A DNA stretch of 64,000 nucleotides from Callorhinchus milii (GCF_018977255.1 NW_024704749.1:8494001-8558000), one strand, 5' to 3'; numbered from the stretch's first letter, positions 1 through 64,000 are shown. Numbers and translations are program-made. Notes: a model not told the origin generated them from the sequence alone.

Positions 1-3000
1 GAGGCACCCACCTCCCCATCGTACAGATCCACGCTGCCCGTGCCCTGCATGAGGAACATGTTGATGAAGTGGATGAGGATGCTGGGGGCGGAGCGGGAGT
101 TGAGAGGGGAGTAGGCCAGCCACTTGTAAATGATCATGAAGACGAGGTAGCCGAACAGGCAGATCAGGAACAGCAGCTCGGGGATCAGAACTAACGCGAT
201 GTTGTACATCTTGTTAAAGTGCCTGTAACATAACACATAGCGGTCTGATCACAGCCAAACCCCAGCCCAGCCCAGCAGCCTCCAGCCCCCAACCCCCCCC
301 AGCCCCCAACCCCAGCCCCCAACCCCTCAGGGGGCTGTTTATGGAGGAGTGGCCTGAAGAATTCCCAAAGTCCCACCCATGGCTCCACCTACTCATCCCA
401 TGGCTCCACCCACTTCCCCCTCCCCCAGCTCCACCTCATCACCAAGCTGGAGGTTGGGGGTGGGGGGGGGTGAACTTACATGTGGTTGAAGATCCCGAGA
501 CAGATCCCGAAGGTCATGTGGACGATCCCCAGGGTGACGGACATCTTCATCTTAAAGGAATTCAGGAAGCTCAGCTTGTTGTTGGCCAGATTCCAAATCT
601 GCGCAGCAAAAACCAGAGTAACCGACGTCATCCACAACAAATTGCATTTACACAACGCCTTTCACGTTGGGAGGACGCCCCAGAGCGCTGGACAGTCAGC
701 GATTTGGAACCGAGCAGGGGGTTGGGATCAGGAGGGGTGGAGGACAGGGAGGGTGACCGAAGGCGCGGTTGAAGTGGAGGGCCTTGAAGGAGGCACCTCT
801 CAAGCACACGACATCTACACTAGGTGTGCACACGGTGACGCGAACACACACACACACACAGACAGACGGATGTACCGGATCAATGCCAAACGGGTACGGG
901 CCAGTAAAAACCCCTGTGACGTTCGGGTCCAACGTCATGTACTGATTCCTCTTCAACTCCTCCATCCTGAGGTCAGAAAGATAGTGTCAGCCACCTGCTG
1001 CCCGCAGCAGTGAGACCCTCTACTACGCCCGCTGCCCACAGCATGCCAGCCTCTACCACATACTGACAATCACCGGTAGGGCAGCAAACTGCACTATTTG
1101 TTTTGATACGTACGTCCAAACCTTACTGTCAAACATGGCTTTGACGCTCCACCCGGACCCGAATATGTTGAAGGATTTGGAGAAACAGTCGTTGTAGATG
1201 AGGCCGGTGTACAGGGAGAACAGGCCCATCAGCAAGATGATGTAGCGGCCGTCAAAGAACATGTTCCAGATCTGTCAGCGGGGGAGACAAGAGGAGAGGT
1301 GGTGGGTCAGGGTCCAGTGTATCAAACACAATAGTGACCCACCTCACTGCGTACACACACCATCACTCCCCTTCGCATGCACACACACACACACACGCAT
1401 GTACACTAGATTTGCACAGTCACTTGCACACAGATATTGTGTGCGCGGAGGGTGCTGGCTGTGTGTGGTGGGGGGATGGGGGAGGCATGCGTCTCAGTGT
1501 GTGTTGTGTGTGTGCGTGTATGTACGTGAAGGTCTCTACCCACCTCGTTCCTGGTGTTCTTGAGTTTGGGGTTGGCCTCGAACAGGACCATCCAGAGAGC
1601 AAAGAGAGACATGACCAGGCCATGTCCAAAGTCCCCGAACATCACGGCGAAGAGGAAGGGAAAGGTGATGATGGTGTAAGGGGCTGGAGGAGGAGAGAAG
1701 AACTCAGTGAGCAGGGCCCACAGAGAGAGCCAGAACTCACCCCACACAATTGCAGTGGGGGGAGACGAGAGAATATAATAATCCTTGCAATATAGCGCCT
1801 TATCACGTCGTTGAGACATCCCAAAGCACTTCACCGAATGTACTGTAAAGTGGAGTGACTGTATTTTGTGGGTGGGGGAAAATATCCACTGGAATTGGAT
1901 TTCTACACAGCATTTCCGGGATTCCCTGTCATTGTGTAACACCTCTTGGACCTGGTTTTCTACGCTCCTGGGCCTCAGTGAGAGGGAGTCATGCAGTGCG
2001 CGTGTGTGCGGGGGGAGAGGGGCTGATGGCCTCACCTGGGTTGACTTCCCGATAACAGCTGATCCCATAGGCGTCCACGATGTTCTGGAAGCCGGAGGTG
2101 AACTTGTTGGTGCGGATGAGGCTGGGGGGCGTGTCCGTGCTGGGGATCCGATTCACAAACGAGGGCACTGTGGCCCCACTCTTCCTCTGCGACACACACA
2201 CACAGTCAGTGAGGACACACATACAAACACACACAGTCAGTGAGGACACAACACACAGTCAGTGAGGACACACACACACACACACACAGTCAGTGAGGAC
2301 ACACACACACTGTCAGTGAGGACACACACATACAACACACACAAACACAGCCAGGACAGCGGAGTCTGGCAGAAACTGGACTGAGCGTGCGCAGGCTTGC
2401 GGTGAGTATGTATGTGTGTGTGTGCGCGTCTTGTTAAGAGTGTGTCTGTGTACATGGTGCACCCACATGTTGAATGTGCAAATGTGCTATGTATGTATGA
2501 TATGCTTATACCAATATACCAATACGCATATTTGTGCATATATAAATGTGTGTGTGCTTACACGTGTTGGGTATGTGTGTGTACACACGTTGCGTGCATG
2601 CCCCGATCACTAACACACACTCACAGAGCCCTCCTCCAGCGCCTGGCGCACTTGTGGCAGGTCAGCTACAGGACACCACACCTCCGCAATCAGACACTTG
2701 TTGGTGACATCGAAGCTGCACATGTTGAGGATGTGGTAAATGGCTTTCATCTTGCGAACCTGGATCAGCCAGGTGGAAATGGACTCCGAGGCCTTAGACA
2801 GCACCTGCTGCAGGTACTCACTTGTCCTCTGTAGCACCTGTTTAATACCATACGGGAAGGGCGATTAACTTAACAACAATGTCTGCATTTCACACAGCTA
2901 TTATCTCAATGAAAGCTCTGTACGAGACTCCTGAATTAACTGAATCTTCGCCAAGTGCTTTGAAGTGACGTGATAATATGTTGCGATATAGATATATATC

Positions 3001-6000
3001 CATCAATCTCAAATTTGTTTATTTACAACAACTTGCATTTATAAAGCTTACAGTAAGCACTCAATCAGCGCAGCATTAATAGAGATCCAAGTGACGGAAC
3101 AATTGTGCTATTTCATGGTCTTGTGATCCCCCCACCCATCCCTCTCTCCCAAAGAGCAGTGGTGCTCATGTCGCTAGGAGACCCGCTAATAACCTTGGCT
3201 AAACGCCAGCTGGACGTGCGGTTATGATTTAAGGAAACTGACTGACAACAGGGGATAGTTTTTAAATCAAATTACTTAATCTCCTCGGGCAGTTCTGTAA
3301 CTGAAATCACAAGACTCTGACTGAATTGCTTCTGCTTTGATCTCGCACGCACACACACACATACACACACACACACGTCCCAACCTCTGGCTCGGGGAGT
3401 TGCATACCGTGTGCAGATCTTGTATGCGGGTGTTAAGGCCTGTGACAATCTCCTTCCTCTCCTGGATGGTGCTCGGGTAAGGGTACACGTGACAGTGGTA
3501 ACTGCAAACAACCGTCCTCAGTCAGAATTGTGTTTGGTAACAATATTCACACGTGGCTCGCACACACGCTCGCACACTCACACACACAAACATGTTTATC
3601 ACAAATATCGCCCACAAATATACATTCAATTCACTTTACAGCATATTCTGTGAAGCGCTTTGAGACGTCTAGAAGACGTGAAAAGCGCTACATCAAATGC
3701 AAGGATCATTATTATTATTTATCAGACAATTACTGTCAAACAAAGCTGACTTCCTTCCTTACCAGTCACAAATCTTCTTCACCTTCTGCCCAATCTGCTC
3801 GCCCCAATAAGACACGAGGAACACCACCCACTTCACATTCTCCCCCTACAACACAAACCGACCAGAGCGAGCGCTTTAGGGAGATGTCAACGAAAAAGAG
3901 ACTGAGATAGAGAGAGAAACAGAGACACACAGACAAAGAGAGACAGACAAACAGAGACACACAGAGAGATTTGCTTTGGCGCTGTAAAATTTCTGTGAAA
4001 TAGGTACTCATTACTCCATTTCCATAGTGGCCTTCACACAGGGTAGGGTCACAGAGCGCTTAACAGTGGGGGAATTTTACACTGAGTCGGGGAGAGAGGG
4101 GAGGTGAGCGTAGGTAAGGGTCGAAGAGGAAAGCCTTCAGGTGCGTAGGCAGCGGGGTAGGGAGGAGGGGCGGAGAGCAGGGGGAGTAGTGGAGGAGGGG
4201 TGGGGCACAGCGGAGGGGCTGAGGGAAGGAACAGATAGGAGGGGGCGGAGAGGGTGGAGCGTCTGAACTCACGGTGTCGGGGTCCTCCAGGCCCATTTCT
4301 AGCTCCTGGCAGGTCAAGATGGTGTAGCCCTTACACACTCGCCACATCATCCGCTCGAAGGGTCCCACCTTCCAGGGATGGATCACCCCTGCGATAAACC
4401 TGCCGCAGAACAGCACTCGGTCACTGGGAGGCCACACTCACAACACCAGCAAATACTAGTTATACTTACACAGAGGCTTTCACCCAAACTGTCAAAGAGG
4501 CGGGACTTGGGACTCTATGATTGGGGCAAGGGGAGGGAGAAGGGGGGAAAAAATCGGAACAGAGCCACCACTTGGTAACTGACTGGAAAATCCTACACAG
4601 GTGAGACCTACCCTAATTTAGCTCCCAGTCTCTGCATGTTGGTATAATCCATCAGTGGCTCTTTATCCAACGAGGGGAACTCTTCATACTGTGCCTGGGG
4701 CTCCAGCTACAGGGAAATCAGTGTTAAACAGGCCGTCAAATCTAAGAGCAACGAGAGTGTCTAACCCTGTTCTCACACACACTCAACAGCCCAGCCCGGA
4801 ATCTCTCGCACACTCACGTCCAGAGCCCGCCTGACGAAGGAGGTTGTGACCCGCAGCATGTGGTTGTACTCTGTCAGCTCCAGCAGGTTCCTCTTCAGTG
4901 TCTCCTTGTTCTTCGTCACCTCCCGCAGCTCGACCTCCAGCTGCTGCAGCTGCTCCTAGGGTCAGAGAACAAAAAAGCTTCCAGCCGCGTCTCCCACCAG
5001 AGCCACGAAACCCTCCTCAAACTCACAGCGAGCGTTCACCGTCACATGCCTCATCTCCGAACGTCTGCCAGCGGGAAAGCTTGCCGGGCAGCAACGACAA
5101 CAAATTACACTTGTAATAGCGCCTTTCACATCGGAAAGACATGGACAATCGGGGGTCCTGGACCCGAGCATGGAATTCTCTATCAGTTTGGTGTGGAAGA
5201 CTCTAAAGCACAGGGATGGGTTTCTGTATATGTCAGATACCCACCCAGCTGATCAAGAGAAAAAAGCACCTATTTCCCCCCCCCCCCCCACCCCGGGGTT
5301 TGAAGCCCCAAGCAGAGCCTGTCACCTGGATTTTCAGCACGTGTTTGGGAAGAGGAGCCACTGGGTTGACCTCGGTGTCAGACAGAGCGATGTCCGCTCG
5401 CTTTATTTCGTGTAATAAATAATCTGCAACACACAAAGCAAAGCGTCAGCCGTGAGCAGAGCGCGACGGACAGCGACCTCCCCCGCGAAGTGGCTCCGAG
5501 TCGCTCAATGCTACAGGCACTGCGCCGATCACGAGGATCATTATTCTTATTTAGAGATCAGGCAGGAAAGGTCCCGCCGAGCGACAGAGGGTTACAAACA
5601 GCACCTGCCAGAAGGACTGTGGAAGTCACTGGCTGCAGCTGAGGAATGGATTGGTGAGGTTTAAAGGGCGGTGGGCAGTAAGGGCTGCGGAGGAAGCAAA
5701 GGTTCGATAAGAAATCGAACAAAGTGAATTCCTGTTGAGAGTACTGTAACTTTGTTGGGAACAAACTGGGGGAGCAGATCAGGTGGCTAAATGGCTTCTT
5801 CCTCCGTCTATTTATATTGATCCCCCTGCAGAGAGGAAACGCCCGCTCGCTCCACCTGCTCTCTTGCACCCATTTCCCCCCCTCCCCACACCCCCACACC
5901 CCGCTTGCTCTCCCGGGCAGCGCAGTGCTCGTTCCCTTACCCAGAGTCTTCTCCATCTCTTCACACCTCCGCGTCTCGCTCACAAACTTGCGCTGAAAGG

Positions 6001-8260
6001 TGCTCACGGTGGGGTTCAGCTGAGGAGGAAAACAGACGGGGAAACAGAATCAACCATGTGGACGGAGAGGAATCACAGCTCCACCCCGGCAGTGACCCGC
6101 CCTCGCAGAAAAACCCAGAGCCATATTACCCTGCGCAATTGGCTGCCGTGTTTCGCCCACAAATCACAAATTCAATCCACTTTGTAATACATTCTATGAG
6201 GTGCTTTGAGACGTCTCAATGACGTGATAAGGTACTGCAGCAAGGATAAGAGCTGAGTCTTCAGGTAATTACATTTTATTGGGAAAGTAAGGATTTATTT
6301 TCGGTTTGAAGAACGATTTTAGATCCACCCAGGCAGCAGGACAAGAGGGCACAGTCGCAGGAGCGTAAAGTGCGGGTTTAGAAAGGGCGGACACCAGGAG
6401 TATTCCTTGCTCACGCATGCTGCAGGCTGAAATGTGTTACCGGGAGGGAAGGGTAGTGTGGGGTCAGGATGCTGGGGACTTGTTCATCAAACCGCTCAGT
6501 GTTGCAATGGTGGGAGTTCTAAAACCTTGAGGGATATGGGGCAAAGGCGGGTAGTTGGTATTGAGGTACAGATCAACCATGATCTAAGCAAATGGTGGAA
6601 TAAGCTCGAGGAGCTGAATGACCATCTCCTCTTCCTATGTCCCTATGAAGGATGCCTCTCACTGCCCCACCTTCCACACGAATGAACAAGAGATGTGTCT
6701 TTACTGCACTGAGCAGTCATGGAAATTCAACTTACAGCAGCCAAGTCACTGCCTCGCCAGCCCCACTCTGAGCAAAACCTTCCCTTTCATCTCAGTCGCA
6801 CATCAAAGCAGGGCCTTGACCATCCCCCAACCTTCACCGCTCTGGGAATATCCTGCTTTTCGCAGCCAACTACAAACCAACACAGAGCAGCTCCACCACA
6901 AGTTGTCTTTACTAACTGGAGGCAAAATACTCTACCATTAAACCAGCTCACACTCTGGTTGCGTACATGCAATGTGCTGCGGTTGCCCCCTGACCTAACC
7001 TATCAGCCACTTCCCGTGTTTTGGGGTTGAGGGACGCCAAAGTGAAGACGAGGGAGAGACCGGAAGCTCTAAGCAAACATCGCCAGCTACCAATCCTCCA
7101 GACCTTCATCTTTCTGAACTTCGCAGAAGGTTCAAAGAGCCATTATCGTACCACCCTCAGTCACACCCATGCTGAGCGCTGGCACTGACTCAACACTCAT
7201 TCATTCGTTGCTATCTGCCTGCAATCAGCAACACTCTACGTGTAACTTGGCAGTTTGACTGTTTAACTTGGCTCGAAAGGGCTCTTGCAGGAAACCGAGC
7301 TGCACAACGTCTAAACACAGAGCTTCCTGTCATATCTCACTCGCCCAACAGCCGCCGTCCACTGTGTCACAATCACATTTAGAGGCACATTCACGTGACC
7401 GATTTACTGACGGTTACCGAAGAGGTTCGGAAACTCTTGCTTTGTGCGACGTGGATAACGCCGTTCAACTGCAGTCGGTGCCAACCCAGAAAAGCCCGGC
7501 TCCTGTGCCCAGCAAAATGAGCGCCGCCTGTGCACTGAACCAGTCTGTAAAATGACCTCCCAGACGCGCGAAAGATAGTTCGCTCTGCGATACAGACACC
7601 GTTTATTCCTGGTCCGCACAGCGAGCGAGCGAGGCGTCCGAACCCAAGGAGACCCGGCGGCCCGACAGCGCGCGGTCAAAGTGGTCTTAAAAACGACGGC
7701 GACGACAACTTGCATTTACACAGCGCTCCCCCACCCCCCGCACAGGGTTAGCGTCCCAGAGCGCCCGACAACGGCGGACGGCGACCGCAAGCGCGACCGG
7801 AGAGGGGGTGGGCGTCCGGCGCTACCTGGAGATGGGGAAGGAGGCGGGTGGGGGTGTGGGGAGAGGCGGAGAGATTGGGGGGGTGGTGGGGTGGGGGTGG
7901 GGGCAAGAGACTTAAGGTGGGGAGAGGGAGTGGGGGGGGGGGGGGTCTGGGGAGGGAATTAAAAGGGACGACGAGGCATCGGAGCCGGAATCCCCAAGGC
8001 CGGGCCACGGGGGTGAGGGAGGAGGCGGCAGAGAGAGAGAGAGGAGAGAGGGAGAGGCCCTGGGGGGGGGGGGGGGGTGTGGTGTGTGTGTGGGGGGGGG
8101 GGGGGGGGGAGGGTAGCCCAGGCGAGGCCGAGGCCGCACTCACATCCCTGAACTCCACCAGGCCGCTCTCGCCCAGTTCGCTCACGCAGTCGTAGGCCGA
8201 GGCCGACTGCAGGAAGAGCTGCGCCAGACACAGCTCCTCACTGCGGAACATGGAGCCCAT
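1..8260 (-). CDS. ATP6V0A2: V-ATPase V0 subunit a2 (multi-exon; 3' part runs off the window start)
   Basis: Exon 1 8144-8260 [39 protein letters not shown]|GTGAGT. Further exons at ~5941-6019, 5326-5423, 4818-4955, 4611-4706 ([27 protein letters not shown], a2-like), 4273-4399, 3763-3845, 3408-3501, 2624-2836, 2035-2186 ([17 protein letters not shown]), 1544-1684 ([15 protein letters not shown]), 1114-1271, ~865-966, 479-598, <1-222. Adjacent to TCTN2 as in human. Confidence 0.95.
2192..2345. repeat. Compound repeat (CA)n-GTCAGTGAGGA, about 5 copies
   Basis: Direct reading; lies immediately upstream of an ATP6V0A2 acceptor. Confidence 0.8.
6300..6646 (+). mobile_element. CR1-type LINE 3' fragment
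   Basis: AGGACAAGAGGGCACAG... and 3' end GATCAACCATGATCT...CTCGAGGAGCTGAATG.CC..CTCCT.TTCCTATG; similar end at ~32900-33002. Confidence 0.65.
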
Positions 8261-8279
8261 CTCCTCCTCCTCCCTCCCT

Positions 8280-8600
8280 ACCTCCCTCCCCGGTCGGGGT
8301 CGGTCCTGTGTCTCCGTCCGTCCCCCCCTCACCGCCACCTGAGGGGGCGCTTCCGGAACCTTCAGTCAGCGCTCAAGCGGCCGTCAGGGGGACTTCCGGG
8401 CGCAGGCGGAACGTTTGTCCGGGGGGGGGACGGGGGGGACGGGGACGAAAGTTCCGGGGAAGGGAGAGGAGGAGGGACCTGACTGAGCGCCTCACTGCCC
8501 TCCGGTCGCCAATGGCGGTTTTTTTTTTGTCCACAGGTCTCTCTCTCTCCGCCGTCGCCGTCGCAGCGAACGCGGACCCGTTCCCTCCCACTGGCGCTTC
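8280..8600. promoter_or_regulatory. ATP6V0A2 CpG-island promoter
   Basis: GC/CpG-rich; CTTCCGG ETS cores near 8350 and 8392; CCAAT near 8509. Confidence 0.55.
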
Positions 8601-8770
8601 AGATCGTTCATTCCGTTCACTCCGCGGGTTAGCGGTTTTACAGTCATTCTGTTGTCCCATTCGTTCTACTCTATGCGTCGAAGATGGTATATAATACGTG
8701 TATCTTAGTTATATATTATATATATGTATATATATGTTATATTTTGCCCCTCGTCTGTCTCTCTGGTTTC

Positions 8771-9004
8771 NNNNNNNNNNNNNNNNNNNNNNNNNNNNNN
8801 NNNNNNNNNNNNNNNNNNNNNNNNNNNNNNNNNNNNNNNNNNNNNNNNNNNNNNNNNNNNNNNNNNNNNNNNNNNNNNNNNNNNNNNNNNNNNNNNNNNN
8901 NNNNNNNNNNNNNNNNNNNNNNNNNNNNNNNNNNNNNNNNNNNNNNNNNNNNNNNNNNNNNNNNNNNNNNNNNNNNNNNNNNNNNNNNNNNNNNNNNNNN
9001 NNNN
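8771..9004. other. Assembly gap (other gaps at 18549-18698, 18755-18889, 19260-19409)
   Basis: N runs. Confidence 1.
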
Positions 9005-9302
9005 NCGGCAGCGAGTTCCACATTCTCATCGCCCGCCCGAGCGAACCAACGAACGAACGCACGAACGCACTCCCTCCCGAACTCCCGGCGTCGCTGCGCT
9101 TTGCGGCGTCGCAACGCGCGAGAGGTCGGCCGCCGTTGTACCAAATAACAAGGATGACTACTATTAAAGGGTTGTTATTGCTGTTGTTGTTATTATTCAA
9201 CCCGTCGCCGAGTCGCTCGCGTTGGTGCAGAGCGCACCACCACGATAATGAGAGGCGCAAAACACGAGGTTTTATTCACACGTCTCTCAATTTTTTTTAT
9301 TT

Positions 9303-9333
<31 letters not shown>

Positions 9334-9726
9334 ATACTCTTTGGCCGTTTGTATAAATAGGTCTTAAAAAATATTTTCTGTACACGTCATTTTTTTAAAA
9401 AAAAACAACACACAAGAGCGCTCGGTCGTTCATTCAGGTGAAAAAAAAATGTACACTCCATATTATGTTTCGCCCACAAAATATGCTGTCGATTCACTTT
9501 ACAGTATGTTCTGTGAAATGCTTTGAGGCATCTCAAGGACGCGATCAAATGCAAGGATTAATACTATTAACACATATATCACCACTTTATAAAGTTTTGG
9601 GGAAAAAAAACTAATTCAAAACTTCCCAAACACAGCCACAAATGCAACCCGTGCGGGCTCCGGTTGTAAACAGAACGTTCTGGAAAATGTCGGTAAGACG
9701 TCATTCCGGCGAAAAGAAGCCTGATC

Positions 9727-12700
9727 TCAGGAGAGGTTGTGCCACACCTGGCGGAGTTTGCTCCAGGGGCTGCCCAGCACGGCGGCCACTATGGTCAGGA
9801 ACACGAGGAGTAATCCCTGAGCCAAGGACTCTGCGTACCATTCACCTGCCGGGGGCACGGAAACACAACGCCAAGTTACCGCGAGCGTTACAAAGGCTTC
9901 AAACCACAAGGATCAGATCAGAGAGACAATGCAAAGATCCCATGGAACTATTCAGAAAGAGAAAGAAGGGAGTTTCTCTCTCCCATATCCTGGCCCTCGA
10001 TCCCCCAGATAAAAATAACTCATTCACTTTGCGGCTGTTTCTGGGACATCACTGCGCAAATTGGCTGCCGCATTTGCCTATGAAATAGCCAGTTTCTACA
10101 TTTTGAGGTAAAACAGCGTGAAGCTCTTCAAGGTGTCCCGACAACGTGATAAAGTGCGGTGTCAAATGCAGGGATTCCACATAACAAAAAACTGCGAGCG
10201 TGTGCGTGCGGTCATTTAGAGTAAAACAGGAGACAATTCAGCGTATAAAGACTGTTCCTCCCGTTAATAACTTCCCCTCCCACCCCCTTCACTCTACACA
10301 TGCAAGAAATCAGGGGCGAGAGCCAGGGATGCGCTGCGAGCGTGTGCTGACTTTACCTGTGTCGCGCCTCAGTAACGGGTAAGCCAGCTCGGGCCAGCAA
10401 ACATCATTCCTCTTACAGTCGTACTCTGTGTAATTCATCTGGAATCTGCGAGGCCAAAAACAAAACCCAGATTCCACTGAGTCTCCGTCACGTTTGCAGG
10501 GTGATAACAACAATAACAACAGCAGCAGCAGTAGCTTGTATTTATATCGTACCCGTCAGGCTTCGGAGCAATCGCTCGAAACGGAACAGACCGATTTATC
10601 GGCAGGACATGGCTGTGGGCTGACGTTACCTGGAGAGAGGCGGTTTAGGCTGGGCCGGGACCTGGATAAACTGCACCGAGGTGCCAACGGCGAAGGACTG
10701 GACGAACAAGGAGTTCATGTCACAGCGCGCTGCGTTCCCTCCTCCGCAGTTCAAGTACCATGTCTCCACAGAGAAGCTGAAATTCACATGTTGCGTGCAG
10801 TGTAACCAAAAGCCACCAAAACCGAAAGCCCACACCCACAGACACAAACACGCACACTCCCCCCACTTACACACACACGCGCACTCCCCCCACATACACA
10901 GATACAAACACACTCCCCCCACATGCACACACACGCACACTCCCCCCAAATAGATACAAACACGCACACTACCCCCACATACACACACACACAAACACTC
11001 CCCCCAAACAGATACAAACACGCACACTACCACCACATACACAGATACAAACACGCACACTCCCACACACACACACAAACACGCACTCCCCCACATACAC
11101 ACAGACACAAACACCCTCCACGTACACACAGACACAGACAAACAAACATGGACACACCCCCTTACCACTCCCACCCTGCCCCTACTGTGCTGCTCACCTG
11201 ACCTCGGCTCCCAGGATCTCCCACTGTGGCACTCCCTGCACTGCGCCGGTCACTGCGGTGATGAAGCGGATGTTCAGGATGGCGGGAATGTTGGTGCAGA
11301 ATCCCGTGTAAGTTTTGTTCAAACCGCCTTTCTCTGCTGTCTGCAGGGGGAGCACTGCAGGCACCAACCACAACCACAATCATTCCTGAGACCACATTCA
11401 CAGACACCAGGGAGCAGGGGATCTCGCTGGATAAGCGGCGGGAAACCTTGCCAGGCAGTGCTTTCAATGGCAAGTTATGCAGTTACCCCGCAACATTCTC
11501 TGGGGCGCCCCAAGACTTGGCTCTCGCCAACCTGACCGAATACTCTCCAGAATGAGGTGAGCTGCGTGCATCCCTCCAGGGAGAGAGCGAGGGAGAGAGC
11601 GTGCACCCCATATTCCAGATACCGGTCCATGTGTGTGTAAAGGTGAGGTACACGTTTTGCCCACAAAATACACTTTACACTATATTCTGTGAAGTGCTTT
11701 GAGACGTGATTGTGGAGTCCTGTAGCTCAGTGGTTAGAGCACTCGCTTTGCAAGTGAGAGACCTGAGTTCAATTCCAGGCAGAGGGCGAAACCTTGGGCA
11801 AGTTTCTTTACTCCACAGAGCCTAATAATCTCCAAAACAAAAAGCAATAATAAATTGGTCATTTTCAATCTACGACTGTTTGTGGGACATTGCTGTGCGC
11901 AATTGGCTGCCGCGTTCGTCCACAAATATACAGTCAATTCACTTTACAGTGTGTTCTGTGAAGCGCTTTGGGACGTCCTTCCGACGTGAAAAGCGCTATA
12001 TCAAATGCAAGGATTATTATTATTATTATAAAGCGCTGTATGTGGGGTTCTCCGTCAAGTTTGGAGAGAGAGAGAAAAAAAAAAATCAGAAAAGTGTTCG
12101 AAGAGGAAAAACACAACAAAAGAATCTCAACTTGACAAAGGTGGGGATAAACACCTGCCTGAGCGAAGAGATCGATTGAAAGATGTTGTCCGAAGGCAGA
12201 GGGGAGATTTGGTGATGTCACCGGGGGGGGGGGGGGGAGAGAGGGGGCAGGGGAAAGGGGGAAGCAACCTTGCAGTGCCCCAGTGGGGAGTGCGGAGGAA
12301 AGTACGAACCTCTGAACAGCTCCACCCACTCGGACAGGTCGGAGTAGTTTGAATTTCCGCGTCGTGCAATGTGAGTGGCTGGTGTGAGAGACAGAAGATT
12401 CTCGAAAACCAGGTTCCTGGAAGAAATTGAGAGAGAGAGAGACAGAGAGAGAGAGAGCGAGCATCAATCAACGCTACTCCACACGGAGTGCTCACTGCCC
12501 CCAGCAACAGAACCTTTCACCTCTCAAACCCCCCCCCCCCATACAGTCTTCCAGTACACACACACAGACACACAGACAGAGGGTACCAGAGAATGCTGCA
12601 GTTTGAAAAGGTCCCGAGGTTGAGCCTCAAAACACAGCCCGAGATGGAGTCCTGCCCGAACAGGATGGGCGAGGTGAGCGCCGAGGCACACAATCCATTT

Positions 12701-15700
12701 CCCGCTGCGAAGCAGAGAGAGAGAGGAGGAAGAGTTATTTCATCTGAATGTGATCCCATTAACAGAGCTAAACACTGCTCTGACACGGCTAAACCAAGCG
12801 AACGAACGTTTCATTTGGGGGGCACAGATCCTGCGTTTTAAACAGTTCTGTGAAAAATATGGCTACCGGAACCACTTCTGGGTCAACAACAATAATCTTC
12901 GTTTATATAGCGCCGCTCACGTTCCAGAGAATCAACGCCGACTTAACTTCCTGCGCACGTGTGCAGACAGCCAGCACGAGCCAGTGTGAGCTGTCACGTG
13001 TGTGTGCGTCTCTCTCTCTCTGTATACACACACCGACACGTTTGCAACAAACCTATCGACAATACAACCCAACTCAACACAATCTGCATCCGAGTGCCAG
13101 TTCGCCCACAAAATACACAGACAATTTACTTTACAGTGTATTCTGTGAGACGCTTTGAGACGCCTCAAAGACGTGATAAGGCGCTGTATCAAATGCAAAG
13201 ATTATTACTGTTATTATTATTATTACGGATAATGGGACGAGAGGATTATACAGTCCGCAGCATTGAATAGGGTTAAAAATCAAATTATAATCTTTGAGAA
13301 GGAACCTCACCTGGTTTCCAGGTCCTGATGGAGGCCTTGTCCACTCTGGTGCCGTTAGTTTTAGCGTTCCCTGCCAGCACTGCTCTACCCGCCTGATAAC
13401 CTGCAGCCGCGAGAGATCTGCGTCAGGCGTTGTGTTTAACCCTCGCATTCCCGCGGAGAATGCGATTCAATTCACGTTTACAGCAAAAATGCAGCCACAC
13501 AATAACCCCAGCCGCACTTTCGGAATCAAAAATCGAACTCAAACCTCCTCAGCGTCACGGTTCAGAGATTCGTGCTTATATAATAAAATAATATTAATTT
13601 AGTCGCTCAATTCATATCCGTTTGTGGGGACACTCCTGTGCGCAATTGGCTGCCGCGTTTTGCCCACAAAATACACAGTCGCTACACTTTATAGTGTATC
13701 CCGTGAAGCGCTTCGAGACCGGTCTCAACGACGTGATAAGATATCAAATGCAAGGATTATTATAATACAGATCAGCGACTGGTACAGCACATTCTCGCTC
13801 ATTTACTCACTCACTCACCTGGGTTCCCTGACAGCATCTCGCCGGGCACCAGTCCGCTGGCTGAGTTGACAAACCTCCCACTGAATCTCTGCGTCACGGT
13901 GGCTTCGGAGCAAAACAGCAAATATCAAGATGAGGCGGCAGCAAAACACTCACAGCAACGTCAGCACAATGTGAACACGGGGATCTGAGCAGCGAGTAAA
14001 TTTGTCAGCAGCGAATCCAAGTGCGTGCGTGTGTGTGTCATGTGCGTGTATGGTGTGTGTGTACATATATCGTGCCCGAGCTTCCGGAACCCTCTCCCGA
14101 CGCCATCTGGAGCAGCGTTCCACACACTCATGTCCAGTGTAAGCTCGTTGGGAATCTCGCCCGTTACCTGGCAAAGCGAAGGAGAGGTTTGCCGTGGTGA
14201 CGAGGACGGTGACTTTGGAGATCGTGGCTCCGCTCCAGAAAAAAACGTAATCCACCCCCAGGGTCACGTTCTCGCACTTTCTGTCTCCTGGCTCCGGCTC
14301 CAGCTCCAAGGCTGCGGCCTCCTCTGTCACAGGGAAGAGAGAATCGGCCGGTCAACACAGTGCCGGAGAAGCGTTACATCAAGGCACGAGGTGAAGATTG
14401 GCCCACGTTGGGTTAACATGGAGCTGGAGGGTCCTCCCCTCATTACCTGCTGGGACACTGAGGTTCCCACCGTCGGCAAACAGGGACTCTGCCGTGGGGC
14501 TGAAGCCCATCACTGGAGACCTCACCACCAGGAAGTGGCTCATGTCCGTTGCTGTCTGGTATGTTACCACCGGCCACACTGCACCTGCACCAGGAGAGAG
14601 GAAATTAGGAACTGCTGGCCCCCCCAAAAAAATCTAGCTCGCCTTTAACAACAACAACAAATTACACTTACACGGCTCCTTTCACGTCGGGAGGACGTCC
14701 CAAGACGCTGGATAGTTGGGAATTTACACCCAAGCTGGGAGTTGGGATCAAGATGGCTGGAGGGCAGGGAGTAGGAGGGTTGAAGAGGAGGGTCTTGAGA
14801 CAGGCCTTGAAGGGCTACCATCCTGGTAGTCACATGCTACAATAATGGAGATGTTGATAGCAATGAATTCTGCAAGGATTAGTCAACCACAGAGTGGAAG
14901 GGGAGTGAGGAACCGGGAGCCACTTAGGGTTGGCGGAACAACAGTGCACGGTTTGCACACAATGTCAGAGTAACGGGGAAAGGAAAGGATTTGCTGGTAA
15001 TACGAGGCTCCGCGACTGTGTTCACGTCGGACGCACACGGCTGACTGCGACACTCACCCTCCTGCCCATTACTGAGCGGCTGCCCGATGGCGGGGCCGAC
15101 CGGACAGGCCTCGGCCCTGAGCGTGGACACACAGTGGACGTCAAAGTCCCGCAGGTACGCCACGGGTGCATCCCACAGACACTGGCCATTCAGGGACCTC
15201 TGGAAAAGGCAAACGCACAAGCTGAAAACGGTGTCCGAGGAGAGAGAGAGAATAATCTCAATACCAGCCCACCCAAACATTTCTGTGGTTTTAAGTAAGT
15301 TAAAGCGCTTTTCAACATCGGTAACCTTCAGGCACGCTCTGCTCTGCTGCGTAGCGTGAAACCCAGCGCTTGAGTTCCGTGTGGGACCTGGGGCGGGGGA
15401 GTGAGGGGAGTGGGAGCATGGCCACCACTTATCACTCGCACCCATCAAACAAACAACCTCCTCCTTTATCCCAACTCCTGTGACGCCTGTCGCCCTTGAC
15501 TCCGTGCGCGAGCGCCAAGGGCAGCTCCCGGCAGCTTGTACCTGCGGAACCAGCAGCTTCTCTCCCTGGTGGGTGAGGATCGGCACGTCCTGACTGTAAC
15601 TGGTCGGCCGAGGGGCTGCCGCGGGGTCAGAGCGGCCGAAGGAAAACCCCGGGGAAAACCAGCTCCTGCGGGAGGAAGTTCAACGAGAGCGGTGAGAGGG

Positions 15701-18700
15701 GGAGGGGTTGGCGCCTGGCGTTCCGTGCTGCCTGAGTCACCGTCAGCGATGCGGGTGAAGTCTCCCTCATGTCTGCCGCCGTCAACCGTACATTAATGTA
15801 AATGCACAAACTATACCGACGGTGATTGAGGCACCTGGATTTATAATAATAATCCTTTTATGCAACACCTTATCACGGCTCGAAGCGTTTCACAGAATAT
15901 ACTGTAAAGTGGATTGACTGTGTATTTTGTGGGCTAGCAAATTTATACAATGCCTTTACGTGGGATAGAGCGGTGAAAGAGGAGAGAAAGAGGATTCCCA
16001 TTTTCACAGTGTTGAAAAGACTCTCTGCGCTTCAGTGTAATTACAGTCGAGTGTAGTGACTGTTTTTTAGCCAAACCTTTTGGAGCCGCAACCATGTCCC
16101 ACAACCAGCCAGGAGGTGGCGCACTTACCTAGTGTGGCCATGGTAGAAAAGCCCCAAGAAGGGGGAGTTATCAGACGAGGAGTCCACACACAGGAAGGGG
16201 AACCAGTCCGGAGAGACGCCCCCACCCTCACCGTCACGCCGAGCCGAACACAACTGGTCAAAGGCGGGCGTCACGTTCCCCCCAAAGGCTCCCTTGTAGC
16301 AGTGACGGCTAAAGAGACGTTTGACGTCGGCCGTGCAGTCCTGGAAACACACAAGTGAACGTCTTTACGTAACTCAAGCCACGCTCGGCACAAAACATTT
16401 GATTTGATTGCATTCGCATTTGATCTTTGCATTTGATGCAAGTCCTCCCGATGTGAAAGGCGCTCCATAAATGTGATTTGTTGTCGTTTGTTAAAATGCC
16501 TCAAGAGATCAAGTCTTCCCCCAGCTCCAAACCGCAGAGCCAGCGAGACAAAACTCGGCAAAAGGTTATTTGTGCTCTGCCGTTGTGTAGCAGCGGGTCT
16601 CCACTCACCCTGTAACAGGGTCAATGTTCAGGGAGCTTTCCCTTTCCAGTGATTCAGACACGGCTGCTCTGCTCTACACAACACACGGCAGAATAATAAA
16701 AAAAAATGTGTTTGATGCAGCGCTTTATCACAGCAGGAGGACATGTCAATAGTAAAGTTTCTGTGTGTTTGGTGGCGAATACCTGGTCACAGCAGCAGCG
16801 GACATCACAGGCCTCTGCCTGCAAGTCACACGGGCAGAACCCCAGGGGATGGTACTCCTGTCTGAGAACCTGCAGCTTCATTTCTGCTCAAGTTAGAAAC
16901 ACAAACGTTTTTGTGCAACAGTCATTAGTAAGAGTATTAATCCTTGCATTTGATGCGGCGCCTTAACACTGCAATGTCGCACAGAGCTCACATCTCACCC
17001 CCAGCATCGCACTGGAACGTCAGCCTCATTCGCGCGTTCAAAGTCCCCCACACAAAAACTAGGAGGTGAAGGTGAGAGTGTTACCCATTGAGCTTGGCTG
17101 ACATCTGACCTGAAAAAATGCCATGTGGCCCACCCCTTCATGTCAACACTGAGCCTCTGGTCTTGTCACCGCCCTCCCCCCACCCCACCCCAATCCCGGG
17201 GTTGTTGCCGATCTGTGAAGTCGTCTGGCAGTGAGGAGCCCGGGCCACTCACCGTTATCCGTCGGAACGGGGTCGGAGGTGATGTTGGCGTAGATTTCCG
17301 CCTGTACGAGCAGCGTTGCAACCACGGTAAGGTCCTGGCACGCGGTAACCCGCAGAGTTTCCAGCACACACAGCCGCTCCGGGCAGCAGTTTGTCTGATG
17401 AGTGAGATTGCCGCAAAACGTCAGCAATCGATTCAGCTTCAGCTGAATGTTCAGGACAAAGGCCTGGGGTTCACAGTAAGGAAAACACCACTCCGTCACT
17501 TATAAACGCTCGACAATAATTACTGTAAGGTGTAGCGACTGTGTGTTTTGTAGGCAAACACAATAGCGCATTTAACACACAACAAAACGCGACTTGCTTC
17601 CATTAAAAAAAANCTCACCTCATCATTGTACGAACTGGTCAGTTCCCACTGGCCGGTGAGATTGCTCTGCACACAGTCAGAATGAGGCAAACTTCCTAAA
17701 TAAAGAGGAACACAATTAAAGCAAGGTTTGAATGTTTATAATGATAATAATCCTGGCATTTGATATAACGCCTTATCATGTCGTTGAGACGTCTCAAAGC
17801 GCTTCACAGAATATACCGTAAAGTGGAGTGCCGGTGTAGTTTGTGGGCAAAACGCGGCAGCCAATCGAGCACAGCAGTGGCAGTGTCCCACAAACGGTCA
17901 TGGATTGAGTGACCAGATTTATTTTAATAAACCGAAAGGAGTCGGCAACAGATCTTAAAGCGGGGTTATCAACGGAAAAGGGGGAATGTTCGAAGCATGT
18001 ACGTACACACAGACACACAGTCTTGTTGGAATGCCAATGGGAAGTGCTGGGCTGAATGACCTCTTACCGTTAGTGGGAGTAACAGTCTCCAGGCTGAGAG
18101 TCACACTGGAGCTCCCGCTTCCCAGCAGGAGCGCGTTCACTTCTGGTCCTGCTGCAATGATGAACGACGGCACGAAGACTGAGAGGAAGATTACACGAGA
18201 GGTTCCGCTCAAGAAGGCCGTTCAGTCGATGTGATCTCACGCATCCTTCCCAACACCCGACCTCCGTCCTCCCATCACTGCATCACATCCCAGTGTCCTC
18301 GCCTCAACCACCCGTCCTGGCAACCCTGTCCCCTTCATTGATTACCCCCGGAGCAGTGCTGTGTGCAGCCTGACCTGCAATACTCACCGTGTACAGCACC
18401 GTCTGAATATGGGGATTTGAACGCAACTGATTTACAACAATGGACCAACATCCTGATCACCTGCGTTATTGCTGCCTCACACAGTGACACTGACACACAC
18501 ACTGACACACACACACACAGACACTGACACACACACACTCTCACACACNNNNNNNNNNNNNNNNNNNNNNNNNNNNNNNNNNNNNNNNNNNNNNNNNNNN
18601 NNNNNNNNNNNNNNNNNNNNNNNNNNNNNNNNNNNNNNNNNNNNNNNNNNNNNNNNNNNNNNNNNNNNNNNNNNNNNNNNNNNNNNNNNNNNNNNNNNAC

Positions 18701-19020
18701 ACTGTCACACACAGGTACACACACACACACACTGACACAAACACACACAGACAGNNNNNNNNNNNNNNNNNNNNNNNNNNNNNNNNNNNNNNNNNNNNNN
18801 NNNNNNNNNNNNNNNNNNNNNNNNNNNNNNNNNNNNNNNNNNNNNNNNNNNNNNNNNNNNNNNNNNNNNNNNNNNNNNNNNNNNNNNNNTCAGGTGTCAG
18901 TCAGACTGTGGGGAAGCGGCACACGGGCTTCTCTCACTCACCCGCCGCCGCCCGGGCGCCGCTCAGGGCCTGACACAGCAGCAGCAGCCACAGCTCCCGC
19001 CTCCCGCTCCCCGCCGCCAT
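9727..19020 (-). CDS. TCTN2: Tectonic-2 (ciliary transition zone, multi-exon)
   Basis: Exon 1 18942-19020 encodes a signal-peptide-like [26 protein letters not shown]. Internal exons encode [53 protein letters not shown] and [23 protein letters not shown]. Last exon has a TM segment ([18 protein letters not shown]), stop at 9727-9729. Confidence 0.95.
10830..11160. repeat. CA-rich minisatellite in a TCTN2 intron
   Basis: Units like CACGCACACTCCCCCACATACACAGATACAAA. Confidence 0.8.
11712..12029 (+). mobile_element. Full-length tRNA-derived SINE (Deu-like core, L2-like tail)
   Basis: A-box TAGCTCAGTGG, B-box GAGTTCAATTCC, core TGTGGGACATTGCTGTGCGCAATTGGCTGCCGCG, tail ...AAATGCAAGGA(TTA)n; nearly identical to the copy at 46394. 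Confidence 0.9.
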
Positions 19021-19164
19021 GGCCCGGACCCCGCAACAACCGCCGCGCCCATTGGCCGCGCCGCCCCTGGCAACCAGAGACAGCCGCCCGTGTCAGTGAG
19101 GCCAACAGCGCCACCTGGCGACGGGAGGTCACCCCCACCCCCGCCGCCACAGCCACAGCCACCC

Positions 19165-19530
19165 ATCAATCAGTCAATCAGTCAATCAATCAAATAATCA
19201 ATCAGTCAATCAATCAGTCAATCAATCAATCAGTCAATCAGTCAGTCAATCAGTCAGTCNNNNNNNNNNNNNNNNNNNNNNNNNNNNNNNNNNNNNNNNN
19301 NNNNNNNNNNNNNNNNNNNNNNNNNNNNNNNNNNNNNNNNNNNNNNNNNNNNNNNNNNNNNNNNNNNNNNNNNNNNNNNNNNNNNNNNNNNNNNNNNNNN
19401 NNNNNNNNNTCAGTCAATCAGTCAGTCAATCAGTCAGTCAATCAGTCAATCAATCAATCAAATAATCAATCAATCAGTTAATCAGTCAATCAACAATCAC
19501 TCAATCAATCAAATAATCAATCAATCAAAA
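19165..19530. repeat. (TCAA/TCAG)n tetranucleotide repeat with an internal gap
   Basis: Direct reading; N run 19260-19409. Confidence 0.9.
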
Positions 19531-20579
19531 TACGAAATATACAGTTAATTCACTTTACAGTACATTCCGTGAAGCACGTTGGGACGTGTGAACGAGGAGA
19601 TAAGGCGTTATATCAAATACGAGGTTTATTTATTATTACTTAGAGCACAAGATTACATTTGTAAACCGCCTGTCGCGTCGGGAGGTCGGGCCAAGGCGCT
19701 GAGCAGTCAAGGATTAGTGCGCAATAGTGGTATTGTACAATTAATAACACTATAATTAACATTGTATTTGATGTAATACAATCCTGACATTTGGCGCAGG
19801 GCTACTGCCATCAGCCTTCAAGTGCTTAAAGCACAGGATTTACTGTAAAGTGCAGCGACTCTGTTTCTTTCGCAGGTCAACGCGGCAGCCCACGTGCACG
19901 CGGCAGCGTGCTCGCAAACAGCCATGAAGTGGCTGAGGGATATAAACTTTATCCAGAGGGAATGTAATCAATGCTCCGGAATGCTTGCAGTCAGTTATGA
20001 TTAGAGAATAGCACTGTACAGTGTTAGACATTACAATATACAATCGATCACTGGGAGATGCTGAGCCGGGAGAGTTAGCGAAGGAGACATTCTCGAGGGA
20101 TTATTAGCAGTTTTGCAAGGTCCAGTGAGGCACAGTTATGTAACTCTCAGTGCTCGATGTAGGAGGTAAAACACCTCTGGGGAATCCGTTTAATATTCAT
20201 CCTCACATTCCTGCAGCAGATTTAGGCTCACTGAGCTCACATAATGTTCTCAATCTCTCTTTAACCAGCGCCACCAGTCTCCTTCCCCCTCCCCACCTCA
20301 GGAGCCCGGCTCTAAGTGCTTTAAGACGTTCCCAACGTGAAAGGCACTGTGTAAACGTATATTTGTACAGCATTATATTGGAATTAGTGTGCGGGATTAG
20401 ACTTTTTGCAGGATTGGAAACAAAATTGCACAAGTTTCAAACAATAAAACCGTTAATTTTGCTAAAACAAAATCAGGAGAGTGTGTGCGTGAGAAACAAA
20501 ACCCAGACAATCAGGGGGTAAATCAGTAACTTGGTTTCCATCAGTTATTCGCCTCAGTCTCCTCAGTGACAGGGAGCCA

Positions 20580-22460
20580 ATGTGCATCAGCCCTATAAAA
20601 CCCCGCTGCAATTGTAAGAAGCCCCAAGAAAAGAGCAAGATTGAATGCAAACCAGTAATCAACCGGTCAAGACGTCACCACCACCACATTTCCCCCTCTT
20701 GGTGGTTTGGAAACCTAGCGAGCAAGCCATCAATTGTATCACATCCCTTCCCTCCCCCCCCCCCCCCCCCATTTGTTCAGATCCCATTCATGACCAAAAG
20801 ACTGAATGGAAGCAGATGTCTCCACAAGCTCCCGCTGGGTTTATAGCTATTCGTTAATCCCCTGTGGCTAATGGTTAACGCTGAGTGAAACGCGGACAGG
20901 CTTAAGCTTCTGACACCAGCCAGTAACTGAGCTGTGTCTCAGTGGGTCAGCCCCTGCCTCATCCCCATTGCCACTCAATGCCTCACTCAATTCTCACAAG
21001 CAGACACACACACCCCACCCCCTCCGTTCACCATCCCGCATTCTCCCCTCTTTTCTCTGGAGACATCTTGAGAGCAGGGACGTCCCTGGGCTCCTCGGAA
21101 TGCCGACTAGTTCCCGCAGTAACCTCTGCTTCTCTCTGGCCTTGTTGCACGGAGGTGACCCTCTGTATGCTCGCTGGGCACCCGACCTCCTGACTGCGCC
21201 TCAGGCCGTACAGAACAAGTTCATCAAAGAACAAAGAGCTTTACTGGAGGTAGGTTCCTCGTTTACTCCAGTAACAATACAATGTCCTTCACACACTGTG
21301 ATGGTCAAACGGGTAGCCTGCAAAATGCATCCGACAAGCAGAGCAAATGCATTTGCCTACAAAATATACAGTCGCTCCATATCGCAGTAAATCCTGTGAA
21401 GCGCTTTAAGACGACTTTCAGACACGATAAAAAAAAAGCTACAACAAACGCAAGGATTACTACGATTATTACTCAATCCTCCAGGTGAAACTAGTTTACA
21501 ACGATAAAGAACAAAAGCTTTTTGGTTATAATGGCAAAACCCACAATCGTACTTTACTGTACTATATGCCCTGAGAAGCACACTTTGAGACGTCTCGACA
21601 AGGTGATGAGGCGCTGTGTCGCTATGTATTATTACTGTGATGAGATAGAGTCGAGTCAGTAAGACAAGGCAGGGGCTGGGAGGAGCGACTGAGACTGACG
21701 GTAGCTAAATCAATGGTTCACCCTCCCTCTCCTTCACTTCACAGTCCTTGAGGACAATAGAGCAGGAGAAAGTGGCCAGGATGAGGCAGCTGGCGAGGGA
21801 AAAACAACAATTTACCCTTCTTCTTAAGAAAAGAAAACTCTTTCCCAACAACAGAGGGGCTCCTCCTCCTGATCCCCTTCTCCCCCTCCCCCCACATCCC
21901 CCCAAAGTCCCTGGAGTCAGCACCAAGGCCTCTCACCCGCAGACACGACAAGGCTACAAGACAGAACATCCGGCAAAATGTCCATCCGCCACTGCGCAGG
22001 GCAACAAACACCATCAGGTCAGTGCCACCTGCACCCAAACCAGAGTTTCTTTTCAAAGCTCTGCGCACAACTCGGCCTCTCCGCGTTCCCCTCACAACCC
22101 ACTCATAGTCATTATACTTTGCAGTAAATCCTGTGACGCCCTCCTGATGTGAAAGGCGCTGAACCCGATTATTTATGATTCTCGGACCCGACGTCCCCGG
22201 CAAACGGCTGTTAAGTGAAGTGAACCACAACAAATTGCATTTACACAGCGCCTTTCACGTCAGGAGGACACCCCAAGGGGCTGAACTGAACAAGCGATCT
22301 TACCAGAGGAACTGTTGGCTGAAACAAAGTCTTTAATTTTGCCTTTTAGGCCTCGGGAGGATTCGCTGAGCCCGAGAGCGGGTGTCGCAGTGAGACTCTG
22401 CCACAGACACGCTTGCTCCCAGACCTCAGCCCACAAGTCTCCGCTTTCCAGCATCGCTGA
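20580..22460 (+). CDS. Candidate uncharacterised spliced gene, ~218 aa, coiled coil plus Pro-rich tail (5' end unresolved)
   Basis: Exons 20545/20580-20665, 21063-21249, 21745-22017 and 22350-22460 join in one open frame with AG/GT sites and matching phases (2,0,0). AATAAA at 22656-22661. No family firmly recognised. Confidence 0.55.
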
Positions 22461-23470
22461 CGAACAAGAAGAAGATTCCATTTATAGAGCGCCTTTCACG
22501 TCGGGAGGACGTCCTAAGGCGCTGGACAGTTGGGTCAAGACCCGAGCATTGGGGGGAAATGGTCAGGGTGAGGGAAGGGAGGGAACAAATACCTCTTCAG
22601 TGTTATTAAGCCACACACACACGCATATATACCCAACTAACAAAAAGGTTTTTGGAATAAAGTTGTAAACCGATGACCAGCGCCCTTGAAAAGAGTGGAT
22701 TAGTAAATTCCGGCCCGGAGTGATTTCCCTGCCACCATCACGGGTCCCCACCGTTGCATCCTCAGCTCCCAGCAGCCGTTAGTCACAGCCTCGACACCCG
22801 ATCTGTGCGGAGTCTGTCGGCAGTTGCAGCTTGCGGTTTGAATCGATGGGTCTTTTGACTCTGCCTGTCAGGGTTCACTCACTCACTTACTCACTCACTC
22901 AGACAGACGACCACCCACCCACGCACCCCGCCCCCACGCACACACACGCACCCACCCACAGAATGGAAGAAGCAGGAAAGGTACACATGGAACAAACTTA
23001 TAATGAAAATAATTCCTTAAACAAGGATTTACAGAGTTGCCTGGCGCCACGTGGTTTATTCTCGTTGCGAGAGGAGAGGTGATGTATTTACAAAGACCGT
23101 AGACATTACTCAGCAGATCCTCCCCGGGCGGTAAGGGGGGTGGGTGGAGGAGGGCTTCACAATATCCGCTCGTCCCACTGAGAGCTGCCAGCGCTCCCGC
23201 ACACTGGGCTTTACTGCTGCACGGAGAACGTACCACAGTCTCGGGGTTCTGAGCTGATTAACCTCACAGTGATGCTGGCTTGGGGGTGGGGGAGTGAGTT
23301 TACAGTATAAAAACGCACTGTTACAGTACAAAGCCACATTCCCCCCCCCCATATGTCCTTATTGTGGCTGCCGTAGTCAGGAAGGCATTGCCCGGTCACC
23401 GCCGGTTACAACAAACCCAACGCACGGCACGTTGCGTGTCACACTGCCTCGTGGCACGGCGAGGCTCAGC

Positions 23471-26400
23471 TCAGCTCACAAAGTAATTAGGCACCGACGG
23501 CTTCAACTTCTTCTTCTTAGCTTTGAGCACTGGTGGCAAAGCCATTCTGAACGCAGTCCTGGGCGAGGAATAAAATAACAGACGTGTTAGTTCACGATGA
23601 TAATATTAACCCTCGCATTCGGTACAGCGCCTTATCACACCGCTGAGACGTCTCAAAGCGCTTCGCAGGATATACTGTAAAGAGTAGCAACTGTGCATTT
23701 TGTGGGTGGAACGTAGCAGCCAATTGCCTCCCCACAAACAGTCGAGGATCGAGTGACCACATTTTATTTCGAAGGGAATATTACTCCCGGAAAGCGATCT
23801 TGCCAATCGACTAACCAGCGGGTTCCTACTTACTGTTAGGTAAACAGAAGTGTGTGAAGTCATGAAACACGAGTAAAGATTCCACCCCCACTTCCCACCC
23901 CCCCCCCCACACCGACTATAACACCTCCTGTCATACTAATAATAATAATCGCATTTGATGCAGCGCCTTATCTAGTCGTTCAAAGTGCTTCGCAGGATAC
24001 ACTGTGAAGTGTAGTGACTGTGTATTTTGTGGGTGAAACTGTACTTACTCGCATGTGGTGCAGATGGGGCTGAAGTTACAGAATACTAGAGAGTGAAAAC
24101 AAAGAGAGAGACGAGAGTTAAGACACCGAGCAAATCACCACGTCGCAGCGCGAGGGAACGGGAGCTGAGACTCACTGGACAGGCAGACGGAGCACACGTA
24201 GCCGATCTCGATCAGGTTCCGGTGACAGAAGCAGGCGGCCCGGTAATCCACGTGCACAGGGGGCGGCAGCACCAGCTGTGCCCGGTGCTCAGGGTCCGGC
24301 AGGAACACCCACTGCAGAGAGAACGGGCAACAGTCAGCAGGTGGCCCACCGCCCAACCCCAGCTCTCCCCCTCCTCCGGCGAGCGGCAGACACTACCGTG
24401 CTGGTCACCTCGCACAAGTGTCTGTGGCAACCGCATTTTTTTCGTGCCCAGAGTAAACCGGGCAAATGGCGGCTGTCACATAAATTGCCACAGGTCGGTA
24501 CTTGGGTAACCGGGCTTCAGGGTAATCCGCAACTCAGCCCGAGCGCGAGCGAAACTGCCGTCAGCTGCTCTCTTACCAGCAGGTACTGTGTGAGGGAGAG
24601 GGTCTGCGGGACTCGTAGATAAACACCTCCCGTGATATCACAGGCCTGCAGACACAAACATAGCGTCACATCACGTAACAAAGCACTGAGCGGTGTTAAA
24701 TATCAAGCCATTTCATGCTGAACTCTGCAGATAATCGCAAAGGGTCAGTGTTACACATCACAGCATGGCGTTACACAGCCTGGCACAGGGTTACACATCA
24801 TAGCATGGCATTACACAGCCTGGCACAGCATTACACATCACAGCATGGCATTACACAGCCTGGCACAGCATTACACATCACAGCATGGCATTACACAGCC
24901 TGGGACAGCGTTACACAGCTAGGGACAGCGTTACACAGCACAACTTGGAGCTTCTGGGCCAGAGCTCAGTTGCACTGAACGTACCTGTTGGAGGAGACCG
25001 GAATCAGAGTCCAACACACAGGCATCAATCAGGATGTTCTGGGTGGGGGAGAAAGGCAGAGTTTGTCGGACGTTTAAATATCGTTGGTTCCTGCAGCGTA
25101 AATTAAAGCAACTCAAAGCCAAGGTTTGTCGTCTACGGGAGAATAATTTCCGTTAATCACGTTTTTAGAAGAAAAAAAACCTTTTGGATACTAAACAACA
25201 AGATTACATTTGTATAGCGTCTTTCACGTCGGGAGAACGTCCGAATTAAACAGGCTCGAGTGACGGGGAGTGTGAGAGGATTCCTCTCTGCCCTGTGTGA
25301 CACACAGACAGCAAAGCCAGGCAACCTACCTGTTTCTGTGCCGCGAAGATCACATTCATAAAATTCATGTACTGAGCAGCACAGTCGTCTGCAGCTTTTA
25401 TAACCTGTGCCAAAAAAACAGCCAATTACAAGCTGCTCAAACCGCTCAACTGAAAGCACGAGTGATCAGCCGGAAGCAGTGAAACACTCACCAGGACTCG
25501 GGATTTCATCTCTCGGCCCGCTGTGTAATAAATAAAAACCAAATAAAAACCAGATTTGTGACACGTGGTAAGCTGCGGTTACACAACAATATCTGAGAAT
25601 CTCACTGAGAGAATTTACCACACGCGAGAGAGAGAGAGACAGAGAGCGAGCACCCACCTTCTAACTCCTTATTCACCTTGTGGATATCTGAATCGAAATC
25701 GCTCAGGAAAAAAAAAGGCTTAAAACCTACCTACGGTCACCTCCCCCTCCTCTCTTGCTCGGTGTCTGACCCTGGCCCTGTGCAGCACTCTGAGACGTTA
25801 CCCCACGTGACGGGCGCTGTGTAAATGCAGGTTTTTGTTATTGTACTGTGTAGATAATGTCGATAATAATCGGTGTTAAGATTTAATCACAGCGTAACTG
25901 AACACCAGACTCAGACAGGAAGTGCGTCCCTGCTGACACCCCGAGGAAGGATACAGCACAATGCCTTGGCCAGTGACCCCGCCAGCAAGGTCTCCATCAT
26001 GTGGGCTCTCACCTCAGCTGCAACACAAAGGGGGGGGCGGGCGGGAGATTTAAATCAACGCACCAATATTGTTTATTCCGGCCAAGATCTGACGGTTAGC
26101 TTGCGGACGCACAGAAGCTCACTCACTTTTCGCCATCAGATCCTTGACCTCCTCCGTGATCACGTCATCGCACACAGCTAGCAGCTCGTACTTCCCGTCT
26201 CGGCTGCCCGAGAAATTAGCTTCCGCTGAACCGTCGTCGCTATTTCCCATAAAGCTTCCCGGCTTCCAGTGTTTCCCCGGATACAGGAAGCGGCTGTGTT
26301 GTGTGCGGAGGAGAGACAGACGGGAGGATTCAAGTTTTTGGAGCATTTTTTGGTTTATAATATTAATCGTTGCGTTTGATACAACGCCTTATCGCACTGT

Positions 26401-28691
26401 CGAGACATAATTCTTTTAAAGGGATTTTTACCCCAGGAAAGCGATCCGCCGATCGACTAATAACCGGGTTCAGAGGCGTGTGGAGTAAGGAAACTCGCCT
26501 GAGGTTTCATACCATCCGGGAATTGAACCCGGGTCCTGTTGCTTGCGAGGCGAGTGCGCTGACCACTACGCGAAAGGACACCACACGTTGAAGTGATGGT
26601 TACAGGTGACGGCTGCCAGCGCCGAGTGCGCTAGCAGTGGTTTGCATACCTCTCCTGGCTGTGACTCGCTATGATAGCCAGGCTGTTACTGCGGCTCATG
26701 ACCAAGTGCGAGTTTCCCATCACCATCACCGCGTTCATGCAGTTCGTCAGCGTGAACTGTAAAACACAGGTCATCGAGACCCCGTCACCACGTACACAAC
26801 GTAAAAGAGAATCAGATGAACGTTTATATAGGGTTATGAGGGACAAGGGATGAAAGGGGGTGGGGGTGGGGGCGAGAGGCTCCATTGGAAAGCTCCCTCA
26901 GATAGTCGGGACAAGATCCCAATCAGTGTGCTCCTTACCTGGGATTGTTTCAACACCTGCTGTCCCCACCAGACAGGATTCACGTCCACCACGATCACCA
27001 GGAGGCTGACGTCCTGGTCTGAACAGACAGAAGGGCAGAGAGCGGTGACCAACGCTGACCACACCATCAGCAGCGGCGGCGGCGCCGGCACATCCCGAAG
27101 TACAGCGCTCTGGGAGGGCTGCTGCCCCGCGCGAGGGTAAAGGCACTACATGAACGCAAGCTGCTGTTGTTGTTGCTCACCAGCTCAGGGTAGTGACTGC
27201 GTCTCTGGAGCCCTGTGTAGTGACTGTGTCTCTGGAGCCCCGGTGTAGTGACTGTGTCTCCGGAGCCCTGTGTAGTGACTGTGTCTCTGGAGCCCTGTGT
27301 AGTGACTGTGTCTCTGAAGCCCTGTGTAGTGACTGCGTCTCTGGAGCCCTGTGTAGTGACTGTGTCTCTGGAGCCCCGGTGTAGCGACTGTGTCTCTGAA
27401 GCCCTGTGTAGTGACTGTGTCTCTGGAGCCCTGTGTAGTGACTGTGTCTCTGGAGCCCCTGTGTAGTGACTGCGTCTCTGGAGCCCCGGTGTAGTGACTG
27501 TGTCTCTGGAGCCCCGGTGTAGCGACTGTGTCTCTGAAGCCCTGTGTAGTGACTGTGTCTCTGGAGCCCTGTGTAGTGACTGTGTCTCTGGAGCCCTGTG
27601 TAGTGACTGTGTCTCTGGAGCCCTGTGTAGTGACTGCGTCTCTGGAGCCCTGTGTAGTGACTGTGTCTCTGGAGCCCCTGTGTAGTGACTGCGTCTCCGG
27701 AGCCCTGTGTAGTGACTGTGTCTCCGGAGCCCCTGTGTAGTGACTGTGTCTCCGGAGCCCTGTGTAGTGACTGTGTCTCCGGAGCCCTGTGTAGTGACTG
27801 TGTCTCCGGAGCCCTGTGTAGTGACTGTGTCTCCGGAGCCCTGTGTAGTGACTGTGTCTCCGGAGCCCTGTGTAGTGACTGTGTCTCTGGAGCCCCTGTG
27901 TAGTGACTGCGTCTCTGGAGCCCCGGTGTCGTGACTGTGTCTCTGGAGCCCCGGTGTAGCGACTGTGTCTCTGAAGCCCTGTGTAGTGACTGTGTCTCTG
28001 GAGCCCTGTGTAGTGACTGTGTCTCCGGAGCCCTGTGTAGTGACTGTGTCTCTGGAGCCCCTGTGTAGTGACTGCGTCTCTGGAGCCCCGGTGTAGTGAC
28101 TGTGTCTCTGAAGCCCTGTGTAGTGACTGTGTCTCTGGAGCCCGGTGTAGTGACTGTGTCTCCGGAGCCCTGTGTAGTGACTGTGTCTCCGGAGCCCTGT
28201 GTAGTGACTGTGTCTCTGAAGCCCTGTGTAGTGACTGCGTCTCTGGAGCCCCGGTGTAGTGACTGCGTCTCTGGAGCCCTGTGTAGTGACTGTGTCTCTG
28301 GAGCCCCTGTGTAGTGACTGTGTCTCTGGAGCCCCGGTGTAGTGACTGTGTCTCTGGAGCCCCGGTGTAGTGACTGCGTCTCTGGAGCCCCGGTGTAGTG
28401 ACTGTGTCTCTGGAGCCCCGGTGTAGTGACTGTGTCTCTGGAACCCCGGTGTAGTGACTGTGTCTCTGAAGCCCTGTGTAGTGACTGCGTCTCTGGAGCC
28501 CTGTGTAGTGACTGTGTCTCTGAAGCCCTGTGTAGTGACTGTGTCTCCGGAGCCCTGTGTAGTGACTGTGTCTCCGGAGCCCTGTGTAGTGACTGCGTCT
28601 CCGGAGCCCTGTGTAGTGACTGTGTCTCCGGAGCCCCGGTGTAGCGACTGCGAAGCCCTGAGATGCTCGGCTGATACTCACCGTCCGCCAT
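23471..28691 (-). CDS. GTF2H3: TFIIH p34 subunit (13 coding exons)
   Basis: Exon 1 28682-28691 (MAD); exon 2 26939-27018 ([14 protein letters not shown]). Later exons encode RFLYPGK...[20 protein letters not shown]|[48 protein letters not shown]...CSVCLS and [13 protein letters not shown]. Terminal KAKKKKLK..., stop 23471-23473. Confidence 0.97.
24750..24940. repeat. Tandem repeat, 40-bp unit of two 20-bp subunits
   Basis: TTACACATCACAGCATGGCA-TTACACAGCCTGGCACAGCA repeated about 4.5 times. Confidence 0.85.
25688..25954 (-). other. U12-type (minor spliceosome) GT-AG intron in GTF2H3
   Basis: 5' splice site GTATCCTTCC; branch-like TTTCCTGAGC about 15 nt from the AG; weak pyrimidine tract. Confidence 0.85.
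26360..26584 (-). mobile_element. Older SINE subfamily copy (tRNA head plus extra central segment, internally deleted)
   Basis: GAATTGAACCC B-box complement and GGAGTAAGGAAACT; central GGAAAGCGATC..CGACTAA segment recurs at ~23790 and in part at ~34265. Confidence 0.7.
27190..28650. repeat. Minisatellite, 27/28-bp unit, about 53 copies, in GTF2H3 intron 1
   Basis: Unit GTAGTGACTG(T/C)GTCTC(T/C)G(G/A)AGCCC(C)(T/G)GT in uninterrupted tandem. Confidence 0.97.
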
Positions 28692-28838
28692 CTTGCTCCG
28701 TGTGTGTGTGTGTGTGGGGGGGAGTGGGGGAGTGAGCGCGCGGCCCGCGGGGCCCGAGCTCTTGTTGCCGGGGGAAGAGTCAGCGGGACGGGACAACTTC
28801 CGCTTCCGGTAGCCGCCCCCGACATGAAGCCGACGATG
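28692..28838. promoter_or_regulatory. Bidirectional CpG promoter GTF2H3/EIF2B1
   Basis: Divergent start codons about 150 bp apart; tandem ETS/GABP-type ACTTCCGCTTCCGGT at ~28796-28810. Confidence 0.8.
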
Positions 28839-29100
28839 ATGGAGCAAACAGGTACCGACCGACAGACCGACAGACCGACCCCTCCCGGTGGCGGGAGGTG
28901 TATTGGAGGCGGTGCCAGAGTCCGTGTGTGGGGGTCTGGGCAGGTGTTGGTGTGTGTGTGTGTGACGCAGAGCAACAACGCTCTGCATTTATTATTAATA
29001 TTAATAATAATAATAATATTTGCATTTGATTCTTTTTTTTGTGTGAGGGTCAGAAACCCACCACTCCCCCCCTCCCCCCACACAGTGACCAAACACAACC

Positions 29101-29133
<33 letters not shown>

Positions 29134-32100
29134 GGAATCCGCTGCCGCGTTTCGCCCGTGAAATCACACGGCCGGTTCGCTTTGCGGCGCGTTCCCGCGA
29201 AGCGCTTTGAGACGCCTCGAGGGCCCCTCGGTCGGGCGCTGTGTCAAAACGCGAGGACTGTTTATTGCTGCTGTTGTTGTTGTTGTTGTTGTTGTTAAGC
29301 CGCCGCTTACACGTTTGCGATTTAGTCGGGGGACGCGTGGAAGGTCTCTCTCCGGTTTGGCTTTGGTTTCAGGAGACCCTTCAGCGGGGGCGGGCGATGG
29401 GTTTCCGCGCGTGGATTAAATCTCCCGTCCAAAAAACCACTCACTTCACGGTGTATCCCGTGAAAGGGCCCTGAGACGCCTCAAATGCCTACGATAAGCC
29501 AAGGCGCTGTATCAAGTGCACGGATTGTTGTGATTACCTCCGGCGAGAGGGAGAGAGGGTGGAGGGCTGATTTGGAATCGCTGTCTGTGTGCGTGTCTGT
29601 GTTGCTGACTTGTTTCTGACGCCGCCGCCGCCGCCGCCCGGCGTTGCAGAGCTGGTGGAGAATTTCAGGACTCAGATGAAAGAGAACGAGGACGTGGCTT
29701 CCGCGGTCACGGCCATCCGCACTCTGCTGGAGTTTTTGAAGCGAGACACAGGTAACTGGAATACAAACACACCCTCCAAATGGCTCTTACACGATCGGCG
29801 TTTAGTTTCTGTGACGTCCGTTACTGCTACACTTCTCCCTTGGCGGGGGCGGTTATATACAAATACGGGAGCCCAGATCCACCTGCAGATTCCCCAGTGA
29901 TGAAAATCACTGGGTTCCTTGTCTTGCAGGACATATGAAATTGTTTTGTTCGCACTCGCACACATCCCACAGACACGCACACACACACTTGCACCGACAC
30001 ACTCGCGTGCGTCACTGCAGCTCTCACGTTTTGTCATTTTACAAACCTAGCTCTGGCGCTGTGCAGTTATTCTCGTTTTGCACAAAAACAATACTGTGTC
30101 CGCAAAACAAATAGCTTGAGGTGTCTCCCCGTTCAGGCTTGTGCTCTGGTTGCTTTGTGCTGCAGGAGAAACGATCCAGGGTTTGCGGGAGAATCTGACC
30201 TCAGCTATTGATACTCTGACCAACGAGGATTCTTCAGTGGCGGTCTCGTCGGGCGGTGAACTTTTCCTGCGTTTTATCAGCCTGACGTCTCTCGAACTCC
30301 CGGTAAGCACCAGCTGTCAGCAAAACCCTTTGCCGGGCCATTCTGTAGGTTCCAACTTGAAAGCGAACGCTGGCCACAATCCATCCCGACTCCACAATCC
30401 ATTCCCTTTCCCTTGCATGATGTAGCACCTTATCAAGTCGTTGAGATGTCTCAAAGCACTTCACAGGATATACTGTAGAGTTACTGTGTATTTTTGTGGG
30501 CGAAACCCAGCCGCCAATTGCGCACAGCAGTGTTCCACAAACAGCCACAAAGTGAGTGATCGATTTTATTTGGGGGACTGTTGGCCAGGACACCGGGAGA
30601 GAAACTCCTTTATCTTTTCAAAGAGTGCCATGGGATCTTTTAACATCCACCTGAACAGGCAAATGGGATCTCGGTTTAACGTGTCACAGTAATAAAGTAT
30701 CAAAGCTTGTCACAAAACAGCCCGGTATAGTCTCACATCCTCCAGTCTATTTTTAAAACTTTCTACCCAGAGTCTTTTCTTTGTATTCTCCCTCCTGCTG
30801 AGGCTTACGGTAAAGTGGGCTCGGATTGGTTAGAAGGGCTGCTTTACAAGGACCATCACTGTCAAATGTCTGATCGCTCTGCTGTGAATTCCAGGATTAC
30901 TCGATGTGTAAGAAGACCATGATAGAGAGAGGAGAGCTTTACCTGAAGACGATCTCCGACTCCAGAAACAAGATCGCAAAACTGTGCCACACGTTCATCA
31001 AAGATGGAGCTGTGAGTTGCCTCTCGGGAGCCCAGCGCTGTCTGATTGTAGCCCCCCCCTCACCACCCAACTGCGATGGGCACACAGCACAGACCAGGGA
31101 CCCTCCTTGGGCTCTGCTTTTACCAGCAAATCCGCCAAATCTGATCGTCTCCCGCCCCTGCCGTGAGTTGCTCTTTTTATTGTTCCCCTGGATTTCTCTC
31201 ACTAACTGGCTTGTTTCTCTTTCCCGTTGCAGAGCATTCTGACACACTCCTGCTCGCGGGTGGTCCTCCGGGTGCTGCAGAAAGCCGCCGAAGCCAAGAA
31301 ACGTTTCAGCGTTTACATCACGCAGTCACAACCTGACTGCTCAGGGCAAGTCTGCGCTCTGCACCCTCCCCCGGCTTGCTGGCTCGCTCACTCTCTTCCC
31401 CCCCGCCACACTCGTTCTTCGTAACATTTCCATATCGAACGTAAAGAAAGCACGGTTGCTGCTCAGTGAATAACTGAGTCCCTTTTGCCTTTCAGTCACA
31501 AGAGCGCAGAGGCTCTGAGAAAACTGCACATCCCCGTCACAGTCATACTGGACGCTTCTGTCGGGTAGGTTTCACTTGGCGGCTGGTGGCGGGTGGGGCA
31601 AAAACAATTGCTGCGTAAAACAGTCACCACACTCACGAAAGGAAGCCACCAGCTTTCCGTTGAATGCTGTGACTGAGCTGTGCTGCCTTTCTCTCTCTGC
31701 ACAGTTACATCATGGAGCAGGTGGACCTGGTGGTAGTTGGTGCTGAAGGAGTGGTGGAAAGTGGCGGCATCATCAATAAGGTAGAGAGAGACATCAACTG
31801 CGGGCTCGGGCAGTGTTCATGTTCTGGGGGAGCCAGAATAATCAATCACTGAATGCAGGTTTTATGAGCTTTGCTGCTCTTCCTGTTTGCTGGAGTGAGG
31901 TTCATCCCCCCAACCCCATCTCTCTCACACCCCTTATCTCTCTCTCTCTTTCCCCCTTCCTCCCTGCTCAGATCGGAACTTACCAAATGGCCGTATGCGC
32001 CAAGGCTCACAATAAACCCTTCTACGTGGTGGCTGAGAGCTTCAAGTTCGTCCGGCTTTATCCCCTCAACCAACAAGATGTTCCCAAGAGATTTAAGGTG

Positions 32101-32347
32101 AGGAAAGTCTTCTTCCTTGTTTCAGGGGAGGGGAGGGGATGGGGGTGATTTTAATAGGCCAGAGGGTGACTATGTGCCTTCTGTGTATATGCAGTACAAG
32201 GCTGAAGTACAGAAATCCAAGGACCTTGCGTCGGAGCATCCGACAGTGGACTACACACCACCGGCTTTCATCACCCTCCTGTTCACAGACCTGGGAGTGT
32301 TAACCCCGTCCGCAGTCAGCGACGAACTGATCAAACTCTACCTGTAG
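28839..32347 (+). CDS. EIF2B1: eIF2B alpha subunit (9 exons)
   Basis: Exons ~28839-28851, 29650-29751, 30166-30302, 30895-31011, 31233-31345, 31496-31564, 31704-31780, 31972-32097, 32194-32347. Motifs [68 protein letters not shown]. In-frame upstream ATGs at 28824 and 28836 are alternative starts. Confidence 0.97.
31346..31495 (+). other. GC-AG intron in EIF2B1
   Basis: TCA GG|GCAAGT ... tttcag|T CAC AAG keeps QPDCSG-HKSAEAL in frame. Confidence 0.8.
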
Positions 32348-33174
32348 TTGCCAACATGGACATTTAATGTGAGTGACCCTGCACCACAGCGCTGGACAGT
32401 GGGGAGACCGGAGCAGCTTCCTGTGCGCAGGAATTGGAAATTCTGCAACTACGTCAGTGTGAAGACAGGATGAGGGAAACACAGGACCATTATTGGTGGC
32501 TTCCTCTCCCCTCAGTCACTTGGCCGGGGGGGTGGGGTAGTGAGTTGGGGCCAGAGACGTAAGCAATGTGTCCAGGGCAGAGTGGGGTTAGGAGAGGGGC
32601 ATAAACGAAGCCAAGCCTGAGACACTGCCCTTATCGGGGAGAACGAGGTTTATTAAGCTGACGCTCTGAGCCCAGTGTGGAAAGTTGGTGTTTGGTGTGG
32701 ATTCATGTCCTGATTTTGTAGCAAATGCGGTTTATCAACTGCTGCAGCCAATAAAATCAGTCAACCCCCTCCTCGTATGTGACTTGACAAACTGTCTCTT
32801 AAAAGTTCCCGATAGGAGCTGTCCCCAGCCAGGGCGAAGCTCACAGACCCTCTGCGTTACTGGTCTCACTTCTGACCAGTTAAAATCTTGTGTTATCAGG
32901 GACATGGGGAAAAGGCAAGTATTTGGAGTCAAAGTACAGCTCAGCCGTGATCTAATAAAATGGCAGAATAGGCTTGAGGGGCTGAATAGCCTGTTCCTAT
33001 GAGTCTAATGAGCAACCAATCACTCTTATTGGCAACAGGAAACTTTGCTAAAAAAATGTTTGTCTATGGGTTTCTTTAACTTAAGAGAATAGATGTGACA
33101 ATCAAGTCAGTATAAAACAATGTACGTCCAGGAACAATCCCAGGTTGGTGAGTGTTGTGTGTTGAGGACAGCCG

Positions 33175-39447
<6,273 letters not shown>

Positions 39448-39570
39448 CTTCGGCCGCCAGACACCGCGCACACGCGCTTCCGGTCCGGCTCCGCTTCCCT
39501 TCCGGTCCGTCCGCACTCGTCTTCCGGTCCCACGTTGTGGTGACACGTCAGTTCCGGAGAGAAGGTCCGC
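39448..39570. promoter_or_regulatory. DDX55 promoter/5'UTR with clustered ETS cores
   Basis: Several TTCCGG/CTTCCG motifs in a CpG-rich stretch directly upstream of the ATG. Confidence 0.55.
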
Positions 39571-40119
39571 CATTCACAGTCGGTATTGCAATCTGCTGTG
39601 AGCACACAGTCTCCTTCGCGACAGGGACTTGGATTTAACCTTCACGGCGCAGGGAGTTTGTTGGACCAGACTTTAGCTCCACATTTAATCACGAGGTCCC
39701 ATTTATTGTCCCTCAGTGACTGAACAGGGTTCACAATCACCCCCCCCCCCACCCCCAGGCTCACCAGCACAGCGGGTCGGCGCAGTTCCTTGGTGATATT
39801 TTCACTAAGAGCTCACACACTTAATCAAAAAGAATAATTATCCTCGTGCTCGGCGTCTTGTCATGTCGCGGAGACGACCCGAAAGCGCTTCGCGGGGGGG
39901 GGGGTTTATTTCACTGTTGCCCTGCGCCTGGCGTTACTCTTCCCGGCGACCGAATCGATTAAATTCCTTTTGTCACTTTGTCCGATGTTTTCGAAAGTTT
40001 CCTTCCAAGTCAAAAGAGTAGAATAATCATCCGCGCCTTCGAAAACGGTGCTTTTCACGTCTTCCAGACGTCTCGAAGCGCTTCACAGAACATACTGTGA
40101 AGTTAATTTGACTTATATT

Positions 40120-40385
40120 TCACCTGGGTTCAATTCCCGGCAGGGGGCGAAACCGTGGGCAAGTTTCCTTACTCTACACCTAATAATAATCCCTCCCAAA
40201 AAAAGCAATAATAAATTGGTCATTTTCAATCCACGGCTGTTTGTGGGACGCTGCTGTGCGCAATTGGCTGCCGCGTTTCGCCCACAAATATACAATCAAT
40301 TCACTTTACAGCATATTCTGTGAAGCACTTTGAGACGTCTAGAAGACGTGAAAAGCGCTATATCAAATGCAAGGATTATTATTAT
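40120..40385 (+). mobile_element. 5'-truncated SINE preceded by an inverted tail fragment (~40020-40115)
   Basis: Starts at the B-box GGGTTCAATTCCC; the remainder matches the family. Confidence 0.85.
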
Positions 40386-42328
40386 TTTGGCTATTTTGGG
40401 ACTTATACGAGTGCTGATGCTCATAACCATACGATTAAAGGCACAAACGCGCTCATAAAGGGTGGAGAAGAAGCACAAAAAGGAACCACTAGGACTCCAA
40501 ATCTAGTTTTTAATAGAGAATTTATTGGTTACTCATTGGTTTTTGGGGTCATTTTATTGGACACATACGTTTTAACTTTAAATTACATCATTAAATCGCA
40601 TTCAATCCATTTTGAAATGCGATGTTCTGGACATTTTTGAAAACAAATTGGCAGACAGTAACTGTTTACCAACTCGCTGTTGCTTTAAGAAGACAGACTT
40701 TTTGCCACAAGTTTTATTCCCACAGAAGTGGTCCCACGTAGTAGAACGAACTCTGTCAAAAAAGGTTTCGGAAGAAATTCCAACTAATTTCAGACACGCA
40801 CGGAAGGTTCAAACAAACCTTTGTTTTTTTTATATATAAAAATGAAATTGGTTTAAAAAAATGTTCCACATTTAATCGCAGTTTTGCAAATGTTCTAGAA
40901 TTCTCTCTCAATCAATCGCGCTGCCATTCTCTCAATAATCTTCAGCTTCTGAAATTCTAGTTGGTTTCTCTTTTTCCCCCGCTACCCACACAATTAAACA
41001 AAAGGTTTCAAGTAAATCGTCAAACCATCAAGTCAGATCAATGATCACCGATGAGGGCAAACCCCAGAACCTTATGTTACTTTTTGGGGTTGATTTTGGA
41101 GTCTATTTATGAATTAAGGGAACACTCTGGTAATGGATGTTGGCACCGAAAATTTTGAGGCTGGAACAAATCCATGACAATGGTGGGAAAATACTGTTCA
41201 CATCTGAGGTAAAGGGTTAGGAGATTGGTGCCTCCACCATAGTTTTCAGTCATCATACAAGAGTTTGGGGGTGAGAGACAGAGAGAGAGCGAAAGAGAGA
41301 GCAAAAAAGGTAGGGTGAATAAAGGAGGAGATGAACAGGGTTTGAAGTTAGTGCGTTTCTGGAATCAAGTGGAATTGTTCCCATTAGAGATTTTTATTTT
41401 TTTTTCCAAAAATATGTAAAGGAGTCCACTCACAATCGAGGGGGGAAAAAAAAAAATCAAAGGTCGTGGCTTGGTGTAACTTCAGTTATTGCAGATCAGT
41501 ATCCCACGCCCCCGTCCCTCCCAAAAAAGAATACTACAAGTTTATCCCTAAACACAGAGAAAACCCTAACAACTGTAAAGAAATTGTACAAAATTGTCCA
41601 GGGCCACCTTAAAAGATTCCCTAAAGATTGTGTGTGAGTAACGCACTCACACTCGCACCCCATGCCCCCTTCCCTCCCCCCACTATCTGATGTTTGCAGT
41701 TTGAGCCTATCGTCATTTACCAATTACAGAGAAGCAAAAAAAAAACCCACTAGGATTGATTGTGGATCAGTGTTCTCAAAATCCGTAACACAAGCCCAAA
41801 CTAAACCTGAACCCAACCCCAATTCCCACTACCAGCCCCACCCTACCTCCCACCCTCCCTCCCTCCCCAAGACACCCCCAGCTCCAGCAGTGGAAACAGG
41901 GTGAACGAAACGAAGGAAGAAAACCAGTCGCGGATAAACTTTGACATGTTTAAACAAAGCGACATACTGATGGCTGTATTCATCAGTAGAAATGCACGGT
42001 CACTTTAGCAGAGTGACTGACCGCAGGAGGAGCGCTGGTGATGTGGAAATGTACATGCGCGTGTGCGCACACAGACGCACACACATTGCGCTCTGAGCTC
42101 ACTCAGACACGCAGACACACACAGCTTGGTTTTCAGCCGCCTTTTCCCAAATCCACATGTAACCAGATCGCAGAGCACCAAAACCCCCTCCCCCACCCAC
42201 AGCACAACCGCTGCTCTTCACAAATTATACCTCGCAACCAAAGATTCCCCAAATTATACTACAAAAAGGCTTCGTTTTTAAATAAAACTGTAAATGCAGA
42301 CCCACTGATGTGTATGCGTATGTGAGCA

Positions 42329-42359
<31 letters not shown>

Positions 42360-42360
42360 A

Positions 42361-42391
<31 letters not shown>

Positions 42392-42479
42392 AAAAGATTG
42401 TTGTGATTGGATTGTGGGTTTTAGCTGTTGAAACTGCATGTGTGTGCGGGGGAGGGGAGGGGAAGAGAGCAAGAGAGCT

Positions 42480-47425
<4,946 letters not shown>

Positions 47426-47430
47426 CGCAG

Positions 47431-47625
47431 CCACGTCACCGCCCGCCCCCGCGCAGGCGCAGCGCGACCCGGCGCCGACCCCGCCCCACGTCACCGCCCG
47501 CCCCCCCACCCGCGCAGGCGCAGCGCGGCCCGGCACCGCCCCCGCCTACTAGCCCCTCCCTCTCACGTCACCGCCCGCCCCCCGCGCAGGCGCAGCGCGG
47601 CCCGGCGCCGACCCCGCCTATCAGC
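47431..47625. promoter_or_regulatory. Triplicated UPRE/CRE + GC-box + NRF1-like module at TMED2 5' end
   Basis: Three copies of (C/T)CACGTCACCGCCCGCCCCC..GCGCAGGCGCAGCGCG starting at 47431, 47486 and 47563. Confidence 0.7.
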
Positions 47626-48309
47626 CCCTCCCCTTCCACCTGGCCCCGCCCCCCGACCCCGACAGACTCCGCCCGTGACCCCCCAGTGACCCCGCCCCCG
47701 ACCCACAGGTCTTGTCCATCACCGTACGTGCAATCAAATGCAAGCATTATTATTATTATTAAATGATATATTATTATCAATATATTATCAATAGAAGGTG
47801 CGGTATAAAATGCAAAGATTACGATAGATGTCATTGCATTGCATTTTTATTAATAATATGAGGTATCAAATTGCAAAGGCCGTCATCTGTTTTGTTGTAT
47901 TATGTTATTATGATCCCACGTAGTAGAACGATATTGATGATGATGATGATGATGAGCTGCGGTATTAAATTGCAAAGATGATCTTCCTTAGAAATAACGA
48001 GTAGCAACACAAAAAATCTAGGAAAAGTGTGAATGAAGAAGCATTAAATAATCTCCAGTGTTGTGCTGGGGAATGAATGATGATGATGATGACTCAGAGA
48101 GAGGGAACCAATGTGTGTGTGTGTATGTATATATATATATATAGTTACTCCATTGGATTGAGATGGAAAATCCACAACTCTCAGCTGATCTCCTGGGAGT
48201 GGGAATGCCACATGCGCAGTCTGGCAACATCCATGTCACACACATATATATATATATATATATCCTTTGTGCTGACACACAGCGCCCGTCCAGACGCCCT
48301 GTGAACTGA

Positions 48310-48915
48310 GAGGAGAGAGAGAGAGAGAGAGAAAAGGAGAGAAGTTCATATTCATTTATATTATTTCTTTAATTATTTAAATGTAGTGGAAGGAAAAAGA
48401 ACCAGAGTGGGAAAAAGTTTCAAGGCAGGAAAATTAAGGGGAGGGAGGGAGAGAGAGAGAGAGAGATAACACAGATTCAGAGACACACGTACAGGCTCAG
48501 AAAGGGGCAGAGATAGAGAGATAGAGACACAGGGAAAAAGAAGATGTATTTCTATCTCTGAGACAGAGAGAGAGAGAAATAAATAGACAAAACAGACAGA
48601 GAGACACATATACGGGCAGAGAGAGAGAGAGAGAGAAAGAGGGAGGGAGAGACACAGGGAGAAAAAAAAGGACAGTGTGGGAGAGAGAGAGAGAGAGAGA
48701 AAGAAATATTATTTCTCTCTGAGAGATAAATAGAGAGAGGGGGGGGTGATAGAGAGAGAGGGGGATAGAGAGAGGGGGGATAGAGAGGGATAGAGAGAGG
48801 GGGATAGAGAGAGAGAGAGAGAGAGGGATAGAGAGAGGGGGATAGGGATAGAGAGAGGGGGATAGAAAGAGAGAGAGAGGGGGTGATAGAGAGAGAGGGG
48901 GGAGGGGGTAGAGAG
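48310..48915. repeat. GA-rich low-complexity tract upstream of RILPL1
   Basis: (GA)n and GGGGGATAGAGAGA units. Confidence 0.85.
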
Positions 48916-48975
48916 GCAGAGCCCGTGAGGGCTGGTGCCTGTCTCTGGCTGTGGGCGCTGCCGCTGCCCGGGACC

Positions 48976-51900
48976 ATGGAGGCCGACGCGGGGCCGGGCC
49001 CGGGCCCGGAGCTGCCGCCGGGGAAGGCGGCGGAGGAGCTGACGGTGACCGACGTCTACGAGCTGGCGGCGGGGCTGGGGCAGGAGCTGGAGCGGCTGGT
49101 GGAGGCGGTGGGCGGCCAGGCCGTGGCCGGGCTGGTGCCCCGCCTGGTGCGGGTGCTGGAGCTGCTCGAGGCGCTGGTCACCCGCCAGCAGAGCCACTCC
49201 CAGCCCGAGGCCCAGGCCCAGCGCCTGCGGCTCGAGCTCGAGCTGGAGCGGCTCCGCCTGGACAGGGCCAACCGCGCCCAACAGGACAGCCAACACAAGC
49301 AGGTGTGCGGCTGCCACTACCCCCTCCCCCCCCAGTGACCCCCTCCCCCCCAGTGACCCCCTCCCCCCACTATACCCCTCCACTAACCCCCTCCCCCCCA
49401 CTAACCCCTCCACTACCCCCTCCCCCCAGTGACCCCCCCCCCCCAGTGACCCCCTCCCCCCCCCCACTACCCCTCCCCCCAGTGACCCCCTCCCCACTAT
49501 ACCCTCCACTACCCCCTCCCCCCAGTGACCCCCTCCCCCCCACTAACCCTCCACTAACCCCTCCCCCCAGTGACCCCCTCCCCCCCACTAACCCCTCCAC
49601 TAACCCCTCCCCCCCAGTGACCCCCTCCCCCCCCAGTGACCCCCTCCCCCCACTACCCCCTCCCCCCCCCACTACCCCCCCCTCCCCCCCCCAGTGACCC
49701 CCTCCCCCCCCCAGTGACCCCCTCCCCCCACTACCCCCTCCCCCACTAGTGACCCCCTCCCCCCCAGTGACCCCCTCCCCCCAGTGACCCCTCACCCCCT
49801 CCACTACCCCCTCCCCCCAGTGACCCCTCCCCCCAGTGACCCCCTCCCCCACTATACCCCTCCACTAACCCCCTCCCCCCACTAACCCCCTCCCCCCACT
49901 AACCCCCTCCACTACCCCCTCCCCCCCAGTGACCCCCTCCCCCCAGTGACCCCCTCCCCCCACTAACCCCCTCCAGTAACCCCCTCCCCCAACTAACCCC
50001 CTCCCCCCCAACTAACCCCCTCCTCCCCCACTAACCCTAAACCCTCAAAAACCTTAAACCCTCATCGCCTCAACAATCAGTCACTGCCCTCATCCTAAAC
50101 TCACACACCCGTCGACTCGCCCTCGCCCGCTAACCTCACACTGATCCTCAATAGACACCCTCATCATCAACAACAACAACAACAACAGCGACTTGGATTT
50201 GTATGGCGCCCTCCCCCCACCGCCACTCAGTCACCACCCCAACCCTAAGCTGACACCCAGGTACTCCCACTACGATGCGAGTGTGTGTACGCGAGTGTGA
50301 GAGATTCTGGGACCTGTTACCCGGTGCTGACTGACTGCGTGAGGTATTTTGGGAGTTGGCAGTGAGCTCCGGGACCTGTTGATGAGAGGTTTGCGTCATC
50401 CCCTAATCACAGCTCAGGTTCCAGCAGCGAGCGAGTCTGTCCCTTCACAGTAGACGTACACCGTCCAACTCTCCACACACACACACGCACGCACGCATAG
50501 CCTGTCTCGAGCTCATAAAATAACTTTATCTTTCCCTTCTCCTCTACTCAAGTTCACTCCTGAAATGTTGGGGGGGGGATGAAGGGAAGAGGGAGAGGGG
50601 GGAATGAAGAGAAGGGGGAAGAGGGAGAGGGGGGAATGAAGAGAAGGGGGAAGAGGGAGAGGAGGGAGGCTCCTCAGATTGTTTGTGTGGAAAAACCTGG
50701 ATGCCAACACGCTCGTTTCTGCCGGGTTAACGAGTTCAAGATAAATGGTCACGGCTTTGAAATAGGACAAAAAAAAAATTGGCTGCTGCGCCGGCGCCTA
50801 CAGAACACACAGTCGCTACACCACATGCTACTGTGTTCTGCGAAGCCATGTGAGACCACCTCCCCACATGAAAGGCGTTGTAACCAATTGACGAGTATTA
50901 TTATTATTAACAAAATGCAAGGAGGGGAAATTTGGGAGAGACAGTGAAAGGGGAATATGGGATCATCACACACAAGGAGTGAAATGCCAGTGGTGATATG
51001 AGGGGGTGAGGGGAAACAGGATGGCCGAGCTGTCTAATGTGGCTGCCCACCCCCCAGGAGCTGGAGCTGATGGAGGATGTTTGGCGGGGAGAGGCACAGG
51101 ACCTGTTGACACAGATCGCTCAGCTACAGGAGGAGAACAAGGCGCTGGTGGACAACCTGTCCCCAAAGAGCCTCACCATCACGCAGGAGGAGATCCTGCG
51201 GCAGGAGGGTAAGGGGAGGGGGTTGTGTGACGGCCTGGTTGACAGGGTGGGGGTTGGGAGGGGTGAAGGCGTGGGGAATGGTGTTGTGTAAGGCCCAAAT
51301 CCTTTACTGTCCGCCGCCTTGGGAGACCTCCCAATGTGAAAGACACTACGAATATAATTTGCTTGGGAGGTGGGGGGTGGGGGGGGTTGGTGGAACCCAG
51401 TGAGAGGTCCCTCCTTGGAATTTTTGGTTGTTTTTTGTTCTGCCGGGGGGCTGACACAAACGGAAACCCACCACCATCCTTAAGAGTCTCCAACGCAAAC
51501 TGAGAATTCCATGCATCCCACCTAACCCATGGAAATTCCAGAGTTAGATTGTTGGAATGGATGCCCCCTGCTTACTTAATCCGAAGAGTTTTAGGCACAG
51601 GTTGGCAAGAGCCAAGGCTTGGGGGGACCCCAGAGTGCGCGTTAACAATTAACTCCCTGGAATGGGCTGTTCCGAGACCCTTTGCTTTTCCAGAATGTTC
51701 TCACACAAGCCATGTAAGCCGGTTGGAGTGTTTAAGCCGAGTTCATATCCTGCGTCTTTAAGCTGAGGAGAGAAGCCAACGATGAACTGAGTGCATTTGC
51801 TGAGGTCTATCTTGAATTTCCCGCTCTCTCTCACTCTCCCTCTCCATTGTATAAAAGCCGGAATGTCGGAGCGGGAGCGGCAGGTGATGAAGAAGCTGAA

Positions 51901-54875
51901 GGAGGTGGTGGATAAACAACGGGATGAGCTCCGGGCCAAGGACCGGGAACTAACACTGAAAAATCAGGACGTGGAGGCAGTGAGTGTCTCTTCCGATCCC
52001 CTGCCACCACCCCCTCCTCCATTCCCACTGTTCGCTTCTTAACCTGGTCTTGTCTGCGAGTTGGGTTAATCATGTGCACAGAGCAATTATTTGAATCCTT
52101 CTCATCGGCTGTTGATTGCACGATAATAATAATAATAATCATCCTTGCATTTGATATAGCCCCTTGAGACATTTCAAAGCGCCTCACAGAGTACACAGAG
52201 TGGAGTGACTGTATAGTTTGTTAACAAGGGACATTGTTATCAACCCCTTTGGAGGCCTAGTGGGGGACCGGGATTGTGAGCCGGGGAGCAGGCGGCTGTG
52301 GGTTTCTCTCACCGTGTCTTTCCCCCCCCCACAGTTGCAGCAGCAGCTGAACCGCCTGATGAAAATAAACCACGACCTGCGGCACAAGGTGACGGTGATG
52401 GACGCCCAGGGCCGGGCGCTGATCGAACAGAAGGCGGAGCTCGAGGCTTTGCTCCAGACCAGGGAGCAGGAGACTGGGAAACTCCGGGCTGAGGCCGGCA
52501 AAAGCCGGGATAAATCACCCCGGCAACCGGCACACAACCAGGAGGAGAAGGGAAAGGTAAGCGGTGAAATATAACAACGGCTGCCGCTCGCTTCACTGTT
52601 AATATAATGTCCTCGCGTTTGACAACAGTGGCTACAACTGCAAAACGTCTCCATTTGCTACTCAATGCAGTGACTCCTAAACCATGCTCCGCCGATGGCC
52701 TGGGAACACACAGTCACTACACCTGTCAGGGAAACGCTGGGCGTCATGTCAACGTGCTGAGACACGGGTGGGAGGAGAGAGAGAGAGAGACAGAACTGCT
52801 TCCTCTCTGGAGCTAATGCGTCTGTTATCGCTCTCTTCGTTAGGTGAACAAGCTGCTGTTCTTCCCCTCCTTTGAGGATGATAGAAGGGAGTATTTCCTG
52901 GTAATGTGTGTGTGGTGTGTTTTTGTTTGTTTGTGTGTGTGTGTGCACGCAGGATTAACAGGACATACTGTGTGCGCTTTGAAGTCCGCTCCTCAACCCC
53001 GTGCTGGCTGTGTTCTGGCTTTCCACGCTGAAATTAGTTATTGATTATCGAGGCAGGATCAATGGAATTGATCAAAAGGCAACTTGACAAGACTCTTGAG
53101 CAGTAAAACTATTGAGTGCGGAGGGGGGTAGGGGGTTGAGAGCTGGCTATGGGATGACTGGAAAAGTCGCCGAGGATAAGCGATGGATTGGCGTGAATAA
53201 TGATCTGTAACCTCCGGTGCTGTCTGCAGGCCGAAGCCCTGAGTGAGGAGGATTTTCTGGACTCGGAGCCGGTGGTTGTGGACGTGAACGATACGAGCCG
53301 CCCCCGCTTCACGCTCCAGGAACTGCGAGACGTGCTGCACGAGAGGAACGAGCTGAAGGCCAAGGTCTTCGTGCTACAGGAGGAACTGGCTTACTACAAG
53401 AGGTGAGTGCGGGCACACGTGTGAAACTCAGATCTATTTTAACAAAATGTCCGATTGGTGCAGCTCGTGTGAGTTAAAGAATCGGTTCTTCAGTGGCTGC
53501 TTTGTCTTCACAGCGAGGAGGCCGAGGAGGAGAATGCACCGTTCTCACCTCCGTCACCTGCACTCCAACAGAAACCCGCAGCCCAGCCTGAGTCCAGCAT
53601 CAGGCGATTGTGAGTAGCTCTCGCTGGTCCCGCGGTGACAGTGACGTGGGCCCCACACGGCCATCGTGTGTTACTGTGTGAATGGGGGGGTTTCTTCCCT
53701 TGACCGGGAGTTTGTCGCACAACACTTTGTGGTTGGGTGGGGGGGGGAGAGAGAGAGAGAGAGAAGGGGTGTGTTCTCACTGTGATCGTTATTTGTGTTC
53801 CGCTAACTCGGCACCCGCTGGCTAACTCTGTGCTCGCTAAATCCCCACTCCAACTCTCTAATCCCATCTCTCTGTCTCTCTCTCCTCACTCACACTCCCT
53901 CTCCTCTCTCTCTCGCTCTGCGGCCTGAAACTCCTGTTGAATACCGTGCCTGTTCAGAGTGTGTATCTCTTACTGGGCCAGTCCTGGAGGAGCTGTGCTG
54001 ACCTCACTGCTGTCTGTCTCTGTCTCTGAGCAGGATCTTTACGGCAATAATGCCCATGGTCGCAGCTGGATTGATTCCAGATGATCCCACATTACAGCCA
54101 ATCAGAAGACTTGTCTCTCTTGTAGGGCCATTTTCCTTCTTTTATTACCTGCCTATTAACAGCATGCAACTAAGGGGAGGTCTGCGGGGGGTGGGGAATG
54201 TGATCCACTGGCTCACCGTTCTGGTTCGCTGATCGTGGGATCTGGAAGCGCAGCTTTAAAGGTGGAATCAGCCAATCAGAACAATTAACTGCAGCGTGCT
54301 CTTGTGTCTGTGGCTTGCGCGTGTGTGTGTGTGTGTGTGCGTGCGTGTGCTGTGTGAGAAGTTAGTGCCGTAATCTTGTAAATACTATCAGTGAATTATT
54401 GTTGTCCATCAATGGAAGTTGTTGGATATGAGCTTTTGAAATCACTCAAAATTAAAATTCACGTTAACACGGCTGAAACGAGTTGGTGTGGGGACACGTT
54501 AGTTTGGGGGAAAAAAACTGGGACACTGAATCCCACGGCTGTTGGTGGGACACTATGTGCGCGATTGCCGCGTTTCGCCCACAAAATACAGTCAATTCAC
54601 TTCACAATATATTCTGTGAAGCACTTTGAGACGTCTGAACGATGTGATGAGGCGCTATAATCAAATGCAAGGTTTATTATGATTACTATTATTAAAAGCA
54701 GCTGTATTTCTCTTCCCCCTCTGCTTAACCCCCCTCCAGGTTTAGTTTATTTTCGCGGGATAAACGTGCGGAGAGCCGCCTCCGACTGCAGGGCTCAGCT
54801 GGGACTTGGGACGTTTTTGACCACCGGGAAGGCACGCCGCCTGAACAGGGAGAAGAAGCTCTCAAGGACTTATAA
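48976..54875 (+). CDS. RILPL1: RILP-like protein 1 (RH1 and RH2 domains)
   Basis: Exon 1 48976-49302 (TVTDVYELAAGLGQELERL); ~51058-51208; ~51858-51979; ~52334-52556; ~53231-53402 (RPRFTLQELRDVLHERNELK, RH2); ~53514-53609; optional 54034-54121; last 54740-54875 (FSLFSRDK...EQGEEALKDL*). Length and C-terminus fit RILPL1 rather than RILPL2. Confidence 0.93.
49315..50045. repeat. C-rich minisatellite at the start of RILPL1 intron 1
   Basis: Units CCCCTCCCCCC(CAGTGA/CACTAA/CACTA). Confidence 0.9.
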
Positions 54876-56790
54876 CTCTAGCTGCTCTCGAGCATCCGAA
54901 TGGACTTTTTTTTTGGGGGGGGTTTAAGGAAAATCTCTAGTGTTACAAATGCTGCTTTGTTGTGAAGCTAATTGGAGGTGGATCTGATTTACCTGAACAC
55001 AAAACATTTAGCGTCGACGTCCAGGTAAATGCTAACATGGCCTTGAAAGGCGAGCTATTTGCAGTGTTAACTATCGTATTCTAACTTCTAACCTTTTGTT
55101 TTGGAAAAGGTCAATGAAAGTGATGGTGTGGCAGTGTTACTATTGTAACAGTATTATTTTTTTAAACTTTCATAACTATAACCTGCCACATTGCATACAA
55201 TTTGCTGAGTCTCATTGGTGGTGAAGTGCAATTTACACGAATGCTACATTTATATTTTTTAAAAAATCACTCCACAAACGAGTGTCTTGGTTGGGTGAGT
55301 GGGAGAAATGCACACAATGCTTTCTGAGGAGTTGCAGGCTCTCGTTCTCCAGTGTATCTGGAGACGCCCGGCTTCTGAATGAGAGCTCCGGACTATAAGA
55401 GGGGAAGAGGATCCTGCAGGTGCGTAGAATGCTGGTCGCGGCTGATTTGGAATGCAGCGTTCAGTTTTGTTGTGCCCGAGGACTTCCAAAGCTTTGGAAA
55501 GTGTCGAGTGATAATTCACTAGATTAATATAGCTCCCCCCGTTTTTAACCATCGGCAGAGTGCTGCTTTGCTAGTAAGATGGTACCCTCTCAGGGTTTGG
55601 GGGTACAGAACGGTGTAGACTAGCCCGCTTCCAGTTCTTAAATGATTTGTGGGTGTTATCTAGTCTCCCTCCGCGCAGGGCTGTTGTCAGCTTGGAAACT
55701 ATTTGTTGACAGAGGGTGGTGAGAATGAGGAACACCCTGGCCCAGGCTGAGAACTGATTGTGATGCTTAAAAAAGATTTGATAGACAGGATATAGCTCAA
55801 ACAGCTTATGTAGAAAGATATCAAACTACAGCCCCCACAGTACTGGAGTCAGCTAAGATTGTCGGCTCATGTTGAACACACAACTTTTGACCCAGAGGCA
55901 AGAACCCATGGCAAGCTGATGCCTGGACTGACCTGATAACATGAACAATTATTGTAGAATTGGCAACACCAATTGATGTGTTCACTGAGATCAGTACTGA
56001 GGACTGCTTCTCATTGTTGTGAAAGCTGCAGCTTTAAATTGTGTGCCTTTTAACAATTATAGATGCAATGTAAAAGTACCATCATGGGAATTGTAAGTAC
56101 AGTATTAACTACAGAATTATGGCTGAATAAAATAGGTATACTCTTTACAGCTGTGGTGATGTACTTGTAAAAGCAATGTGTATGTTAGGTGATTATTCAG
56201 ATATGTTGGCCATCCCTGTTCTAGCTCATTAGTAGTATAATTATCCCAACTGTGTGTCAGTATTATGGTGCAGAGAATGTTTTACAACAACAAACTGCAC
56301 TTTTATATCACACTCCACGCAGGGTAGTGTCTTAGAGCGCTTAACACTCTGAGCCAAGGGCCGAACAGGAAAGTCTTCAGGCGGGACTTGAAAGAGGGGG
56401 CAAGGTGGAGGGATTGAGGGAGAGTGTTCCAGAGTTTTGAGTTTTACAATTAGTTAACGTTCAAACAAGGCACAATTACCATCCACTTCAAGCATATTAC
56501 AGACAAGGTCAGGATGCACTGTGTCAGAGGAAATGCTTCAGAACAAACTGGCAGTGAATGGAGTCTTAAAAATGTTTTAATATGCAACTTAAAAGAAATA
56601 CTTTCCCTGATTTAAAGTGCCAGTTTACAGTAGTAACTTACTTATGGATGTGTGGAAGAAATCTTGGGATAATAGATGAATAGTTAAATGGTCTGCTCCT
56701 GCCTGAAACAGTTACTTCCTAGAATCATTTGTCCACAAGTGAAAGGTGAGGATGTTGCTGGTAGAGAACTGAAAGCTTTTGCTGCCCTAA

Positions 56791-57096
56791 ATAATAATAA
56801 TCCTTACATTTGATATAGCACTTTTCATGTCTTCTAGACATCTATTCAAAGAGCTTCACAGAATAGACAGTAAAGTGAATGGACTGTATATTTGTGGGCA
56901 AAATGCAGCAGCCAATTGCCTACAGCAGCATCCCACAAATAGTTGTGGATTGAAGTGACCAATTTATTATTGTTTTTTTTGAGGGATTATTATCAGGCAT
57001 GTGGAGTAAGGAAACTTGCCCAAGATTTCACCCTACTGGGAATCAAACCCTCTCGCTTGCAAAGCAAGTGCTCTAACCACTGAGCTACAGGACTCC
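56791..57096 (-). mobile_element. Full-length SINE, same family, more diverged
   Basis: Reverse complement of head (CCACTGAGCTACAGGACTCC), core and tail. Confidence 0.85.
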
Positions 57097-57965
57097 AGAA
57101 ATAGCTTCAACTAGGTCAGAGCAACACAGATACAGCCCCACATCTATTCAGCCCTTGCCCCAGGGGAAGAGCACTGTCCCTGTTGGGCAGTTCTTGTTCC
57201 ACATAAGTCAGCACCCTACTGCTGACAGACAAATTATCAGGCACCTAGTGGTGTCTGCTCACATCACAGCAACCAGGTCAAGACAGCGATTTCCATTCCA
57301 AAACGTCTCCTTCCTCCCCAACAAACCAAACAGACGCAATGCAAATAAAGCCATTGTTTATTTAAATACTCTCCCACATGAAGCTTTAGGATTGGAAACT
57401 TAAATAGCTGTTTACATCATAGGTGAAGGTATGTTTTAATCCCAAGCCCTGCTTTAAAATCTATTATCAGTTTATTCCTTGGTTTACAGCCAACAGAAAA
57501 CTCACTTTGTACCACATTGTAATGTGCTGTTCGCAAGCTCCAGGCTGAAAATAACATAATATCCAACCTGTGGAGCTTTTGCTAAAAATGTCTACAAATG
57601 ATCTGTGGTTTTAAATAGGTCAGAGTCACTGAAGCATAAACAGAGCTAGGCTGCTGATACTGTACAAGTTCAAGGCATTTGGAAGTCAATTCATATATTA
57701 AAAAACACAATCTGCATTCTGACCGCTTGCTCCTAAAGCACAACTGTATACAAAAATGTACAAAATTCTGAAAAAGCGATGATAAAGTTCTGATTCTCTA
57801 CCACTTCATTTCTTGTTTAACCCCATGGTTGGACACGGAGTTCAGCCATCACTGTTAGCCGCTGCACAGTACAAACCATCAATGAAAGTTTCTGAAAGTC
57901 AGCGCGCTGAGCAATGCCTTCGTTTGCCCTTTCTTGTAAAGGAAAAACAAATCCGAGAACAGGGT

Positions 57966-60900
57966 TCACCGTTTGAGCCAGGGATGTGCTGCCACAGACG
58001 CGCGGCTCCGGTCACCATAATCGTACAGAAGCTCCTCCCCGTTCTTGATGTCCCGCAATGCGACCAGGATCAGATGGGGCCTCCCAGCTATATCGTGTAG
58101 CTTGGTCTGACAGTTCCCGTTCTTACTGTGATTAATCAGCCGGCCGAGACGAGCAGTCTCTTTCGTAGCGTCCACACTGAGAGAAAAAAAATAAATTTGT
58201 TTCCCCTCAACTCAAACAGTCTGGATTACAGCTCCAACAGCAACATGTGCCTTTACAGCCAGAGATTCATGGGCTGGGCCATACATCTTTAAACACCCCC
58301 CCCCCCCCCGCATCCACAAACACGAGAAACTGACTGACTATTATTTTGCACTTAATGGTTAGTTGCTACGCCTCCCTCTCATGATATTGTAGGGAATACA
58401 GTAACATTACAAGTGAGAAAGCATGATCCACTTACACCTGAGTGTGGAGTATGCCAGAGGTAGGCGAGAGCATGCAATGACTCACCAGTAGGTTTTGCTG
58501 AGGTGCCGGAAATAGTACATGTAACACCCAGTGGAAGGATCTTGGGCGTACTGTGCCTCGCGTTTCTTGGCGTCTGTAAACTCGATGAGGTCTCCGTGGT
58601 ATTCCACCACAAACTCCCCACGTTTGAAATCCTGGGTGGCTTTCACGCCTCGCCCTTTTCCATCAATCTGGCCCACCTGGCGATGTAAAGCAAGGACATT
58701 TAGAGATTTGAGTACTGCTGATGGCAAGCCCAACACGGCACAAACAATACCACTCGAGTTAAGCTGTGAAGTAACTAACAGACCATTAACACTGGTTAAA
58801 GTTTCAGCTGATTTTATGCTGGCAACCTCAGTTTCCCACACCCACATTAACATTTCTGGCATGGATGTATGCGTTTCTAGACAGACGACCAGATCCTGTC
58901 GTCCAGTATGTGATTATTAATTCTCCGATATAATCTACCCGCAGAGCACAGATCCCCTGTGAGTGTGTGAGACACTTGTGGTTACTGGAATGCGTTTTCA
59001 ATGAGATCACTCATATTAAACAATGCAGTTAGAGATCACGTGAACCTGCAATAAGTTAACAGTGACATTTAGTACACAGAACCAAACACTACCTCCATTC
59101 CTTCTTCTTTCCCATTCAGAATCAGTTCATCGATTATTTTCTTGTTTTCTGACTGTTTGAGGAGGGAGGAAAGGAGACAGAGTGAATGAAATTTTCAGAT
59201 AGCCAGCTCACTGGATACTACACACTATTGGTACAAGGAGCTCCACCATGTAAGAGGTCAGTGGTCAAACACAAGAGTGTAACAACAACAACAACAAGAT
59301 TCCATTTATAAAGCGCCTTTCACGTCAGGAGGACGTCCCAAGGCGCTGCACAGTTGGGTCATGACCCGAGCAGGGGGAGGCAAGGTCATGTAAGAGGCAA
59401 GGTCATGCCAGGTAGAGGCTGCCTAACTGAGAAGCACGAGTTGAGTTTGAAGACAGAATCAATACAAGTGACCGGTTTACAAACTGCTGAAATTCAGCTC
59501 TCTGGCAAGACAAATGGCATCTTCTCCTCTCTAACCCCACCAAAATCTGAAAGGATTAAGGGTCCATCAATGCTAGATGTTTAAGAATAGTTTAGGAATA
59601 ATGCCTGTAAAGTTGCTCTCCCCTTGTAAACTAGGTTATGGTACATGTCAAATTTACATTATCGCAGTCTTGCCTATGTGTAGTGTAAACTAGAGGCTAG
59701 TTACAAACTAGTTGCATTACATTTGCTAGTGCAAACTAGTTACATTACATCACAAGTCACCACATCAACAACTAGTTACCTTCAGCTGTCCAATACATTT
59801 TCTGGAGCTTCTCCTGATAGGGAAGAAGTCAGTAACTTTGTGGTTCTGGCTCACTGGGCTCTTTACCCTGAAATAAAGCCACAAACAATCAGTTTGACAG
59901 CATGAAATAGGAGCTAAATCATCCTCATAGTCACCATCAGAACAGGAACAACACACCATCTTGGACTCAGGAAGCTACACTTCGGTGTGACTGGCAGAGG
60001 GATACAACTTGGACGTGCGGTAGCTCTGAAGGGCAATCAATAAGCCACAGTCAAATCAAAACTGATGATTCATGCTCCTCAGTACTGATAAAAGCCTGTA
60101 AAACACCAGAGGCCAAATATTGTCCTAAAATGTAGGGAACATGAGCCATGTACACAACGGGGAATTCACGTACCACTTATTGGTTGTCCTCTTGTAGTTT
60201 TTCCTGGGACCATATTTCCCATTGATTTTGGCACTGCTGCCATTTGTTAGTTGCACTTTGGAAGTGGCCTTTTTGCCAGGCTCTCGGTGCCCATGGGCTG
60301 CATCATCCACAGACTCTGCTCCTCTTCCACGTAGCTCGTAATTTTTCTTAGCTGTCCCTTTGTGGGATTTTGCCAACTTACTGAGAGACGGTTGAGAACT
60401 TTGCTTGGCTGTGAAACGGTAATAAACAGTTCAAAGAAAAATTCTGAAACCAGTTAAATCTGGAAATAGGCTTCTTTTTTTATTAATTTCGCTATTTAAA
60501 GAGCTTCAAGACTTCACATGAAAGGAGATGTACAAATGTAAGTCAAAGATGAGTTACCTCTTTCCACTGTTTGCTGCTCCTGCTTTACAGCATGCTTGCC
60601 TTTGTTAATCACTGCAATATACGAAGGAACTGAGTTTTCATCTTGAAGCGGTGTTCGAGAGCTCGGAGCTTTGAAAGGGCTCAAGAAAGGAAGGATGGAG
60701 GATTTATCAGGTACATTCTCCTATTGAGACAAATACTGATTGTGATGATGGGATCAATAAGGCATTCAGCTATATTTCCCAATTAATTGGATTTTAGTCT
60801 TTTACTGACATGACAGTAGTTAGCCTTGATGAACTGAATACCTCAGGCCCAGGATCAGATACACTACATTATGTACTGTGGCACAAGTCAAGGAGCCTTA

Positions 60901-63103
60901 GACTTGAAGTACTTATTTTCAAGAATTCACTTTGAAGTGCAAACAAATTCCACTGAACTGATTTATTGACAACTTTATTAGTTGAATGCAAGCACTTGGT
61001 TTCTCCCCTCCCAATGGTAATCAGATCATTCGGTTGTTCCAAACTAAAACATGCTCAAAAAGCATGTTTGTTTAAAACTTAAATAATTCATACAACAAAG
61101 AGCAGAGTACAGGTTGTAATTTCAGCTTCAATCAGCAACAATAACAAAATCACATTTGTAAAGCGCCTTTCACATTGGGAGGTCGTCCCTGAACAGTCAG
61201 GGATCAGGACCCAACCATGGGGGGGGGGCAGGGTTGGGATGTGGGAAGGTGGCTCAAGGCACAATCAAAAAGGTGGGTCTTTAACTGAATCATGTCCAAG
61301 AGCTCAATCATGATTTTTTTGCAGTCATTTTAGCCAACCACACCCTCAAATTGATTGATGCATTTGCCAACCCGACTCAGCACAATTCCCGTCAGCCTGA
61401 CTCAGTTGGAAGCACTTTCATCTCTGAGTTCCAGCTCCTGTATAGGCTGAAAGCCCAGTCCAGCACTGCAGGAGCATTGTCATAAATACTATTACACCCT
61501 TCAAACAAATGTCATCAAATCCTTAAAGCCTATTTAAACAGGCCTCCGACCTCCCAAAATAATATTGGTCATTTTCTGTGTGCCGTTTCATTGCTGCGCT
61601 TGCCAACAAATTACACAGTAATCACACTTCACAGCAAAATCCTGTGAAGAGCTTTGAGACACCCTGCCCGCGTGAAAGGCGCTATGCCAAACGCAAAGAT
61701 CATTAGTTCGTTCATCAGCGGAAATGCAAATTGCCGTTACATCTGGCACCTCAAGGAAATCAAGGTGTCGAGTTATTGGCCAACTGAAATCGGGGTGGAT
61801 TTAAACCCCAGAGAAGGGACTTGTTTTGGGCACTAGGGGTGGGGTTTGCTCCATCAGCTCAGTGAGCTGCAAATAGCCAAAGCCAGACACACCTCAGTGG
61901 CTCAGCTCATTCCAGGACACCTCACCTCCTTGCACCAGTCGAATGACAAGTCAACTGTGAGAGCTCTTGGAGGCTGCAGGGAGGAAGGAGCCTTGCCCAC
62001 TCTTAAGACGCAAGCACTCTGTATACTGGCAGTCAATATAGATTCCAAAATAAATAAAAAAAATAGTAACATGGCTACGTATTTTGGAAAGGCTGCGCGA
62101 TTGGATCGAGCACTGCCCGACCCCTACACCGTGTGAAGGGCGGTTACATAAACGCAAGTTATTTTGCTGTTGATCTGCACCTTTTAAGCAGCATTTTATT
62201 CTGGATTTTTTTTTCTCTCTCTCCCCCCCCCCCCCCCCCAAAACGACGGAAATGTGAAAAAAAACAGAAACCCCCCCAACCCCCAAAAAAACAAAAGCTC
62301 CGCTGGTCAGAGGGGCCAAGTTTGAAGAGGAGAAATGTCGTGAAGAGAAGGCAATAAATCAAAATGAAAGAGAGACAGAGAGAGAGAGAGAGGAGGAGAG
62401 AGAGAGAAGCCCAGTGGCTTTCAAACTGTCACTGACAGTCGCCATCCCTGTGCGGCGTCATCACTCCCCACACCCACACAAATTGAAGCGAGAATTACAA
62501 GTTTTAATACTTTTTTTCGCCCCCCCCCCCCCACACACACACACAAATTAAAATGTTATTAAAAAACTATACAAGTTTTAAAAAAAATAGGGGAGGAGGA
62601 GGAGGCATCGCTTCAAAATAAGTGGGGTTGAGGAGAAAAAGAGTTTTTAAAAAAAACTCCTCGAAAATACGATGGACGTCGCCCGCCACCCCCCCCCCCT
62701 CTTTTTGTCCTCCTGAGAGAGAGAAAAAAAATAAAAAAAGATAACGTCGGACAACAATAAATAAACAAACAAATAAACAAAAAAAAAAGGGTGGCGTTTT
62801 CTCCACAGCCGCCATCAAGAACGCAGTCAACTCACCCCGCTCATGGCGAGCCGCTGCCGCCTCTTCCTCGGACACACGGCGGCCACGGGCCTCCCTTAAA
62901 GACGAGCGATAGGCATCGTTAAAATCCCGCGGCGGAAAGGAAAGAAAGAGAGAGAGAGAGAAAGAAATAAAACATAACAACTCCCCTTTCCCCTCTCTCT
63001 CCCTCTCTCTCTCTCTCTCTCACACACACACGCTCACTCACTCGCTCGCTCGCTCGCGCTAGTGCCGGTTACTTGCCCCCGGCCGCCTCCGCCCGGCCGC
63101 CAT
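57966..63103 (-). CDS. KMT5A: H4K20 mono-methyltransferase KMT5A/SETD8
   Basis: Exons 63073-63103, 62836-62894, ~60558-60720, ~60173-60408, ~59779-59866 (PIP-degron QNHKVTDFFPIRRSSRK), ~59092-59151, ~58486-58676 (GKGRGV...EYHGDL...GCYMYYF), 57966-~58176 (RLGRLINHS...ELLYDYGDR). Phases of the first three exons join correctly; these N-terminal exons are less certain than the SET domain. Confidence 0.93.
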
Positions 63104-64000
63104 CTTTAAACCGTCGTTTGCTTTGAACGGCTGCCAGCAACCGTCACCCCCGGCCGCCAGGCTCGCGCAGGCGCGCAGCTCGACGGCGATGATAATAATA
63201 ATAACAACAACGACGACGACGGTAATAAACACCGGTTTATCTTTACCCATTTCGACGGCAAAATAACGTTACCGGTGCAACGGCCGGCAAAGCATTTACA
63301 AACGAACAGGGCCCTGACGTTTTTTTAAAAAAAAACCGCTATCCGTGAAAAGCAACAGAAGTCAAACGCTCGGTCCGAGTCCGACTGCTATTTTTTTAAG
63401 GGGGGGCTTCAACTATTAACGGGGAGGGAACCCGCACGCGTCATCTTAACTTGCACGGCGGGTGGGCGTTTGGGACGAGGGGCGAACTTTTAAAGTGCCG
63501 CTCCGCTTCCGATTGGTCGAGACACACGCTCGCGGCACGCGAGTCAACTGTTCGCGTCTCCGGTTGGTCCCCCGTCGCTGTCAATCACGGCAGCAAGGCA
63601 GGTTGACTGCCTCTTACCTTTTTTTTAAACGCGCGCGACAGAGGCATTTAAAAATCGGCAACTCGCTGCCGATTGGCCAGCGGTCGTGCGCGGGTTGAGG
63701 GGGGAAAGCGAGCGTGCGTGCGTTGGGGGGGGTGTGTGTGCGTACGTACGTACGTGCGTTGGGGGGGGTGGGCGTGTCCCGCGCAGCCTTGAAGGCGCGG
63801 GAGGGAGGTGTGTGTGTGTGTCTGCGCGGCGTTGGAGTCACGTGACTGGGTATTGTCACCGGTGATTTGAGGGAAAAGATACGTTTTTTTTCGCGAAAAA
63901 AAAGCACAGCGTCGATTCGACACAAAAATTATGAGGCATTCGTTAACTTGTCTAAAGGTTGGTGTCAGATCCGCGGCGTTGCGTCCGGTTTCCTTCTCGT
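63104..64000. promoter_or_regulatory. KMT5A CpG-island promoter, possibly shared with the next divergent gene
   Basis: CpG-rich; GATTGG CCAAT boxes near 63511 and 63671; palindromic E-box AGTCACGTGACT 63836-63847. Confidence 0.55.

Follow-up and report, generated by a model that had tools for sequence, protein, structure and literature searches.

Does the interval between TCTN2 and GTF2H3 in Callorhinchus milii contain a gene that has escaped annotation and, if so, what does it encode? A preliminary description of the window (the whole stretch of 64,000 nucleotides that was analysed, with positions counted from its first letter) had placed an unannotated multi-exon gene here, made of four plus-strand segments that join into one open reading frame (ORF) of 218 aa. 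The four segments, together with their phases and splice sites, were reproduced from the sequence. A spliced gene that very probably encodes a protein and is conserved in chondrichthyans was indeed found at this position; it has three exons instead of four, and the 218-aa model was left unsupported.

Gene structure and splicing

Fourteen public sequencing runs cover the stretch (10 guessed to be RNA and 4 of unknown kind), and splicing was examined in six of the 10 RNA-guessed runs (X1–X6) and in one of the four others (X11). Contigs from these runs are evidence of presence, not of absence; rare variants are dropped from them and a start site cannot be fixed with them. The joint 21249/21745 (GT..AG) was present in X1, X2 and X4 and, counting a loose end in X5 that reads the next exon, in four of the six RNA-guessed runs, which represent three coded studies. 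The joint 22017/22350 (GT..AG) was present in X1, X2 and X4, i.e. in three of the four RNA-guessed runs covering it (two studies), so that both junctions predicted in the preliminary description were recovered. The two spliced donors score 5.4 and 4.6 bits with a rough home-made matrix. No spliced contig was seen in X3, and exon 1 was not covered in X6; neither point, nor contig depth, is read as a sign of tissue specificity. X11, which behaves like DNA, displayed a single 2419-nt contig running unspliced through 21249. A second copy of exons 1 and 2 was not found in the 991.5-Mb genome among the 40 scored of 839 candidates, so the joints cannot be put down to a processed copy. Between TCTN2 and GTF2H3 there is a three-exon, single-copy, spliced gene common to sharks and C. 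milii.

Exon 1 (20921..21249, plus strand) has its 5' end somewhere about 20921–21064: the contigs start at 20921 (X5, a 754-nt spliced contig), 21028 (X1) and 21064 (X2, with no loose end in front of this position), and all end at the donor 21249. Its coding part (21100–21249) specifies 50 aa. The ORF likely starts at the ATG at 21100..21102 (plus strand), which is the first in-frame ATG of the exon and the point at which the BLASTP alignment described below begins; the true start may lie elsewhere, since the horn shark model has 14 extra N-terminal residues. Exon 2 (21745..22017, plus strand), with joints on both sides, codes for 91 aa comprising the second half of a predicted long helix, a basic patch (KKRK), a Pro-rich linker and a conserved CPS. 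The coding part of exon 3 (22350..22460, plus strand), whose joint is the one seen in three of four runs, contributes 36 aa, followed by TGA, and includes a tail with an LPDL common to sharks. The resulting ORF encodes 50 + 91 + 36 = 177 aa (19.6 kDa, pI 10.1), and a pI of about 10.1 was calculated for all three proteins, the window's and those of two sharks. An out-of-frame upstream ATG at 20978 opens a 71-codon ORF (20978–21193) that overlaps the main ATG; it would be present in the longer 5' forms only and could damp translation.

The 3' UTR (22461..22661, plus strand) is largely filled by a young interspersed repeat at about 22459–22586, which extends from the stop codon onward and is 91–95% alike to many copies, and ends with a candidate poly(A) signal, the AATAAA at 22656. 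This signal, present as previously claimed, is the sole one between the stop codon and that of GTF2H3, and contigs at 22555–22870 extend beyond it. A further repeat match lies in the intron at about 21346–21483, and the scored repeat matches are not on coding stretches, in line with the preliminary description. Rfam returned no matches over 19400–23600. The protein of this species was not found in the protein collection by word-index searches with exon 2 alone (50–160 and 161–2000 aa), a weak search that also missed the 200-aa horn shark relative.

The preliminary description had placed a first exon at 20580..20665 (plus strand), spliced to an acceptor at 21063. The spliced X5 contig is contiguous from 20921 to 21249 and the X1 contig begins at 21028, both running straight through 21063; the donor at 20665 scores -2.4 bits, compared with 5.4 and 4.6 bits for the two spliced donors; and a 1-base deletion at 20597, found in X6 and X11 (two of four runs) and not listed for X1–X4, would stop the four-exon frame after 25 aa. 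What had been taken for the second exon is therefore the first. The 20580–20665 segment does not align with the horn shark protein (an equal or higher score was obtained with 718 of 1000 shuffles), and none of the six RNA-guessed runs contained a joint leaving 20665 or the 19876 segment. It is exceedingly improbable that the four-exon form of 218 aa exists as a minor isoform: its phases fit, the X2 contig starts at 21064, only one base away from the acceptor in question, and a rare form could have been dropped from the contigs, but the acceptor is GAG and the weak donor, the frameshift variant, the lack of homology of the extra segment and the read-through of 21063 by a spliced contig all argue against it. 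The alternative 5' exon at 19876..20004 (plus strand), which had been considered a possible true 5' end, is likewise unsupported. Unspliced contigs cross it, and the likeness of its 26-aa ORF (19924) to the shark N-terminus is reached by 11 of 1000 shuffles, but its score is 19 while 50 of 72 genomic control stretches reach 20, placing it at chance level. In the same region, unspliced contigs of unknown strand cover 19815–20730 in X1, X2, X3, X4 and X6, with an AATAAA at 20443; these may derive from divergent transcription at the TCTN2 promoter or from library DNA.

The flanking genes are those named in the preliminary description, as judged by Pfam matches. The likely first coding exon of TCTN2 (18900..19020, minus strand, ATG at 19020) lies head to head with the gene, which points away from TCTN2, as had been described; downstream of this ATG there is a Tectonic domain match (E 0.0009, under the Pfam cut-off). 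The last exon and 3' UTR of GTF2H3 (23050..23558, minus strand), covered by contigs and with a candidate poly(A) signal at 23055, lie tail to tail with the gene, and the minus-strand exon at about 23474–23558 matches TFIIH p34 (E 0.00026). The observed 5' ends are about 1.9–2.0 kb from the TCTN2 start codon, and the link to this ciliary gene is one of adjacency only. Further along the window, Pfam supports DEAD (weak), IF-2B, EMP24, RH1 and SET genes, which fit what we take to be the human order (KMT5A, RILPL1, TMED2, DDX55, EIF2B1, GTF2H3, TCTN2). Two side observations were made. A long minisatellite-like repeat on the minus strand (27070–28988), between the end of GTF2H3 and the EIF2B1 match, contains open frames of 536 and 603 codons that are probably non-coding. 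Elsewhere in the genome, two stretches of C31 at 3.619 and 3.628 Mb (L016 and L017), unrelated to the gene, have identical weak scores 9 kb apart, which suggests a local duplication.

Shark relatives and sequence variation

When exon 2 was searched against 1.84 billion protein representatives, a single match was obtained: XP_067910614.1 (E 2.5e-7), an uncharacterized 200-aa protein of the horn shark Heterodontus francisci. The 177-aa model aligns with this protein with 59 of 132 residues identical (45%; BLASTP, E 1e-32), Met1 falling on Met15, and the alignment is gapless over the first 78 residues and spans the first joint; the additional N-terminus of the preliminary description adds nothing to it. 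Counted per 13 residues, identity over the first 78 is 3, 4, 6, 10, 6 and 7, with the peak (10/13) at residues 40–52, within the helix. The two are reciprocal best hits: searched back against the genome, the horn shark protein finds only exons 1 and 2 (E 2.3e-8 and 5.5e-5; next 3.1), such that two of eight matches have E < 1, both at the locus. A profile search added scyTo_0021688 (GCB82699.1), a 115-aa protein of the catshark Scyliorhinus torazame (E 4.3e-38; two matches among 764 candidates). The conservation in other chondrichthyans that had been anticipated is thus seen in horn shark and catshark, and we consider it very probable that the gene is the protein-coding orthologue of the shark genes.

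Beyond horn shark and catshark, no other annotated shark or ray relative was found. Searches with one exon as query and a word index, which are weak, found no relatives outside the chondrichthyans, and absence from bony vertebrates is suggested; searches of this strength do not separate a lineage-restricted gene from one that was lost in mammals or has diverged. The ESM Atlas gave no usable match by features, only unnamed structure rows of low score. No paper was found that cites the shark accessions, no title or abstract start among papers on TCTN2 with GTF2H3 describes such a gene, and searches on synteny and gene loss returned nothing. The shark proteins are known as uncharacterized GenBank predictions, and the family itself is unnamed and undescribed.

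Both variants in exon 2 (21798 and 21840) are synonymous, two silent changes being too few to show selection. In exon 3, a C>T change at 22404 creates a nonsense codon (Q160*) in X2 and X3 (two of four runs). It removes the last 18 residues, including the LPDL common to sharks, and, located in the last exon, spares the conserved part of the protein; X2, which carries it, has both splice joints. An allele is favoured over editing as the origin of Q160*, because the X3 contig that carries it is unspliced. The frame of exon 3 that is used resembles the horn shark tail to a degree reached by 13 of 1000 shuffles (637 and 454 for the other frames), and the catshark tail less clearly (62 of 1000 shuffles). 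Both sharks have the tail motif LKRxSSLPxL, a sequence that agrees with the consensus both for 14-3-3 mode I binding and for AMPK-family kinases; short patterns of these kinds are frequent by chance. The window's protein keeps LPDL at this place without the serine; its tail, which aligns poorly, contains RxxTxP at 154–159, six residues before LPDL, and the AMPK-like pattern is absent. On these few variants, constraint seems to act on the core and to be relaxed in the tail in this species.

Predicted shape and proposed role

AlphaFold2, given the horn shark sequence and an alignment of five rows, predicted helices at residues 3–9, 19–31, 35–45 and 49–94, with pLDDT values of 82–96 for residues 41–90 and below 50 for the tail (mean 57, pTM 0.31). 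In the predicted shape, two short helices form a hairpin, a 46-residue amphipathic helix comes next, and the chain continues through a basic patch and a Pro-rich linker into a tail that has no fixed shape. The helix that the preliminary description had drawn across the 21249/21745 joint is thus predicted in the shark relative as well. Of the nine angles tested, 100 degrees gave the long helix its highest hydrophobic moment in each of the two species (0.86 and 0.88, compared with 0.68 and 0.79 at 103 degrees, the heptad value), so the helix is straight and one-sided, and a leucine zipper is not clearly indicated. A homodimer prediction for shark residues 15–100 gave a score of 0.01, which speaks neither for nor against a dimer. 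Neither the three pieces of the window nor the two shark proteins were assigned to a Pfam family, and a DUF723 hit on the open frame around exon 1 (E 0.011, under the cut-off) was dropped as chance. Foldseek gave no match at E 0.001 or better, VIA-align returned nothing more specific than generic long helices (no match reached Z 8, and the best had Z 6.1, rmsd 2.1 and 54 aligned), and the best match to the PDB by sequence had an E of 1.5. A lone helix does not discriminate among structure matches, including those to solved axoneme chains.

No catalytic or membrane features are evident in the 177-aa basic protein, and from this we infer that the helix would use its conserved face to dock on a partner. 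The protein probably acts as a helix-docking adaptor, a reading we hold with moderate confidence and which draws on the predicted model. In such an adaptor, the 46-residue amphipathic helix would pack against the partner, the conserved approximately 80 residues would form the binding unit, and the basic patch and Pro-rich linker would position this unit. The tail might tune docking by phosphorylation, more clearly in sharks than in the window's species. A role mainly in the male germ line or sperm is a tentative suggestion to which we give less than even chances, by analogy with small, fast-evolving, single-copy basic genes.

A rival proposal is that the protein is a structural component of sperm flagella or motile cilia, its helix lying along a microtubule or an accessory structure in the manner of microtubule inner proteins. 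A small, basic protein with one long helix of 3.6-residue periodicity and a low-confidence tail would suit such a position, and the gene is head to head with TCTN2, which we take to be ciliary. Axonemal proteins, however, are usually conserved well beyond one class and the relatives found here are in two sharks only; moreover, some 2 kb separate the 5' end from TCTN2, so there is no clear sign of a shared promoter. We regard this proposal as unlikely. Quite unlikely, too, is its historical extension, in which the gene would belong to an old chondrichthyan family that was already present in the GTF2H3–TCTN2 block of the jawed-vertebrate ancestor, provided part of the sperm or the cilium and disappeared from bony vertebrates.

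The variant in exon 3 raises a different explanation, namely that the gene is decaying, still transcribed and spliced while its protein is no longer needed, as in an early unitary pseudogene or what is effectively a lncRNA. Besides the presence of Q160* in X2 and X3, the diverged tail, the young repeat directly behind the stop and the failure to find the species' own protein in the protein collection are consistent with decay. Set against this are a 177-codon frame that is intact, its gapless 78-residue match and both its ends near those of the shark protein; the nonsense variant, falling within the last exon, leaves the conserved part untouched, and neither variant of exon 2 alters the protein. 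We therefore judge decay decidedly improbable and prefer a functional protein that probably docks on a partner through its helix.

This is a modest finding, useful for annotation and for gene-loss studies; the mechanism is not among what is new. An annotation gap is corrected, and two isolated "uncharacterized" shark predictions become a supported family, for which a likely start codon can be given and a conserved core told apart from a variable tail. If the host is a chimaera, as its small genome and its distance from the two sharks suggest, the gene would have persisted for some 400 million years. It would then be either a chondrichthyan invention or a bony-vertebrate loss inside a block that, going by the presumed human order, is otherwise conserved to humans, and the gene would offer a clean case in which to test how genes were gained and lost as jawed vertebrates arose.

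Comparison with CCDC190 and the shark proteins

The preliminary description had likened the helix to CCDC190-type proteins. CCDC190 (C1orf110) is small and has a long N-terminal helix, and its Leu and Glu spacing looks similar by eye. The genome has its own genuine CCDC190 on C5 at about 10.98 Mb (L010 and L009), with N- and C-terminal blocks over the Pfam cut-off, and its first exon served as a positive control, scoring 44.6 bits on PF15768. With a cut-off of 27 bits, neither shark protein nor the window's frames matched this Pfam family (CC190). In comparisons with one CCDC190 sequence, the best ungapped scores were equalled or exceeded in 443 and 236 of 1000 shuffles, and hhalign gave a probability of 0.5%, so the likeness did not rise above shuffle level. 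The C-terminal block of CCDC190 (model positions 216–270) has no counterpart in the window's protein, the family search matching C5 only. The spacing of Leu and Glu, which by eye resembles that in the first exon of the genome's CCDC190, would be accounted for if the protein were a distant paralogue of CCDC190 or of some other named coiled-coil family and had kept the N-terminal helix alone; with no PF15768 match where the true exon scores 44.6 bits, similarity at the level of shuffles and the C-terminal block missing, we consider such kinship highly improbable.

The closest known counterparts are the two shark proteins, both galeomorph, which are 70–74% alike mutually, from mid-helix to end, compared with 45% identity between the horn shark protein and the window's. 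GCB82699.1 has the same tail motif as the horn shark protein; its model starts at an internal Met, is likely 5'-incomplete and covers only the last third of the conserved region. XP_067910614.1 differs from the window's protein by 14 extra N-terminal residues and a longer tail with LKRASSLPDL, whereas the tail of the window's protein is shorter and diverged and carries Q160*. The two nevertheless have CPS and LPDL in common, and their C-terminal ends nearly coincide.
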